This document shows, in pieces, positions 1 to 64,000 of a stretch of 64,000 nt of DNA (the stretch's first letter is position 1; each line of letters opens with the position of its first letter). The position numbers were made by a program, and so were the translations under genes. This DNA comes from a virus, in IMG/VR virus record IMGVR_UViG_3300049846_002130, positions 96,001 to 160,000 of that record. The stretch is one strand, 5' to 3'. The notes under the pieces were generated by a model. The model saw nothing but the letters and a program-made list of their open reading frames with translations, was not told where the DNA came from and searched no databases.

Positions 1-1356
1 ACTGACACTAGCAGGATCCTGCTCAGCTTGTGCTTTATACTTATCTATTGAATTTAGGATACGCTCACGCTGCTGCTCATAAGATTGATTACGTATACGC
101 TCAACATCTGAAATAATTGCAGCTTCACTGATACCTGTTAACTTAGAAAGCTGAAGTACTTGTTTTTCTCTCATCATAGCTACGGGTGTGCTTGCTATTA
201 TTGGAATTATCTTGGCATTGATATCATCAATAGACTTAAGGTTTGTATTTGAACAAATGTAAGTAAACGAGTCTACTACTTTAAGCTCTCCTAGAGCTGG
301 ACCTATCTTCTCATCCTCTAACTTAGAGAGATATTCATCTAAGTCTTTATATGTATTAGTAGAATCTAGAACTATATATATATTAAATCCAACAATCTTT
401 TTAGATTGAATTGTTTTCAATACACGTTCAATGCCTTGTTGACCTGCAGTGTCCCAATCTAGACACAAATATAAATTTCTAATTCCAAGATCTTTTAGTA
501 TATAAAGATGTTGGTCAGTAATTGCTGTGCCAACACAGGCAACGACGTTTGTTTTCCCACCTCTAAGAAGTTGGTTTCTCTCTCCGATTCCCTCGACAAT
601 CCATAATCCGCTCTGTTTTGCACTCTTGCTCGCAAGATCGATACCTAATAAAGATTGGCTTTTATTAAAAATAAGTGATTCGGTAGAGTGCACATATTTT
701 GGCTCTCCATCGTCTAGTCTTCTAGATACAAAGGCTATTGGACGTCTACGGACATCTTTAATAACGGTTGTTACGTAAGACTTGCCGATAAATGGATAGA
801 ACCCGCTAACGTTTTGTTTTCCGATTAGTCCAGTGCGCTCGATAAAATCTAAATCCCAGCCTTTTGTAGCCAGGAATTTAAGTAACTCGTCTGTATTTAC
901 GGAATAACAAGACTCATATTCATTTAGCCATTTTCGCTGTGTAATATAGTTCTTTGCTTCGTTGGCAGGGTGGACAATAAAGGCTTCGATATCTCCCGCT
1001 AACTTATAATATTCAGTCTTTAGCCTTGCTGTTGGAGATGGCTCTCCAATAGAAACACTAATTCCAAGTTGGGCTGCTAGAGCAGGAATAGTTTCTGTTA
1101 TCCACTCTCGCCCTTCTGTTGGTAGGTTCTCAATAATGTGGGCAGCGGAAAATATATCTAAGTTGGCACCACACCCAAAACAATGTGCGGTTTGTAGTTC
1201 TGTCTTAGGATTAATATGCATTGAGGGGCTGCGCTCTTCATGCACAAGACATTTAAATTTCTTTTTCCCTGGTTCTAGTTTGTTGTGAAGTATTAAATAG
1301 TCTTCTAATTTACTTTTTAATAAAGTTACAACATCTTCTAGTTCTGTTAAGTACAA
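1..1356 (-). CDS. dnaG: DNA primase (DnaG-type), 3' end runs off the window
   Basis: Absent from the ORF track. TTG at 1356, frame open to position 1. Translation shows a CHC2 zinc finger (CLVHEERSPSMH...HCFGC) and TOPRIM motifs (IVEG, LCLDWD). Confidence 0.9.
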   Translation of the reverse strand, partial: MYLTELEDVVTLLKSKLEDYLILHNKLEPGKKKFKCLVHEERSPSMHINPKTELQTAHCFGCGANLDIFSAAHIIENLPTEGREWITETIPALAAQLGISVSIGEPSPTARLKTEYYKLAGDIEAFIVHPANEAKNYITQRKWLNEYESCYSVNTDELLKFLATKGWDLDFIERTGLIGKQNVSGFYPFIGKSYVTTVIKDVRRRPIAFVSRRLDDGEPKYVHSTESLIFNKSQSLLGIDLASKSAKQSGLWIVEGIGERNQLLRGGKTNVVACVGTAITDQHLYILKDLGIRNLYLCLDWDTAGQQGIERVLKTIQSKKIVGFNIYIVLDSTNTYKDLDEYLSKLEDEKIGPALGELKVVDSFTYICSNTNLKSIDDINAKIIPIIASTPVAMMREKQVLQLSKLTGISEAAIISDVERIRNQSYEQQRERILNSIDKYKAQAEQDPASVS

Positions 1357-1357
1357 T

Positions 1358-2230
1358 CTATCTCCATTTAGTAATTGGAATCATTAGACTTGGTATTGCT
1401 GTGTAGTTTGTCTGTACTACTTCTAAACAATTAAGTACTGCAAATTGTATTGCGTCACAGATTGTTAAGTAGTCAATTTCTTTTACTTTAGATTGTGTTA
1501 GGTATGTAGCAATTGCTGCAGTAAAACAATCTCCCGCCCCTGTGGCATCTACTACTTTTACTGCAGGTACATGAGTAATTACAACAGTGTTTTGACTTGC
1601 ATCTAGAAGACGTATTGCTTCTGGTCCATTTGTATGGATAGTCCAGTCGAATTTTCTACCGTAATTTTCATCATATTCTTGACCTGTAGCATGCCATATG
1701 GTTGTGTCTGCAATAGCCAAGAGTTTATCGGGTACAGAACGATATCTGGAGTCTACTATGGTAGCAGTTATTTTCTTTTTAGAAATAAGATTAGTCCAGT
1801 GTGGGTTGCTAACTAATCTTTCTAGTGCACCTTTATTGTAATCGGATATAGCCAGAACTACTTCGTCTGTTGGTGAGAATGTCTGAATAGCTGAACAAAG
1901 ATTATTATGGTATTGGTCTATATAAGTTTCCCAATCCGACAGTCTTTCTAGAATTGAGAACTTATAATCCCATGGACTATATCGGATTCTCTTAAGCATC
2001 AAGCTTGCATTTCTAGCATCTGATAAAAACATCTGACTGAGGTAGTCAACATTAAGTGAGTTTTCAAATCCATTGAATCCTTCTAGCTTAGATACATACC
2101 TTAGAGTGGCGGTAGCCCCGCCGTCAAATGACTTAGAATCTACTAGCTCATAATGTTTTTTTAATTCTCTATATTCTTGGTGCATATCAATCAAGAAATC
2201 ACCAAGCACACCTACTACTTTGTTTTGCAT
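1358..2230 (-). CDS. PfkB-family sugar kinase, HldE/RfaE domain I-like
   Basis: VLGDFLID, DGGA, ISDYNKGAL and VDATGAGD match HldE kinase-domain motifs. Confidence 0.75.
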   Translation of the reverse strand: MQNKVVGVLGDFLIDMHQEYRELKKHYELVDSKSFDGGATATLRYVSKLEGFNGFENSLNVDYLSQMFLSDARNASLMLKRIRYSPWDYKFSILERLSDWETYIDQYHNNLCSAIQTFSPTDEVVLAISDYNKGALERLVSNPHWTNLISKKKITATIVDSRYRSVPDKLLAIADTTIWHATGQEYDENYGRKFDWTIHTNGPEAIRLLDASQNTVVITHVPAVKVVDATGAGDCFTAAIATYLTQSKVKEIDYLTICDAIQFAVLNCLEVVQTNYTAIPSLMIPITKWR

Positions 2231-3321
2231 TAAAGCCTCGTTGTTAATCCGTGTGGTTGAGCCTCTATAGCTCCATTAGCTGTAATTTTAATCCATTTTG
2301 TATTTTTATATATTTTTCTAGAGTCTTTAATATTCAAATAGGTGCAGGCTGATCTTAATCCGCCCTCAAACTTTTCAACTATTGATCTTACAGTTGTTCC
2401 ATCCCACATCGTTTCTGGATGTGAAACTCCTTCTGGACATGAGTTAATTTTTGAGTATTGGTCTTGTTGAAACTCAGCAGATGCCTGACCCCTATAAGAT
2501 TTGTAAAGCTTCCCGTCTCTTGGCATCCAGCCAGCAGCCTCTCTTGCCTTAGAAAAAACACTACCAAGCATAGCCCCGTCCGCGCCCAAGGCAAGGTACT
2601 TGACAACATCACCTGGATAACGAATACCACCATCAGCTATTAAGATAATATCCGAGGCAGACGCACTATCTAGAAAGCTTCTAATTTGAAATACAGCATA
2701 GGCATTGGGAACACCAACCCCAGTCATAAGTCTAGTTGTACACCCCGCCCCAGGACCAACTCCTACACGCAGATGTGTTGCACCTGCATTGACACAAGAC
2801 CTTGCTTGCTCGGCAGTACAAATAGAACCTGACATTATGTTCTTGAAGCCAAAGCGCTTCCATTTCTCAATAGCTTTTAATGCTTGGGTTGTAGTTCCGT
2901 TAGCAACATCAATTGCTATCCCAAACTTTTCTAGATCAATATTGGTAACCTTATGAAGGGGTAACGAGAACTTACCATCTAGTCCGGTGGCAAAGAAGAC
3001 TGGCTCTGATGCTGTGCCAATCTCATTAGCTAGTTTTACTGTCTTAATAATTTCTTCTCTAGGTATAAACCTACTAACAACAGGGTTGTGTCCGTACTTT
3101 ATAAGCACAGCTGTCATTGAAGAGCCTGTTACTGTATCCATAGGAGCCGACCACAAGAAATTATGGGTTCTAACATCTTGTCTGCTGTTGACATTACTAG
3201 GAACTGGAATCAAAGTAATATCGTCAACTGTAAATGCTGGTCCACTTGTATATGTTGAAATCATCTGTAAACCTCTGTCGCTCTTTTCTTTAAAATCTTT
3301 AAGCCATTGTCCATATAGCAT
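2230..3321 (-). CDS. IMP dehydrogenase / GMP reductase family protein, no CBS domains
   Basis: SAPMDTVT, IDVANG, GVGPGAGCTT (catalytic Cys), ADGGIRYPGDVVK, MLGS, EGV. Confidence 0.9.
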   Translation of the reverse strand: MLYGQWLKDFKEKSDRGLQMISTYTSGPAFTVDDITLIPVPSNVNSRQDVRTHNFLWSAPMDTVTGSSMTAVLIKYGHNPVVSRFIPREEIIKTVKLANEIGTASEPVFFATGLDGKFSLPLHKVTNIDLEKFGIAIDVANGTTTQALKAIEKWKRFGFKNIMSGSICTAEQARSCVNAGATHLRVGVGPGAGCTTRLMTGVGVPNAYAVFQIRSFLDSASASDIILIADGGIRYPGDVVKYLALGADGAMLGSVFSKAREAAGWMPRDGKLYKSYRGQASAEFQQDQYSKINSCPEGVSHPETMWDGTTVRSIVEKFEGGLRSACTYLNIKDSRKIYKNTKWIKITANGAIEAQPHGLTTRL

Positions 3322-3530
3322 TCGTAGACATAGCCAATTTTAATATGGTCGATCTCATGTCCACTCAAGCCAAGTATTAGTTGTGGGAAGTCCATCAATA
3401 TTTCTGATGCATCTTCTAGGTTTAAATATGGACCAGCAGACAAAATTGAAGCTCCATTCGGAGCTTCAATTTCTAACTTAATTATAAAAAAGGTGTCTAA
3501 AGAATTTGTTTCTTGTTCTCGTCGTAGCAA
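3261..3530 (-). CDS. hypothetical protein
   Basis: ORF track entry; start moved to TTG at 3530, which has GGAG 6 nt upstream. Confidence 0.55.
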   Translation of the reverse strand: MLRREQETNSLDTFFIIKLEIEAPNGASILSAGPYLNLEDASEILMDFPQLILGLSGHEIDHIKIGYVYECYMDNGLKILKKRATEVYR

Positions 3531-4543
3531 ACATTTCTCCACGAACAATTGGCACATCTCCAATCGCCCAGTTCAAGTTCTTTCAATTCCTTTTTGGTTT
3601 TCTTACCACTAGAGGCTAACTCTATGTTTTCTTGCTTACGGTCTTCTATCTTTTCAAAAGCTTCTTTATTAGTTTTTGAAAGCTCACCAGCCTCATTGAG
3701 GCGCTGAATATAATCAGAACTATATTGGAGTTGATAATCTGCAGCAGGAATAACAAATTCATTAAAGGCATTCTGAACATAGGCATATTGATCAAGAATA
3801 TTTTCTATCGTTATTGGGGACCTTTCAATAGCTGTTACTATTGGTGATATACCTTTAAAGTATATTTTATGTTCTGAACCTTCAAGTTTGGTTTCAACTA
3901 AGTACTCGGAGAATACACCGGTATCTCTAGCTCCATAAAATAGTCTTTGCTTAAAGTCTTTAATAGACTTCTTTAGGTGCCATTCATAAAGAGCGGCCTG
4001 CATTAGATTACTATCGCGAGGCTTACCTAACTTACCAGTTTTCTTACTGGTTGTTGAACCCAAGACATCTTTTGCTTGGTGGCCATAAACACTTTTAATT
4101 TCTATACCATTAAGGGTTTCATTATTGGGGTCAATAACAATTAAGTCTAGTTTACCAACAAGATTGACTGATGGAATAATTACTTGTGTTTGGGCCTCAA
4201 TAAAGACACCAGACTCTTTTGCTTGCTCAACAATAAAGTCTTCGAATAGGTTACCAGCTGCCCAAATCCACTGCATATATCTATCTGTCGGGAGCTTACT
4301 AACGTTAAGTTTTTCTACTAGGGATTTATATGCGCTATTCTTTTTAGGATCGTAAGTGTAGTTTGTTATTGCAAATCTAAAGAATGTAGCTCGTCTACAA
4401 GCTCCAGTTACACTTGGTTCATTTAAGACAGAGTTAACAACTGCAGACGCTTCGCTTGGCCACAAGGCTGGGGGACGAATATCTCCTAGTCTTGGCCTTT
4501 CAAAGTGTGAGCTTATATGGCTTGCTAGGCTCCAATTACTCAT
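3497..4543 (-). CDS. Cas4-like / RecB-family PD-(D/E)XK exonuclease
   Basis: GKLDLI...EIKS...QAALY nuclease motifs; one N-terminal Cys (GACRR) plus C-terminal CANCSWRNVC, the Fe-S staple pattern. Confidence 0.75.
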   Translation of the reverse strand: MSNWSLASHISSHFERPRLGDIRPPALWPSEASAVVNSVLNEPSVTGACRRATFFRFAITNYTYDPKKNSAYKSLVEKLNVSKLPTDRYMQWIWAAGNLFEDFIVEQAKESGVFIEAQTQVIIPSVNLVGKLDLIVIDPNNETLNGIEIKSVYGHQAKDVLGSTTSKKTGKLGKPRDSNLMQAALYEWHLKKSIKDFKQRLFYGARDTGVFSEYLVETKLEGSEHKIYFKGISPIVTAIERSPITIENILDQYAYVQNAFNEFVIPAADYQLQYSSDYIQRLNEAGELSKTNKEAFEKIEDRKQENIELASSGKKTKKELKELELGDWRCANCSWRNVCYDENKKQIL

Positions 4544-4832
4544 CTAGTTTTACTTCAGATTCAGCACCAGAAGTCATCTTTTCGAGACTTTCTTTCTTCA
4601 GTCTCTCTACTTCGTCAAGAATCTCTTTCTGGCGACTAGTAGCGTATTCCTCAAACTTATCCAAATCAATTTGGATTAGTGGGTTGCCGCTAGCATCTTT
4701 AGCCATAACAATATGATCTAGCATGAATTCAATAAGCATTGAGGCTGTAAACATTTGCTCACCAAGTCTCTGTAGCTTTAGCTCATGAGCTTGGAGTACC
4801 CGCATTAGGGTTTCATCAATTTCGGGTTTCAT
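4536..4832 (-). CDS. hypothetical protein
   Basis: ORF coupled to its neighbours. Confidence 0.65.
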   Translation of the reverse strand: MKPEIDETLMRVLQAHELKLQRLGEQMFTASMLIEFMLDHIVMAKDASGNPLIQIDLDKFEEYATSRQKEILDEVERLKKESLEKMTSGAESEVKLDE

Positions 4833-5017
4833 TAGTTCTCCTTATAGTAAACAATAGTTTTAATAACACTTGACGAGTATGCAGATGTAACCTGACCAAG
4901 AATATTAATTCTATCTTTATTTTGTTCTAGCCATTTATCCATACGGTAATTTTCGTTACTATTGGGCTTATGATAAAAAGTTTTTGATAGGGTTTCGCTA
5001 GTCATTTTCCACCTCAA
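4832..5017 (-). CDS. hypothetical protein
   Basis: Short ORF coupled to its neighbours. Confidence 0.55.
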   Translation of the reverse strand: MRWKMTSETLSKTFYHKPNSNENYRMDKWLEQNKDRINILGQVTSAYSSSVIKTIVYYKEN

Positions 5018-6107
5018 AATCTAATTTGTTAGCTGGTAGCAGCTGACCACAGTATACAAAGTTTGACCTATTAAAGTCAGTATTACCTTCTTTGTCTTGA
5101 TAAATAACAGCATAGCCATTAATTGAATTGCCATTAATTATTTCTCTTGGCTGCCATGCGTAAGACATATAGTCTGCCATACAACCTTGTTCGATTAGTA
5201 AAAGAGAGTAGGCTATATGTTTACTAACTTTATGAGTATGGCCGCATACGATGGAATCAAAACTTCCTCTAGGAAGTCTTTCTAGAAACTTCTTTGCCCA
5301 GACATCTACTGTGAATCCGGGTTTGGAGCTTCCACGGTTATGAGGATGAACAAAGAGTGTTTTGCCTATTTTAATCCACCAAGACTCATGTTCTTGATAG
5401 TGAACATTTTTAAAGTTTAGTTTTTCGACTAGTTGGCCTTGTCTATTAAGACGCTCACCATTTGCGATTCTAGCAATAAGATCTGTTTCAAAGACAGTGA
5501 GAGCAGCTTGATTTATAGGCGCTTTCTTTAATAAGGAAGAGGTTCTGACATCGTGGTTACCACTAATCAGTATAACCTTAGGAAAGGTTTTTGAACAGTG
5601 CTCTATAAAATCAAATGCAGCCATATATTCTTCTATCGCTGCAATATCTTTATCCTTTTCAAATCTTGATGCTGCATAGCCATCTAAGATATCTCCATTT
5701 AAAACAATGATATCTGCATCTGCATGCTCCTTTAAGGCATGTCTTAGATGATCTTCTCTTGCTAAGGGAAAGTGGATATCAGATAAAGAAAGTATTTTTC
5801 TGCTAGAGGAGTTAACTAAGCCAACATCTGAGAATGAACTTTTATCTCCATGACGTTCTCTAGCTTTTTTTAGCTTGTCCCATGGACTAGCTGAGTTGTT
5901 GGTTGGTAGCTTTTGTTCTTTTCGTTTGTCGATACGTCTTAGTTTTCTTTCAATAGCTTCTGGGCTTCGAAGACTAATATTTGGTTTAGGAGTTGTATTA
6001 AGCTTTTTTTGAAAATAGCTAGCAACTTCTAAATAGCTTAGCCCTTCAGCTATTAGCTCTAATAAGAGCTGCTCTTCTGTATCTGACCACTTATTGGGAT
6101 TCGTCAT
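4998..6107 (-). CDS. calcineurin-like metallophosphoesterase with N-terminal HTH
   Basis: DIH, GDILD, GNHD and GHTH motifs; N-terminal WSDTEEQLL...RSPEAIERK Myb/HTH-like segment. Confidence 0.85.
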   Translation of the reverse strand: MTNPNKWSDTEEQLLLELIAEGLSYLEVASYFQKKLNTTPKPNISLRSPEAIERKLRRIDKRKEQKLPTNNSASPWDKLKKARERHGDKSSFSDVGLVNSSSRKILSLSDIHFPLAREDHLRHALKEHADADIIVLNGDILDGYAASRFEKDKDIAAIEEYMAAFDFIEHCSKTFPKVILISGNHDVRTSSLLKKAPINQAALTVFETDLIARIANGERLNRQGQLVEKLNFKNVHYQEHESWWIKIGKTLFVHPHNRGSSKPGFTVDVWAKKFLERLPRGSFDSIVCGHTHKVSKHIAYSLLLIEQGCMADYMSYAWQPREIINGNSINGYAVIYQDKEGNTDFNRSNFVYCGQLLPANKLDFEVEND

Positions 6108-8538
6108 TAAAATCTCCGTATAGGGAGTATACCTTAAATACTTTAACTTGTTTTGCTATTGGATTGTCATCTTCATCATAGACTTCCTCTGCAGTAGCTA
6201 GGACTCTTGCACTAACAACTTTATATTTATAGTTATCAGCAGTTTTATTGTTGTTGGTTATTGGAAGCTCTGTATTGTCGGTACCATCTGTAATATTTAA
6301 ATAATGCCTAAAGGATCCATCTTTATTCTTATATGTTTTTGTTTTGTCAACAACTCCACAAACTTCATAAGTACCCTTTTCACTAATTTCTTCTAAAGGT
6401 GTGGTATCGGGATACATCAGTCTTGCTGGGTTGTTAATAAAGCATCCGATTATAGCTCCCTGATCAAGCATTTCTTGAAAGCTAATAGTTAGCTTTTTGC
6501 TTCTTATTAGTTCGGGTAAGGTAGGAAGCTCAGGAACAACTAGTGGTTTTTTCTCTCTAATGCCTTTGTAGGTTTCTAGAAAAGATTGTTCTTCATCTGT
6601 AAGATCTCTAGTTTTTGAAAGTTTTTTAAGTCTTTCTAGTTCTAGTTTGATTTCTATTATACTTTTATTTTCTTTTTCTCGTTGTTCATTTTCAACAAGA
6701 CGCTCTTCAATGATCTTTTGGGTTTCTAGATAAAGTTGCAAACTATCGATTGAATCGAGTATTTGTTGTCTTTTATAACCCATTGAATCAAATGTACCAG
6801 CTATAGTTAAACATTCAAGTATCTTTTTGTTTACCTTGGTTTTTGAGATAAACTCCAAAATATCTTTGAACTTATCTTTTCTTTTATTTAATATTTTTGT
6901 AGCTGCTGTAAAGCCTAGACCCTTAATAGCAGTCAGTCCAAAGTAAATACCATTTCCAGCAATCTCAAAGTCAATGCCTGATCTATTGATGTCTGGTGGC
7001 AAGATTCCGACGTTCATTGCTTCAGCTTCTAAAATTATTTTAGAAACCTTGGCACTCCATTTCTTTGCATCACTTGTAGTTTTGCTGCGGACAGACATAA
7101 GGGCAGCAAAGAACTCTATTAAGTAATAGGTCTTTAACCATGCACACTGGTAAGTAATTAGTGCATAAGAGATCGCATGCGACTTATTAAATGCATACTC
7201 AGCATAGCCAAGGATAATATCGTCCCAATAGTGGATAGCATATGCTTCTGTAATCCCAGCTTTTATAAAGCCTTGTATAAATTGGTCTCTGTATGGCTTA
7301 AGGTATTTGACATTTTTCTTTCCCATAGCCCTGCGCACATCGTCAGCTTCTTTTAAACTAAAGCCAGCAATGTTAGACATGATTTGCATCATCTGTTCTT
7401 GGTAACAAAGAACATAATGTGTGTTTTCTAATACGGTAGCTATTTGATCTGGCAATCCAGAAGGTCGACCCTTATATTTGTTTTCTTGATATTGCTCTAC
7501 GAAGCCAGCTTCAAGTGGACCTGGACGGATTAATGCACTCAGGTCTGCAAGCTCTGATAGGTTTTTTGGCTGTAGCTTTTGAACCGATTGTTTCATCAGT
7601 TCACTTGTTTCCATTTGAAAGATTCCAGCTAGTTTGCCACTATTAATTAGTTCATAAACTTTAGGGTCATCTTCTGGCAAAGAGTCTGGGTCTATAGCTA
7701 TACCATGACGCTGTTTAACTAATTTACATGTCTCTTTAATTATAGATAGGTTTTCTATTTTTAAAAAGTCATACTTAATCAAACCCAAGCTAGCTATCTC
7801 ATTCATATCAAACTGAGTGATCCAGCGATCTGTCTCAACTTTTGTATCTGGATCTTTCATCTTTCGAAACCATAATGGAACAACATTACTTACTGGGTTT
7901 TCGCTGATAACGATGCCAGATGCGTGAGAACTATATGACTTAATCATATTCTCTAACTTTTGAGCTACATTATACCAAGGTCTGTACTTGCCTTCCTTTA
8001 ATTCTGGGTGCGCTATATAACCTTTTTTAGAACTTCCATTAATTGTTTCCTCAAGGGTTGCCTCTTTGCCGAAGAGTGTCTTGGGAATCTTTTCAAGGAT
8101 TTCTGATTGAATCTTCATATGCTCTTTAAATTCTCTAGACTCTCTATCTTTGGGTGCGGTGGCCATAAAATATGAGCGTACAGTTGATTTTGGTTTAAAC
8201 TTTTGAAGAGCAATAATGTTAGCTATGTTTTCTCTGCCCCAGTAATCTATAAGCCAGTCAACTATACGCTGGTAATTAAGTGGGTCAAAGTCTACGTCAA
8301 TATCTGGAGCTGCTCCATCAATAGTATCTGCCCTATTTTTTTCAAAACAAAATTCATTTGTTTTGCCAGTAATATATAGTAATATAGAGTTATGAGGATT
8401 TGGTACAGAACTTGGCTTGAGAGCTAAGATTAGTTTAATATCATCTTCAGATATTAGTTCTTCTTCAAATTCAAGGAAGTCTGGATCTACTTCTGCAAGC
8501 CTTGAATCTATATAAAGCTTTTTTAGATTTTCTATCAT
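6091..8538 (-). CDS. dnaE: DNA polymerase III alpha subunit, C-terminal part (palm, fingers, HhH, OB)
   Basis: PDIDVDF, HASGIVIS, GLIKYDFL, GIFQME, RPGPL, YQEQMM, YAFNKSHA, PPDINRS. AAGGA SD before the ATG. Confidence 0.93.
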   Translation of the reverse strand: MIENLKKLYIDSRLAEVDPDFLEFEEELISEDDIKLILALKPSSVPNPHNSILLYITGKTNEFCFEKNRADTIDGAAPDIDVDFDPLNYQRIVDWLIDYWGRENIANIIALQKFKPKSTVRSYFMATAPKDRESREFKEHMKIQSEILEKIPKTLFGKEATLEETINGSSKKGYIAHPELKEGKYRPWYNVAQKLENMIKSYSSHASGIVISENPVSNVVPLWFRKMKDPDTKVETDRWITQFDMNEIASLGLIKYDFLKIENLSIIKETCKLVKQRHGIAIDPDSLPEDDPKVYELINSGKLAGIFQMETSELMKQSVQKLQPKNLSELADLSALIRPGPLEAGFVEQYQENKYKGRPSGLPDQIATVLENTHYVLCYQEQMMQIMSNIAGFSLKEADDVRRAMGKKNVKYLKPYRDQFIQGFIKAGITEAYAIHYWDDIILGYAEYAFNKSHAISYALITYQCAWLKTYYLIEFFAALMSVRSKTTSDAKKWSAKVSKIILEAEAMNVGILPPDINRSGIDFEIAGNGIYFGLTAIKGLGFTAATKILNKRKDKFKDILEFISKTKVNKKILECLTIAGTFDSMGYKRQQILDSIDSLQLYLETQKIIEERLVENEQREKENKSIIEIKLELERLKKLSKTRDLTDEEQSFLETYKGIREKKPLVVPELPTLPELIRSKKLTISFQEMLDQGAIIGCFINNPARLMYPDTTPLEEISEKGTYEVCGVVDKTKTYKNKDGSFRHYLNITDGTDNTELPITNNNKTADNYKYKVVSARVLATAEEVYDEDDNPIAKQVKVFKVYSLYGDFNDESQ

Positions 8539-8558
8539 ATTGTTCCTTGGAGTAAATA

Positions 8559-8966
8559 ATGGCCATTAGTTACAAGAAGTCTAGCAAGAATGTTCCTCGG
8601 GGACAAAGAGTTGCTCATGTTACAAATATTGGTGCTAGTGACTCAGTAGACATTGTTGAGATTTTAGGGTTTCCAGCTAGGGTCGTAAAAATAGTTACGC
8701 CTGATTCTGGAGATATTTTAGAAATAAAGATTAACAATCGCTATACTTTAGCAGATGTTTATAACATGCCAGCTCATGGAGAACATGGTAGTGTAGATCC
8801 CAGGTCAGCAGTTAGAGTTGTGTCTGAGGGGGCGCAGCATCCAACACATACGCTTACAGGCTCTACTGTGTATTACTCAGAGGATGGATTAGAGATTGCT
8901 TGGCTAGAGCTATCAGATATGACTCCCGCTACAGCGACAGATGTTATTGAGTTAATGGCCTGGTAA
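8559..8966 (+). CDS. hypothetical protein, possibly virion-associated
   Basis: Plus-strand ORF with GGAG SD; beta-rich; no recognised motif. Confidence 0.65.
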   Translation: MAISYKKSSKNVPRGQRVAHVTNIGASDSVDIVEILGFPARVVKIVTPDSGDILEIKINNRYTLADVYNMPAHGEHGSVDPRSAVRVVSEGAQHPTHTLTGSTVYYSEDGLEIAWLELSDMTPATATDVIELMAW

Positions 8967-8970
8967 TGCT

Positions 8971-9534
8971 ATGAACACTGGGCTTAGATGGTTTTCAAAA
9001 GCACTTTTTTCATATAAAGGTTGTGTTAATATTTGGAAGCCTGGTCTATTCTTTTATATAGTAATTTCTTTAGCTATATTACTTTTGGAGCGGAATACTG
9101 TTTACATTGGTGATGTAATCCGAAACAGACAGATTGATCACATACAAACTGTTGCTGTTCTGGATACTGTTTTAGAAGTACCCACAAGAGAGGCAATCGA
9201 GTGGACCTCTGAGCGAGGTTGCTACTTTAAATACGTTGATGATCCTAATATAGCTGAGATCTTTATTCGGCTAGAGGATGAAATTAACTGTGGTGGACTT
9301 TACTCAGCTGGATGCGCTTCTGTTGGTAAAGCAATTAAGGAAATTAGAGTTACAATGCCAGAAGAAATTATTCTTGCTCATGAATTACTTCATGAGCATA
9401 ATCTGACTCATCCTCTAAACCCGCCTAATAAACATATATTAAGTCCTACTTTTGAACATCTAAGCTACAATGATCGTGGAGTTCGGCAGGCGTGTGCTCG
9501 GACTCGAGCCTATCCAATTCCTGTTGCGCAATAG
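8971..9534 (+). CDS. zincin/matrixin-like metallopeptidase with N-terminal hydrophobic anchor
   Basis: [11 protein letters not shown] (HExxHxxxxxH) and a hydrophobic stretch at residues 23-39. Confidence 0.65.
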
Positions 9535-10726
9535 CTTTTGTTGCTTGATCAAAAATTAACGGTAGTGCAGCTCGACCAGGATTAAGCATTCGTTCAAACA
9601 GTAGGTTATATTTAATAGGATCTACTTTTGTAATACCTAAGGCATAGGCAACTAGAGAACCTCCAGCACTGCCACGACCAGGACCGATTGCTATGTCTAG
9701 CTCACGGGCCTTATTAACGTACTGAGCAACAATTAAAAAGTAATCGCTAAAGCCTAGTTTCTTAATAACACCAAGTTCATAAAATAATCTTTCAGTATAA
9801 ACAAATGGCATGGTTGTAAATCTTTTTTGAAGACCACTAATTGCTTCTGCTTCAAGCACTTGCCATGAATGTATACCTGGTGGGCATTCTTTATATTTGG
9901 TGAACCGATTCTTTCTATCAGAGAAATAATCGTTGGTTACCATGTTGGCAATATGTGTAGTATTAGTGAGCGCTTCTAAGGGTACGCTTGCTTGCTTAGC
10001 TAAGTCTTGCATCTCTTGTGGCGAACCAAGAAATACTTCTATGTCTCCAAATGAGAAGCCATCACCAGAACCTTCAGTTGCCATTTTAAGTGTAGTCTCG
10101 TGAAATTGTTTATCATGCTTATGTGTGTAGTGGGCATCAGCTGTCATAATAATTGGCAAGCTATTTCTATTTGCTAGCTCAATAAGAATGCTGTTGACAA
10201 CTTGCTGGTCTCCAGCATGAGCTTGTAGCTCTACGAAGAATCTATCTTTATAGATATCAGCATGCTCTAGCAATTGTTTTTCTGCTTGTTTATAGTCACC
10301 TCTTAAAATTAATTGAGAGAATAGCGATCCTAAACATGCAGTAGTGGCAGCAATACCTTCTGAATAGTCAGCCATAATCTGTTTTGCAATTCTTGGCTTA
10401 TAGTAAAGATTCTCTGTGTATGCTCGAGAGCTTAGTGTCCATAAGTTATGAAGACCTTTATTATTTAGAGCCAGCATGACCATATGATAGTAAGCTCGTT
10501 CTCGCTCATCGGGTTCGCGCACACCATTCGGTAGAACTGATATATATGCTTCTAAACCAAGGATAGGTTTAATACCAACCTTATTACAGTTCTGCCAGAA
10601 TTGGTAATGGCCGACACAATTACCGTGATCGGTTAAAGCGCAGCTGGACATTCCCTTATTTTTAATATGTTGAGGAGTGCTGTCTAGACGATTTACCCCA
10701 TCTAGTGTTGATGCTTCAAACTTCAA
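9446..10726 (-). CDS. dnaE: DNA polymerase III alpha subunit, N-terminal part (PHP domain to GRGS motif); true 5' end is anomalous
   Basis: [49 protein letters not shown]. Confidence 0.92.
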
Positions 10727-10788
10727 GAGTGTACATGAAGGTGAACAAATCCACCTTTAGTACACTCTTGCCCTCCTTTATCATTCAT
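10723..10788 (-). CDS. 21-aa mini-[24 protein letters not shown] carrying the first PHP motif of DnaE
   Basis: ATG overlaps the upstream stop; ends [11 protein letters not shown], out of frame with 9446..10726. Confidence 0.6.
10724..10770. promoter_or_regulatory. 47-nt hairpin over the dnaE-N start region
   Basis: caagagtgtac (10724-34) pairs with gtacactcttg (10760-70); aaggtg pairs with cacctt inside. Confidence 0.8.
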
Positions 10789-10972
10789 GACAATTACATC
10801 CTGGGTTACACTGACAGACATCCTCTTCTGCTAATATTTCTTTCTCACACTTATAGCAATATTCGAGATGATCAATAAGTTCTCTAATAAAGTTTAATCT
10901 TTCTAGTGTAGTAGATTCTTGATTACAACTATCTATTAGTTGCCATATCTCTATTTCAAGTTCAGGAGTCAT
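10781..10972 (-). CDS. hypothetical protein with Cys-rich C-terminus
   Basis: ORF ending [11 protein letters not shown]. Confidence 0.6.
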   Translation of the reverse strand: MTPELEIEIWQLIDSCNQESTTLERLNFIRELIDHLEYCYKCEKEILAEEDVCQCNPGCNCHE

Positions 10973-11237
10973 TGCTTACCTCCATGGTTTGATAAGCAAG
11001 GTAGCCAGAATGGTTATTTGTTGGTATACCTATTATCTTTGCGGTAGAATTTGGATTTTGAACTTCGAATATATTGCAAAATGTATTATCTAGTATCTTT
11101 TGTGTCTGCCATTTATTATTTGGTGGATCGTCTAGAGTAGCGACTTTATCATATGCTTCAGAAGTGCTATTGGCCTCTATGTAAACAATAGTTTCTTGCA
11201 TAACTCTTCTATATAAAAAAGCTTTATATGTCTTCAC
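10962..11237 (-). CDS. hypothetical protein
   Basis: Coupled ORF. Confidence 0.6.
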   Translation of the reverse strand: MKTYKAFLYRRVMQETIVYIEANSTSEAYDKVATLDDPPNNKWQTQKILDNTFCNIFEVQNPNSTAKIIGIPTNNHSGYLAYQTMEVSNDS

Positions 11238-11854
11238 TCAAACACCATGGTATTAGCTATCTCCCCATTAGTTAACGCTAGTGGGGCAGCAGTTGGAGTT
11301 TTAGTTGTATCAAATAGAGTATACGAAACAGTTGTTCCGTGACCATGAGATTCTTGTTGTTTTACCAACTCAAGTATTTCGGTTAGGTGTTCTGGGAAGC
11401 GCCACACTTGGCAGCCAGCAGAGTTACGGCCGACATACTTGGAACCATAACCGTGATGGCCATTAACGGCATTACCGGTTCCGGTAATCCATTGAGTCTC
11501 ATCAACTTGTGCGTCTTTGTTATTATCACGCCAATAGGTAAGGGTACCCACTTGCTGTAGTGCAGGATAGCCAGTATGAGTGCCTAGCTTCCATAAAGAC
11601 TTTTGGTGAGTGGGGGCTACTACAAGGCAGCCCATCGAAGTTAATGGGTTTTCTAGGTAGTGAACACCGGGTGTGGTAGTGCCAATCCAGCGCTTTAGAA
11701 CCCAGCGCTTGCCGTCAAAAAACGCACAGCCAAGAGCATCATCCCAACTGTCAGCATGGCCAGAGACTCGGATGCCAAAGACATTGAGATCGTAAGGCCC
11801 AGTATAAAAAGGCCAAGCTTTGTCAGAATATAATTTTCTAAGTGTCGATAGCAT
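11234..11854 (-). CDS. L,D-transpeptidase (YkuD)-like cell-wall enzyme
   Basis: NGHH...RNSAGCQV matches the His / SxGC catalytic signature. Confidence 0.65.
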   Translation of the reverse strand: MLSTLRKLYSDKAWPFYTGPYDLNVFGIRVSGHADSWDDALGCAFFDGKRWVLKRWIGTTTPGVHYLENPLTSMGCLVVAPTHQKSLWKLGTHTGYPALQQVGTLTYWRDNNKDAQVDETQWITGTGNAVNGHHGYGSKYVGRNSAGCQVWRFPEHLTEILELVKQQESHGHGTTVSYTLFDTTKTPTAAPLALTNGEIANTMVFE

Positions 11855-12041
11855 TAGTATCTCCTAATAAAATGGGTCTTGATACGAATGTAAGCTCGTT
11901 TTCAGAAATTAAAGACCATTCGTCGTCTACTTTAATATCTGTAATATATGCTTCGGTAAAGTGCCAGGTTTGTCCATTACTTAACTGGGTAATTAAGTCT
12001 GGTCCATCCCAGTATATCTCAGTGCATTTCTCTGTTTGCAT
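11838..12041 (-). CDS. hypothetical protein
   Basis: Coupled ORF. Confidence 0.55.
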   Translation of the reverse strand: MQTEKCTEIYWDGPDLITQLSNGQTWHFTEAYITDIKVDDEWSLISENELTFVSRPILLGDTNAIDT

Positions 12042-12279
12042 ATTCTTTAATCCCCCAATATGGTAATGGTGCCCACCATTCTGGACCGGTTTGTGTATCG
12101 AATCTATAAGGAGAGTAGGGGTCGTGCTTTAGCCACCAGCCTTTACCAGCATAAGTAAATATCTCATATAGGCCACCACTATAACCAAGCACTCGTTCAT
12201 TGACTTGAGGTTCTTTCTGAGTAAATTCTAAATTTAGATAATAGGTCTTAACCATTAGGTAAACCCCATATAATCGCAC
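12019..12279 (-). CDS. hypothetical protein
   Basis: Coupled ORF. Confidence 0.55.
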   Translation of the reverse strand: MRLYGVYLMVKTYYLNLEFTQKEPQVNERVLGYSGGLYEIFTYAGKGWWLKHDPYSPYRFDTQTGPEWWAPLPYWGIKEYANREMH

Positions 12280-12464
12280 TCATCCTCATCTAGAGGGTGG
12301 CCCTCATCCCATTCGTTTTCTTCAGTAGCTATATTTTCAAGATGATGTAGCAACTCATCCTCTAAACCATTTTCCATAATGAAGTCCATTAGTAATACAA
12401 CCAATGTACTTTCAGACCAACATTGTTGCTCTGTTAGTTCAATTAAATGTCGTTCTGTATTCAT
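12255..12464 (-). CDS. small, very acidic hypothetical protein
   Basis: About 20 D/E and one R in 69 aa. Confidence 0.6.
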   Translation of the reverse strand: MNTERHLIELTEQQCWSESTLVVLLMDFIMENGLEDELLHHLENIATEENEWDEGHPLDEDECDYMGFT

Positions 12465-12492
12465 AAAAAAATAAGGGGGGCAATTAGCCCCC
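12465..12492 (-). terminator. intrinsic terminator
   Basis: GGGGGC-TAATT-GCCCCC followed by a T-tract on the minus strand. Confidence 0.8.
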
Positions 12493-12496
12493 TCCT

Positions 12497-12721
12497 TTAC
12501 TGTGGTCTACGTAGTTGACGCCACTTGCTAACAGTTACATCCTTTGGATTTGCTTGAGCATAACGCTCGGTAACAAACCGGCCACTGCTATCGCGGAATT
12601 GTGTATGCGTCGCGTAGCGTGGGGCGAACTTACCAGTTGTGTCCCGAAGTGAAGTCTGTGAGGTCGTGTTCTGTACTGATGTGCGAGATTGAGTATTTTG
12701 GTTTCTTTGTGTTCTTGTCAT
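12497..12721 (-). CDS. small basic, disordered protein with two RDxxG(K/R)F motifs
   Basis: ATG at 12721 with GGAG SD; RDTTGKF and RDSSGRF. Confidence 0.65.
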   Translation of the reverse strand: MTRTQRNQNTQSRTSVQNTTSQTSLRDTTGKFAPRYATHTQFRDSSGRFVTERYAQANPKDVTVSKWRQLRRPQ

Positions 12722-13037
12722 TATTGTCTCCTTGTGTATTAATTTCAATTTTTGCCAAATAGCATAGTTGAAATGGTAGTTGGACTATAAGCTGTCCATA
12801 GCCTTTGTCTATTACTTTGGTCCATTGCCAAAAGTCAGAATCTAAAAAGTAGAGATTGCCATCATCTAATTCTAGCTGTATGGGAAATTTAAAGGATTCT
12901 CTCATTACTAGTAAGCGAAGAGATTCGGTTAATTCTGTAGCTAAATTAGTTATTAGTCTAGGTGTAGCTGAGTGGCCTTGGTATTTTGCTGCTGTGTTGT
13001 TGATGCAGTCTTTAATTAATTTTAACTCGTTATTCAT
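12630..13037 (-). CDS. hypothetical protein
   Basis: ORF track entry. Confidence 0.55.
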   Translation of the reverse strand: MNNELKLIKDCINNTAAKYQGHSATPRLITNLATELTESLRLLVMRESFKFPIQLELDDGNLYFLDSDFWQWTKVIDKGYGQLIVQLPFQLCYLAKIEINTQGDNNDKNTKKPKYSISHISTEHDLTDFTSGHNW

Positions 13038-13186
13038 CTAAGCAGTCCATTAATTTTTTCTTCTAGGTGTAGGGCAATACTTGGTGGCACATCGGGGCCT
13101 AACATGTGTATTAATAGCAAGATGTCGTTTAATTCATCTTTATTAAATTGTCTTACAACTAGTCTAGTCTTCAGATATATCCACAA
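13034..13186 (-). CDS. 50-aa hypothetical protein filling the gap after recA
   Basis: TTG...TGA, MWIYLKTRLVVRQF...GLLR; stop overlaps the next ATG. Confidence 0.4.
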   Translation of the reverse strand: MWIYLKTRLVVRQFNKDELNDILLLIHMLGPDVPPSIALHLEEKINGLLR

Positions 13187-14258
13187 TAGAATCAGAATCA
13201 TCATCATCAATTGTTCCCGCTAATTCTTTATCTGCGCTATAACACATTGTTTCTAATTTTTGCATCATATCTGGATTAGTTCTTAGGGCTTCTACGAAGC
13301 CTGCTTTGCCACCTGTTGACCAAAGGGTTTCCCAGTCGCTATCTCCTGTACCAGTTCTTATTAATGTACTTTGACCAGCATGCCTTATTATACCAAGAGT
13401 TTTTGCATTAAGCATTAGGTCACTTGGCTTATCAACGCCTCTGGCGTAAACGAAATGATAGTTTATTTCGGCAGCAATTGGCGGACTACATTTGTTCTTA
13501 ACAATTTTTAGTCTACCCATAAACGCATTAGCAACTTCCGTAGAAGGCTTTTGAGGTAAAGTCTTGAGTCTTACAGAAGAGTAAAATTTAAGAGCTGTAC
13601 CGCCAGAGGTGGTCTCTGGATTACCCATACGAGCGCCGGGGTTATATTTTAATTGATTTAAAAAGATAGAAGTAATATCATTTTCTGCAGCTATTTTAGA
13701 ATACTCTCTAAAGAATCTGCTTGTATCCTTAGATATACCACCAACATCTACTTCACTTACATCTCGCTGTAACTGCCTTTGATTTTGTAACGCATCAATA
13801 GAATCTAGTAAAACAAAGCCAACCTGTCCAGTCTTGCCTAAGTCTAGTAAGGTTTGGAATGCTTCCTCGGCAGTATCAACCCGACAGTACAAGACTCGGT
13901 CCATGTCCACACCCATGCTCTTAAAGAAAGAGCCAACCATGGTGTGCTCAGCATCAATGACAAGAGCTACACGTCCACCGTGTAGCTCACGGCCCTCAGT
14001 AGTTTGGTCTTGCCAGTCTTGGTAAGCTTTAATAGATGCTAAGGCCAGGCTTGTTTTGCCGCTAGATTCAGGACCATAAATTTCTACGATACGTCCGCGG
14101 GGCCAGCCCCCAATACCCAAAGCTAAGTCTAGAGAGAATACACCAGACGGGACAGGTTCAATCTTTTGTTTAGTGGTTCCAAAAGTAATGAAATCTTTTT
14201 TAGAGAACTTCTTTTCAAGTTGCTCAATTGTCTTTTTTAATAATAGGTTTCCTTTCAC
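13164..14258 (-). CDS. recA: recombinase A
   Basis: GGWPRGRIVEIYGPESSGKT, IDAEH, DSI, NQL, GGTALKFYSSVR, KNK. Confidence 0.97.
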   Translation of the reverse strand: MKGNLLLKKTIEQLEKKFSKKDFITFGTTKQKIEPVPSGVFSLDLALGIGGWPRGRIVEIYGPESSGKTSLALASIKAYQDWQDQTTEGRELHGGRVALVIDAEHTMVGSFFKSMGVDMDRVLYCRVDTAEEAFQTLLDLGKTGQVGFVLLDSIDALQNQRQLQRDVSEVDVGGISKDTSRFFREYSKIAAENDITSIFLNQLKYNPGARMGNPETTSGGTALKFYSSVRLKTLPQKPSTEVANAFMGRLKIVKNKCSPPIAAEINYHFVYARGVDKPSDLMLNAKTLGIIRHAGQSTLIRTGTGDSDWETLWSTGGKAGFVEALRTNPDMMQKLETMCYSADKELAGTIDDDDSDSIVDISED

Positions 14259-14944
14259 ACTGTCTCCAACTGAGAACTGAGTTCTAGTTTAGCCTTGGCA
14301 ATACTGCTAGATAAATAATTAGTTACATATGTTTTATGCTGTAGCTTTGTTTTGGGAAGGTGACCGCTCCCAGAATAATATGTATCTAAAATATTCTTTC
14401 CAGCTCTAATTAACTTTGTGTTAAGGTCTTTTAGCTCCAACCAATTGGACTTAACTTTCTTGTTAACTCTAGCTGCAGCAGGATGATGGTGGTATGCCAT
14501 CTCAATAACCAACGCAAGCTGATCAATATATTTAATTAGCTGGTCGTTTCTATAGTCTAATGGTAAACCAATAGATTTATGAACATGAATCTCAGCTTTG
14601 TGTTCGATCTTAATATAGTCTGGTAAATAAGGTTTAAGGCCCGAAGGAATATCAACAACTAAATATTCATGTAAGTCGTGAGCAACAGCATAGCCTCGCT
14701 GGACGACTAAATTATTAACAAAGTTATTTTGAGTTGTAAAGATATCTGGTAAGACCTTGAGAGCATCTACTAATTTTCCACACAGATATAAATGCTCTGC
14801 TAACGTAACGTCAATTGCTCCTAGATAGCGCCTCATATTAAAAATATGCTTAAAGATATCACTTAGCTGTACATTCGTTGTTTCTAATGCATCAAAATAA
14901 ACTAGGTTACCTTCAGCAGTTGTCATATCAGGATATCTGTTCAT
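14255..14944 (-). CDS. HD-domain 5'-deoxynucleotidase (YfbR-like)
   Basis: RRY...TLAEH...AHDLHEYLVVDIPSGLK. Confidence 0.75.
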   Translation of the reverse strand: MNRYPDMTTAEGNLVYFDALETTNVQLSDIFKHIFNMRRYLGAIDVTLAEHLYLCGKLVDALKVLPDIFTTQNNFVNNLVVQRGYAVAHDLHEYLVVDIPSGLKPYLPDYIKIEHKAEIHVHKSIGLPLDYRNDQLIKYIDQLALVIEMAYHHHPAAARVNKKVKSNWLELKDLNTKLIRAGKNILDTYYSGSGHLPKTKLQHKTYVTNYLSSSIAKAKLELSSQLETV

Positions 14945-15449
14945 CGGACTCCTTAGGTTCCTTGTCTGGATTTAGGGTAAGAAATTTAACTCTATTCTCC
15001 TTAACAGCTTCTTTGATTGCTTTTTGAACTTTACTAAGTCTAGATTTACTAGTCTTTACTTCTATAAAAAGTATCTCGTTTACAGTTGGCTCAGTATCGC
15101 GGCTATTATGAACACCTGAAAATACGATGTAGTCTATAGGATCTCCCAGATGTCTAAAGTCACGGGGATTCAGATTACCAATTGCAAACGGTATAAAGGT
15201 CTCAGCTATATTGCCTCTAGTTACTGCTTTACTTTTTACTATTGCTTCTGCCCTAGCAGTGGTTAGGGATTGCTGATGGTTCAAATTTTGATCTAGTAGT
15301 TCTTTTTCTAAGGTTTCTATTTTTAACTTAGTGACTTTTCTTTCTTCTGCCAGCTGAGTTTTAGTAAACTGATTAAGGCTTATAGTAAAGATTAGCATGA
15401 CAGATAAAAGAATACATGCAACAGTTAATAAAATTAAGGATGTGTCCAT
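14928..15449 (-). CDS. Holliday-junction-resolvase-like endonuclease with N-terminal membrane anchor
   Basis: FRHLGDPIDYIVF...FIEVKT...LSKVQ; TM helix then coiled coil. Confidence 0.8.
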   Translation of the reverse strand: MDTSLILLTVACILLSVMLIFTISLNQFTKTQLAEERKVTKLKIETLEKELLDQNLNHQQSLTTARAEAIVKSKAVTRGNIAETFIPFAIGNLNPRDFRHLGDPIDYIVFSGVHNSRDTEPTVNEILFIEVKTSKSRLSKVQKAIKEAVKENRVKFLTLNPDKEPKESDEQIS

Positions 15450-15843
15450 GGAACCTCATAATGTGCAAGTACTTTGCTCTGGGTATTTTAATCTATTACA
15501 TGCTGGCCATGTTGAGCTGTTAGCTTTTGCTTCTAAGTATGGGAAAGTAACAGTAGCTATTAATGATGATGAGCATTGTCAAAGAAAATATGGAACAAAA
15601 GCTATGTTGGCTTCCCATCGGTTGTATTGCTTAAATGCTTGTAAGTATGTAGAAAGTACTTGTGTCTTTGGCGAAGACACGCCCTCTGAATTAATACTAA
15701 GACTAAAGCCCAAGTATTATATACGAGGCTATGACTATGCTAATAAAGCACTTCCAGAAGAAGCTGCTCTAGAGCTTGTTAAAGCACAAACCATTATATT
15801 CAAGAGTAAGCAAATTAAGATTCATACTTCTGACTTTCTTTGA
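15448..15843 (+). CDS. cytidylyltransferase-like protein, HldE/RfaE domain II-like
   Basis: GYFNLLHAGH (HxGH), VAINDD, FGEDTP, RGYDY. ATG at 15448 has AAGGA SD; the track start is 15397. Confidence 0.8.
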   Translation: MEPHNVQVLCSGYFNLLHAGHVELLAFASKYGKVTVAINDDEHCQRKYGTKAMLASHRLYCLNACKYVESTCVFGEDTPSELILRLKPKYYIRGYDYANKALPEEAALELVKAQTIIFKSKQIKIHTSDFL

Positions 15844-16453
15844 TTACAGCAGTAAAACAATTATTCATCTTTAGCAAAAGATGAAAATACTTTGCTAGTT
15901 CTTTAAGTTCAATATTGGTCATACCAACATCAAGTTCTAAACATAGGGCAACAAAAACTGCTTCAAGTAACTGAACTTCAGCACGTTTGCCATCCTTATT
16001 GATACGGATAATTTTTTCTTCTGTGTCTACAGGAGGCAAAGAATTGTCTGTAAACTTTACATCTTCATGAAGAACTTCATAAACCTTACCGCAGATATTA
16101 ATACTCTCCGGAATATGATCAAAGATTTGCATGTCTTTCTCGGTCCAGTACTGAATTGTTTCTTTAATGGCATACTCTTTCATTTGTTCTAGATTAACTT
16201 TCTCACTTTCTAGAATCTCTTTTACCATGGCTTCTACGCTCATGGTGTTGTTATAGCCATCAAATACATTAGCTAGTTCATAGTCATTATCAAATAAAAA
16301 GGCAATGGCGGTTAAGTATGCTTCTTGCAGATACTTTTTTCTTCTTGTAATTGGATGTTGTAGTTTTATGTAATCATCAATTGCCTGGCGTAAGATGCCA
16401 AGAAGCAAGTTACGCCAGTCAACATGATCCATATAGTCAATGTCTTTATTCAA
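15815..16453 (-). CDS. hypothetical protein
   Basis: Long ORF; N-terminal LLGILRQAIDDY helix. Confidence 0.7.
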   Translation of the reverse strand: MNKDIDYMDHVDWRNLLLGILRQAIDDYIKLQHPITRRKKYLQEAYLTAIAFLFDNDYELANVFDGYNNTMSVEAMVKEILESEKVNLEQMKEYAIKETIQYWTEKDMQIFDHIPESINICGKVYEVLHEDVKFTDNSLPPVDTEEKIIRINKDGKRAEVQLLEAVFVALCLELDVGMTNIELKELAKYFHLLLKMNNCFTAVIKESQKYES

Positions 16454-16465
16454 TATTTTGTCCGA

Positions 16466-16816
16466 CTAGACTTCTTCTACTGGATCTTCAGGAACTTCAA
16501 ATCCAGTAGTTTCGTCAAATTGGATACCTATAAAGTCATCAACGCTACTTTCTATATCTTCTAGATTCTCTGTAGCTATGTCCCAGAGTTCATGTAAATA
16601 ATCAGGCACATCTGCTGGTTTGATTCCAAGAAGGAATGCTAGTAGATCTACTGGAGTTTCTTTAAGCAATGGCCAAAAGTCAGCAGCATCTACACGATCT
16701 TCTAAAGCATCGTCTATATCGTTACCTAATAGTTCAAAAAGAAGTATTTGATGTTCTAGCTTTGCATCTTCCGATGCCTTTATAAGTTCATCAAGGTGTG
16801 TCATTAAGTCTCCCAT
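16466..16816 (-). CDS. very acidic hypothetical protein
   Basis: About 33 D/E versus 5 K/R in 116 aa. Confidence 0.7.
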   Translation of the reverse strand: MGDLMTHLDELIKASEDAKLEHQILLFELLGNDIDDALEDRVDAADFWPLLKETPVDLLAFLLGIKPADVPDYLHELWDIATENLEDIESSVDDFIGIQFDETTGFEVPEDPVEEV

Positions 16817-17042
16817 ATATCATTGTAGCGATATTTGCTAATAAGCCTGCAGTAATTGCAGCAATAACAGCTACTAATGATTGGCTAATGCTTGTTACTG
16901 TTATATAAACAGATAGGGTAAACATTAGTTCACTAATTATAAAATGTTTAATACTGAAATTTTTAAGCCACTGTGGCAAGTGCATCCAAGTAAAGACTGT
17001 ACTTGCAAAGATAAGACATCCAAAAACAATACCATCAATCAT
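16791..17042 (-). CDS. small membrane protein
   Basis: Three hydrophobic segments. Confidence 0.65.
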   Translation of the reverse strand: MIDGIVFGCLIFASTVFTWMHLPQWLKNFSIKHFIISELMFTLSVYITVTSISQSLVAVIAAITAGLLANIATMIYGRLNDTP

Positions 17043-17608
17043 TATGACTCTAGGTGTCTCATTTCTACAGCTTGAGAAATAGCAATAGAGTTTAAAGACT
17101 TCTCAACTTTATCTAACATATCAAGTTTTTCTCTCCAGTAATGTTTAAACATTGCTGAGGTCATAGATATATTATTAAGTTTCTGTAGAATAAGGTTTAC
17201 CATTTTTTCAAGTTGTGCTTGAGAGGGCGCTCTTATATTTTTCGAACTATATTCTAATAATAAGGAATTTATAACATCTGTCTTCTTAACAGATAAACTG
17301 TTCTTTAATGCAGTAGCACCAAGAGTACATATACTGTAATAATGACTAGCTATTTGAATGTTATTAGCAATTACTATATGTAGTTCTCTAATCATATCTG
17401 GAGATAGTTGTTTTGTAGAGGGGAAGGCTATAGCAAAACTTTCCTCCCACTCGTCAATGCTTTTACCAAAGAATTTAATTTGTGAAGAAAATATTTTGAT
17501 AAAAGCTTCTGCGTCTATCACATCCTCAAGTGCATCATCTAAGACTTTTTGAGAATCAACAACTGTAGCTTTAAGTTCTTTAGTTACTTCTTGTTCTATC
17601 AGGTCCAA
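17042..17608 (-). CDS. helical hypothetical protein
   Basis: Coupled ORF. Confidence 0.7.
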   Translation of the reverse strand: MDLIEQEVTKELKATVVDSQKVLDDALEDVIDAEAFIKIFSSQIKFFGKSIDEWEESFAIAFPSTKQLSPDMIRELHIVIANNIQIASHYYSICTLGATALKNSLSVKKTDVINSLLLEYSSKNIRAPSQAQLEKMVNLILQKLNNISMTSAMFKHYWREKLDMLDKVEKSLNSIAISQAVEMRHLES

Positions 17609-17988
17609 GGATTGCTTCTTTTAGCTGTTGTTTTTGCTGTAGGACGCGATGTGGTTTCTGGAGCTGCAGGAGCAGAAGTAGGCGCAGTACTAGAACCTAG
17701 GTACTCTTTAACGATAGCGTTAAGAATTTCTGCTTCCATGGTTGTTTGCTTAGCATCTTCAAACTCTTTGGGGTCTATAAAGTAAACAGTTGGCCACCAT
17801 ACCTTTTGTCCATTATCATCTACTTTACTACTAAGTTGAGATGGAGGCTTTGCAAATGGCTCACCAGCCTTACTTAAAAAGATTTTAAAGTCTTTAATTA
17901 CCAATGTGTCGTCAATAACTAGGTCACAAAAACCTGCAAGACTACCCATTGGACTTTGAAGCTTACGAAGTTTTAGAGAATAATTCAT
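17599..17988 (-). CDS. SpoVG-family nucleic-acid-binding protein with flexible tail
   Basis: LAGFCDLVIDDTLVIKDFKIF...FAKPPS...ILNAIVKEY. Confidence 0.75.
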   Translation of the reverse strand: MNYSLKLRKLQSPMGSLAGFCDLVIDDTLVIKDFKIFLSKAGEPFAKPPSQLSSKVDDNGQKVWWPTVYFIDPKEFEDAKQTTMEAEILNAIVKEYLGSSTAPTSAPAAPETTSRPTAKTTAKRSNPWT

Positions 17989-18154
17989 TTTGAGCTGTCT
18001 CCTTTTCTAATCTATGTAAATGAGTTGCAATATAAAATGCAAATTTGTCTAGAATCGAGTCATACATATTTGTAGCTTGACCGAGTAAGCCCAAACTAGC
18101 TGCTAACTGAGCTGAATTCGGTGTCTTGGGCTGAGTTGGATTCGAACGTGACAT
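17963..18154 (-). CDS. hypothetical protein
   Basis: Coupled ORF. Confidence 0.5.
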   Translation of the reverse strand: MSRSNPTQPKTPNSAQLAASLGLLGQATNMYDSILDKFAFYIATHLHRLEKETAQNELFSKTS

Positions 18155-18389
18155 CGTTTTTCTCCATAAAAATTCTATATATATAGCCTAATCTAAAGGC
18201 TGTTGTGAACAGAACGCGAAAAGTCGAGTCTGAAAGATGCTGAGATAGAGCTTCTAAAGCTTTGTTAATAAATAGCTGTTGGTCTTCTTTCTCTGGATTA
18301 GCCATTAGTTTATTAAACAATAAGTCTACTAATTCTTTATTCGTGTATTTAGAAGTACCTGCTGAGGTTTTAACAGACCACATCACCAA
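18096..18389 (-). CDS. hypothetical protein
   Basis: Coupled ORF. Confidence 0.6.
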   Translation of the reverse strand: MVMWSVKTSAGTSKYTNKELVDLLFNKLMANPEKEDQQLFINKALEALSQHLSDSTFRVLFTTAFRLGYIYRIFMEKNDVTFESNSAQDTEFSSVSS

Positions 18390-18829
18390 CCTAACATCTT
18401 GGGTAAGGCTGTTCGTATAAGTATACCTAGGGCAGAGAACTCTCCCCCTGAGAGCGAAACTGTTATCATACGAGAGGTTCTATCAGCATCTGTTTGTCTG
18501 ATAGACATTAACCAAGTCCCAGCATACCGCTCATCTGTACTTTCCTTAAAAGAGATGGATTTAGTTGTTCCTTGGTACTCGTGAACAATCTTTGTTGTTT
18601 CTGGGTTTTCTAGTAAATGACAAAGATCTGCAGTACCTAATGCAATTGAAATTTTACCATCTTTCCAGTCGTATAGTTTATTTTCTCCATCTGTTCCAAC
18701 TACTTTTGCTGCTTCAACAAGAATTGCTCCTGCTTTATCCATCCAATCATTGTCTTTAGCTCTGGGAGCAAGAAATGAGAATTTGGCTGCAGCCGAGCCT
18801 TTAAAAATATCAAATGAGCCTGGCTTCAT
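18383..18829 (-). CDS. Whirly-domain ssDNA-binding protein
   Basis: IFKGSAA, YDW...I.L, GEFSAL and terminal LPKMLGW align colinearly with plant Whirly motifs (IYKGKAA, YDW, AEFAVL, LPYLIGW). Confidence 0.8.
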   Translation of the reverse strand: MKPGSFDIFKGSAAAKFSFLAPRAKDNDWMDKAGAILVEAAKVVGTDGENKLYDWKDGKISIALGTADLCHLLENPETTKIVHEYQGTTKSISFKESTDERYAGTWLMSIRQTDADRTSRMITVSLSGGEFSALGILIRTALPKMLGW

Positions 18830-19091
18830 TATTGGTCCCCTTGTTTGAATACCATGTTTGCATTAAAAGACCTTGTGCAATTAATGCGTTCTCTGGTGTT
18901 TCACCATATGTTTTTCTATGCTGATGCAAATAGTCTACTAGCTCTTGATAGCTGATAGATTCTGCCCCAGTCTTACTTAATCCAATATTAATGAGAACGT
19001 CGGCAAATATACCGATGATCTCCTTTGTTGTCAAAGTTGTACTATTAAGCAGATTAATAATTTGATCTGCTATATCTTCTTCTAGTTTCAT
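18810..19091 (-). CDS. hypothetical protein
   Basis: Coupled ORF. Confidence 0.65.
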   Translation of the reverse strand: MKLEEDIADQIINLLNSTTLTTKEIIGIFADVLINIGLSKTGAESISYQELVDYLHQHRKTYGETPENALIAQGLLMQTWYSNKGTNNEARLI

Positions 19092-19103
19092 TTTTTAAAA
19101 ATT

Positions 19104-19134
19104 AAAGTGGTCGGAGATTAACTCCGACCACTTT
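19104..19134 (-). terminator. 13-bp hairpin terminator closing the Ubl operon
   Basis: aaagtggtcggag / ctccgaccacttt, followed by a T-rich run on the minus strand. Confidence 0.75.
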
Positions 19135-19291
19135 CTACCTGTATGTTCCAAGCTTTTAATCCTCTATAAACTTCATACATTTTTATATCAGGATTTTGTT
19201 TACATCTTTCGATGAAGCCAGGAACATTGGCTTTGATTTGAGATAAGGCTTCTTTACATTGCTTAGGGGAATATACTTCCGTCCCAAACAT
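19118..19291 (-). CDS. 57-aa hypothetical protein coupled to the Ubl gene
   Basis: ATG overlaps the Ubl stop (TAATG). Confidence 0.55.
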   Translation of the reverse strand: MFGTEVYSPKQCKEALSQIKANVPGFIERCKQNPDIKMYEVYRGLKAWNIQVESGRS

Positions 19292-19512
19292 TAGAAAGCG
19301 CCTTTGGATCCCTGGACTGCCCAAATCTCTTCTACGCCATCTACACAGGTAGTAGAGAACTCACTAGGAGCTACCTCAGTTTCGCCACCAAGAAGAATCT
19401 TATAGGTGCTATCGATCTGTAGGTGAGACACTACATCTTGAACGGTAGTGCCCTGGGTAACTTGGACTGTCTTGGTGTTCCCCGCGGGAACAAATAGTAC
19501 ATGAATTGTCAT
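19291..19512 (-). CDS. ubiquitin-like (beta-grasp, ThiS/MoaD-like) protein
   Basis: 73 aa with beta-beta-alpha-beta pattern, ending GSKGAF; directly after the E1 gene (ATGA overlap). Confidence 0.7.
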   Translation of the reverse strand: MTIHVLFVPAGNTKTVQVTQGTTVQDVVSHLQIDSTYKILLGGETEVAPSEFSTTCVDGVEEIWAVQGSKGAF

Positions 19513-20222
19513 TCTATCTCCTTTAAGTTGTATTGCTTTACAAATAGTTTACTATCTTTCATAACTGTAATTGTTCCATATGGATATTTAAAGGCACTAG
19601 TTGTTGCTTTAGCAACCAGTAGCGTACAAATATATTGTACCATATAGGCAGATATCGTAGTTACAAGAGTGGAACATAGACGCTGATTACAAGGGCCTTC
19701 TGGAATGAGGCTATCATCCATAAAGCTATCTGTCCACTGTCTATATAGTTCAGAGTTTAAAGGATTTATTACATGTATTTCTCCATGTTCAAATCCAAGG
19801 CGTGCTTCAATAGCTAACAGTATATTTGTGTTATACAAGATACCTTGTGATATATCTTTTCGACTCTTCATAGAGTCGGTAGCTATTATTAAAAAGCCCT
19901 CCACATGCGCAGCATCAGCTGCGCTAGTATAAAACCTATTATATGTTTTTACTTCTATGTCTGGATTAAATTCACGAAGCAACTCTGACAATGCTTCTAC
20001 TTTAGATTTTCCTATATGTTTGGGAAAGAACTGCTGATTTGCTAGATTATAGTCTTCAACAACATCTGCATCATAAAGAACAAACTTTTTAAATCCCATA
20101 CGGGCCGCGATCATAGCAACATTAGAGCCAACACCCCCACATCCAACAATAACTATTGGATGTGTTATCATATTTGGATGTAGCCATCCAGAATGTCTTA
20201 GAAATGATGGCTTATTCTCCAT
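19509..20222 (-). CDS. ThiF/E1-like adenylyltransferase
   Basis: GCGGVGS, YDADVVEDYNLANQ, KSKVEAL, ATDSMKSR, EARLG; candidate thioester Cys in GPCNQ. Confidence 0.9.
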   Translation of the reverse strand: MENKPSFLRHSGWLHPNMITHPIVIVGCGGVGSNVAMIAARMGFKKFVLYDADVVEDYNLANQQFFPKHIGKSKVEALSELLREFNPDIEVKTYNRFYTSAADAAHVEGFLIIATDSMKSRKDISQGILYNTNILLAIEARLGFEHGEIHVINPLNSELYRQWTDSFMDDSLIPEGPCNQRLCSTLVTTISAYMVQYICTLLVAKATTSAFKYPYGTITVMKDSKLFVKQYNLKEIE

Positions 20223-20580
20223 ACTCGATTCCTTTAAAGAGCATTAATAGTTCTTTTAATACTTTTACTTTTTCTGTAGAGCTAGATTCTTTAAATACGG
20301 AGTTATCAACAAGATATAATGTTGTAGCTAAAAGTAAAACTAATACATTTGCATCAACAGCAGTTGTAGAAAACATCTTAGTTATTTCTGATAAGCTTAC
20401 TGGCTCAAATATATCTTTTATTGGTACTTTCTTTTCTTTAGCCGAAGTAACTATACGATGAAGCCTTATTGTAATACCTAGCCATCGTAATGCTTTATTT
20501 CTATCAAGTCCCCAACCTTTCAATAACAAAAGGAATCTATCTAAATGAGTCTGGATAGATGAAGGAGTCATTGCTTCCAC
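20212..20580 (-). CDS. hypothetical protein, or -1 frameshift extension of the JAB protein
   Basis: Frame stays open upstream past 20739, overlapping the JAB stop region. Confidence 0.65.
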   Translation of the reverse strand: MEAMTPSSIQTHLDRFLLLLKGWGLDRNKALRWLGITIRLHRIVTSAKEKKVPIKDIFEPVSLSEITKMFSTTAVDANVLVLLLATTLYLVDNSVFKESSSTEKVKVLKELLMLFKGIEYGE

Positions 20581-20726
20581 TAAGGATTCACCTGCTTCGA
20601 GTAGGTAGCTAAGTTTATATGGCTCGAAATCTGGTGACTCAATAATTTTAGTAATGAATTGATTTTTATTTATAAAGTCTATCTGTTGTTTATCAAATAG
20701 ATTTATAAATTTATAGTTACTTCGGC

Positions 20727-21467
20727 CTAGTGTTTTCCCATATAGTGAAACACAAAATCAGTTTGATCAGTAGTCGTTGTAGTGTCTTTCGAGGTCGTCG
20801 TACCAGCATACACGCTCTGAGCTAAAGGGGCGGGTGGACTTCCTCCAGAAGTTACTGTAACTACAGAACTCTTTTTACTAACCAAAGAGCTGATAGCACT
20901 ATCTATTTTCTTATAGTTATAGCTGTTTTCAACAGCTATTGGAGGCTGCTCGATTATAATCCCATCTAGACTTGGATCAAAGACTCTGCAATAAATATCA
21001 CGTTTCTGATTAAAGATTAGCATTGCTTTTGGTGTAGTAGCATCTTTAATTAGAGCTGTCCAGTTTTCTTGATCAGTACCAGTAGGCTTTGCTTCCATAT
21101 TAACATGGGAATGGCACCAAGCTCCTGCCTCAGACATCAAAGTCTTAAGCTCCGTAGCAGTAAGATTACGGTCTTTCTTAAGTTGTTGCCACATCTCAGC
21201 TAAGTCTGCTGGCTCACTATCAACTGTTATTGTGGTAACAGTTTGCTTTGGTATAAAGATATCACTAATTCGATAAAATATCTTACCGTTTTGACGCTCT
21301 GAATAATCTGGTATTATTCTAGAGTACCACTGACCCTCAAACGTCTTAAGTTCATCTACAAAGTATTCGCTTAACTCTAAACATTCTTGATCAAAAACCA
21401 CATAATATTTATAAGCAGTAGTAAGAGTTGGAGTCCTTTCTGCTATTAGTTTCTTAGATAGTGTCAT
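20727..21467 (-). CDS. JAB/MPN+ metallo-isopeptidase (deubiquitinase-like)
   Basis: FEGQW...WCHSHVNMEAKPTGTD fits E...HxHx7(S/T)xxD. Confidence 0.8.
   Translation of the reverse strand: MTLSKKLIAERTPTLTTAYKYYVVFDQECLELSEYFVDELKTFEGQWYSRIIPDYSERQNGKIFYRISDIFIPKQTVTTITVDSEPADLAEMWQQLKKDRNLTATELKTLMSEAGAWCHSHVNMEAKPTGTDQENWTALIKDATTPKAMLIFNQKRDIYCRVFDPSLDGIIIEQPPIAVENSYNYKKIDSAISSLVSKKSSVVTVTSGGSPPAPLAQSVYAGTTTSKDTTTTTDQTDFVFHYMGKH
20733..20739 (-). promoter_or_regulatory. candidate -1 ribosomal frameshift heptamer G-GGA-AAA
   Basis: X-XXY-YYZ in the JAB frame (ATG GGA AAA CAC TAG); the -1 frame is open to 20212. Confidence 0.6.
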
Positions 21468-21474
21468 CTATTTT

Positions 21475-23175
21475 TTAACCTTCTTCGTAAAGTGGAAACC
21501 ATGTATACTCTGCTCCCCACTGGTCCTTACTGTTAACCGATGTAACCCATGAATCAACTGCGTAAAACAACTGACCCAAATCTCCCTCAGAGATTGCCCT
21601 TTTAATATTTGCTTCTGCTTCTCCGAAACAAATTTTAGTTGGTTTATTATAAGCTGATTTTATGCTTTTGACATCTTTTCTATTCATAGCTGTTGCAGCT
21701 GAGTGTGGATGAGCCTTGATATTTACAATATCTCCTATAGCTGGAGAGATACCTATAATAGAACTTAAATCTAGAGGATATATTTTTCCAATTAGATCTC
21801 CTCTATAAGAATAACCAATACTTATTCTGTAGGGTCCTGCTACAACTAAAGTTGTATTAGTTCCTTTTTCTGCTTTATCAACATATAGAATTGAAGGCTT
21901 TATAGTCTGCAGCTCAATATTTAAACTTTGAATTCTATCTTTTTCTTCTATAAGCTCTTTTAAAAAGATACTGTATTTATCTTCTGTATTTAAATCTAAC
22001 TCTGTATAAGAATTATACATGGTCTCTATAGTAATAGCTTGTAAGCTATAATTAGATAAAAGTCCAAGGCCCAAAAATTTACAGAATGTTTTTGTATTTT
22101 TAAGTGTATTAAGATATATTTCTGCAGCTAAGTTACTATTGGTTTTCGCTATAGTTAAACTTTCTTTAATCTTTTGATGGGTTTCTAGATAACCTTTAAG
22201 CTTTAATTCAAGATCTTTAATAAGATTTTGATTACTTTCTACATTTTTTGTAACTGAAAGATCCTCAGAAAGAAGGGTATTTAAAAGATTAGTTTTAGTT
22301 TGAAATTCTTTTGCTCTTTCTTTTAATAAGATATATTCTTGTGATGGTCTTGGAATAAAGAGAGGCTCAGCTTTAAAGTCTTTGTCTACTTGTAGCTCAG
22401 TATCAATCTTATTTGCATCTTCTGGTGTAAGTAGCTCTGCTAAAACATTCCAGTTTTTAGTTAAGCTATTAAGATTAGTTAGGTCAATAGGCTTATTGAA
22501 AGCTGCGGCCCCACTATTAAGATACTTAATCATAAACTCGTGAATAGTTTTACCATAGGTGGCATATAGCTTTGCACTACATTTTGGTAAAACCATTACA
22601 TTGTGATTAACTATAGTATTATTAGCTTTTATAAATGGTAGGTTTAAGAAGAATACTTTTGGTGTCCTTGGATTCAAGGGCAAGTCTTCAACAACCACAT
22701 CCTTTAGAGAATTGGTCACGATATCGAAAACTGTAATACTATCTTTTGGTAATTGAGTTTTTAATATATTTAATAATGAATTATTAGAAAAGATAAAGGT
22801 TGAGTAGTCTCCAACATGACCATTAACTTTAGAACACCAACTTAATGCTTCTGTATACTTTATTGAATGCCAATCTTTGTCTAGTAGACTAGTTAAGCTT
22901 TCTAACTGTTTATAACTTAAATTAGGTAAGCTTGGTATTTTAAAATTAGGTAGTGTTGGATGTATGAATAGCAATATCTTAGGAATAAGATTGCTATAGT
23001 ATAATTCTCTTCCTCCTGGAAGTGTTTGGGGCTCAAAGGTGGAGGAAAGTGAAATTTTTGATTCTACGTAAACGTTATTTTCTTTTCTTCTATACATAAC
23101 TAACTGTTTAGTAGCAGACTGTGCTTCTAAAAAGTGGTTGCCTATTAATGCGTCAGTTGATAAAACAATACTCAT
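21475..23175 (-). CDS. prokaryotic E2/UBC-like domain on a long N-terminal and coiled-coil region
   Basis: C-terminal GPYRISI...HPH...ICFG...helix...VNSKDQWG pattern; located next to JAB, E1 and Ubl genes. Confidence 0.6.
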   Translation of the reverse strand: MSIVLSTDALIGNHFLEAQSATKQLVMYRRKENNVYVESKISLSSTFEPQTLPGGRELYYSNLIPKILLFIHPTLPNFKIPSLPNLSYKQLESLTSLLDKDWHSIKYTEALSWCSKVNGHVGDYSTFIFSNNSLLNILKTQLPKDSITVFDIVTNSLKDVVVEDLPLNPRTPKVFFLNLPFIKANNTIVNHNVMVLPKCSAKLYATYGKTIHEFMIKYLNSGAAAFNKPIDLTNLNSLTKNWNVLAELLTPEDANKIDTELQVDKDFKAEPLFIPRPSQEYILLKERAKEFQTKTNLLNTLLSEDLSVTKNVESNQNLIKDLELKLKGYLETHQKIKESLTIAKTNSNLAAEIYLNTLKNTKTFCKFLGLGLLSNYSLQAITIETMYNSYTELDLNTEDKYSIFLKELIEEKDRIQSLNIELQTIKPSILYVDKAEKGTNTTLVVAGPYRISIGYSYRGDLIGKIYPLDLSSIIGISPAIGDIVNIKAHPHSAATAMNRKDVKSIKSAYNKPTKICFGEAEANIKRAISEGDLGQLFYAVDSWVTSVNSKDQWGAEYTWFPLYEEG

Positions 23176-23178
23176 TTG

Positions 23179-23589
23179 TTACCCATTGTTAATAAAAGCT
23201 TTTGCTAAGTTTTCAATAAAATAATTAAGCACAAGGTTTCTTGATTTAGTATCATCAAGAATTTTAGGCCCTAAGAGAGAGATACCTAATTTAGTGGCTG
23301 AATTATTTTTTCTGTTATCCAGTCCAAAGTCTTCTAAGATCAGATCTACTTTTTTAGTATCAAGATAAATAAACTCTTTATTTAAGATTGTTTTAATTAT
23401 TCCTGCAGGCATGGGGAATAAGGTTGCTGCACCACGCGCAAAACAAGCACTTGACTGAAAATCAAAATATGGAGAAAGAATGTTTATTACTTCAGTATCC
23501 AACAAGCAGCCTTCTCTCATATAATAACCTAACAAAGCTTTCTGTAGGTTTGAGTAAACAAATGGGTTATTTAAATCCCATTTGTTCAT
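23179..23589 (-). CDS. hypothetical protein
   Basis: ATG at 23589 with GGAG SD. Confidence 0.65.
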   Translation of the reverse strand: MNKWDLNNPFVYSNLQKALLGYYMREGCLLDTEVINILSPYFDFQSSACFARGAATLFPMPAGIIKTILNKEFIYLDTKKVDLILEDFGLDNRKNNSATKLGISLLGPKILDDTKSRNLVLNYFIENLAKAFINNG

Positions 23590-23833
23590 ATATATACTCC
23601 AACACATCTGCCCCATCAGGGGCATTGATAAGCTCATCTATATCTATAGATATACCTATCGAATAGCAGATAGGACAAATATTACTTATATCGTCTCTAG
23701 TTGCTTTATAGCCACATTCTAATTCTGAACATATAAAGTACTTAGAAGCCAATTCCTGGTTTTCTGCTAGGGGTGGCTTTAGATTTTCTACTAATGACAA
23801 ATTCTTCATCCTTAGCAATATGTTTCTGTACAA
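23567..23833 (-). CDS. small zinc-ribbon protein, start uncertain
   Basis: CSELEC...CPIC. Confidence 0.55.
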   Translation of the reverse strand: MYRNILLRMKNLSLVENLKPPLAENQELASKYFICSELECGYKATRDDISNICPICYSIGISIDIDELINAPDGADVLEYIYEQMGFK

Positions 23834-25046
23834 GAAGTAGTTTTAAGTTTTTTTCTATTGTTCTTATACTGTCGTGAGTTAGTAGATTACTAATATCTAA
23901 GTCATTAGTAATAGTGTCTGAAATAGATAATTCTTTAGAAATCTTTGGAATAAGTTTGTTTTTTATAAGTTCCTTAAGCTCTTCAGTAGAATAGTTTCTG
24001 AAATGAACTTCGGTTAATCGATCTCTAAACGGCTTAGATAGTTTAGTATTGTCATTACTTGTAAATATAAAGGTAATGTTAGAAACATCAATAGGTTGAT
24101 TTATATAAGCATCTACCCAATTGGTATTCTGGCTTGGATCTAATAAACTTAAAAAGCTATTTTGTACTTCCGTGGAGCTTTTATCTATCTCGTCACATAC
24201 AAGAATTGGGTTTAAGCATTTGGTATTAATTAGTTCTTGAACTATAATTCCTGGAGAACTATTTGTATACGTTCTTAGGAAGCCAGAAACATAATTTTTA
24301 TCAGTCTTATCTCCGAGACTAAACACTCTCATTGGAGTTTCTAGTAGCTTTGCTAAATCATATGCAAACGTAGTTTTACCTACACCAGGAGGCCCACTAA
24401 ATAATAATGGTGGAAGGCCAGGCTTATCTAAGAAATAAGAGTAGCGTATGGTTAAGTACAACATAAGCTGATCTTCTTTTGATAAAGGTAAGACTTCTAT
24501 AAGATTTTTTATCTCTCCAATAGCATATTTTAAAGGTAGAGTTGTTTTAGGGATTTGGTCTAGGTACTGAATATAATTATTTAGATTATTATATTCAGTA
24601 GATCCAGGAACGAGTTTAGATAAACTGGACTTTAAAGAAAGCAACTTATTTGTTTTTTCTAAAAGAAACATAAGTGCTTCTTGAGAAGATAGCTCAAGAT
24701 ATTTTGCTCTTTCCTCTAAAGATGTCAGTATTAGTTCTGCTTTGCTATCTAATTCTTCAGTTGAAAAGCAATTAAGTGCATTAGCTTCTAGGGGCTCTGC
24801 AGAAATTGGTTCATATATATTACTTGTATAGTCTCTACAGAATATTTTAGATGTTGGTACAAATCTAATATTAGAGTCTTCAGGAAAAGCAGAGCCTATA
24901 TAACCTATAGTAAGTAGTTTGTCTTTATATGTAATTAGAACTACTGCTTCATATGGTTCTTGCGAATAGGGCTCAATATTAATTAATTTAAAACTTTGTA
25001 AGTATATAGGAATATGTACTTGTAATGGGACTATATGTATTCTCAT
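23742..25046 (-). CDS. Lon-type AAA+ ATPase without protease domain
   Basis: GPPGVGKT, RTYTNSSPG, CDEIDK, LLDPSQN, DVSNITFIFTSN; ends RKPGIGF. Confidence 0.85.
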   Translation of the reverse strand: MRIHIVPLQVHIPIYLQSFKLINIEPYSQEPYEAVVLITYKDKLLTIGYIGSAFPEDSNIRFVPTSKIFCRDYTSNIYEPISAEPLEANALNCFSTEELDSKAELILTSLEERAKYLELSSQEALMFLLEKTNKLLSLKSSLSKLVPGSTEYNNLNNYIQYLDQIPKTTLPLKYAIGEIKNLIEVLPLSKEDQLMLYLTIRYSYFLDKPGLPPLLFSGPPGVGKTTFAYDLAKLLETPMRVFSLGDKTDKNYVSGFLRTYTNSSPGIIVQELINTKCLNPILVCDEIDKSSTEVQNSFLSLLDPSQNTNWVDAYINQPIDVSNITFIFTSNDNTKLSKPFRDRLTEVHFRNYSTEELKELIKNKLIPKISKELSISDTITNDLDISNLLTHDSIRTIEKNLKLLLVQKHIAKDEEFVISRKSKATPSRKPGIGF

Positions 25047-25050
25047 TTAG

Positions 25051-25320
25051 TTATGATTTAACTAGACGAGTTACGAAAGCTTGAACAAGATCTTGTATTT
25101 CTTTTCTTAATAAATCACTGTCTTGTTTAGCTAACCTTCGCTCTTCCTTCTCCTCTTTTAAAAGACTATTCAGAAACTGAACTTCTTTTTGTGTATTTGT
25201 TGGAAACCATTTGGCTCTTATATAATGATATAAGAGTATGCCTACTGTGCTTTGACCAATAAAAGAAAATAATACTGTGACTGTAAACCAAAAGGTTACA
25301 AAGCTATCACTCAATATCAT
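25051..25320 (-). CDS. membrane-anchored coiled-coil protein
   Basis: N-terminal TM helix followed by a charged helix. Confidence 0.6.
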   Translation of the reverse strand: MILSDSFVTFWFTVTVLFSFIGQSTVGILLYHYIRAKWFPTNTQKEVQFLNSLLKEEKEERRLAKQDSDLLRKEIQDLVQAFVTRLVKS

Positions 25321-25513
25321 CTTTTTTCTTTAGTTGACGTTTGGCTGGTTGAGGCTCTAACTTCGATTCTGACTTTGGTTCAGGAGTTGGTTTGCTATCA
25401 ACACTAATCAATGCTTCTAGCCTTTTAACGCTTTGCTCCAAAACTTCAATTCGGCTTCTTAAAAGCTTAATTTGTTTTGCCTGATGTATTGCTGTCATCA
25501 GCTCTTGACTCAT
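25307..25513 (-). CDS. hypothetical coiled-coil protein
   Basis: ATG at 25513 with GGAG SD. Confidence 0.6.
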   Translation of the reverse strand: MSQELMTAIHQAKQIKLLRSRIEVLEQSVKRLEALISVDSKPTPEPKSESKLEPQPAKRQLKKKDDIE

Positions 25514-26112
25514 AGCTCCTCCACGATACTTATTGCCCACGCAATGTCTTCTACCAGAGTACTTCTCTTACTAGGATTTCTAAGAATATAGCTTGGATGA
25601 TATGTAGTCAAGACCAATATATCTTGTATAGTAAATCTTTGACTAGCAAAGGCTCCAAATCGATCTATTCTTGCTAGGCGACATAATGTATCAGCTGCCA
25701 CACGGCCCAGTCCAAGTATGAACTTAGGTTTAACCAACTGTATTTGTTTTACAAGAAAAGGCTGACAAGCTAGTTGTTCTTCAAGCAAAGGGGTTCTGTT
25801 ATAAGGTGGCCGATGTTTAACTACATTGGTAACAAATGTCTTATGTCTTTTGTTATCCCACCCAGCTTCAGTCAAGACTTGCTGAAGTAGCTGACCGGCG
25901 GGCCCGACAAGGGGCACGCCGAAGCCGTCATCATAAAGCTCTGGATTACTTTCTACCTCACCAGGAGCCTCAGCACAGATAAATAGCTCAGCAGAGCTAT
26001 GGCCCTCTCCAGGCACCGGAAGCCATGGGCTAGAGTGATCGGTATTTAATATACAGCCTGTGCACTGCTTAATTTGGGTTCGAAGACTCTGTAGTGAGTA
26101 AGGCTCTGACAT
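25510..26112 (-). CDS. uracil-DNA glycosylase, family 4
   Basis: CTGC, EAPG, LVGPAG, TNVVKHRP, LGRVA, TYHPS. Confidence 0.92.
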   Translation of the reverse strand: MSEPYSLQSLRTQIKQCTGCILNTDHSSPWLPVPGEGHSSAELFICAEAPGEVESNPELYDDGFGVPLVGPAGQLLQQVLTEAGWDNKRHKTFVTNVVKHRPPYNRTPLLEEQLACQPFLVKQIQLVKPKFILGLGRVAADTLCRLARIDRFGAFASQRFTIQDILVLTTYHPSYILRNPSKRSTLVEDIAWAISIVEEL

Positions 26113-26932
26113 GGTTAGGAACCTCTAACGAATAACGATTAGCATATTTAAGTATGCGTTGAGAGACTATATCTAGATGACGAGATATTATCTTATGTCT
26201 TGGTAAGGAGAACATATCTAGTTGTTCTTGAGTTAAGGAAAGCTTACTATCAATAATATCTAAAATAGTTGCATCAGAGACTATTACTGTTTTTAGAATA
26301 GAGTCGTTAAATACAATAGCTACTTGAGCATGAGTAATATCAAAAGAAGCTAGATATCTAATTACATCTTTATAAAAACATTCAGCATCTAAATCTAGTA
26401 CATATTGAGCCGAGAGGGGAATCTGATTGACAACTTTACTAAGTGAGTAAGTGGCCAACCTTTCTATTACATACCCTCGATGTTTAGTAAATCTTGTATA
26501 GGATCTTAATAGGTTGCTTAAGATTACAGCTGCAGGGTTACAATTAACTATTTGTATACCATTTATATATATATTAGGTAAGGTTGGTTGAAAGTTAAAA
26601 TCTATAACCGGAACTTTTGTATACGAGGGAAATGGATTATTAACGACGGAATGCTCTTTTCGAAACTCTTCATAAGCTGGTGAGGCTCTATCTAAATAAA
26701 TATCTAGATCCTGAGTATAAGTATAAGTAGGGCCTAGGCCTAAGCTTAATAAAAGATATGTTAATGCTGCGCCACCACAAATTGCCCACTGTCCAGATTG
26801 ATATTTAGATTTCTGTAGGGTCTCAAATACATTAGAACCTAATATAGCTAATTCTGATTTAATGTTTTCAGGAACCGGATTACAAGAAAATGTTTGCACA
26901 TATTTCTCAATGTCTCCTATTGAGTATTTCAT
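26069..26932 (-). CDS. nucleotidyltransferase, possibly CCA-adding/poly(A) polymerase head domain
   Basis: ICGGA...DLDIY and FDITHAQVAI. Confidence 0.5.
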   Translation of the reverse strand: MKYSIGDIEKYVQTFSCNPVPENIKSELAILGSNVFETLQKSKYQSGQWAICGGAALTYLLLSLGLGPTYTYTQDLDIYLDRASPAYEEFRKEHSVVNNPFPSYTKVPVIDFNFQPTLPNIYINGIQIVNCNPAAVILSNLLRSYTRFTKHRGYVIERLATYSLSKVVNQIPLSAQYVLDLDAECFYKDVIRYLASFDITHAQVAIVFNDSILKTVIVSDATILDIIDSKLSLTQEQLDMFSLPRHKIISRHLDIVSQRILKYANRYSLEVPNHVRALLTTESSNPN

Positions 26933-27126
26933 GAATCCATCTCCTTTCTTCTAGAGTCTAGATAGCCTTGTATGCCTAACCAGAGCATAGTAATCATCAT
27001 CCAGCTATTAGCATCTATATAACGAGTAAAGAGTGCAATAGTAGCAATAGTCCAAGCTATAAATTTCCTACTATTTGCCTTATTAACAAAATTTTCTATG
27101 TGTTGGCAAAGTTTATCAAGTGTCAT
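26929..27126 (-). CDS. small two-TM protein (holin-like)
   Basis: SRKF, then two hydrophobic helices and a basic tail. Confidence 0.45.
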   Translation of the reverse strand: MTLDKLCQHIENFVNKANSRKFIAWTIATIALFTRYIDANSWMMITMLWLGIQGYLDSRRKEMDS

Positions 27127-27143
27127 AAATAATATGAGAGCGC

Positions 27144-27614
27144 CTATTCAGCGCTCTCATCCTCCCATAAAGATGGAATCTGCTGTAAAGCTAGATCCCT
27201 AATTGTACGAATATATTCCTGTATAGCAAGAATATCTTTAACCACATAAATCTTTTCTAAGAAGTCTCGTCCAGATACAGTAGGTATTTGGGAAATCCTC
27301 ATTGCCTTTTTAGTAATGAAGTCATCTTCATCTAAACTCAAGAAGTAATTAAATTCGTTGAGTGTATGATGGGCTTCATATGGACTAACTTCATGTAGCT
27401 TGTTATAGAGTTTAGCTACAAGGGTTGCCATCGGTCCGCAAGGTAAAAGTTTAGTAGTAAGAGTAAAACTACCAATAGCTATTCTTCTAAACAAATCAGC
27501 ATAGGGTAATAGAATTGCAAATAAAGCATCGTCAACATTCTGACTAGTAGCATTATCTAAATCTTTGTTCTCTAGGTTTGGATTATAGGCAATAGCCTCT
27601 GGTTTCAGTTTCAT
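27144..27614 (-). CDS. hypothetical protein
   Basis: ATG with GGAGG SD. Confidence 0.7.
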   Translation of the reverse strand: MKLKPEAIAYNPNLENKDLDNATSQNVDDALFAILLPYADLFRRIAIGSFTLTTKLLPCGPMATLVAKLYNKLHEVSPYEAHHTLNEFNYFLSLDEDDFITKKAMRISQIPTVSGRDFLEKIYVVKDILAIQEYIRTIRDLALQQIPSLWEDESAE

Positions 27615-27703
27615 TATCAGCCTCCAATAAGAATGAGTCTAACAAATTAGGTTAGCTTAGAAAAGACAAACTTTATAGTGCCTGCCACAGGATACTGTCT
27701 AAC

Positions 27704-27776
27704 CCAGTATTGATAGAGTTGAACTATCCACTTATACGTACAAGGTATTAAATGTAATCTTTTCTACATTTAAACT
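27704..27776 (-). pseudogene. degenerate tRNA-Thr(UGU)-like element B
   Basis: ATAC-CTTGTAC-GTAT anticodon arm; GATAG-TTCAACT-CTATC T arm; acceptor only about 4/7 paired. Confidence 0.5.
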
Positions 27777-27791
27777 CAAACTTATTATAGG

Positions 27792-27865
27792 TGGGTAAGG
27801 CATCGAGTTCAACGATGCTTTCTACTAGCTACAAGCTAATCTGGATTGTCTTCTTACACATACCC
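27792..27865 (-). pseudogene. degenerate tRNA-Thr(UGU)-like element A
   Basis: GGGTATG/CTTACCC acceptor; ATTAG-CTTGTAG-CTAGT anticodon arm; GCATCG-TTGAACT-CGATGC T arm; no D stem. Confidence 0.6.
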
Positions 27866-27871
27866 AAGTAA

Positions 27872-27953
27872 TTGGAGAGACTAGATTTGAACTAGTGAAC
27901 CTTTTGGGAACGGTTTTACAGACCGCATGCTTTAGCCTCTTGCATACTCTCCA
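27872..27953 (-). tRNA. tRNA-Tyr(GUA), U1-A72, no encoded CCA
   Basis: Full cloverleaf; GCGGT-CTGTAAA-ACCGT; 13-nt variable arm. Confidence 0.9.
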
Positions 27954-27959
27954 AAAAAA

Positions 27960-28094
27960 CTAGTGTAGATAGATGCTCGGCTCAGCGAATAAACACCTTA
28001 AGTGATCAGACAAAAAGTTAATCATTCTTTTCAGCTTTGCTACAGGATGATCTTCCCAGCTGTAATTTCTTCTACCAACAGCTTTTTACACTAG
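27960..28094 (-). ncRNA. candidate structured RNA of about 135 nt between two tRNAs
   Basis: Ends pair (CTAGTGTA/TACACTAG); internal AGCTGT/ACAGCT and ATCAT/ATGAT stems; no ORF in the track. Confidence 0.4.
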
Positions 28095-28115
28095 AGCCCG
28101 GTACCAGGCTTTTAA

Positions 28116-28189
28116 TGGCCAAGGTAGGAGTCGAACCTACGACGCATAGCTCTTCGGGCTATCGCTCATACCAACTGAGCTACTCGGCC
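28116..28189 (-). tRNA. tRNA-Phe(GAA), C at position 33, no encoded CCA
   Basis: Full 74-nt cloverleaf; ATAGC-CCGAAGA-GCTAT. Confidence 0.9.
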
Positions 28190-28286
28190 TAAGGTGTAGA
28201 TAACAATTTAAACAACTTATTAGTTTAATTCCAATTATAAATGTAAAGTTGTTAGCATTTATCTACAAGATAGATTTATCTAGAAA

Positions 28287-28469
28287 CTAAAAGACTTTTT
28301 TGGCTTTAGTATAAGCAAAACCCTTTTTGCCTATACGAGTAGTAACTTGGCCTTTAGAGTTTAGACCTACTCTCGCACCAGGGATACCAATACTAGTGGA
28401 TATACCTGTTTTACTAATTGTAATGTTTATTGGACCTACTTTGAAGGTCTTAGATGCAGAGAGTTTCAT
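28287..28469 (-). CDS. DUF4236-like small basic protein
   Basis: KTFKVGPINITISKTGISTSIGIPGAR. Confidence 0.7.
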   Translation of the reverse strand: MKLSASKTFKVGPINITISKTGISTSIGIPGARVGLNSKGQVTTRIGKKGFAYTKAKKVF

Positions 28470-28485
28470 TACTCCTCCAATAGTA

Positions 28486-29109
28486 CTAGATTAATCTAGA
28501 GCCTACCTTATTTTCAACTGCAGCAGAACGATCAGCATCTGTAAAGAAGTTGTCGCCACTAACCTTATCTTCAGCCCAGCCATCGATAATATTTAGCAGC
28601 GAATTCAATGCTGCTTCAAAGTTATGAGCTGTGTTGCTCATCTGCAATGTTTTGCCTGGTTTGATACCTAGCTTAGTAGAATATTCGATAGCTTTCTTAT
28701 CTGTACCCATAAAAAGCCAATCCCACCGCAGCGCAGTTTCCATTGTTCGAATACGCTCGCAAATGTTTTTGGCTGTACCAGAATCATAGTGACCATCTTG
28801 TCCATCAGTGAATACGATGGAAAGTACTTTATCTGTAGGCTGAAATCCTGTTGAAGTATTTAAACTATCTAAAAATTTAGATAGTGATCCACAAATATCA
28901 GTATCACTACCGTTTGCTGAATAGCTTCTACGAAGGTCAGCAACAGAAACATATTCGTTTCCAATATAGCCGGAGAAAGTTCTGGCATATAACTGGACAT
29001 CCTTCTTATCTAGTAAAAGCTGTAGCCTATCTAGAAAAGAGCGTAGTGTATGTTTATGGCTTGCCATCGAGCCTGAATCATCTAATAATAATGCTAATTT
29101 CTTTTGCAT
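28486..29109 (-). CDS. von Willebrand factor A domain protein
   Basis: LLDDSGSM (MIDAS), FTDG, WLFMG. Confidence 0.85.
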   Translation of the reverse strand: MQKKLALLLDDSGSMASHKHTLRSFLDRLQLLLDKKDVQLYARTFSGYIGNEYVSVADLRRSYSANGSDTDICGSLSKFLDSLNTSTGFQPTDKVLSIVFTDGQDGHYDSGTAKNICERIRTMETALRWDWLFMGTDKKAIEYSTKLGIKPGKTLQMSNTAHNFEAALNSLLNIIDGWAEDKVSGDNFFTDADRSAAVENKVGSRLI

Positions 29110-29268
29110 GTAAGTCTCCTATGCAATGCCTTCGTTAGAAGGCTTATATTTTAGTACAAAGCCTAGCCAAGGCGACCATTAGGTCGCCTCCCAGCCCCAG
29201 GGTTAGGGACTATATAAACTTATTCATAATTTATCAGGCTGACTATTTTTTTAATATAATTTTTAAAA

Positions 29269-30264
29269 TTACCAGCCCCAATCGCCCATTAAATTACCAA
29301 CACTGTAATCGCTCACCCTCCCCTCAAAGAAATTTTTCAAACTATCTCCACTCATAATCCAGTCTAACCAGGGTAGTGGATTTGTTTCTATTTCATAGTT
29401 TGCTTTAAGGCCAAGCATTTGAAGCCTACGATCAGCAATATATCTTATATATACTTTCATTTCTTCTGGTGTTAGGCCTTCAATTGGTCCCATAGCAAAA
29501 GCTTTATCTATAATAATATCTTCAACTTCTACAGCTTGACGGTACATACTGTAGATATATTTTTTAAATTCATTACTAATAATTTGGGGGTGCTCTTCGC
29601 AGAACTTTTTAAATAGCCAGCTCATGCCTTGTAGATGTAGTGTTTCGTCCCTAATAGACCATTCAACTACAGTGCACATGCCCTTCATCTTACCAAAGCG
29701 TTGGTAGTTCATTAACATGGCAAAGGCACTAAAGAGGCTCATGCCTTCATTGCATACTGTATGAGCTAGCTGATAAGCCATAGTCTTTATTTCTGCTTCT
29801 CTTATAGACGCTTCATTAGGAAAGGCTCCTACAGAATGATAATCAGACATAAGATCTACTTTGTGTTTCATATCTTTATCAGATAAAAAAGCACCGTACT
29901 CAGATTCATCCATACCTAATGTATCGTTTAACAACGCATATGCTCGCTGATGAATTGCTTCGCGAGAAGCGAAGCTCATGAGCATTTGTCGTATCTCATG
30001 ACTTCTAAAGAACGGAATGAATCTGTCACAGTAGTTAGAGGCGACCTGCACATCAGTCTGAGTAAACAGCCGCAGAATTTCCGTTATATGGTTCTTCTCT
30101 GCAGGGGTTAGGATTCCAGTTTTCCATTGTTTAATATCTTCTTGAAGTTCTGCTTCCCATTCACCCCACGCAGCGCGATCTGACTGAATGGCAAAGTCAA
30201 TTGCTTCTGGATATTTAAATGGCTTATATGTTTGGCTATAATGTTCTAAGCTCATAGTTAACAC
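29269..30264 (-). CDS. nrdB: ribonucleotide reductase class Ia, beta subunit
   Basis: REAIH, EGMSLFSAF, RDETLH diiron ligands. Confidence 0.95.
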   Translation of the reverse strand: MLTMSLEHYSQTYKPFKYPEAIDFAIQSDRAAWGEWEAELQEDIKQWKTGILTPAEKNHITEILRLFTQTDVQVASNYCDRFIPFFRSHEIRQMLMSFASREAIHQRAYALLNDTLGMDESEYGAFLSDKDMKHKVDLMSDYHSVGAFPNEASIREAEIKTMAYQLAHTVCNEGMSLFSAFAMLMNYQRFGKMKGMCTVVEWSIRDETLHLQGMSWLFKKFCEEHPQIISNEFKKYIYSMYRQAVEVEDIIIDKAFAMGPIEGLTPEEMKVYIRYIADRRLQMLGLKANYEIETNPLPWLDWIMSGDSLKNFFEGRVSDYSVGNLMGDWGW

Positions 30265-30497
30265 AGTCCACTAACAAGAATAGGCTTGTAACCAACACTT
30301 GTATGAAAAGTACGCAATTCTCCAGAAGGTGCTTTTGCTAACAAACAGAAAGAACCATCTCTTGGATCTATTGATAGACCAACTAATGTCCATGATTGAT
30401 CATATATTTTAAATGTAGTACCTAGTTGCAAGCTTGTTACAAAATTTTGTGTAATTATTTTTTCCATAATTTTTCCTACGCATGGCAAGCCATGCAT
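30258..30497 (-). CDS. hypothetical protein
   Basis: Between nrdA and nrdB; real start probably MEKII. Confidence 0.55.
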   Translation of the reverse strand: MHGLPCVGKIMEKIITQNFVTSLQLGTTFKIYDQSWTLVGLSIDPRDGSFCLLAKAPSGELRTFHTSVGYKPILVSGLC

Positions 30498-32245
30498 TCG
30501 TCTTCATCTTTAGCCATATAATCTTTAAGAGCTACTCGCTGTATTTTATTAGCTACTTTATCAGCCTGAACAGTAGAACTAGTTCTGTAGTAGTACAAGC
30601 CTTTAACCCCAGATTTCCAGGCTTTAAGATGGACCTTATTAACATAAGCCCTATCTACATTTGCTGGAAAGAATAGATTAACTGACTGACCCTGACATAT
30701 ATAATGTTGTCTGTCAGCAGCATGTTGAACTACCCATTCTTGGTTTAGCTCAAAAGCTGTTTTATATATGTGTTTTTCATGCTCATCTAATTCTTGTAAA
30801 TGTTGTACTGACCCATTACTAAGAATAATGGAATTCCATATTTCATCTAATTTGCTACTACTATAACCTTTAGAGATAAGTAGAGCTTCTAGATGCTTGT
30901 TCTTAACTAGCCAACTACCCACACGGGTTCTATGTGTGTAGGCATTAGACTTATTAGGTTCAATACTGGGGCTGGTATTGGCAATGATAGATGTATTGGC
31001 GTTAGGCGCTATAGCTAATAGATGTGCATTACGTCTGCCTGTACCTATTCCACCTGGATACTCTCCACGTTCTAAAGCTAATTGCTTAGTAGATTTAATA
31101 GCTTCCTGTTGAATATGAGAACTCATATTATGATTAACTATAGAAGCTATTGCAGACTCCCATGGAATACCATTCTTTTGTAAATAAGAATGAAATCCCA
31201 TCAGACCTAAGCCTAACGAACGTTCATTTATAGCTGCTTTAATAGCAGAGCTTAGCTCTACAGGGGCATGGCTAATAAAGATATCTATTACATTATCTAG
31301 TAATCTAATAGCATCTTGAACAATTAATGTATCTTTCCAATCATCATAGTGTTCCGCAACTAATGAGCTTAAACAACAGACAGCTGTATAATTGTTGTCT
31401 GTTGGAAGCTCAATCTCAATGCACAGATTTGAACCTCTGATTTTTAGGCCTTGGTCTTTAAGTGTTTGTGGCAATGCTTTATTAGCTGTATCAATAAAGT
31501 GTAAATAAGGCTCTCCAGTTCTAGCTCTGGTTTCTAATATCTTATGCCAAAGCTGACGAGCATTAATTTGTTCTTTAACTTCATTGTTGTGTGGATCAAT
31601 TAAATTAAACAAGGAATCGTTTTGAACACAATGCATAAACTCATCTGTAATATTAATAGCATTGTGTAGATTAAAACACTTTCTGTTTTCGTCACCACCA
31701 GTTGGAACTCTTATATTTAAGAACTCAACAATATCTGGGTGTGATATATCTAGATATGCAGCATAAGAGCCGCGCCGGCTGCCTTTCTGATGGTAGGCAG
31801 TCATATCGGCATCAACTGTTTTTAAGAATGGAATGGGCCCTGGCGACTTCTTGCTAACAGCACGAATGTCAGACCAATGGCCTCCGACACCGCCACCCTT
31901 AACAGAAAGCCAACGTAGCTCAGAGCTATGGCTAATTAAAGAATGGAGATTATCGTCCACATAGGTTAAGTAACAACTAATTGGTAAGCCCTGCCAAGGC
32001 TCACCAGGAGCGGGGGCATTACTAAGAACGGGAGTAGAGAACATAAGCCAGTTCTTGCTTACATAATCATAAATACGTTGTGCAAATTGTAGATCGCCAG
32101 CACAATAGGCAACTGCTGCCCTGGCATACGCTTCTTGTGGAGAAGACTCTGTTGGTAGTAAATAATGTTCTTTTAGGAGAGACATACCAAAATCTGTGAT
32201 AAGACCATCTCTCGATAGATCAATCTCTATCCCGTAAACTTTCAT
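30476..32245 (-). CDS. nrdA: ribonucleotide reductase class Ia, alpha subunit (no ATP cone)
   Basis: STPVL, ISCY, SNLCIE, CCLSS, IAPNA, KGLYY, terminal CMACHA. Confidence 0.95.
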   Translation of the reverse strand: MKVYGIEIDLSRDGLITDFGMSLLKEHYLLPTESSPQEAYARAAVAYCAGDLQFAQRIYDYVSKNWLMFSTPVLSNAPAPGEPWQGLPISCYLTYVDDNLHSLISHSSELRWLSVKGGGVGGHWSDIRAVSKKSPGPIPFLKTVDADMTAYHQKGSRRGSYAAYLDISHPDIVEFLNIRVPTGGDENRKCFNLHNAINITDEFMHCVQNDSLFNLIDPHNNEVKEQINARQLWHKILETRARTGEPYLHFIDTANKALPQTLKDQGLKIRGSNLCIEIELPTDNNYTAVCCLSSLVAEHYDDWKDTLIVQDAIRLLDNVIDIFISHAPVELSSAIKAAINERSLGLGLMGFHSYLQKNGIPWESAIASIVNHNMSSHIQQEAIKSTKQLALERGEYPGGIGTGRRNAHLLAIAPNANTSIIANTSPSIEPNKSNAYTHRTRVGSWLVKNKHLEALLISKGYSSSKLDEIWNSIILSNGSVQHLQELDEHEKHIYKTAFELNQEWVVQHAADRQHYICQGQSVNLFFPANVDRAYVNKVHLKAWKSGVKGLYYYRTSSTVQADKVANKIQRVALKDYMAKDEDECMACHA

Positions 32246-32418
32246 AACTAACTCCTAAAGTTCCTTTTGTGGGACCCATTGCCCAAGGAATGTAGAAGTC
32301 AGTTTATCTAACGGAATAGAGGGAATGTAAGTATTGAAATTATTATATAGTATTTTAAATAAAGGTAGATTATTACATAGCAATTTTACTTTGGTTTATA
32401 GCTTACAGTAAGCTAGAA

Positions 32419-32928
32419 CTAGTTAGATGAACCAAGACAAGCCTCACCCCTTAGAGAATCTTTTGTAAGGGCTTGATATTCAGAGTCACTAACTAATTGT
32501 AGTGGGAGAGTAGGTGTACAGACTAACTGAAAGCAGGTCTTCTCACCAGCTGCAAAAGGATAAGGTCTATCGGAGAGATTAATACAGTTAATAAAGAGTT
32601 CACCTTTATAACCTGGATCTACTACTCCTGCACGAACCTTAAGTGGAGTCTTACGAATAGAACCTCGCTCAAGGATTAGACCCTGGCTATTAGGTGGCAA
32701 AGCTATTTTAATACCAGTTGGTATTAGGGTTCGAGTAGTTTCGAACTCCCATTGGTCACGGAAGACCTCCCTATAAGCCTCTGTTGTTAGTAATGGTGGA
32801 ACAACAAGATCTTTTATACAGTAAAGATCTAACCCAATAGATGTACCTTCATATGCAGGCTGATAGTCTTTAAGATCTATTTTTACTTTTTCTTTAAATT
32901 CTTGTGTAACTGTAAATTTAACTAACAA
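32419..32928 (-). CDS. dut: trimeric dUTPase
   Basis: GLDL, RGS, GVVDPGYKGE, RG...GSS. Confidence 0.88.
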   Translation of the reverse strand: MLVKFTVTQEFKEKVKIDLKDYQPAYEGTSIGLDLYCIKDLVVPPLLTTEAYREVFRDQWEFETTRTLIPTGIKIALPPNSQGLILERGSIRKTPLKVRAGVVDPGYKGELFINCINLSDRPYPFAAGEKTCFQLVCTPTLPLQLVSDSEYQALTKDSLRGEACLGSSN

Positions 32929-33355
32929 TATCTACCTCTATTAAATCAGCTTGTTGTTGATAATAAGCTTTCATATGAGCCTTCCATTTTATTAAATCTT
33001 GCTCATACTTAACTAAGCGCTTATTATACTTGAGTAATTTCTCACTATAAGCTTCTTTATCTTTAACATATTGAATCATCTGTTGATCATAGTTTGGATT
33101 AGAAACTTCTTCTGACTCTATTTTAACGCACCATCGGTTATAATAGTCTTTTGTAATTTTATAACCATGTTCTTTAGCTATATCTTTAAGGTGTTCTAAA
33201 AATTTATCATAACTTCTTCTGATTTCTAAATTAAGAGAACGATAATGAAGGGTAAATAATTCTTCGTTTCTTAGTGTAACAGTTGCTAGTGGTTCAACTG
33301 GAACACTAGGAAGTCTGGGCTTGGTAGGCTTAGGTTTGGGTTCGAACTCTTTCAT
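32918..33355 (-). CDS. hypothetical coiled-coil protein
   Basis: ATG with GGAG SD. Confidence 0.65.
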   Translation of the reverse strand: MKEFEPKPKPTKPRLPSVPVEPLATVTLRNEELFTLHYRSLNLEIRRSYDKFLEHLKDIAKEHGYKITKDYYNRWCVKIESEEVSNPNYDQQMIQYVKDKEAYSEKLLKYNKRLVKYEQDLIKWKAHMKAYYQQQADLIEVDIVS

Positions 33356-33365
33356 TTAATCTCCC

Positions 33366-33407
33366 AAAACATAAAGATACGCCGTTTCTAGCGTATCTTT
33401 ATGTTTT
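33366..33407. terminator. perfect 17-bp hairpin at the 3' end of the TROVE gene
   Basis: aaaacataaagatacgc / gcgtatctttatgtttt. Confidence 0.7.
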
Positions 33408-34785
33408 TAATTGTATCTACTAGAGATGTGCTATCAGAGGCAAATCTAATAACAGCATTAATTAGCTGTGTATTAAGTCCCGACATGTTTAAGGTATTGT
33501 CATCTGAGACGGGGACACAAGGTTTAAATTCTAGATCCCAGAATACAACTTTACCTTTAATTTTACCTTGCTCTCTTAAGTCAGCATATACTTCTTTAAC
33601 AGAGGTACTAGTTTGATTTTCTACCCAGGTTTCATTGTCAGATAAAATAATTGTTAAATCTGTTTCTGGTTGAATAGCTTCCAAAGCAGCAGTTACTCGA
33701 GTGCTACCACCAACAGAGAATAAGGTTCTAATTGAAGTTGAGAATAGTTGCTCTTTAGTTATTGTCTCTTCAATCTCAGTATTAAAGGTAGTTATAGTTG
33801 TTTTATCTGTAGCCATATATCTAGCCAACCACAAAGCTTTGTCAATGTATTGATGCCTATACATACTTGTAGAAACATCAATAAAGATTTGTATATTTAA
33901 ATCTGATGATAAAGCAGGAGTGTACTTTATTGACTCATTAAGAGCTTGCTCAAATACTGGGCTATAATTAATATTGCGCCAAGTAATTACTAAAGATTCA
34001 AGATCTTTACGAAGTGTAGTTGCATCGACATCTAGTAATTTACTATCTGTTAGCTCTTTATTATGACTACTAAACTGATTATAGAATTTTCTAATTTGTG
34101 TCCAAGTGCTTCGTGTAATTAGATCATCCTTTTGCTTATCACTCATTTTGTTCCAATGATTGAGAAGCAAAATGCCCGGAGCATATCTTGGTAGTCTATC
34201 TGTTAACTCACCAGATAAGAACATTTTATATTCATTTAGAAACAATGGATATTCTTTTGTTCTTTTAAATAACCATGAAAAATAATCAACGTGTGTCGAA
34301 GGCGGATTGGGATGTGTAAGAGAAATTAAGTCTTTTAATGTTGGAGTTCCATAATCTTGCGCAAATAAAACTTCTGGTTCTGTCTGTACTAAAAATTCTT
34401 TAATATAGTTTTTAGCTGCAGATCCAAGAGATCTAATACCAATTTCTCCACCTCTAACTAGTTGAACAAACTTTTTAATCATTCCAAGATTGTCTAGTAT
34501 ATATGGGACTGTTTCATTGAATAGCTCTGGCTCTTTTCTTACTAATAGTAAGATAAGAAGAACAATTGGTGTATCCTTCATCCCAGCTTGAGTTCTTGCA
34601 TAGATAGCTGTCTGTGCAATATATTCTGAATCGCATCTATTTGCTGTATCTAATAGCTGCTGTAAATTAGCAGTAGAACGAGTCTTGGAAGTTAAAATAG
34701 CTGTTGTTGCAATTTTTGCTAATAATTCTTCTGGAGTCATTATATCCATAATTCCACCAGCAGAATTTCTTATATGTCCGTCCAT
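33388..34785 (-). CDS. TROVE-domain (Ro60/Rsr-like) RNA-binding protein with C-terminal vWA
   Basis: NSAGG, AIYARTQAGMKDTP, KKFVQLVR.G...SLG, IDVSTSM, GGST, SDNETW. Confidence 0.85.
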   Translation of the reverse strand: MDGHIRNSAGGIMDIMTPEELLAKIATTAILTSKTRSTANLQQLLDTANRCDSEYIAQTAIYARTQAGMKDTPIVLLILLLVRKEPELFNETVPYILDNLGMIKKFVQLVRGGEIGIRSLGSAAKNYIKEFLVQTEPEVLFAQDYGTPTLKDLISLTHPNPPSTHVDYFSWLFKRTKEYPLFLNEYKMFLSGELTDRLPRYAPGILLLNHWNKMSDKQKDDLITRSTWTQIRKFYNQFSSHNKELTDSKLLDVDATTLRKDLESLVITWRNINYSPVFEQALNESIKYTPALSSDLNIQIFIDVSTSMYRHQYIDKALWLARYMATDKTTITTFNTEIEETITKEQLFSTSIRTLFSVGGSTRVTAALEAIQPETDLTIILSDNETWVENQTSTSVKEVYADLREQGKIKGKVVFWDLEFKPCVPVSDDNTLNMSGLNTQLINAVIRFASDSTSLVDTIKNIKIR

Positions 34786-34934
34786 TTGTCCTCCGCTTGC
34801 ATTTGATTAATCAATTAAGTAATATCTTTTTGCTGACTAAATCAACCATGGGGTTGCATTATTAAAGAATGTGGGGTCAGGTCGAAATCATAACAAAGGC
34901 GTCATAAGACGCCTAAATTCGATTGGGAGTTTAA

Positions 34935-36341
34935 ATGACTGGATGGATAAAAAGAGAGTTCGCTGCCGATGATTTTGGTCCCGGTATAAGAACTAAAGTT
35001 ACCGCAAGTGCTCAAGTAGAGCCTAATCGGGTTGTATTGGTATCTTCTACTAATACTGCAGCCCATGCCTCTGTTTACGCACATGAATTTGGTGAGTGTA
35101 CTGGCGTTTGTGTAGCTAAAAGTACAGTTAATCCTTCTGAGGCTTTCTATGTAGCTACATCTGGCGATGTAGATATAGATGCTATTGATGAGATATCTGC
35201 TGGCTCTCCTGTAAAAGTTTACAGTGCTGGTAAGGTCGGGCCCGCTCTTAGAAAGAGTGATGTTCTGGCTACAAGAGGTTCCTCTTTTGGAGCCGGGTTT
35301 ACAAATCAGCCAGCTAACGATGGTATTGAAGTAGTTAGCTCTAGTGCTCTTGATGTTCAATATCTAGATCTTTATGGAACTACTCATGGCACTACTACTC
35401 TAGTACGCGAGAGAATACATCTTACTGGTACTTCTGTTGTAAGCACAGTTAAAACTAACTGGGGCAGACTACTTGGTGCTTTAATACCTCGTGGGCTAGG
35501 AAGAAATGCTGTGGGCACTATTACTATTCGAGAAGCATCTGGTAATGCCACTATTACTACAATTGTCCCAACTGCTCGTAGCAGTGGCATAGTCTTAGTT
35601 AGCTCTGCTAACAGACCAATGTTTGGTTTGCCAGGTGTCGTTGTGGGTTCAGAACCCAGCACAAGAATAGTTGGTCTTATTGGTACAGCTCTTGATAACT
35701 CTACTGCTGTTCTAGAAGCAGTAGCTTTAGCTGGAACAGATCTTGTTTCTTTAACGGAGTCACTGGCTAGTATCACAGCTTTATTAATTGGTGATATTGA
35801 TGATACTACTGTTGTAGATATCAAGCTTCATCCACATTATGATATCTCTACTATAGTAGGAGTAGCTTTAGCTGATGCTGAACCAGCAACTAAAGTTCCT
35901 GTTAATTTAATCCATAGAGAGCGTAATCGTGAACTTGAAGGTGCTGAAGCAGCACGGACTTACTCTGTAACTGTTACTGGTGGAGTTATAGCTGACAGCT
36001 ATACAACTCCAGTATCAATACTACCACCACCTCCTAGTGGTAAGTCTTACCTTGTTGAAAGAGTAAAGGCTTCTTGGGAATATGGTTCAGCTCCTATGGT
36101 TTCTGGTAGCTTTACAGATATTGGGTTTGCTTTTACTAGCTCTGGAACACTAGTAAGTTCTTTAGTTCCATTAGCAGTACTTGAGGGTACAAGTGATTAC
36201 ACTAAAGTACATACTCTCGGTACTAGTGTTTTAGTGAACGAAGGTCTAGAGCTTGTTGCTGCTGGTGATGATGCTACCGATGGTGGAACAGATAATAGTT
36301 TAACACTTACAATTGTCTATAGAATTGTTTCTATAATGTAA
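34935..36341 (+). CDS. probable virion (head decoration/cement-like) protein
   Basis: Gly/Ala/Thr/Val-rich; N-terminal segment resembles capsid cement modules (GVCVA...V.TSG.V...AGSPV). Confidence 0.45.
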   Translation: MTGWIKREFAADDFGPGIRTKVTASAQVEPNRVVLVSSTNTAAHASVYAHEFGECTGVCVAKSTVNPSEAFYVATSGDVDIDAIDEISAGSPVKVYSAGKVGPALRKSDVLATRGSSFGAGFTNQPANDGIEVVSSSALDVQYLDLYGTTHGTTTLVRERIHLTGTSVVSTVKTNWGRLLGALIPRGLGRNAVGTITIREASGNATITTIVPTARSSGIVLVSSANRPMFGLPGVVVGSEPSTRIVGLIGTALDNSTAVLEAVALAGTDLVSLTESLASITALLIGDIDDTTVVDIKLHPHYDISTIVGVALADAEPATKVPVNLIHRERNRELEGAEAARTYSVTVTGGVIADSYTTPVSILPPPPSGKSYLVERVKASWEYGSAPMVSGSFTDIGFAFTSSGTLVSSLVPLAVLEGTSDYTKVHTLGTSVLVNEGLELVAAGDDATDGGTDNSLTLTIVYRIVSIM

Positions 36342-36360
36342 GACTAAACTTAGTAATAGA

Positions 36361-36394
36361 TATAAAAAGAGGGCCTTATGGCCCTCTTTTTATA
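36361..36394. terminator. bidirectional terminator between convergent genes
   Basis: tataaaaagagggcc-ttat-ggccctctttttata, 15-bp stem. Confidence 0.85.
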
Positions 36395-37389
36395 TACTTA
36401 AATTGAGCTGTTCCAGTAGTTTGATAACTTAAAAATTCAGAATAGATACTATTAGTCACAACATCATAAATCCAATCGTTAACTATTATCGTCACATTAT
36501 CTATTAGATAGTAAACCTCAATAGTATCTGCTACTGGGAAATAAGATAAGTAATAATTATCGTCTTCCAGATAGGTAAAGTTCTCAGCAATATCATCTAA
36601 GGTTGGGGTCCAGTCTGGAGAGTTGATATCTATTATTTTACTACTTTGTCCATAGGCTTCAGATAGCTCAATATAGGCTTCTCCTATAAGATTCTCTGGA
36701 TCTCCATATGGTGCACTAGTTGTAACAATAGAATGAATATCTAAGCTCATTCTGGAGTCTCGCTCGTCGTCCATTAGGTTTCTAACAATGTTAGGTGGAA
36801 CAGATGTATGATCATCTTCATCTGAAATTATGATTAATTCTAATGGAACTAGTGGTCTATAATATTGTTGTGTGGCTGACAGTTCCATAGTTAAGGCAAT
36901 ACCCTGTTCGTTTCCTGAGCCTGTAGTCCCTACTAATAGTAGGTCCCTTAGTAGGATATCTGCTTCTTCAACCAGTGGTGTTAATATTGTATAACCCTGA
37001 CTCATTTCTAGTTGATATTTAGGAGTAAAACTAAACACACCAACTCTAAAATCTATATCACTTCCTATTAAGGGATCTATTATAGACACACTATTAACAG
37101 AAATTAATTTTTGATTATCATTCATAGAACAAGAGTCGTCTACTAAAAAGAATAAATCCATTTTTTTAGTTTTATTGACGACTATGTTCTCGACTATATA
37201 TTCTGTAAAGTCTATCGTCTGAACACTAGTTGGCAGTACAGGCTCTGATACTCTAGAAATATTATTTTCAATACAGCCTACAGGCGAACTAGTTACTAAA
37301 AGAAACAGTAAGAATATTATGAAGTTCTTCTTCAGTAAACTCTGAAGGAGATAATTCGTTAATGTCTTCGACTCTGAAAGCTGCTGCAT
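36376..37389 (-). CDS. vWA-domain putative lipoprotein, start uncertain
   Basis: KKNFIIFLLFLLVTSSPVGC signal-like segment; DLFFLVDDSCSM, GSGNEQG, IISDEDD. Confidence 0.7.
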   Translation of the reverse strand: MQQLSESKTLTNYLLQSLLKKNFIIFLLFLLVTSSPVGCIENNISRVSEPVLPTSVQTIDFTEYIVENIVVNKTKKMDLFFLVDDSCSMNDNQKLISVNSVSIIDPLIGSDIDFRVGVFSFTPKYQLEMSQGYTILTPLVEEADILLRDLLLVGTTGSGNEQGIALTMELSATQQYYRPLVPLELIIISDEDDHTSVPPNIVRNLMDDERDSRMSLDIHSIVTTSAPYGDPENLIGEAYIELSEAYGQSSKIIDINSPDWTPTLDDIAENFTYLEDDNYYLSYFPVADTIEVYYLIDNVTIIVNDWIYDVVTNSIYSEFLSYQTTGTAQFKYIKRGP

Positions 37390-38368
37390 TTTTATGGCCT
37401 CCACCACCATATAGTTTAGCAAGTTCAGATACGTCGAGGCCACCATCTTTTGATGAACGTAAAGATATATTCCACCCTTTCCCAGTACAGTAATAAATAG
37501 CAGCTGTCTTAAGCTTATTAGCTTCTGCTAAATTACTACCTAATTCCGACTGATAAAAATTACAGTTAATAGCAGGTATAACATAGTTGCTTATTAATAG
37601 TTTATGTACCTTGTTAGGAGATCCAAGTATACCTATTACTTTGTTGTGGTAGCGAAGATAAGATTTACCTTCAGCTACACATTCATCATAATGATCAGTA
37701 AGCCTTGCTGATATTTTATCCCACTCAGGAAAGGTACGCCTATACATCTCTATAACTAATAAGAGTTCTTTTGCATTTGGAACTTTCCATTTCCAAATAT
37801 CTCGATCTTCAATAAGATCAATAAGTAACGGGCGACCTACACCAAGCTCATCTTTACAAAACCAGTCCCAAACAATACCTGCTCCGGATCTGTTCATATC
37901 AAAATATGTATATGGCAGATCTCCACATTCCTTTTGTGCAGAGATATGATGATCGAGTACAAGTACTTCATCAAAATGATCGGCACATGTAATCAACATA
38001 TCTCTGTGTGGACAAATATCTGCAAAGAGAATCTTTTGAGCACCAGATTCTTTTAGAAGTTTTTTGGTTGCTTCAAATTTGTGATCTTCTCTGATAAAAC
38101 GAATTTTAGTATCTAGTAAACTACATTCTAAATATTCTAAATCACCATCTGCATCTAACATGCTAGCTATATTTTTAGCACCAAGCTTCTTTATATAGTG
38201 ATAGTAACCCCATGCTGCTCCAAATCCATCAGGACACGGGGCGTGGAATACAATAACGTCATAAAAAAGTAAATCAAGCTTTGCAATAGCTATAGCTAAT
38301 TTTTGAGCTTTAGGTAATAAATTACTAGGTATAAAATTTTTACTTTCTATCATGTGGATCAATTCCAA
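37289..38368 (-). CDS. DHH/DHHA1 phosphoesterase
   Basis: HAPCPDG, VLDHH, SGAG, GGGGHKNAAAF. Confidence 0.9.
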   Translation of the reverse strand: MELIHMIESKNFIPSNLLPKAQKLAIAIAKLDLLFYDVIVFHAPCPDGFGAAWGYYHYIKKLGAKNIASMLDADGDLEYLECSLLDTKIRFIREDHKFEATKKLLKESGAQKILFADICPHRDMLITCADHFDEVLVLDHHISAQKECGDLPYTYFDMNRSGAGIVWDWFCKDELGVGRPLLIDLIEDRDIWKWKVPNAKELLLVIEMYRRTFPEWDKISARLTDHYDECVAEGKSYLRYHNKVIGILGSPNKVHKLLISNYVIPAINCNFYQSELGSNLAEANKLKTAAIYYCTGKGWNISLRSSKDGGLDVSELAKLYGGGGHKNAAAFRVEDINELSPSEFTEEELHNILTVSFSN

Positions 38369-38570
38369 AAGCTATAGCAAATATTACTAGTACCGAGCTT
38401 ATTACTTCAAAACCAATAGGAAGCAAAGCTAAAACAAGTACAGTATAATGTCTAGCTGTTAATGTTTGTGGCTTAGAATAGAGCCAAGCTCCTAGAACAG
38501 CCAATCTAGATACACAAAACCAAGTTATGTAGGCTATAGCTACATAGATTAACCATGTAAGTCCTATCAT
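38340..38570 (-). CDS. small membrane protein
   Basis: Two hydrophobic helices. Confidence 0.6.
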   Translation of the reverse strand: MIGLTWLIYVAIAYITWFCVSRLAVLGAWLYSKPQTLTARHYTVLVLALLPIGFEVISSVLVIFAIAFGIDPHDRK

Positions 38571-38577
38571 TTAACTC

Positions 38578-38928
38578 TTATTCCTTTGTAATAGCAACCA
38601 GCTTTTTACCATCTCTGATGATTACATTATCTTTAACAGGAGATAAGCTAGCTTTTACTATTTTTCGCATATACTCAGCTCGAAACTCACTAATAGCTTT
38701 TGCTATATGGTTTGGCACAGGTTCATCTGTTGTCTTATACCACCAAGTAATTCCCTCACCATAAACTCGATAAGTATCGCCGAACCTATCAGTAATGCTA
38801 GCTTCATATGAATTGCCATTAACATGAAAATCATTAACAACAATTGTTGCTTGCTTTCGTCGATTCCATAAGAACGCTGTTAATCCAGAGCCAAGAGCTA
38901 ACACGCCAGTAGCTATATATTTAGTCAT
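38578..38928 (-). CDS. membrane-anchored hypothetical protein
   Basis: N-terminal TM segment. Confidence 0.65.
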   Translation of the reverse strand: MTKYIATGVLALGSGLTAFLWNRRKQATIVVNDFHVNGNSYEASITDRFGDTYRVYGEGITWWYKTTDEPVPNHIAKAISEFRAEYMRKIVKASLSPVKDNVIIRDGKKLVAITKE

Positions 38929-39225
38929 TTATACTCCTGGTATACTCCTAATAATTTTAGAGTCTTTAATTAGGCCCCATCTATAACCAACCTTGTCTGG
39001 TATAGCCCAGGTTATTTCTGCTCCTTGTCGGGCTTCTTGTGCATATACACTAGTTTTTGTTTGATCTTTATTCTGTTCTATAAACTTAATGTTACCAAAC
39101 TGTATAAATCTACAGCCAGTATTAGGAGCTGTCTGAACATTATAAATTTTAGAATTAATTTTTATACCAGAATGTTTTGAATGCAGTACTTTATGAATTG
39201 TTAAAATTTGATGTTCTGTTAGCAT
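38929..39225 (-). CDS. hypothetical protein
   Basis: Coupled ORF. Confidence 0.65.
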   Translation of the reverse strand: MLTEHQILTIHKVLHSKHSGIKINSKIYNVQTAPNTGCRFIQFGNIKFIEQNKDQTKTSVYAQEARQGAEITWAIPDKVGYRWGLIKDSKIIRSIPGV

Positions 39226-39908
39226 TAAAGTTTAATTATAATTGCTGTTTGATTATCAGTAGATAAAGAGTCAAGTTGGTCTAAGTTTTCCTTAGTAAAA
39301 GGAAGTAGACTTAGTTCTTCTGGGCCAAACCCATCAAGTCCATCAGAATATATAGCTAGATAGTCGTAGTTATTTTGATCAAGCTTAATAGTTTTTACTT
39401 CAGTAAGGATATCATTATATCCATTAGAACCTAAACAATTAATTAGCCGACCATCTGGAAGCTCATGGGGGTTTGTTTGATATTTAGTATCACCATATAT
39501 AGATAGATATGAATCTCCAATATGAAGATAGGTAACTTTATCGTCACTAACTAGAGCTAAAATTAGTGTAGCTCCTCTAAAATCACCATGACTATTAACT
39601 ACATAATGAATTACTTTTGCTAAGTCTTTTAAGTAGCTTTCTAAAGCTTTATCATCGACATAGTTAAAGCTATCAGTAGCCATATCAACTACTTGAATTA
39701 CTTCTTGAGAAGCTTTATCTCCATTTGGATGACCGCCCATTCCGTCAGAGACAGCAATTAAGAGTTTATCGTCCAGTTCTTTAACTAAATAACTATCTTC
39801 TTGATAATCTCTCATATGTTGGCGATAGCAAATGTCTATTTGTTTGTTTTTTAACTTTAAAGATTCTATATGATCATTTTTATTAAAGCTAGTTAACTTC
39901 ATAGCCAT
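39225..39908 (-). CDS. PP2C-family Ser/Thr phosphatase
   Basis: RDYQED, VSDGMGG, HIGDS, YSDGL, DNQT. Confidence 0.88.
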   Translation of the reverse strand: MAMKLTSFNKNDHIESLKLKNKQIDICYRQHMRDYQEDSYLVKELDDKLLIAVSDGMGGHPNGDKASQEVIQVVDMATDSFNYVDDKALESYLKDLAKVIHYVVNSHGDFRGATLILALVSDDKVTYLHIGDSYLSIYGDTKYQTNPHELPDGRLINCLGSNGYNDILTEVKTIKLDQNNYDYLAIYSDGLDGFGPEELSLLPFTKENLDQLDSLSTDNQTAIIIKL

Positions 39909-40080
39909 ATAAGTCCTATGTCTGTTGTCTTGTCAAATAGAGACACTGATACTTGTAAGCCAGTAAGTTCCTGAGCTGCATTATAGACAACAAAAAACTG
40001 AAGTCCCACACCCCATAGGTCAAGCATTTGATGTCGATCTATCTTTATAGATGGAATAAATCCCATAAGTTCTCCAATAA

Positions 40081-40103
40081 TTAGGGGGCTAAGTGCCCCC
40101 TAA
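40081..40103 (-). terminator. GC hairpin, probable terminator
   Basis: ttagggggc-taagt-gccccctaa, directly after the 40105 stop. Confidence 0.6.
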
Positions 40104-40104
40104 A

Positions 40105-40305
40105 TTACTTCAATCCTTCAAAGTCTTCATCGGTTTTAGTACTAGGTTCTGTCTTAGAGGTTCGTCTCCTCTTCATTTTTTCTGCAGCAGCAGCAAAGCC
40201 TTTTTCTAGTCCCCGTTCAAGGCCCTTGGCAGCTCCAGCCGCCACTAGATGTACAGCTGTAGCTTCTACAGCCTTAATTAAAAACTTTCCTATTGCATTA
40301 CTCAT
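40105..40305 (-). CDS. small amphipathic hypothetical protein
   Basis: ATG with GGAG SD. Confidence 0.6.
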   Translation of the reverse strand: MSNAIGKFLIKAVEATAVHLVAAGAAKGLERGLEKGFAAAAEKMKRRRTSKTEPSTKTDEDFEGLK

Positions 40306-40441
40306 TATTTTTCTCCTGAAGCTGTTTTAAAGATACCTGTCTTTTCACTAACCTTTCTCATAGCTAAAGCACCCGCTGTAAAACAAAATCCGGTAAGTGC
40401 TGCTCCGGTTATTTCTAAAGCAACAAGCATAAGTAGTTTTT

Positions 40442-40807
40442 TCATGCAACTCCTCCGTTAATAACAGACGGAAGAAACTGTAAAGAATAGGTTTTCCATT
40501 TCTTTGCTTCTTCTATCTGTCCATCTTCTTCGTATAAATAAATCTGATAATTAATATACCTAATAGGATCTACAACTAAACCAGTCACTCTCATTTTTAT
40601 TTTAAGTTTATCTTCTTTGGCATGCAGAATGGTTCCTGGTTGAACTATTTGAAACTTATGAGTAAATACGGGAAGCTTTTTCTTTGGAGCTATAAGTCCT
40701 TCTACTATTACTTCCCAACTATTAGTTAGTATAGGTTTAACTAACCTAACACAGTAGGTAATTTGTTCATACTCATATGTAAGCATCATACTGGGTATAT
40801 ATTTCAT
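40442..40807 (-). CDS. hypothetical protein
   Basis: ORF track entry. Confidence 0.65.
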   Translation of the reverse strand: MKYIPSMMLTYEYEQITYCVRLVKPILTNSWEVIVEGLIAPKKKLPVFTHKFQIVQPGTILHAKEDKLKIKMRVTGLVVDPIRYINYQIYLYEEDGQIEEAKKWKTYSLQFLPSVINGGVA

Positions 40808-40808
40808 A

Positions 40809-41051
40809 TTAACTTAATTCTACTTTACTAACAACTATAGTCTGCTTGTTGGTTCCACCGACGGTGGCGACTCCCCCAATCTTTTGTCCATAAACTCGCA
40901 CCTGTGCTTCTTTGTTAGTCAAAACTACTTGATCTAATATAGTTTTTACTGTTGGGTCAGCAGCAAGGTTATAGGTAAGAGTGGGGGTCACAAGCTCATA
41001 CTTACCAGGACCAATATCCTGGTAAGTGAGTGTACCTAATATGCTAATCAT
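40809..41051 (-). CDS. small OB-like hypothetical protein
   Basis: GTLTYQDIGPGKYEL; coupled to the protease gene. Confidence 0.55.
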   Translation of the reverse strand: MISILGTLTYQDIGPGKYELVTPTLTYNLAADPTVKTILDQVVLTNKEAQVRVYGQKIGGVATVGGTNKQTIVVSKVELS

Positions 41052-42739
41052 TATACTTCTCCATTCTTGTTTTGGAACTCAGCCACTACTACCATAAGTA
41101 GCGCTGTACAAATGGCGCTTATAGCAATCCAGGCTCTAGAACCAATACTGTCTAGAAACCAGACAGGATTGAACTGAAGTAAGGCATCAGCTGCCAAATA
41201 AGTTGTCATACCTGCAAGTAGACCTAATACAGCGGTTCTAGTTCTACGAAATGGAGTCAATGTAAAGACAGCTGGAAGAGCAATAAGCGGACTTAACCAA
41301 AGTGGAAAACCACTAGCACCAGGACCGAACATTAGGTCTGGTAAGTCAAATATATGGAACGTGCCTGGAACAGCACCTGTCCACTTAAGTGGTAGAAGAT
41401 TAAGTGGTGCAAGAGCACCTGCCCAAAGGCCAGTCCACAAACTAGTTTGAACAGAAAACTTATTAGAAAACGAGTATGTCTTTGAGACCAATCCTACCAG
41501 TAGAACACTAAGTAAAGCAATAAGTGTTGTTTGCTTAATTGGAGGAGAACTTACTGGAAGGTCTGCAATAGCGGACTTACCACCTCGATGCTTAAGTACA
41601 GCGTCCTTAAGGTTGATAATACCAGCACCTACCTCAACTGACTTTGGACCATGAGCTGTACTTGTAAGTAATGGAGTGACCTCTTTTGGAGCAATACCTT
41701 CACTTAGTAAAACTGCTACAGCACCTGCAACATGTGGGGTAGCCATAGAGGTACCCTGCCACTCTAGGAACTGTTCAGTTCTATTACCAGGATTTGTTAG
41801 CTGCCAGACACCTCCACCTGGAAAATTCTTATTTCCACCAGGCGCAGCCAAGACTAGGTCCGCACCATAGCTCGAGTAATACGAACGCTTATGGTCAGGG
41901 CCAGTCGCACCGACGCTAATAACGTCGGGGTATAGGGCTGGGTAGCCCATACAGCCTTCGCAGCCATCATTACCAGCGGCAGCAACAACTACAACATTAT
42001 GGTCTACAGCATACTTTACTGCATCACGTATAACCTTGCTGGGTGTCGGGCCACCAAGACTCATGCTGATAACACCAGCACCCTGATCTGTTGCCCAACG
42101 AATACCACCAGCAATCCAGTCATTATATCCAAATCCAGCATCAGAAAGTACCTTTACTGGCAATACTTTGACATGACGAGCAACGCCAACACCACTAATA
42201 CCATTATCTACAACCTCACCAATAGTGGAGGCACAATGAGTACCATGACCATGCATATCGGTTAGCTTTTCGCCAGTAAAAGACTTGCCCTTTAGAATAC
42301 GCTCTGGATCCATATCACTAGTCTTAGTGAATCCAGTATCTAGTACAGCAACAATGATACCTTCTCCACCTTTGGTATTGGTCCAAGCCCAAGGAGCATC
42401 AATCTCACCCATATGCCATTGCTTATTAAACTCTGGATCATTTGGCTTTAAGTCTGGCTCATCGGTAGCTACCAACATTCCAGTAATTACATACTGAATT
42501 CTTGGCTCAACAGATGTAACATTGGCCTGGCTTTCAAAGAAAGCTAAGCCTTCTGAAAGATTGCTAACTTCAACAATAGCAATAGACTCATCTACAAGAG
42601 ACTCGTCTGCCCAATCTGCAGAAATAATGTTTGAGCCAACAAGATTGTGTAGTTCAGTTGTTGAAGTATTGTCTACAAAGTCGACAACAAGAGTACTTGC
42701 ATTAGCTACTGTTAACAAACTAAGTAATACTGGTATCAT
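41051..42739 (-). CDS. secreted subtilisin-like (S8) serine protease with C-terminal membrane domain
   Basis: Signal peptide; VLDTG, HGHGTHCA, AAAGN, GTSMATPHVAG; several C-terminal TM helices. Confidence 0.92.
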   Translation of the reverse strand: MIPVLLSLLTVANASTLVVDFVDNTSTTELHNLVGSNIISADWADESLVDESIAIVEVSNLSEGLAFFESQANVTSVEPRIQYVITGMLVATDEPDLKPNDPEFNKQWHMGEIDAPWAWTNTKGGEGIIVAVLDTGFTKTSDMDPERILKGKSFTGEKLTDMHGHGTHCASTIGEVVDNGISGVGVARHVKVLPVKVLSDAGFGYNDWIAGGIRWATDQGAGVISMSLGGPTPSKVIRDAVKYAVDHNVVVVAAAGNDGCEGCMGYPALYPDVISVGATGPDHKRSYYSSYGADLVLAAPGGNKNFPGGGVWQLTNPGNRTEQFLEWQGTSMATPHVAGAVAVLLSEGIAPKEVTPLLTSTAHGPKSVEVGAGIINLKDAVLKHRGGKSAIADLPVSSPPIKQTTLIALLSVLLVGLVSKTYSFSNKFSVQTSLWTGLWAGALAPLNLLPLKWTGAVPGTFHIFDLPDLMFGPGASGFPLWLSPLIALPAVFTLTPFRRTRTAVLGLLAGMTTYLAADALLQFNPVWFLDSIGSRAWIAISAICTALLMVVVAEFQNKNGEV

Positions 42740-42789
42740 TCTTTCTCCTGGTTACCTATCCATAGCTGCCGTCAGGCAGCACCTACTTC

Positions 42790-42818
42790 TTGACTACTTT
42801 CAAATACAACTATATAAT
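42790..42818 (+). promoter_or_regulatory. sigma70-type promoter
   Basis: TTGACT-17 bp-TATAAT, 14 nt before the ATG at 42833. Confidence 0.75.
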
Positions 42819-42832
42819 TAACTTAATTTAAA

Positions 42833-44017
42833 ATGCAGACTACGAAACAAATTATTACTTATAATCTTTCTTCTACTTTTGAAGAGCAGGAGCTGATCAA
42901 ACTAGCTTCACCTCTTCGATTGGTTAATATATCTGCTGAAATTACTGATGGCTCTGGTACCTTTAGTATAGAGATTAGAGAACGATCTGGTACGGTAAAT
43001 CCGACATATATACCAGTTTCGTATACTGCTATATCGGAACTTAATGAATATCCCGATGTAGATATATTCCCTTTTAGTTCTAATAATAGAAATATTATTT
43101 GGATTGCTCTTAAAAAAGATTCTGGAACTATTAATACTCTTAGAGTTAATCTTCGGTTTAATTATGGTCCAGAAACTGATGTGCTAGATGTTTCTAGAGG
43201 TGGTACGGGGCAAAGTAATGTTGTTGATGCTTTAAATGCTTTATTACCCTCACAGACTGGTAACGCAGGCTTTTATTTATCAACAGATGGTATTAATGCT
43301 TTATGGGCTCCCGTAGCCGGGGGTGGGGGTCCTGGTATCTCTGATGGTGACAAAGGAGATATAACTGTTAGTGGCAGCGGATTAGTTTGGACTATAGATA
43401 ATAGTACTATTACAAACTCAAAGTTAGCTGATATGTCGGCCAGTACTTTAAAGGGCAATAATACTGGTAGTTCTGGGGCACCATTAGATTTAACCACCAC
43501 ACAAGTAAAATCAATGTTGGCTATTACTGAAAGTGATGTAGCTAATCTTACTTCTGATCTTGCAGCAAAAGCTCCTTTAGCTAGTCCGACATTTACAGGA
43601 ACAGTTGTTTTACCAACAAATACATCTATTGGTAGTGTAAGCTCTACAGAAATTAGCTATATAGATGGTGTAACTAGCAGTATTCAAACACAACTAGATA
43701 GTAAATCTAGTATAGGTCATACACATGTTGTTGCAAACATTACTGATTATACTAGTAGTACAAACTCATTAATTTCTACAGCTATAACAGCACATGCAGG
43801 AGCAGCCGATCCACATACTGGATATCAACTAGAATCTGAAAAAAATGCTACTAGTGGTTATGCTGGACTTGATAGTTCAACCTTAGTTCCAGTAGCCTTA
43901 TTGGGTACCGGAACAGCTAATTCGTCTAAGTTTTTACGTGGTGATCGTGTTTGGGCCACGCCAGCAGGTGGTGGTGGCGGAACAATAAATTCATATTTCC
44001 CCTCAGGCTGGGGATAG
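42833..44017 (+). CDS. tail-fibre-like structural protein
   Basis: Fibre-type modules LPSQTGNAGFYLSTDG, DGDKGDITVS, KAPLASPTFTG, FLRGD..W. Confidence 0.65.
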   Translation: MQTTKQIITYNLSSTFEEQELIKLASPLRLVNISAEITDGSGTFSIEIRERSGTVNPTYIPVSYTAISELNEYPDVDIFPFSSNNRNIIWIALKKDSGTINTLRVNLRFNYGPETDVLDVSRGGTGQSNVVDALNALLPSQTGNAGFYLSTDGINALWAPVAGGGGPGISDGDKGDITVSGSGLVWTIDNSTITNSKLADMSASTLKGNNTGSSGAPLDLTTTQVKSMLAITESDVANLTSDLAAKAPLASPTFTGTVVLPTNTSIGSVSSTEISYIDGVTSSIQTQLDSKSSIGHTHVVANITDYTSSTNSLISTAITAHAGAADPHTGYQLESEKNATSGYAGLDSSTLVPVALLGTGTANSSKFLRGDRVWATPAGGGGGTINSYFPSGWG

Positions 44018-44025
44018 GAGCTTAA

Positions 44026-44457
44026 ATGGCTAAGACAACTACTTTTTCAAACGACTTAGTTGCATTAATTTTTAATGCAACAGCAATAGCTAACATTGCA
44101 GACAATGCTGCGTCGTCTCCAATAACCATATTGTATGTTAGTCTACATACCTCCAGTCCTGGAGTTGGTGGAAACCAAACAACTAATGAGACTGCATATA
44201 CTAACTATGCTAGGGTTGCTGTAAACAGAAACTCTGGAGGTTGGACAGTTGCTAGCGGCAGCGCAGCAAACACTGCGCTAATTCAGTTTCCAACTTGTGG
44301 TGCTTCTGGTAGTACAGTCACTCATGTTGGTATTGGAACCGCATCATCTGGTACCGGAAAGCTTTTGTATTCTGGAGCACTCTCAGCAAGCTTAGGTGTC
44401 TCTACAAACATACAGCCACAGTTTAGTGCAAGTGCTCTAACTACTACGGAATCATAA
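44026..44457 (+). CDS. virion structural protein (tail-associated)
   Basis: LYVSLHT..PG...ET.YT.YARV motif typical of phage tail-region proteins. Confidence 0.6.
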   Translation: MAKTTTFSNDLVALIFNATAIANIADNAASSPITILYVSLHTSSPGVGGNQTTNETAYTNYARVAVNRNSGGWTVASGSAANTALIQFPTCGASGSTVTHVGIGTASSGTGKLLYSGALSASLGVSTNIQPQFSASALTTTES

Positions 44458-44588
44458 TGCTAATCTGTGGAGATTGTAAGCAACCTGTAGTAATTAAGGA
44501 TAATGTAATTGTTAGAAGTTGTAATCATACAGGTTCAATAATTGCTAACTTAACTGCAAAAGTAAAAGCACATGGCAATCTTAAATGA
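44457..44588 (+). CDS. 43-aa CxxC...CxH protein
   Basis: MLICGDCKQPV...SCNH; start and stop overlap both neighbours. Confidence 0.55.
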   Translation: MLICGDCKQPVVIKDNVIVRSCNHTGSIIANLTAKVKAHGNLK

Positions 44589-45436
44589 GTTTTAGAAGTT
44601 ATAGAGATATTTATCTAGCAATAGAAGCTGGACAATATAATGTAAATACTTTTGCTAAAACTCAGTCACAAGTTAATACAGCTGCTATTGGTGTTGATTT
44701 ATCTATGGCACCTGGTAATCCAAAGGCCAATTATTATATTGGTGATCCCCTAACTGCAACAACATTAACAGCTGGGGGTTTGACTCCAGCTAATGCTGTA
44801 TCTCCATATAAAAAATATTTATATAGGCTTGGCATAGCAATGCCAACTAACGCAAACGGTAACTTAACAACATTTTATCTTTGTGACTACTTACTATTTT
44901 ATTCGTTTATAGATATGAGTGATACATCTGAACAGGTGTTGGATAACACTATTAGTCTTCCTCGCTATACAACAGGTGAGGGAGTCCAGATGGCAGCTGT
45001 ATTATTACAAACTCAAACCGGTGGAGTAACCTTTTCTGTAAAGTATGTTAATTCTGATGGAACTACTAATAGAACTACACCAACTATTACCTGTAACACT
45101 TCAACAGCAGCTACCTGTATACTTAACAGTAATACTACTGGGACAACACCTGGTTTGTTTATGCCATTACAAATAGGAGATAAAGGTGTAAGAAGTATTA
45201 CTTCTATAACATTTGATACAGCAGATATAGGAGTAATGGCTTTAATTTTAGTTAAGCCAATAGCGACTTTAAATTACCATAGTAACGCAGCCTATGCAGA
45301 GACAGAATATCTTAGAGCTGGAAGCTCTTTGCCTGAAATTAAAGACGGAGCTTATCTAAACTTAATAGCTTGGGGTGGAGCCGGAAGCTGGGTAGGGTCT
45401 CCATTCACAGGAATGATCGAAACTATTTGGGGTTAA
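44585..45436 (+). CDS. virion structural protein, paralogue of the next gene
   Basis: Shares L.D.L.FY and FMPLQ.GD.GV motifs with 45438..46592. Confidence 0.55.
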   Translation: MSFRSYRDIYLAIEAGQYNVNTFAKTQSQVNTAAIGVDLSMAPGNPKANYYIGDPLTATTLTAGGLTPANAVSPYKKYLYRLGIAMPTNANGNLTTFYLCDYLLFYSFIDMSDTSEQVLDNTISLPRYTTGEGVQMAAVLLQTQTGGVTFSVKYVNSDGTTNRTTPTITCNTSTAATCILNSNTTGTTPGLFMPLQIGDKGVRSITSITFDTADIGVMALILVKPIATLNYHSNAAYAETEYLRAGSSLPEIKDGAYLNLIAWGGAGSWVGSPFTGMIETIWG

Positions 45437-45437
45437 A

Positions 45438-46592
45438 ATGCCAGGATTTACATCACAAGATGATATGATTAGTGAGATCTCTACTTTTGGTAAGACTTAT
45501 AGAAATGATTGGAATAAATCTTTCTTACCAACAACAGCAGCAGTAGCTGGTGAATGGCACTGTTTGGCAAGATCGCAGGGAAGTCCAACTGCTGATGCCC
45601 TTTATAATACTGGAACTAACTTGGCTTTTCAACCAGTTACAGATGCAACAGCTAATAATAGTTCATTTGTTCATGGTGGAGATGTAACTACTGATTATAA
45701 ACACTTGTTAAGTGCTTCTGCTGTAGCTGCTACTGGTACAATTGTGCCATTTTATTTAATGTTAGTTGATCTAATTGGGTTTTATCGGGTAACTTCTGTT
45801 ACTACGACAACACCACAATCTTTAACAAATACATTAAGTGTTACTAATAACTTTACTGCAGATGCTTCTACAGATGTATGTACACATACATTTTATAATT
45901 TATTAGCTTATACAAGAGTAAGATTAACTACAACAGTTACTCTTCCTGCTGGTTTAGCAACAGCTACAGACTACTATGTAATTAAGCTAACAGACACTAC
46001 TTGTAAGTTGGCTTCATCATATGCCAATGCTGTTGCTGGTACAGCAATAAATATTACTGATGCGGGTACAGGAACCCATACAATCAATACTTTGCTTCCT
46101 CGTTATACTAACGGAGCTAGAGTCCGCCCCTTTATGTGGAACACAAATGCTACCCCAATGGGAGCAGCAACACCCAACTTAAGTATTGGGTATACTAATG
46201 CTGCTCAGACAGGTAGCCGTGCCACACCAACAACCTTACCTATTGGAAAGACTGCTGCTGCTAATGGGCTCGTATTATATTCTGGAAACGGTTCTGGTAA
46301 ATATGGACCCTTTATGCCTTTACAGGCGGGTGATACTGGTGTTGCCCAAGTAGATACGGTAACAATATCTGTTTCTTATGTATCTGGAGAGTTTTCTATA
46401 GGTTTAGCAGTACCACTTATGGCACTACCTGCAACTACTTTAGGTGTAGCAACTGAAAGAGAATTTGTTAATCAATTTCCGTCATTACCTCGTATTTATG
46501 ATGGTGCAAATCTACAGTTATTAATGTATTCAGGTGCTAACACAGCTACGAGTACCCCAATGATGGGTCATCTTGAGTTTGCCTGGGGATAA
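45438..46592 (+). CDS. virion structural protein
   Basis: Thr/Ala-rich; internal YYVIKL...KLASS.ANA..GTAINIT module. Confidence 0.55.
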   Translation: MPGFTSQDDMISEISTFGKTYRNDWNKSFLPTTAAVAGEWHCLARSQGSPTADALYNTGTNLAFQPVTDATANNSSFVHGGDVTTDYKHLLSASAVAATGTIVPFYLMLVDLIGFYRVTSVTTTTPQSLTNTLSVTNNFTADASTDVCTHTFYNLLAYTRVRLTTTVTLPAGLATATDYYVIKLTDTTCKLASSYANAVAGTAINITDAGTGTHTINTLLPRYTNGARVRPFMWNTNATPMGAATPNLSIGYTNAAQTGSRATPTTLPIGKTAAANGLVLYSGNGSGKYGPFMPLQAGDTGVAQVDTVTISVSYVSGEFSIGLAVPLMALPATTLGVATEREFVNQFPSLPRIYDGANLQLLMYSGANTATSTPMMGHLEFAWG

Positions 46593-46595
46593 TAA

Positions 46596-47489
46596 TTGCT
46601 TTTAAAGAATAAGAACACATTAGCTGGTCAGCCAGTTAGATATATAACTGGTAGCTTAGGTCACTTTCCAGAAAGCTTCTGGTCTGGTCCGACAAGAAGT
46701 CGGACAGCAATGAGTTCTATTTCTGCTGTACCTAATGGATACAACGATTCTCTTGCCTTAATCTTACCTCGTAGTACTAATGGTATAAGTTCCTATAATC
46801 AAATAATTGGGGACTCTGCTATTAGTGCTACACTAATAGCAGGGGCTCCTATAGTTGCTGCTGTTACTGGTAATGGAGATATTACTACAGCTGTAATTAG
46901 TTATATTACTGAGGGCGAAATAGCAGCTACTCTTACCGGTAGCGGAGATATAGTTGGAACTCTTTCCTATATTACTCATTCAGATCTTGTAGCGGCCCTT
47001 ACTGGAGACTCTAGTATTGTTGCAACTTTAACTGAAGGCAGAGTATTAGAAGCTGTACTTACAGGCGATAATACAATAACTGCAACTTTAATTGGTACAT
47101 ATCCAATTAGTTCTTCTATTGTAGGAAATGGAGATATAGTAAGTGATCTACTCGGAATAGGCTATATGATTGTTACCATACCTGGTAGTAGTAGCACATC
47201 AGTAGGAGCTACTGATGTGCCAGCCTATATAGGTGCCACAATAACTGCAGCTGGAGAGACACTAACAACAACAAATGTTGCTTCTGCCGTATGGAGTGCT
47301 GTAGTCGAAGCTGGGTTCACTTACGAACAAGCTATAGAAATACTACTTGCTGTAGCTGCCGGCAAAACAACAATAGTCGATCTAGGTGGAGGTGATGCTA
47401 CTGTCACCTTTAGAGACCTAGATGATGTTGTTGATAGGGTAGTAGCAGATATGTCTGGTAGTGAGCGAACTAATGTAACTATTAGTTAG
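46596..47489 (+). CDS. virion structural protein with repeated (A/L)TG.(G/S).I motifs
   Basis: Tandem beta-repeats of about 21-22 aa. Confidence 0.55.
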   Translation: MLLKNKNTLAGQPVRYITGSLGHFPESFWSGPTRSRTAMSSISAVPNGYNDSLALILPRSTNGISSYNQIIGDSAISATLIAGAPIVAAVTGNGDITTAVISYITEGEIAATLTGSGDIVGTLSYITHSDLVAALTGDSSIVATLTEGRVLEAVLTGDNTITATLIGTYPISSSIVGNGDIVSDLLGIGYMIVTIPGSSSTSVGATDVPAYIGATITAAGETLTTTNVASAVWSAVVEAGFTYEQAIEILLAVAAGKTTIVDLGGGDATVTFRDLDDVVDRVVADMSGSERTNVTIS

Positions 47490-47710
47490 AATAAGAAATT
47501 ATCTAACTTATTTGCAGATAAAGTCTTAATTTGATTCAAGATCTTATCTAGTTCTTCAATAGATTGAAATGATTTGGACCCTAAATAGGCTCTATGTCTT
47601 GCCCAAGATGGAAATCCCCATACATATATTCTATTAGATTCTATCCGTATTGCTAGATTTTTAGCTTCAATTATAGAGTATAAATCAGCTAAACCAATCA
47701 TCTGATCCAA
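47486..47710 (-). CDS. hypothetical protein
   Basis: Coupled to mnmA. Confidence 0.55.
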   Translation of the reverse strand: MDQMIGLADLYSIIEAKNLAIRIESNRIYVWGFPSWARHRAYLGSKSFQSIEELDKILNQIKTLSANKLDNFLF

Positions 47711-48753
47711 CCTCCGCCAATTACTTGGCCTTGTCTATAAACAACTGCTGCCTGTCCAGGTGTAACTACTGTTGGCGTTTCTATATGTATTGTTTTAGAA
47801 CCATATACATCGTCTAAAGATATGGTTTTAACTGGAATACTATTCTTCCTATAGCGAATAACAACTTCAATATCGTTGGTTGGAGTGGGCTCTTCCCAAC
47901 TAATCCAACCATCTACTCTAAAGCTAGTAACAGCATTAGCATCTCTAATGTCAGATACATATACTGTACTTGTATCCTTATCTATACGAGTAACAAACAA
48001 CGGATTATTGCTTTGTGTAATATTTAATCCACGACGTTGGCCAATAGTAAAGTTATGAAGACCATTATGCTTTCCTAAAGTGTTTCCATTCTCATGCTTA
48101 ATTAAACCACTAGTACCAGAAAGATAAGTTACTATCTGCTTTTCTAAAAATTCTTTATGGGTACCATTAGGAGCAAAGCATAAATTTTGACTTTCTTGCT
48201 TATCTGCAATTGGTAAATCAAGCTCCTTAGCTAAAGCTCTTACATTTTCCTTAGTTAAAGTAGCTAGTGGAAAAAGAATTTTAGATCTAAACAATGGATC
48301 TATTGGGAATAGAAAATAAGATTGATCCTTATTACTATCAAAAGCTTTATAAAGCTTATTGTCAATTAGCTGAGCATAGTGTCCAGTCGCGACATAATCA
48401 TATCCAAGCGTCTGTGCCAACTCAATAAGCAAATTGAACTTAAGAATGCCATTGCAATGAGTACACGGAATAGGAGTGCGGCCATTAAAGTATTCCTCCA
48501 CAAAATTCTGAAGTACAAACTTCTTAAAGTGTGCTCGGTAATCTGTTACGAAGTATGGTATGTTAAGCTCACTACAAACTATATTGGCATCAATAGCATC
48601 TTGTTGTCCACAACAAGACTTTGATATAACTTCTTTAACTTCGTCATGGAGCTTCATATGAACTCCAAGTACATCATGGCCATCTCTCTTGAGTAAAGCA
48701 GCAGCAACACTGCTGTCAACACCGCCTGACATTGCTACTAAAACTTTAGACAT
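47698..48753 (-). CDS. mnmA: tRNA U34 2-thiouridylase
   Basis: AMSGGVDS, PCTHCN, ATGHYA, KDQSYFL, ESQNLCF, TIGQRRGL, TPGQAAV. Confidence 0.95.
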   Translation of the reverse strand: MSKVLVAMSGGVDSSVAAALLKRDGHDVLGVHMKLHDEVKEVISKSCCGQQDAIDANIVCSELNIPYFVTDYRAHFKKFVLQNFVEEYFNGRTPIPCTHCNGILKFNLLIELAQTLGYDYVATGHYAQLIDNKLYKAFDSNKDQSYFLFPIDPLFRSKILFPLATLTKENVRALAKELDLPIADKQESQNLCFAPNGTHKEFLEKQIVTYLSGTSGLIKHENGNTLGKHNGLHNFTIGQRRGLNITQSNNPLFVTRIDKDTSTVYVSDIRDANAVTSFRVDGWISWEEPTPTNDIEVVIRYRKNSIPVKTISLDDVYGSKTIHIETPTVVTPGQAAVVYRQGQVIGGGWIR

Positions 48754-48777
48754 AAAGATTCTCCTAGAGGTTAATTA

Positions 48778-50472
48778 ATGACTGGTGCTTTTAAACCTGG
48801 GGCTACATCCGGAACAACAGTAAGTGTCGAAGAACTTCCAGATACCTTAGGCCAGAGTACAATGGCTGGTAGCCTATCAGTTGTTATTGCAAGTGATCAA
48901 ACTCCAATACCAATCTCTGGAAGTATTACAGCTACCAATCCTAGTGTGGGTCTTACGGGTGATCCAGTTCCCACTTCCGCTACTTTTATTGGTGGAGAGA
49001 ATGAATTTGGAGATCTATACGGTCCTAGAGTTTTTGATTTAGACTATTTAGGACCTGCTGAGTGGAACTTAGGTGTCAACCTTAGATTTGGTGCAGACGG
49101 AGGAAGTGTCGAAGCTGGTACAGCTCTAGATCCTATTCGTATTGACCCTACCGGAACCACTGCTCAACCTATTACTGATAATGGGGGAAGCCTTACTATA
49201 GATAGCTCTCAACTGCCCCCGGTCTTAGGATCAACAACTTCAGCTAATAGTTTGTCTGTTGTTCTTGCTAGCGATCATGGATTTGTTTTTGTTCATGATG
49301 GGGGCGGGTCTTTATCTGTAGATGATGGTGGGGGCTCCCTAACTGTAGACGGTACAGTTACAGCTAATATAGGTACTGCAGGTGGACTAGCTCTTAATAC
49401 AACTCTTACTAATGGAACTCAAAAATCTATTGTTCGTAGTGGAGATAAAGGTTCATCTGTTTCTGCAGATATAACATCAACCCCTCAAAGTGTTGATCAT
49501 GAGGCTCTTGATATTCAATTATATCATTCTGGAACAGCTATAGATCCCACACAAATCAGAGCACTAACAGCTTCAGATATAGTAACTGCAGAGGTTAGTA
49601 GCTGGCTTGGAAGTACAGCTCCTACTGTTGGTCAAAAGTCTATGGCCAATTCAGTTCCAGTTGTTCTAGCTAGTGATCAAAGTACAATTGTAGTTTCTGG
49701 AACCGTTACTGCAAGTAACCCAAGTGTTGGTACTAATAATACTGCTGCCCCAGGTTCCTCTACACAGATAGGTGGGACTGATGGAACTAATCTTCAATCT
49801 GCTAGAGTTTTTGATTTGGATTCAGGTGGCGGAACCCAATATGTTATTGGGGTTGGATTACGCAAAGCAGCTTCAGGTGGTTCTGTTGAAGCAGGAACCT
49901 CAACAGATCCTTTAAGGACAGATCCTACTGGAACAACTGCTCAACCCGTAACAGATAATGGTAGTTCTATTACTGTAGATGCACCTGTAGGAACCCCTGT
50001 AGCTGTTCGTCTTTCTGATGGAGCTGCTTTCTATGATGGAACGAAGACTGGTCAACTACCAACAGCTCTTGTTGGAGGGCGACTCGACACTAATATCGGA
50101 GCTTGGCTAGGCTCTACAACGCCCACAGTCGGTCAGAAGACTATGACAGATAGTCTTCCTGTTGTATTAGCTAGCAACCAATCTTCTCTTCAGGTAAACT
50201 TTCAGTCTTCAAGTAGTAGTGTAAGTAGTGTTGCTGCTAGTGCAACTAGTGTCACACTACTTGCCTCTAATTCCTCTAGGAAAGGAGCCAGCATTTATAA
50301 CGATAGTACTAAGAATCTTTACATTAAGCTAGGATCTACAGCTTCTAGTACAAGCTTTAGTATATTACTTAATAATGGTGGTTATTATGAAGTACCCTTT
50401 GGATATACTGGAGTTATAGATGGTATTTGGAATATTGCATCAGGTAATGCTAGAATTACGGAGTTAACATAA
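48778..50472 (+). CDS. repeat-rich virion surface/fibre protein
   Basis: Internal duplication of about 90 aa; four V(V)LAS(D/N)(Q/H)-type motifs. Confidence 0.6.
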   Translation: MTGAFKPGATSGTTVSVEELPDTLGQSTMAGSLSVVIASDQTPIPISGSITATNPSVGLTGDPVPTSATFIGGENEFGDLYGPRVFDLDYLGPAEWNLGVNLRFGADGGSVEAGTALDPIRIDPTGTTAQPITDNGGSLTIDSSQLPPVLGSTTSANSLSVVLASDHGFVFVHDGGGSLSVDDGGGSLTVDGTVTANIGTAGGLALNTTLTNGTQKSIVRSGDKGSSVSADITSTPQSVDHEALDIQLYHSGTAIDPTQIRALTASDIVTAEVSSWLGSTAPTVGQKSMANSVPVVLASDQSTIVVSGTVTASNPSVGTNNTAAPGSSTQIGGTDGTNLQSARVFDLDSGGGTQYVIGVGLRKAASGGSVEAGTSTDPLRTDPTGTTAQPVTDNGSSITVDAPVGTPVAVRLSDGAAFYDGTKTGQLPTALVGGRLDTNIGAWLGSTTPTVGQKTMTDSLPVVLASNQSSLQVNFQSSSSSVSSVAASATSVTLLASNSSRKGASIYNDSTKNLYIKLGSTASSTSFSILLNNGGYYEVPFGYTGVIDGIWNIASGNARITELT

Positions 50473-50473
50473 G

Positions 50474-53400
50474 ATGTCTAGCACTAATAAAGCAGTAATA
50501 TTATTAGATAGTACCGATGATATTCTTGTAGGCCAACGGGTATCTGCCGATAGCATTCCTGTTACAGTTGCATCTGATCAACCTGCTATTGCTGTTAGTA
50601 TGTCTACATCTCCTTTACCAACAGGAGCTGCAACTGAAGCTACACTTAGCTCTTTATTAACATCATCACAATTACTTGATGATGTTATTTATACGGCTGG
50701 AACAAGTACTTATACAGAAGCAGCTAGTAAAGGCTCTCTAATTCTAGGTATTAGAAGAGATGCTGATACTTCATTAGTAGACACTACTAATGAGATGGCT
50801 CCGTTACAAGTAGATGCAAATGGTAGACTAAAAGTTGAAGCTTTTTCTGGAGAGACATTACCAGTATCTCTTACATCTACAACTATAACTGGGACAGTAG
50901 CAGTAACCAAGTCTGGGACATGGACCTTAGATGCTAATTCTGGTGTAGATATTGGTGATGTTACAATTAATAATGCTTCTGGAGCTGGTGCTGTAAATAT
51001 ACAAGATGGTGGCAATTCAATTACTGTAGACGGAACAATTGCTGCTACTCAATCTGGAACATGGTCAACCAGAACACAAGATGGTTCTGGTAATAATATA
51101 ACTTCTGCATCTAGAGGTTCTGAAAGAGCTTTATCTGTTCAGATAGTTGACGGTTCTGGCACACAAATAACCTCATTTGGTGGAGGAACACAATATACAG
51201 AAGATATTGCTGCTGCTGCTGATCCTATTGGCAATATGCTACTTGTCGTACGAGCAGATTCTCTTGCATCAATAACAGATTCTGATGGCGATAATTTAGC
51301 ATTAAGAGCAACCAATAAAGGTGAGTTATACGTAAAGCAAACCGATGCTATTCCGGTAACTGATAATGCTGGTAGTTTAACTGTAGACAATGGAGGTACT
51401 TTTGCGGTTCAAGAAAGTGGAGCTGCACTAACTTCACTCCAACTTATAGATGATATTGTTGGTACAGCTGGCTCTGCTATTACAAGTAAAGCTGGTGTTG
51501 TAGCTGGTAGTGATGGAACAACTACAAGAATCATTTCTACAACAGCAACTGGAATAGTAAAAGTAGATTTGTCTGGAACCAATGCTAATAGTACGGCTGT
51601 TAAAGTAGATGGCTCTTCTTTTACTCAACCAGTTAGTGGTACGGTCACTGCTAATTTGGCTGCTGGAACTAACAATATTGGTGATGTTGATGTTTTAACA
51701 GTTCCTGCTCCTTTATCAACAACTGGTAATGGAACAGCAGCAACGGCTTTACGGGTTACTGTAGCTTCTGATTCTACAGGTGTTTTAGCTGTTACAGATA
51801 ATGGTGGAAGCCTCACTGTAGATGGTACTGTGGCTGCCACCCAGTCTGGGACATGGAATATTACCAATATTTCTGGAACGGTATCACTACCAACAGGAGC
51901 AGCTACACTATCTGAACAACAAACACAAACAACTTCTTTGCAATTACTTGATGATGTTGTTGTTGTTGATAATGCTGCTTTTACTGATGGGACAACAAAA
52001 CTTTCTATGGCTGGCTACATCTACGACGATGTAGCTGGAACAGCATTATCTGAAAACGATGCTGCTGCAGCTAGAATCAATAGTAATAGAGCATTAGTTA
52101 ATACTATTGAAGATGGTGCAACTAGAGGCAGATACGCGACAGTTACTGCTTCAAATGCTATCAAAGTAGATGGTTCGGCAGTAACACAGCCAATATCTGC
52201 TTCCTCTTTGCCATTGCCTACTGGTGCCGCAACCGAAACAACTCTAACTGGTGTATTAACAACATCGGCCTTTCAGGCAAGAGTAAATACTCTCGGCCAG
52301 AAGACTATGGCTAACTCAACACCAGTCGTCGTCGCTTCTGACCAGACTGCGATACCCTCATCGCAGTCTGGAGCTTGGACAGTCACTGCTAACGCAGGCA
52401 CCAATCTGAATACGTCTGCTCTAGCTTTAGAATCTGGTGGTAATCTAGCCTCGGTTGTTACAAATACAACTAACATTCCTAATGTTATAGGTACAGCTGC
52501 TTCAGCAATTCCATCTAAACTTATTCAAGTAGGCGGTAGCGATGGTACAAATGCTAGAGCAATTAGAACAAACACATCTGGTCAGCTAGATATTCGGCCG
52601 CTAACAAACGCTGATGTTGTTAAGTCTCAGCTTCAAGATAATGCTGGAAATGGTTTAACTAGTAACAGTACTACCTATACTGCAAAGTTTGCTTTAGATG
52701 AAAACTTGCTAGGTACTTTAGGCACTGCTTTTTCAACTCCTGGTAAGGTAGATATTAAGGGTGCTGACGGAGATGTCTTTGTCAGACAAGCAACAGCTTC
52801 AAACCTTAATGCAACAGTTGTTGGCACAGGAACTTTTGCCGTCCAAGCAGCTCAAAGCGGTACCTGGACAGTTCAGCCAGGTAATACAGCCAATACAACA
52901 GCATGGCTTGTTACTGGAACCGGCGGCACCTTCCCAGTAACTGATTCTGGTGGTTCTTTAACTGTAGATAATAATGGAACATTTGCAGTTCAAGCATCTA
53001 TTGCTGCTGGAGCTACAAGTATTGCAAAGGCCGAAGACGTTGCAAGTGCTAATGCAGATGTTGGTGTCCCTGCTATGGCAGTGCGTAAAGCTGTCCCAGC
53101 TAATACATCTGATACAGATGGCGACTATGAAATGCTACAACTTAACCGTGGACGTTTATGGACTACGGCTACAGTTGATGCTTTACCTGCTCATGCATAT
53201 GATATTTTTGGCAAAATAAGAATCTCTGAGCAATTTAATGATGTTGAGGTACAGTTCCATAGAGACTCACCGGCAAATCTTGTAACAATTACTGCTGCTG
53301 GTACGCCTAATGGAACAGCCGACAACACCACTGTACCTGGTTTAATGCAAATGGCAACAGGTACGGGAACAACTGGTGAAATTAAAGCAGTTACAAAAGA

Positions 53401-54907
53401 TTCGGTTATCTATCGTTCGGGTGCTGAAGTATTTTGTATGTTTACGGCTGCCTGGCTTGATGGAGGAGTAGCTACTTCCTTCCAAAGAATCGGACTATAT
53501 GATACAAGTAATGGATTCTTTATTGGCTATGAGAATACTACCTTTGGAGTAACTACTAGAACTGGTGCTGTAGACACACAGGTTGCTAAAGCATCATGGT
53601 CTGTTGACACTCTTACTGGAGCATCAACAAGTAAGTTCACACGTAATGGTACACCGGAAGCAATAGACTTAACAAAGCTAAATGTATTTCGTGTTAGATA
53701 TGGATGGCTTGGCTCGGCGCCCATTAGATGGGAAGTACTTTCTCCAGATGGAGAATGGGTTTTATTTCATCAAACTCTTCAGCCTAACCTCAGTGCTTCG
53801 CCCTCAGTACAATCTACTGATCTTCCGATAACAGCTCACTTAGCTAAGACAGCTGGCGCTACTTCTTTAAGATTAAATACTGCTTGCTGGGGAGCAGGAA
53901 TTAATTATTCAGATGTAGATTTTGCTGCCTCCGCTACACTTGCTACAGCTGCTAATAGTGCTGTTAACTTTAATACACTTGGAGTTGCTTCTCTTCGTAT
54001 CCGAATTGGAACAACAACAACTGGAACAATTGCTTTAGAGGCAACTGTTGATGGCACAAACTGGATAACACATCCAAACTGCTATCTAACAAATGCTGCT
54101 GGCTCTGGTGAAACACAGGTCACAAGTACCATTACCCCTACCTCAGGTAATGCTTATCGATTAGATGCTACTGGATTTCGTGGAGTTCGAGCTAGAACAG
54201 CAACAACATTAGGAGCAAGTGTTGTTATAGCATATCTACAAGATACCCATGTATCGATAGCTACGGTAATTGGTGACAAAGCTAATAACTCAGCTGCACC
54301 TGGTTCAACAAATGTTGGAGCTCTAGTAGCTGTAGCTAATGCTAGCGTACCAACTTTTACCGAAGGCAATATAGTTGCGTTATCGTCTAACCTTTCTGGA
54401 GCAGTAAGAACAGTACCCTTTGAAGTTGCAACATACTCAGCAACAAACGTTAATTATACTGTTGCTAGCTCAGCAACAGATATTTTTACTATTACTGGCT
54501 CTGGTTCTAAAACAGTTAGAGTCCGCAGAATGGGTATGTCTGGTATACAGACTACTGCTGGCCAGGGTACAGTAATATTGTTAAAGAGATCAACTGCAAA
54601 CACAGGTGGTACAGCCACAACTTGTACAAATGTGCCTTATGATTCTACTAGTGCTGCAGCTACAGCTGTTGTTAGAGCCTATACAGCTAATCCAACAACT
54701 GGAACATTAGTTGGTAACCTTTATGCAGACCGGTTATTTATAGGTACAGCTACCTCTAATAGCGATAGAGGTATTTGGGAATTTAATTGTTTAAAGGCTC
54801 AGCCCCTAGTTCTTAGAGGAACAGGTGAGGTATTATCTATCAACTTAAATGGTATTACCGCTAGTGGTAATGTCATTAATGCTTGGGTTGAGTGGACAGA
54901 AGAATGA
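50474..54907 (+). CDS. 1477-aa repeat-rich virion surface/fibre protein
   Basis: Thr/Ala/Gly/Ser-rich; recurring DNGGSLTVD, LPTGAAT and ASDQ motifs. Confidence 0.65.
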   Translation: MSSTNKAVILLDSTDDILVGQRVSADSIPVTVASDQPAIAVSMSTSPLPTGAATEATLSSLLTSSQLLDDVIYTAGTSTYTEAASKGSLILGIRRDADTSLVDTTNEMAPLQVDANGRLKVEAFSGETLPVSLTSTTITGTVAVTKSGTWTLDANSGVDIGDVTINNASGAGAVNIQDGGNSITVDGTIAATQSGTWSTRTQDGSGNNITSASRGSERALSVQIVDGSGTQITSFGGGTQYTEDIAAAADPIGNMLLVVRADSLASITDSDGDNLALRATNKGELYVKQTDAIPVTDNAGSLTVDNGGTFAVQESGAALTSLQLIDDIVGTAGSAITSKAGVVAGSDGTTTRIISTTATGIVKVDLSGTNANSTAVKVDGSSFTQPVSGTVTANLAAGTNNIGDVDVLTVPAPLSTTGNGTAATALRVTVASDSTGVLAVTDNGGSLTVDGTVAATQSGTWNITNISGTVSLPTGAATLSEQQTQTTSLQLLDDVVVVDNAAFTDGTTKLSMAGYIYDDVAGTALSENDAAAARINSNRALVNTIEDGATRGRYATVTASNAIKVDGSAVTQPISASSLPLPTGAATETTLTGVLTTSAFQARVNTLGQKTMANSTPVVVASDQTAIPSSQSGAWTVTANAGTNLNTSALALESGGNLASVVTNTTNIPNVIGTAASAIPSKLIQVGGSDGTNARAIRTNTSGQLDIRPLTNADVVKSQLQDNAGNGLTSNSTTYTAKFALDENLLGTLGTAFSTPGKVDIKGADGDVFVRQATASNLNATVVGTGTFAVQAAQSGTWTVQPGNTANTTAWLVTGTGGTFPVTDSGGSLTVDNNGTFAVQASIAAGATSIAKAEDVASANADVGVPAMAVRKAVPANTSDTDGDYEMLQLNRGRLWTTATVDALPAHAYDIFGKIRISEQFNDVEVQFHRDSPANLVTITAAGTPNGTADNTTVPGLMQMATGTGTTGEIKAVTKDSVIYRSGAEVFCMFTAAWLDGGVATSFQRIGLYDTSNGFFIGYENTTFGVTTRTGAVDTQVAKASWSVDTLTGASTSKFTRNGTPEAIDLTKLNVFRVRYGWLGSAPIRWEVLSPDGEWVLFHQTLQPNLSASPSVQSTDLPITAHLAKTAGATSLRLNTACWGAGINYSDVDFAASATLATAANSAVNFNTLGVASLRIRIGTTTTGTIALEATVDGTNWITHPNCYLTNAAGSGETQVTSTITPTSGNAYRLDATGFRGVRARTATTLGASVVIAYLQDTHVSIATVIGDKANNSAAPGSTNVGALVAVANASVPTFTEGNIVALSSNLSGAVRTVPFEVATYSATNVNYTVASSATDIFTITGSGSKTVRVRRMGMSGIQTTAGQGTVILLKRSTANTGGTATTCTNVPYDSTSAAATAVVRAYTANPTTGTLVGNLYADRLFIGTATSNSDRGIWEFNCLKAQPLVLRGTGEVLSINLNGITASGNVINAWVEWTEE

Positions 54908-55794
54908 GGAGTCATCGTATGCAACTTACTACTAAAACTTTGGTTCAAACTGATGGTGGACAATCAGTAACACGGACATGGTATGTACATGTACCTTCGC
55001 AAGGCTCTACGGGCCGTCCAGTAATTTTCTTCTTCCATGGCCATGGAGGTAGTGGCCTTGGAATGTCAGGTAACTCCAATATGGATTACTATGCTAACAA
55101 AGGTTATGTACTGGTTTACCCAGATGGACTACCTTTTGTAGATGGTAAGCTAGGTTGGAGAACCTTAGCAACTCCACAATATAACACTGGTCTTGATCAA
55201 AACTTTGTTGAGCTAATGATAGCTGAACTAACTTCATCGCCCTATAATTGTGATGCTAGTAAAATCTATTGTTCTGGATTCTCGAATGGAACAGATGTTT
55301 GTTGGCAAATGTACACACAAAGGTCAGATTTAATTCGAGGATTCTCTACATTTGGTAGAGGTATTGATCAAGAATTTGTTGGATTGACTCCAGCTATTCT
55401 TCGTCCCTGGTCAACTACAATTGGTCAGCAAGACGATTCTTGGGATGGTCATAAAGACCCACCGGAGAATAATGCTTGGGGTGCATTAGAGACTAGAGAC
55501 TACGTATGTGGGCTTAATAACCGCACTACAGTAGCTACACCGCCCGCAGGCACTGCAGCCGGTAGTCCTCCAAATCCATCTACTGGTACAAAACTTACTG
55601 TATTTAACTACAATACAGTAGCAACCTCTGGACAACCTTCTGCTCAGGTCTCAGCAGGTACTGTGTCTCAGGTTACACAACCAGCTCTGCATAGATGGTT
55701 CGCTAAGCTTCCTGCTTGGCCCGATAACTTCTATGCCACATCTTATACAATAACCTTCTTCAAGACATATGCTGGATTACCAGCAGAGCTATAG
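54892..55794 (+). CDS. alpha/beta-hydrolase, PHB-depolymerase/LpqC-like esterase
   Basis: FFHGHGGSG, VYPDG, GFSNG nucleophile elbow. Confidence 0.75.
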   Translation: MDRRMRSHRMQLTTKTLVQTDGGQSVTRTWYVHVPSQGSTGRPVIFFFHGHGGSGLGMSGNSNMDYYANKGYVLVYPDGLPFVDGKLGWRTLATPQYNTGLDQNFVELMIAELTSSPYNCDASKIYCSGFSNGTDVCWQMYTQRSDLIRGFSTFGRGIDQEFVGLTPAILRPWSTTIGQQDDSWDGHKDPPENNAWGALETRDYVCGLNNRTTVATPPAGTAAGSPPNPSTGTKLTVFNYNTVATSGQPSAQVSAGTVSQVTQPALHRWFAKLPAWPDNFYATSYTITFFKTYAGLPAEL

Positions 55795-55803
55795 GATTAA
55801 CAG

Positions 55804-56121
55804 ATGGGTGTTTCTGCTTTTAAACCATCATCTAATGATGGAGACTCTCTTGCAGTAGAGGAACAGTTCTCAAGAGCTTATATCTCTACTGGTGCTACTA
55901 CAACTATTAAGTCTGGTGCTGGACTACTTCATACAATAACTATTGGTGAAACAGCAGCAGGTGCTATTACAGTATATGATAATACTGCCGGAAGTGGAAC
56001 AATAATTGCTGTATTTAAAGCATCTATTGCAGAACAAACGTTTGTACTGGATGTATTGTTTACTACTGGTCTTACGATAGTAACAGCAGCTGGTTCTAAA
56101 CTAACTGTTAGCTATAGATAA
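55804..56121 (+). CDS. small beta-rich structural protein
   Basis: TIKSGAGLLHTITI...VYDNTAGSG; N-terminal AFKP shared with the 48778 gene. Confidence 0.5.
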   Translation: MGVSAFKPSSNDGDSLAVEEQFSRAYISTGATTTIKSGAGLLHTITIGETAAGAITVYDNTAGSGTIIAVFKASIAEQTFVLDVLFTTGLTIVTAAGSKLTVSYR

Positions 56122-56126
56122 TTCTT

Positions 56127-56624
56127 CTACCCGAAGATTAAAAAACGGTCTTCGGGTAGAATTCTATCTAGCACTTGCTTTACGTCTTCCCAATTAAGTC
56201 CACCATTACCGCAACCGGGCTTAGGCAAAGCCACTATTTTATTTTTAGTTGTGGTTCTTAACTGGGAAGCACTAAGAGCAATTCTCTCTAAGCTAGACTT
56301 GCCCATCCACCCAGGGAATGTACCCTGGGTGTTTTTGTTTTTATACCGAGGTAACAGCTCTTCATAAGGAGATATCTTATTTTTAGTAGGAAAGCTCCAT
56401 ATTTCAGTCCTGCCATCTTGAGCTATTTTACATGGTTGATTATTACCTTGTAACAATAACGTACCTAAAACCTGAGCACAATCCGGATAACGAGCTTTTG
56501 CTTCAGCTGCAATACCTCGCCCCATAATAGCTTCGCCTTTTGAATTAGTACAGAGATTGGTTGTGATACATAAAATATCAACACTGTCGATAGTATTCCA
56601 AATATCATCATGTTGGATTAGCAT
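56127..56624 (-). CDS. macrodomain ADP-ribosylhydrolase (DarG/TARG1-like)
   Basis: TTN...MGRGIA, SFPTK, LPKPGCGNGGLNW. Confidence 0.85.
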   Translation of the reverse strand: MLIQHDDIWNTIDSVDILCITTNLCTNSKGEAIMGRGIAAEAKARYPDCAQVLGTLLLQGNNQPCKIAQDGRTEIWSFPTKNKISPYEELLPRYKNKNTQGTFPGWMGKSSLERIALSASQLRTTTKNKIVALPKPGCGNGGLNWEDVKQVLDRILPEDRFLIFG

Positions 56625-57411
56625 TTAATTTCTCCATATACCAATCTCTAACGATAAGACTCAACAAATCTCTATATAATTCGGGTAACTCTAGTATAGC
56701 TAGATTGTTATAAACATAGTTATATACAGTGCTCTTAAGTTCAATAATGTTTGAAGTATCTAGATAATAATTAGCTTTGTTTAGACCAGTCTGGATAGCC
56801 ACTATATCTTTTAGTTCTGGTATGTCAGTAAAAACAAAAGTTTTAACTACTTTATTATCTTTAATAAAACTAATTGTATTATTGTCACACTTATTAATAA
56901 AAATGTTCTTAATAAGAAAATTAAATTCTTCAATCATCTTGATTAAGATTATTTGTTTGGTTTTGATTTTCTCATTTGTAAGTGTAATACCATGCTGATC
57001 GTAAAATCTTGATATACCATCTTCTGTTATGAGTTTATTAAGTTCACATGGATAGTTAACAGGAATTATTAAGAATGGATACTTCTTGTTAGGTCCAGCT
57101 TCTATATAAACACCAGGAAGTTTATTAGTATCAGAAGGTAGTCTAATACATATGTTATAAGAATCTTTACTAACCTGTAAGGTAAATTTTATCTCTCTAT
57201 TGTCTATATCTAACTTAAATCTAGAGGATAAACAATCTAGCCAATCTCTCTCTGTATCTTCTATAGTATTAGTTGGTTCAGAGCTTTCGTTATTTAATGT
57301 GCTTGCTAATAATAAGCTTAACAAACTAAGGCTACCAACTTTTAGAAGAGTGGAAGAGCCTGTCTTTGTTTTAAGATTGTTTTTAGTCTTAATCTTAGGT
57401 TTTGTTTTCAT
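56608..57411 (-). CDS. hypothetical protein with basic-then-hydrophobic leader
   Basis: MKTKPKIK... followed by LSLLSLLLA. Confidence 0.7.
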   Translation of the reverse strand: MKTKPKIKTKNNLKTKTGSSTLLKVGSLSLLSLLLASTLNNESSEPTNTIEDTERDWLDCLSSRFKLDIDNREIKFTLQVSKDSYNICIRLPSDTNKLPGVYIEAGPNKKYPFLIIPVNYPCELNKLITEDGISRFYDQHGITLTNEKIKTKQIILIKMIEEFNFLIKNIFINKCDNNTISFIKDNKVVKTFVFTDIPELKDIVAIQTGLNKANYYLDTSNIIELKSTVYNYVYNNLAILELPELYRDLLSLIVRDWYMEKLNANPT

Positions 57412-57424
57412 TATTAGCCGGTGG

Positions 57425-58156
57425 TTAAAATGGTATTAAGGGATCAATAGTAATAGATTTAAACTTCTCTAATATAATCCTTGCTGGTTCTTGGTTATGA
57501 GCAACGATACATTCTGAGAAGACAAACAGCCTTGTCAGCTCATCTATCGTAGGAAGGTTTTGACAATTAATTACTTTGTTTCCTATTACAATTTGAATGT
57601 TTTGCCCTTTACGAGAAATTGAGTAAGCTTTGTTATTAAGCTGTCCAGTTACTGATTTAAACGATTCATATTCTTTAACTGAAATAATAGTATGCTCATA
57701 CTTGGTTTCTGGTTGATCATATGGATCTATAGACTTTCCATAAGCTTGTAATTCTTTTATTATTGCTTCTACGTCTACTGGAAAATCAAAGCAAAGCCTA
57801 AAATCTTTTGCATCTAATGCAAGCCACCTATTATCTTCCCAGTCATTCCACAAGAAAAGAATCATTCCTGTTTCTTGATCAATAATTCTAATATCTATTT
57901 CAGACATAACTATATTAAACTTCTTACCATAAATATCAATTATTTTTACATAAGAAAAGGGATCTTCTGCTGAGCCTGTTTCATCAATCCAAAAGCCAGG
58001 TAATGGCTTAATAATACTAGGAGTTGGTAGTGAAAGAGTTATAAGACTAGCTAAACCTAATATAGACAAAAGAGCAAAAGAGTTTTTTGTACTATTAGTT
58101 TTAGTTAAAGACTTTGCTTTACTTTTTGGTTTAATCTTGTTTTTAGCTCTTTGCAT
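57425..58156 (-). CDS. hypothetical protein with basic-then-hydrophobic leader
   Basis: ATG at 58156 with GGAG SD; the track start lies inside a tRNA. Confidence 0.7.
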   Translation of the reverse strand: MQRAKNKIKPKSKAKSLTKTNSTKNSFALLSILGLASLITLSLPTPSIIKPLPGFWIDETGSAEDPFSYVKIIDIYGKKFNIVMSEIDIRIIDQETGMILFLWNDWEDNRWLALDAKDFRLCFDFPVDVEAIIKELQAYGKSIDPYDQPETKYEHTIISVKEYESFKSVTGQLNNKAYSISRKGQNIQIVIGNKVINCQNLPTIDELTRLFVFSECIVAHNQEPARIILEKFKSITIDPLIPF

Positions 58157-58173
58157 TATTTCTCCAATAAAAG

Positions 58174-58263
58174 CGGAAGGCTGAGGACTCGAACCCCATA
58201 CGGCTTTACCCGTACCCAAGCTTTCAAGGCTTGTCGCCGCCCATCGCAGCTGCTTAACCTTCC
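58174..58263 (-). tRNA. tRNA-Ser(UGA), long D arm, can fold 8/4
   Basis: GGAAGGT(T)/(A)GCCTTCC acceptor; CAAGC-CTTGAAA-GCTTG; long V arm; G73. Confidence 0.85.
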
Positions 58264-58268
58264 AATAT

Positions 58269-58354
58269 TAGACCTAATAGGACTCGAACCCCCGGAAGTT
58301 ATTAACTTCAGTGCTTTTCAAGAGCACCATCTTAAACCACTTGATCACAATCCC
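58269..58354 (-). pseudogene. tRNA-Ser(UGA)-like element with mismatched acceptor
   Basis: Intact D, anticodon (GTGCT-CTTGAAA-AGCAC) and V arms; acceptor GGGATTG versus TAGGTCT. Confidence 0.75.
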
Positions 58355-58359
58355 AGTTA

Positions 58360-58737
58360 TTAACAAATATTATCGGGTAATGAAATTATATTAGCATGCA
58401 ATTTCATGTGACAGTTTGCGCATAAGCAAATACACTTAGCCAATTCAGCTTTAAGCTTTAAAGCTGAATAGCTTCCCTTGGCATTACCGATATTAAAATC
58501 TTTTTCGTTTGGATCTAGATGATGAGCAACTAAACAAACGAATTCTTTTTCTGGACAGAGATTGCATCCGTTGGACTTAAAGTCATTAATTATAAGTTTG
58601 TTTCGAATAGCATATTTTTCTCTATTTTTGTTATTACGAATTTTCATTTTTTGATTATATATAGAATCAGTATGATATCTATTATTATAGTATTCTCTAT
58701 TATATTCTTTCCGCTTTTCTTTATCTTTACTAGGCAT
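58360..58737 (-). CDS. free-standing HNH endonuclease
   Basis: CNLC...AHHLDP...KCICLCANCHMKLH. Confidence 0.85.
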   Translation of the reverse strand: MPSKDKEKRKEYNREYYNNRYHTDSIYNQKMKIRNNKNREKYAIRNKLIINDFKSNGCNLCPEKEFVCLVAHHLDPNEKDFNIGNAKGSYSALKLKAELAKCICLCANCHMKLHANIISLPDNIC

Positions 58738-58754
58738 AAAAACTCCTAGTAAAG

Positions 58755-58783
58755 ATTGTATAGAAGACTTAATTTTAAGTCAA
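58755..58783 (-). promoter_or_regulatory. sigma70-type promoter for the HNH gene, with an internal palindrome
   Basis: TTGACT-17 bp-TACAAT; gacttaa-tt-ttaagtc at 58766-58781. Confidence 0.65.
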
Positions 58784-58806
58784 GAATATCAAACTATAAG
58801 TCTAAG

Positions 58807-58880
58807 TGAGAGAGCAGGGATTTGAACCTTGGACCACTTGCTTAACAGGCACAATGCTCTACCACCTGAGCTATAGGTCT
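58807..58880 (-). pseudogene. tRNA-Asn(GUU)-like element with mismatched acceptor
   Basis: Good D arm, CTGTTAA loop and T loop; acceptor AGACCTA versus CTCTCTC. Confidence 0.75.
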
Positions 58881-58883
58881 ATG

Positions 58884-58957
58884 CGGGCCCTCCTGGACTT
58901 GAACCAGGGTATCGCAGCTTAACAGGCTGCTGCCTTTACCGACTTGGCGAAGGGCCC
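58884..58957 (-). tRNA. tRNA-Asn(GUU), no encoded CCA
   Basis: Full 74-nt cloverleaf; GCAGC-CTGTTAA-GCTGC; G73. Confidence 0.92.
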
Positions 58958-61077
58958 TCTAGTTTAGTACTAAACTTTAATTTTTCTTGATCTCTAGTTA
59001 CATAGATTATGTCATTGGCTACATATATACCACCTATGACTTCATTAGATAGTGGATCAAGTAAGTAGTTATTAATTGCTCGCTTTAGTGGACGTCCACC
59101 AAAAGCAGGGTCATAACCTTTATCAACAAGTAGTTCCTTAGCTTCAGGAGTTATTATTAGCTTAAGTTCTTTATCTGCTAATTGTTTTTGTACTTTATGT
59201 AAGTGAATATCTAGTATCTTACTTATATCGGATTTAGTAAGTGGATCAAATATTACTTTACTATCGATTCTATTTAGAATCTCAGGCTTAATAGCTTTAA
59301 GTAATTCAGCTTCAACAGCAGCTGTAGCTTTTTCTCTGTTACCTGCAGCTTCAAATATTTTTACAGAGCCAATATTTGAAGTCATGATGATAACAGTATT
59401 CTTAAAGTCTACGCTCCGGCCACGACTATCAGTTAGCCTGCCTTCATCTAATAGTTGTAAGAAAACATTAAAGACATCTGGGTGCGCCTTCTCTATTTCA
59501 TCAAATAGAACCACAGAGTATGGTCTACGCAATACTGCCTCAGTTAGCTGGCCACCTTCATCATGACCAGCATAACCTGGAGGTGAACCTAGTAATCTAC
59601 TAACAGTATGCTTTTCCATATACTCTGACATATCGATACGAACAATGGCGTTCTCATCATCAAATAAGAACTCAGCCAAAGCCTTTGCTAGCTCAGTCTT
59701 GCCAACACCAGTCGGTCCTAAAAACAAGAAACTACCTGTCGGCCGGTTAGCATCTTGAAGGCCAGCACGGGCTCGTCGGACAGCCTTAGATAAGGCCACA
59801 ATGGCTTCGTGTTGCCCAATAACTCGTTTATGGAGATTATCTTCCATATGCAAAAGCTTCTGAGATTCGCTTTGCTTTAGTTTGTTAACCTTGATGCCTG
59901 TCCACTGACCAATAACCTTTGCTATGTCGTCATAGGAAAGAGCATCCGAAAGAAGTGGTTTCTCACCTTGAACATTAGCTAGATTATTGTTTAGATTCAA
60001 TAATGTTTGTTCAGCTTCAATCAGAGTACTATATCTAATCTTGCTGGCTTGTTCATAATCACCATTAGTTTCAGACTCTTCGGCAATAAGAAAAAGTTCT
60101 TCTATGAGTTCTTTTTGAGAAGCAATCTCATCCAAGATAGTTCTCTCTTGAGACCACTGAAGCTTTAGGTTTGCAAGATCATCTTCTTTTGTTCTAAGCA
60201 AGGCTTTAAGCTTATTGTAAGCAGTTACATTACGATCACTTCTTATAGCTACTTCATTAACCCTAAGAGATATAACTTCTCTTTCTAGTAAATCAATCTC
60301 ATGAGGCTTACTTTCAGATGTAGTCTTTAATAAGCTACAAGCTTCATCAAGTAAGTCAATAGCTTTATCTGGAAGATTTCGTTCAGTTAAGTACCTGTTG
60401 CTTAAAGTAGCTGCAGCTATTAAAGCAGAATCATTAATCTGAATACCATGATAGGTTTCGAACTTCTCTTTTAGGCCTCGTAGGATTTGCAGGGTTACAT
60501 CAACACTTGGAGCATTAATAAATACTGCCTGGAATCTACGATCTAATGTTTTATTCTTTTCGAAGGTCTTCTTATATTCATCAATACTAGTTGTACCAAT
60601 CACCCTAAGGTTGCTTCTAGATAGACTATCCTCAAGCATACTGCTTGCATCAACTCCACCCTCAGACTTACCAGCACCAACAATATTATGAATATTATCT
60701 AGAAAAAGAATTAAGTCATCGCTCCTAGATTCTAATTCTCTAAGAAGTTTAAGTAGTCGTTCTTCGAATTCACCTCTATAACTAGCCCCAGCTAGAAGAC
60801 TAGCTATATCTAGGGATAGAATTTTTTTATTCTTTAGATATTCTGGGACATCCTCAACTACAATTCTTTGAGCAAGGCCATAAACTATAGTGGTCTTACC
60901 TACACCAGAAGCTCCTATTAAAATAGGATTATTCTTAGATCTACGAGTAAGAATCTGAATAACTCTTCGAATCTCTTCATCTCTACCAATTGTGGGATCA
61001 AGTAAATCTTCTTCAGCTAAAGCTGTAATATTCTTACAGTAGCGAGCAACAATATCTTCCTTAGCTGACTTGGTCAT
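58936..61077 (-). CDS. clpB: ClpB-like disaggregase lacking the N-terminal domain
   Basis: Two NBDs (GASGVGKT, GPTGVGKT) with a middle coiled coil. ATG at 61077 has GGAG SD; the track start reads through a tRNA. Confidence 0.93.
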   Translation of the reverse strand: MTKSAKEDIVARYCKNITALAEEDLLDPTIGRDEEIRRVIQILTRRSKNNPILIGASGVGKTTIVYGLAQRIVVEDVPEYLKNKKILSLDIASLLAGASYRGEFEERLLKLLRELESRSDDLILFLDNIHNIVGAGKSEGGVDASSMLEDSLSRSNLRVIGTTSIDEYKKTFEKNKTLDRRFQAVFINAPSVDVTLQILRGLKEKFETYHGIQINDSALIAAATLSNRYLTERNLPDKAIDLLDEACSLLKTTSESKPHEIDLLEREVISLRVNEVAIRSDRNVTAYNKLKALLRTKEDDLANLKLQWSQERTILDEIASQKELIEELFLIAEESETNGDYEQASKIRYSTLIEAEQTLLNLNNNLANVQGEKPLLSDALSYDDIAKVIGQWTGIKVNKLKQSESQKLLHMEDNLHKRVIGQHEAIVALSKAVRRARAGLQDANRPTGSFLFLGPTGVGKTELAKALAEFLFDDENAIVRIDMSEYMEKHTVSRLLGSPPGYAGHDEGGQLTEAVLRRPYSVVLFDEIEKAHPDVFNVFLQLLDEGRLTDSRGRSVDFKNTVIIMTSNIGSVKIFEAAGNREKATAAVEAELLKAIKPEILNRIDSKVIFDPLTKSDISKILDIHLHKVQKQLADKELKLIITPEAKELLVDKGYDPAFGGRPLKRAINNYLLDPLSNEVIGGIYVANDIIYVTRDQEKLKFSTKLEGPSPSR

Positions 61078-61109
61078 ATGCACTCCAATCAATATAAGCT
61101 TATTATAAA

Positions 61110-61193
61110 CGGAGCCGGCAGGATTCGAACCTACGATAGTGTTACTATGGTTGTTTAGCAAACAACTGGTTTAAGCCACTCACCCACAGCTCC
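61110..61193 (-). tRNA. tRNA-Ser(GCU), no encoded CCA
   Basis: Full 84-nt cloverleaf; GTTGT-TTGCTAA-ACAAC; long V arm. Confidence 0.92.
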
Positions 61194-61200
61194 AATGAGA

Positions 61201-61650
61201 CTAGCTTTTCTTTGAATCTCTAATCTCCACATATATCCTGGCGACTACCTTTGCAGAAAGCCTGTCTACAGCATCTTTATATGCTACTGCTGTCCACTTA
61301 TCTTTAATATGAGTGGAAAGATCTTCTATTGATCCACTTTTATATACCTCGTTATCATCTATAACTACATGCTTAAAACTATTACTATCTCTATCATAAT
61401 AATAGTCTGTATAACTATACTGCTTAGGTAGTACCTGTAATCTATCTTCTAGAAATCCATAGTAAAATAGTTCATCAAAGAGTTTACGTTCTTTTTGTTC
61501 CTTAGTTTCTGCTAACTCTGTGTTAGCAGCCCACAATAAACCAACAAGGCTAGCAAAGCCCAAGATTTTAGTTGCAGAGTTTACTTTTTGTTCATTCTTA
61601 ACTAACAATTTGGTTTCTTGCTTAGCTTTAGGTTTTAAATTGTTACCCAA
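61201..61650 (-). CDS. hypothetical protein with basic-then-hydrophobic leader
   Basis: LKPKAK... followed by ILGFASLVGLLWA. Confidence 0.65.
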   Translation of the reverse strand: MGNNLKPKAKQETKLLVKNEQKVNSATKILGFASLVGLLWAANTELAETKEQKERKLFDELFYYGFLEDRLQVLPKQYSYTDYYYDRDSNSFKHVVIDDNEVYKSGSIEDLSTHIKDKWTAVAYKDAVDRLSAKVVARIYVEIRDSKKS

Positions 61651-62018
61651 TTATCACCATTAATCCATTTGTTTAGATACTCTTCTGGAAAAACAGAATT
61701 ATCAGAATTTAGCTCTACAAATGGGTCTGCTTTAGAACTTTGAGTTAATAGCTTATATTTACTTCCTGATGCAGTTGTTACGATACCGTCTTCATATGAA
61801 ACAATGGGGCCTGTAACTGTCCATCTTGCAGGAGGCCGACTTCCATCAGCTTCCTCCTCAACCCATCCAGTAAGACACCAGATCTTAAGATTTGGATCAG
61901 TATAGGCTTTCTTAGGAAGCAAAGACCACTGACTAAGTGTTCTTCTTCTAGGAGAGTCTTTCGTATCAAAATGTAAGGTTACATTTTGAGTAACTAGTGC
62001 AATTAAGTTAGGATCCAT
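61635..62018 (-). CDS. hypothetical protein
   Basis: TGPIV......TTASGSKYKL motif. Confidence 0.65.
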   Translation of the reverse strand: MDPNLIALVTQNVTLHFDTKDSPRRRTLSQWSLLPKKAYTDPNLKIWCLTGWVEEEADGSRPPARWTVTGPIVSYEDGIVTTASGSKYKLLTQSSKADPFVELNSDNSVFPEEYLNKWINGDNWVTI

Positions 62019-63316
62019 TAGCTAATCTCCTCTATATCTATTACATCCTGTTCTTTAGCAATACCTTCAAGGTGTTTAAAGACAAAGCCTTTGTGTTTAA
62101 ATATTGTACCGAACATATTTGGATGTTCGACTCTAATACAAACACCTTCAATAGGATGTCTATTATCAATAGGATCTGGTCCATCTGATAGCTGGTGACT
62201 AAGTTCCAATAAAGCTTCTTTAGTATCTAGCTTAAATCTTGTTAGCTCGGGGACATGTTTAAGTCCTAGTTCTTTACACCTAGCTTTAATCTGATCCCAA
62301 GATAGTTCTGTTATAGCTCCGTCAGTATCACAACTAGTAATTCTATAAACATAAAGTTCATATTGGCCTTCAGAAAGACCATATGAATAAGTAATTGTAG
62401 GTGGATAAATCCGGGCTAAAGCTTTTCTTATATCATCTTTATCTCTTATTAAAGAATGCTGAGCCATGATTGGTTTATTATGCATCCAACCAACTAATTC
62501 GTAATATAGAACTTCACCTTTATGAAGACTGAGTTTACTGCCTATTGCTTGTCGCCAAGCTCTGTCTCCAAAGTCGGTCTCAATAAGTTTTTCTCTTGGA
62601 TCAAAAGTAACATTACGACTACCAGTAACATGCTTCCAATCACTTTTGGTTTTAAGTACAAATGGAATCTTAAAGAAAGCTAATAACCAATTAATAGCAA
62701 GCTTCCAGAACCAAGGTTTTCTTTCAACCAAAACATGACCGGTTCTACCACTAGTTCCGTGTAGTTTTTGAGTAATAATTATATCTGCTTGATCTGGAAT
62801 AGTACTTAAATAATAGCTAAGTTGTTTAGTGTCATAATGCTTAGGAAGCATTATGATTTCTTTAAGCTTCGTTTTTACTTTGTTTGGCTTCTTTATCAAA
62901 GAGGTTGTAGCTTTAGAGAAATATTTATTACAAACAAGTTGATTGTTAATTATAGTAAAGGTTTGACCTTCTTTTAGTTCAGCTAAATTAGTACCCGTCC
63001 AGCTAAGTTTATCTAGCTCAAGCCAAATACCTTCTGATCTAACTCCTCGAATAGTAATACATTTTATTCTTCGATTAGCTTCGAAGTAACCGTTGGCTTC
63101 AGGGTCTTTGTTTTCACCTTTACCACGTCGGTAAAGATTATTGTGATAACACATCTCATGGCTAAGCTCCCCATCGGAGGGGAAATAAATACCAAGCTGA
63201 CCATCTTTAACTACATTAGAAACCACAACTTCATTACCTAAGCAAGAACCTATTAAAAGTCTACTTGCATTAGGATGTGGTTTTGTTTTTATTCTGGTAA
63301 TAATTGCTTCATACAT
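62018..63316 (-). CDS. RNA ligase (Rnl2-type) with N-terminal OB domain
   Basis: HPNASRL OB-like start, QKLHGT (motif I), YYELVG, LYVYRI, IEGVCIR, FKHK. Confidence 0.85.
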   Translation of the reverse strand: MYEAIITRIKTKPHPNASRLLIGSCLGNEVVVSNVVKDGQLGIYFPSDGELSHEMCYHNNLYRRGKGENKDPEANGYFEANRRIKCITIRGVRSEGIWLELDKLSWTGTNLAELKEGQTFTIINNQLVCNKYFSKATTSLIKKPNKVKTKLKEIIMLPKHYDTKQLSYYLSTIPDQADIIITQKLHGTSGRTGHVLVERKPWFWKLAINWLLAFFKIPFVLKTKSDWKHVTGSRNVTFDPREKLIETDFGDRAWRQAIGSKLSLHKGEVLYYELVGWMHNKPIMAQHSLIRDKDDIRKALARIYPPTITYSYGLSEGQYELYVYRITSCDTDGAITELSWDQIKARCKELGLKHVPELTRFKLDTKEALLELSHQLSDGPDPIDNRHPIEGVCIRVEHPNMFGTIFKHKGFVFKHLEGIAKEQDVIDIEEIS

Positions 63317-63323
63317 AGTGTTC

Positions 63324-64000
63324 TCAATTAATTAATTCAGAATTGAACCTGTGCGCCGGCGACCACCAGATCGAGGAAACTATTCGTGGAACCAGACTCT
63401 GAAACTTTTCTATTATTAACGTCATAGAATGTGTTTCTAATAGCTTAATAAGAAGCATGTTATCAGTTGTACGTAGAATTTTTAAGACTAGTTGTCTTAT
63501 AGCTTCTTTATCTCTTAGGCTATATTCTTGCTGCTGGTAACTAACAATAGTTCCTTTAAGTTCAAGATTGATTAAATACTCTTTACCAGACTTCCATCTA
63601 AGACCAAGCTGGTCTTTATCTGGCAGGCTATTAAGCTCTATGATTAAGTTGTCTTCTGTAGAAGGCTTAAACTTATCTTCCTTGGTTACAAGCGTGCTAA
63701 TTATATTAGCTACAGCTGTAGGACCGCCACATTTATCTCTAAGATCTACCCAAGTTTGATTGGTCCATCTAGATATTAAAGCTTCAAGCTTATCTGTATC
63801 AGTAGTATAAAAACTAGTAGCACCAGTGGCTTCTGAATGATTTCTTCTAAGTTTAATTTCATCTTTATAAACAACTAAGTCAAATTTACTATAAAACTTA
63901 TCAATAGTTTTAAAATCATGTATTAAATTTGGGTGAAGAATATTAATAAGTTCTGCTAGAATTTTTTCTACAATCTCTACAGTTCCTACAGTATCTCTTA
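63324..64000 (-). CDS. hypothetical protein, 5' end outside the window
   Basis: Frame open from 63998 to TGA at 63324 (RDTVGTVEIVEKILAEL...). Confidence 0.7.
   Translation of the reverse strand, partial: RDTVGTVEIVEKILAELINILHPNLIHDFKTIDKFYSKFDLVVYKDEIKLRRNHSEATGATSFYTTDTDKLEALISRWTNQTWVDLRDKCGGPTAVANIISTLVTKEDKFKPSTEDNLIIELNSLPDKDQLGLRWKSGKEYLINLELKGTIVSYQQQEYSLRDKEAIRQLVLKILRTTDNMLLIKLLETHSMTLIIEKFQSLVPRIVSSIWWSPAHRFNSELIN

Follow-up and report, generated by a model that had tools for sequence, protein, structure and literature searches.

Organisation of the locus

The window (the whole stretch of 64,000 nucleotides that was analysed) comes from a phage genome of 183.5 kb with 14 tRNA-like genes, and the cassette described here lies within its row of tRNA genes. 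On the minus strand the order is tRNA-Asn, a degenerate Asn-like tRNA, an HNH gene, a degenerate Ser-like tRNA and tRNA-Ser(UGA). This is the mirror arrangement of the original prediction, all coordinates of which hold, and each broken tRNA indeed adjoins an intact tRNA with the same anticodon (GTT for Asn; TGA for Ser, where the intact gene follows 5 nt downstream). The features are, in the order of reading:

58884..58957, minus strand: intact tRNA-Asn(GTT); 62% G+C; called by ARAGORN; Rfam tRNA 62.4 bits; minimum-energy fold a cloverleaf, z -3.2
58807..58881, minus strand: broken Asn-like tRNA, a chimera; Rfam 29.2 bits, model positions 8-63 only
58794..58804, minus strand: stub that repeats the 5' end of the split tRNA, TAGACTTATAG, inside the insert
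58755..58783, minus strand: predicted HNH promoter TTGACT-17-TACAAT, sigma-70-like, 10/12
58723..58756, minus strand: 12-bp perfect hairpin (inverted repeat) over the HNH ribosome-binding site
58360..58737, minus strand: HNH endonuclease gene, intact and free-standing, 125 aa; PHROG HNH families, E 1e-21 and 1e-20
58269..58354, minus strand: broken Ser-like tRNA, a chimera with anticodon TGA; Rfam 30.3 bits
58175..58263, minus strand: intact tRNA-Ser(TGA); 58% G+C; called by ARAGORN; minimum-energy fold a cloverleaf, z -2.2
58277..58814, minus strand: minimal inserted segment of 538 bp, on the assumption of both junctions at the boundary of T arm and 3' acceptor strand

The T loops are thus 538 bp apart (58814-58277), as had been claimed. 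Within the 538-bp segment are a foreign tRNA tail, the stub, the HNH gene with its promoter, and positions 1-65 of the Ser-like tRNA; the tRNA-like pieces within the cassette are truncated and chimeric, and the intact tRNA-Asn and tRNA-Ser genes lie outside the split ends. Base composition was considered as a mark of foreign origin but is uninformative, since the 31% G+C of the segment is like that of the neighbouring phage ORFs. Contigs from four other samples are 100% identical to the locus, with no sequence variant among them, and three of the four span the whole cassette; the locus is therefore not an assembly artefact. Samples that contain this phage are SRR35532381, SRR35181285, JGI 3300043395 and 3300047546. 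The first 22 nt of the intact tRNA-Asn gene double as the last codons and stop of a ClpB-like ORF. The intact tRNA-Ser(TGA) has an unusual D arm and resembles actinophage tRNA-Ser genes.

The tRNA genes next to the HNH gene are broken chimeras

The broken Asn gene begins with an Ile-type 5' acceptor strand, AGACCTA (58880-58874), continues with an Asn-type D arm and anticodon arm (GTT), the anticodon stem of which carries a 1-nt bulge, and has an A.C mismatch in its T arm and a 3' tail, CTCTCTC-A (58814-58807), that is unrelated to the rest of the gene. With 86% identity, its body resembles phage tRNA-Asn genes. When all 14 tRNA-like genes were tabulated against one another, the acceptor of broken Asn formed 0 Watson-Crick pairs; ARAGORN does not call the gene even when relaxed to ps90, and its predicted fold is not a cloverleaf (z +0.7). 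The broken Ser gene has a body with anticodon TGA and perfect D, anticodon and variable arms up to the T loop, past which follow a foreign 3' strand of the T stem (CCTAT), the Ile-type strand TAGGTCT (58276-58270) and A73 (58269). Its own acceptor is left with two Watson-Crick pairs, four G.U pairs and one mismatch and its T stem with two Watson-Crick pairs, two G.U pairs and one mismatch; the Rfam alignment places non-canonical pairs in the same two stems. Neither gene combines a paired 7-bp acceptor stem with intact T and anticodon stems, and both are non-functional chimeras. Genome-wide there are only three marginal Rfam tRNA matches (29-30 bits), and all three adjoin HNH genes.

The broken Ser gene might instead be a working hybrid, in which the cassette supplies a replacement for the 5' part, with G-rich strands that form wobble pairs with the 3' end of whichever gene has been entered, so that tRNA-Ser(UGA) is still delivered. 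ARAGORN and Rfam do still call the gene, the latter at 30.3 bits against a threshold of 29 bits, its three perfect arms are in agreement with such a role, and other members of the HNH family reach into an intact downstream tRNA or stop a few bases short of it. However, the two weakened stems, a fold that is not a cloverleaf and is only as stable as shuffled sequences (z -0.1), and the intact tRNA-Ser(UGA) close downstream all speak against it, and we consider a working hybrid quite improbable. The related idea that the stems of the broken Ser gene have been kept by wobble pairs was dropped, as the pairing is not significant in comparison with other 3' strands of the genome.

The acceptor strands of the two broken genes probably belong together

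TAGACCTA (58881-58874) and TAGGTCTA (58276-58269) are exact complements and correspond to tRNA positions 0-7 and 66-73. The perfect match that had been noticed between the 5' strand of broken Asn and the 3' strand of broken Ser was thus confirmed: AGACCTA and TAGGTCT, about 600 nt apart, form seven out of seven Watson-Crick pairs at positions 1-7 and 66-72, and past a 1-nt bulge three more pairs (TAG/CTA) follow, also as described before. With the base composition of the genome, seven of seven pairs at fixed positions are expected with p ~8e-5, or p ~1e-3 when all 12 cross-pairings of the four local tRNAs are counted. Among the 14 tRNA-like genes the only other cross-pairs of this quality are those between tRNA-Asn and tRNA-Met, which have an identical acceptor stem (GGGCCCT/AGGGCCC). 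AGACCTA is not a genome-wide repeat or motif, a possibility that was rejected with 28 copies on both strands against ~24 expected. A longer piece is nevertheless repeated at the locus itself: TAGACTTATAG (58804-58794) is a direct repeat of TAGACCTATAG (58881-58871), and TAGACYTATAG occurs twice in the 183.5-kb genome, both times here. The form found in the second copy, AGACTTA, also occurs naturally as a variant of this Ile-type stem.

A chance complementarity between two independently decayed tRNA duplicates is conceivable insofar as a single genome is at hand and short stems can match randomly. Against it stand the p value that is left after the local cross-pairings, the fact that the stem is a natural tRNA acceptor type, and the second copy of the 5' end, 77 nt away, with its 11-mer nowhere else in the genome; chance is an exceedingly unlikely explanation. 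ARAGORN calls the composite tRNA-Asn that results from joining the flanks up to ps110, which is better than for the intact tRNA-Ser, and for either swapped composite the thresholds that can be passed are stricter than for the native arrangements. The most plausible reading of the complementary strands is that a single tRNA gene once ended in them and has since been parted by the insert that bears the HNH gene.

The identical stems of tRNA-Asn and tRNA-Met indicate that sharing of stems across isotypes is normal in this phage, so that the match of AGACCTA and TAGGTCT could also be paralogy. No strands would then have been swapped: the HNH gene would have stood between an Asn and a Ser member of a former small tRNA family with this stem, both of which would have lost one strand by separate decay or conversion. 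Besides tRNA-Asn and tRNA-Met, the relation of tRNA-Leu to the intron-bearing tRNA is an example of such stems, the 5' strand is present nearby in a third copy, and GGGATTG, the 5' strand of broken Ser, differs from AGACCTA mostly by transitions that preserve G.U pairing with TAGGTCT. On the other hand, two independent strand replacements at mirror positions would be required, and CTCTCTC differs from TAGGTCT at all seven positions, which is not the result of point decay. Moreover, the score of broken Ser, with six of seven positions pairable, is equalled by two unrelated 3' strands in the genome. We regard this course of events as unlikely.

The putative split gene carries an Ile-type stem

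The pattern AGACYTA...TARGTCT-A gave 21 matches in viral and metagenomic contigs, every one of them a tRNA (19 Ile, 2 Val, 0 Asn), and both the C:G and the T:A form present at the locus occur among them. Judged by these sequences, the pattern is a real, covarying acceptor stem. The assumption that the split gene had been an ordinary tRNA-Asn is not supported by this result, as none of the 21 natural tRNAs with this stem and discriminator is of that type. A combined pattern of acceptor and anticodon loop (CTGWTAA) retrieved only chance non-tRNA matches from IMG/VR and bacterial genomes. The tail of broken Asn was treated likewise. Among 80 matches examined, 26 viral tRNAs ending in CTCTCTC-A could be classified; they are Arg, Tyr, Leu or Cys, none is Ser and none is Asn. 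Since this tail is typical of neither tRNA-Asn nor tRNA-Ser, one mosaic tRNA or more must already have been present before the event.

These results bear on the origin that had first been proposed for the arrangement, a 538-bp circle of the HNH gene and a tRNA-Ser (GGGATTG...CTCTCTC) that underwent a single recombination with a tRNA-Asn (AGACCTA...TAGGTCT) in the vicinity of the T loops. A circle of this kind would yield the topology that is observed with T loops 538 bp apart, and it is in agreement with the thresholds passed by both swapped composites. In addition, 718-bp tandem units of tRNA and segB arise and collapse in T6, driven by SegB (PMC13096335), which makes small circles plausible intermediates. 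However, the reciprocal pairing of GGGATTG with CTCTCTC, to which the prediction had attached meaning, amounts to four Watson-Crick pairs and one G.U pair, which is ordinary for a G-rich strand and no better than chance; of the 13 other 3' strands in the genome, six are equally good or better partners of GGGATTG. The rebuilt Ser gene would have two imperfect stems and a tail without precedent among the tRNA-Ser genes just counted. The circle explains neither the second stub TAGACTTATAG inside the insert nor the Ile-type acceptor on an Asn body, and there is no core common to both junctions that is longer than the universal T-loop motif. A circle with a whole tRNA-Ser is not supported by these data, and the proposal as a whole appears improbable to us. 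The T stems leave the positions of the junctions unfixed, as the T stem of broken Asn pairs at four of five positions with its present 3' strand and at three of five with the swapped one.

The HNH gene is intact and free-standing

All 15 invariant residues of the family (CxxC, HH, N, CxxCH, H) are present in the HNH protein, including C58, C61, H72, H73, C106, N108, C109, H110 and H114, which are invariant in 14 family members, and the motif His...Asn...His is framed by two CxxC zinc-binding pairs. No Pfam family matched the protein at E 0.01; family members weakly match HNH_2 (1e-3) and HNH (0.011), and the family profile matches the HNH region of McrA (6ghc) with E 0.016. The ORF lies outside any intron or intein and has a predicted promoter and a Shine-Dalgarno sequence of its own. 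This promoter is the best sigma-70-like match within 57300-61400 (10/12). A small palindrome, GACTTA-AAAT-TAAGTC (58781-58766), is located within its -35 box and spacer and forms a local hairpin in the predicted folds. A 'mini tRNA' hairpin between the stub and TAAGTCT was discarded, as folding favours the palindrome GACTTA/TAAGTC; the direct repeat of the stub was retained. The -10 box overlaps the 5' arm of the 12-bp hairpin, in which the Shine-Dalgarno sequence AGGAG (58747-58743) is partly covered and the ATG (58737-58735) is presented in the loop.

A search of 57500-61500 with Rfam cmscan (E up to 1) detected neither an intron nor a ribozyme, and in another tRNA of the same genome a group I intron is recognised by Rfam at 68 bits. 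No recombinase gene was found at the locus, where the other reading frames of the insert comprise 30-32 aa and the flanking ClpB-like and 243-aa ORFs have no recombinase-type match; nor is there a repeated att core, i.e. a direct repeat beyond the T-loop motif. With no recombinase, no att core and both hybrids broken, the cassette does not have the make-up of an integrase-borne element. The label 'integrase-free tRNA-targeting mini-element' is correct as to the integrase, and the established term for such an element is a free-standing homing endonuclease cassette.

It had also been proposed that the two strands pair in the RNA. In a read-through transcript the helix UAGACCUA/UAGGUCUA would close a 612-nt domain, resulting in a composite tRNA or in a switch that governs processing or regulation of the HNH mRNA. 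The helix is present in the minimum-energy and centroid folds of 58884-58266, this stretch folds better than shuffled sequences (z -3.7), and tRNA-like ends could recruit RNase P. However, the folded fragment was cut exactly at both strands, and ends placed there favour their own pairing in the fold. The Asn body has its bulged anticodon stem and T-stem mismatch, Rfam recognises no intron or ribozyme, and the HNH promoter is situated downstream of the 5' strand, so that the translated transcript would lack this strand. An RNA function of the helix is, in our view, very unlikely.

Members of the HNH family reside in tRNA arrays

Homologues of the HNH protein with 45-53% identity were found, and in six of the seven metagenomic contexts for which DNA was available the gene lies inside a tRNA array and on the tRNA strand. 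One homologue is followed by an orphan tRNA 3' fragment, and another ends within the next tRNA. Homologues are also located inside the tRNA arrays of Erwinia phage Hena1 and Escherichia phage SUSP1, and the family as a whole, which occurs in cultured Erwinia, Escherichia and Salmonella phages, is scattered across unrelated phage tRNA arrays. The family habitually lives in such arrays. The annotated HNH genes of Hena1 (MN732867) and SUSP1 (NC_028808) belong to it with 43-47% identity and, as here, lie inside same-strand arrays of 12-16 tRNAs; the end of the Hena1 ORF overlaps the next tRNA. In contrast to the present locus, their flanking tRNAs are annotated as intact, these two cases being known from annotation alone.

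Close kin of the phage itself were sought in IMG/VR and in a set of 5.8 billion proteins, and neither collection contained a related phage with an empty site or a donor array. The flanking 243-aa ORF had no match in IMG/VR and matched only itself in the protein set, and the best relatives of the ClpB-like protein are only 51% identical and hence not kin of this phage. An exact search for the 5' end of broken Asn gave 0 matches, and a search for a donor-type junction (CTCTCTCA followed by AGACYTATAG) returned only nine random non-tRNA matches.

Proposed origin of the cassette

Taken together, we assume that the locus probably arose when a tRNA gene of this phage received a cassette with an intact, free-standing HNH homing endonuclease gene, and that the two non-functional chimeras are what this insertion left. 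From the anatomy of the locus and the intact HNH gene, both of which are observed directly, we infer cutting, donor and order of events as follows. A resident tRNA gene, here called X, with the acceptor AGACCTA/TAGGTCT and discriminator A, would have been broken, most likely by a double-strand break in or beside the conserved arms, and the break would have been repaired with a piece of a related phage's array. Presumably this donor piece brought along a tRNA end, 11 nt left over from the donor's own X (the stub), the HNH gene with its promoter, and the greater part of a tRNA-Ser(UGA), so that the two ends of X would now flank about 540-590 bp of foreign DNA. The junction products, broken Asn and broken Ser, would be dead, with the neighbouring G+C-rich tRNA-Asn and tRNA-Ser supplying their function. 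The HNH gene, by its sequence, appears to be alive; it may be transcribed from its own predicted promoter and translated from the short transcript only, because a read-through RNA of the array would fold the hairpin over the ribosome-binding site.

Both junctions are situated at conserved tRNA motifs, and two sub-variants fit equally well. In sub-variant (a) both junctions would lie at the boundary of T arm and 3' acceptor strand and X would have been an Asn-bodied tRNA; in sub-variant (b) they would lie in the D arm and in the T loop, and X would have been a tRNA-Ile that lost its interior. The isotypes of tRNAs ending in CTCTCTC-A back neither sub-variant (b) nor an origin from the circle. 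Since a crossover with a 538-bp circle and a pasted piece of an array give the same product, a circular donor may be carried along as a further sub-variant. The locus looks like a mis-targeted or ectopic landing, not like a clean cut-and-replace.

A broader version of this model is that the HNH enzyme cuts many tRNA genes at the boundary of T arm and 3' acceptor strand and that the 538-bp piece, linear or circular, moves as a unit into a third tRNA gene of another identity. We consider this a doubtful proposal. If it is true, tRNA genes would be universal, homology-poor docking sites for an integrase-free cassette, and acceptor strands in phage arrays would be reshuffled by cut and paste, with mosaic tRNAs as the outcome.

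Comparison with known systems

Integrase-borne islands and prophages also enter tRNA genes, with a crossover in the anticodon loop, in the T loop or at the 3' end. They share with the present cassette the tRNA gene as a docking site and hybrid tRNA ends at both junctions; they differ in that here no integrase or other recombinase and no att core are present, the tRNA is unrestored and the insert has only ~0.54 kb. Group I introns with homing endonuclease genes likewise combine a mobile nuclease with an interrupted tRNA gene, but at this locus Rfam detects no intron, the interruption is outside the anticodon loop and there is no sign of splicing. Closer at hand are F-TflI, F-TflII and F-TflIV of phage T5, small HNH ORFs among phage tRNA genes that have their sites in tRNA genes of relatives without the ORF and have been reported as nicking enzymes. 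We know of no description of split or chimeric tRNAs flanking them. These endonuclease ORFs are located in the tRNA region of T5 (PMC2330249), and we liken the small HNH ORF studied here to them by description, not by sequence.

The best precedent is SegB of T4 and T6, a free-standing GIY-YIG homing endonuclease encoded in a tRNA gene cluster, which recognises the T-loop motif GGTTCRANTCC, cuts tRNA genes at the 3' end, adjacent to this motif, with a preference for tRNA-Asn, and drives homing with co-conversion as well as recombination-dependent rearrangement of tRNA segments (PMC2330249; PMC13096335). A hairpin over the ribosome-binding site, as in front of the HNH gene, has been described for T4 homing endonuclease genes (PMC2330249). 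In both systems tRNA genes of the same strand flank the nuclease gene, the ribosome-binding site of which is occluded by a hairpin, and the scars at our locus lie in the part of the tRNA that SegB cuts. The two differ in their nuclease domains, GIY-YIG in SegB and HNH here, where cleavage is putative; in their neighbours, as the flanking tRNAs of T4 are intact whereas here both are dead chimeras and one tRNA is split; and in the proximal promoter of the HNH gene, which segB lacks (PMC2330249). We regard the locus as a legible case of an event whose kind is known, that of homing endonucleases in tRNA clusters of phages, and not as a new RNA switch.

Implications

That tRNA genes can be spread by homing endonucleases of phage tRNA clusters is known from SegB, and by 2026 the amplification of tRNA genes by these enzymes, as a counter-defence, was known as well; the remains that such nucleases leave at the sequence level are poorly documented. 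The present locus offers scars that can be read base by base, namely the ends of a split tRNA, two chimeric pseudo-tRNAs with junctions at universal motifs and the stub of a donor copy. It also names a candidate target for an uncharacterised HNH family, a tRNA with the stem AGACCTA/TAGGTCT. If our reading holds, such nucleases would also break and shuffle tRNA genes and thereby give rise to mosaic acceptor stems, which would help to explain the identical stems across tRNA identities in this phage.

Organisation of the locus and of its HNH gene

The complete phage genome (183.5 kb, direct terminal repeats, 40% G+C; its positions 96001-160000 make up the window) carries the cassette entirely on the minus strand, between a ClpB-like ORF and a 243-aa ORF.

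Features of the cassette in window positions
58957-58884, minus, intact tRNA-Asn(GTT), 62 bits
58880-58807, minus, broken Asn-like tRNA
58804-58794, minus, 11-nt repeat of the broken Asn 5' end
58783-58755, minus, HNH promoter (predicted)
58737-58360, minus, HNH ORF
58354-58269, minus, broken Ser-like tRNA
58263-58175, minus, intact tRNA-Ser(TGA)

No close relatives of the phage were found in any collection searched; the ClpB-like gene has its nearest relatives at 51% identity, and the only match of the 243-aa ORF among 5.8 billion proteins was its own sequence. The locus recurs with 100% identity in contigs of four other samples, in three of them spanned over the whole cassette, and the arrangement is thus real and fixed as far as sampled. 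The ClpB-like ORF overlaps tRNA-Asn by 22 nt (58936-58957), the acceptor strand and D arm of the tRNA encoding its last seven codons and TAA stop; arrival of the tRNA may have replaced the natural C-terminus of this ORF.

Cloverleaf folds were obtained for the intact tRNAs (z -3.2 and -2.2) and none for the broken ones (z ~0). The D arm of intact tRNA-Ser(TGA) is unusual; the gene scores better with the Rfam tRNA-Sec model (36 bits, sub-threshold) than with the tRNA model, and has its nearest DNA matches in tRNA-Ser genes of high-G+C actinophages, unlike the broken Ser body, which resembles tRNA-Ser genes of low-G+C Bacillus and Listeria phages.

The 125-aa HNH ORF matches PHROG HNH families (E 1e-21) and has all 15 family-invariant residues, including both CxxC pairs, HH, N and the final H. 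It stays below the Pfam thresholds, and the closest solved structure, McrA, is a weak match. Its predicted promoter, TTGACT-17-TACAAT, is the top sigma-70-like match in 4 kb. A perfect 12-bp hairpin includes part of the Shine-Dalgarno sequence and carries the ATG in its loop. Since the -10 box overlaps the 5' arm of this hairpin, transcripts from the presumed start would lack that arm and should be translatable, and read-through RNA of the array should be silent. This mode of control has been described for I-TevI, I-TevII, I-TevIII and MobE, and a comparable occluding hairpin has been put forward for segB (PMC2330249).

A probable split acceptor stem between two chimeras

As the original prediction held, TAGACCTA (58881-58874; tRNA positions 0-7) is fully complementary to TAGGTCTA (58276-58269; positions 66-73), and past a one-base bulge the helix gains three further pairs. 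Seven of seven Watson-Crick pairs at fixed positions have a chance probability of ~8e-5 at this base composition, or ~1e-3 across local cross-pairings. In an all-against-all comparison of the genome's 14 tRNA-like genes the only other such cross-pair was tRNA-Asn/tRNA-Met, which bear an identical stem, and the acceptor heptamer is not a dispersed genome repeat. The reciprocal pairing of GGGATTG with CTCTCTC, also claimed, proved ordinary: it comprises four Watson-Crick pairs and one GU, and 6 of 13 other 3' strands match the G-rich strand equally or better.

A search with AGACYTA+TAGCTCAG...TARGTCTA returned two viral and 19 metagenomic loci, all of them tRNAs (19 Ile with GAT or TAT, two Val, no Asn), in which pair 5:68 appears as C:G, T:A and wobble forms. 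AGACYTA...TARGTCT-A is therefore a natural, covarying acceptor of Ile type with A73. The insert itself contains an 11-mer, TAGACTTATAG, which gives the AGACCTA-type 5' end in its T:A variant; TAGACYTATAG does not occur elsewhere in the genome.

Both broken genes are chimeric. In its anticodon arm and variable loop, broken Asn is of Asn type and shares 86% identity with tRNA-Asn genes of Rhizobium and Vibrio phages. Its anticodon stem contains a one-base bulge and its T stem an A.C mismatch, and ARAGORN never called the gene as it stands. In broken Ser, the D, anticodon and variable arms are perfect up to the T loop; beyond it come CCTAT, the T-stem strand of another tRNA in this phage, and TAGGTCT-A, both mismatched to the 5' strands of broken Ser. 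The composite obtained by joining the insert flanks is accepted by ARAGORN with up to ps110, outdoing intact tRNA-Ser. A direct repeat of 10 nt, GTTAATAACT (minus strand; 58297-58306 and 58355-58364), lies in the broken Ser variable arm and across the HNH double stop codon, and may be due to chance in AT-rich DNA.

Mosaic stems are nothing unusual in this phage, as tRNA-Asn(GTT) (58884-58957) and a CAT-anticodon tRNA-Met (genome 181691-181764) share GGGCCCT/AGGGCCC; this suggests tRNA duplication with anticodon change or inter-tRNA gene conversion. Closely related acceptor stems are also found in tRNA-Leu(TAA) and a tRNA (L088:12090-12410, minus, genome 182089-182409; acceptor GGGCTGT/ACGGCCC, T arm ATAGG/CCTAT) whose anticodon loop is split by a group I intron (L088:12153-12380; Rfam, 67.9 bits). 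Group I introns are uncommon in phage tRNA genes.

Related HNH genes in tRNA arrays

Homologs with 35-53% identity on other contigs have same-strand tRNA genes within ~130 nt in six of seven contexts with DNA. The stop codon of one (L093) falls within the following tRNA; another (L096) starts 3 nt after a tRNA and has an orphan T-arm fragment just past its stop. The latter homolog (L096:1474-2015, 196-kb contig) is open only if TAG is read as Q; the preceding 85-nt tRNA has a long variable arm and the anticodon GTT, and the fragment, a T arm plus 3' strand (GGTTCGAGTCCTAT...), shares an identical 14-mer with the broken Ser junction. Among cultured phages, homologs (43-47% identity) lie within the tRNA arrays of Erwinia phage Hena1 and Escherichia phage SUSP1.

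Two further HNH genes in the phage genome each adjoin tRNAs, and of the genome's Rfam tRNA matches (eight strong, three marginal at 29-30 bits) all three marginal ones adjoin HNH genes. In one marginal gene (L088:10292-10365, minus, genome 180291-180364; 30.4 bits) the acceptor and T arms are good and the anticodon arm is UCU-like, but a D arm is not recognisable; 10 nt away is the probable ATG of the divergent second HNH gene (~205 aa, several CxxC pairs). Two viral and metagenomic arrays (L099:7129-7787 and L113:2082-2740) contain a natural AGACCTA/TAGGTCT tRNA-Ile(GAT) with a 188-aa HNH gene in antisense orientation immediately after it; the CxxC-rich N-terminal region of that gene is of the same type as in the phage's second HNH gene.

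Models for the origin of the locus

Most likely, a resident tRNA gene, X, with the stem AGACCTA/TAGGTCT was broken and repaired with an HNH-bearing segment of a related array; junctions, donor and enzyme target are presumptive. Repair would have brought in a tRNA tail, a stub of the donor's own X, the promoter and HNH gene, and the greater part of a tRNA-Ser. There are two equally fitting variants of this history. In one, both junctions are at position 65/66 and the insert, of 538 bp (58814-58277), lies in an Asn-bodied X; in the other, the left junction is in the shared D arm, the right junction is in the T loop, and X was a tRNA-Ile that lost its interior. Each requires one mosaic tRNA predating the event.

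Recombination with a 538-bp circle by a single crossover, as originally proposed, is conceivable and would yield the same product as the first variant. However, it predicts that tail and Ser head are parts of one tRNA, and they do not look it: in viral contigs the tail CTCTCTC-A is of Arg/Tyr type and not that of Asn or Ser, and its pairing with GGGATTG is the ordinary one. Nor does it account for the internal X stub. The other proposal, an RNA switch or composite tRNA, finds little support. The long helix does form in the fold of a locus fragment, whose ends were cut exactly at both strands, but the body of broken Asn is decayed, Rfam detects no intron at the locus and the 5' strand lies upstream of the HNH promoter.

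For the most likely history, the free-standing GIY-YIG homing endonuclease SegB of T4 is the precedent. It recognises GGTTCRANTCC, cleaves tRNA genes at their 3' end, tRNA-Asn being its best site, and promotes homing of the tRNA region (PMC2330249); in T6, SegB brings about recombination-dependent amplification of a 718-bp unit of tRNA plus segB (PMC13096335). Literature searches turned up no case of a tRNA gene split by an HNH cassette with chimeric pseudo-tRNAs left behind. A free-standing homing endonuclease within a phage tRNA cluster is an established kind of element. The tRNA pieces within the present cassette are dead and of other identities than the split gene, with working copies outside, and the cassette looks like an ectopic landing.
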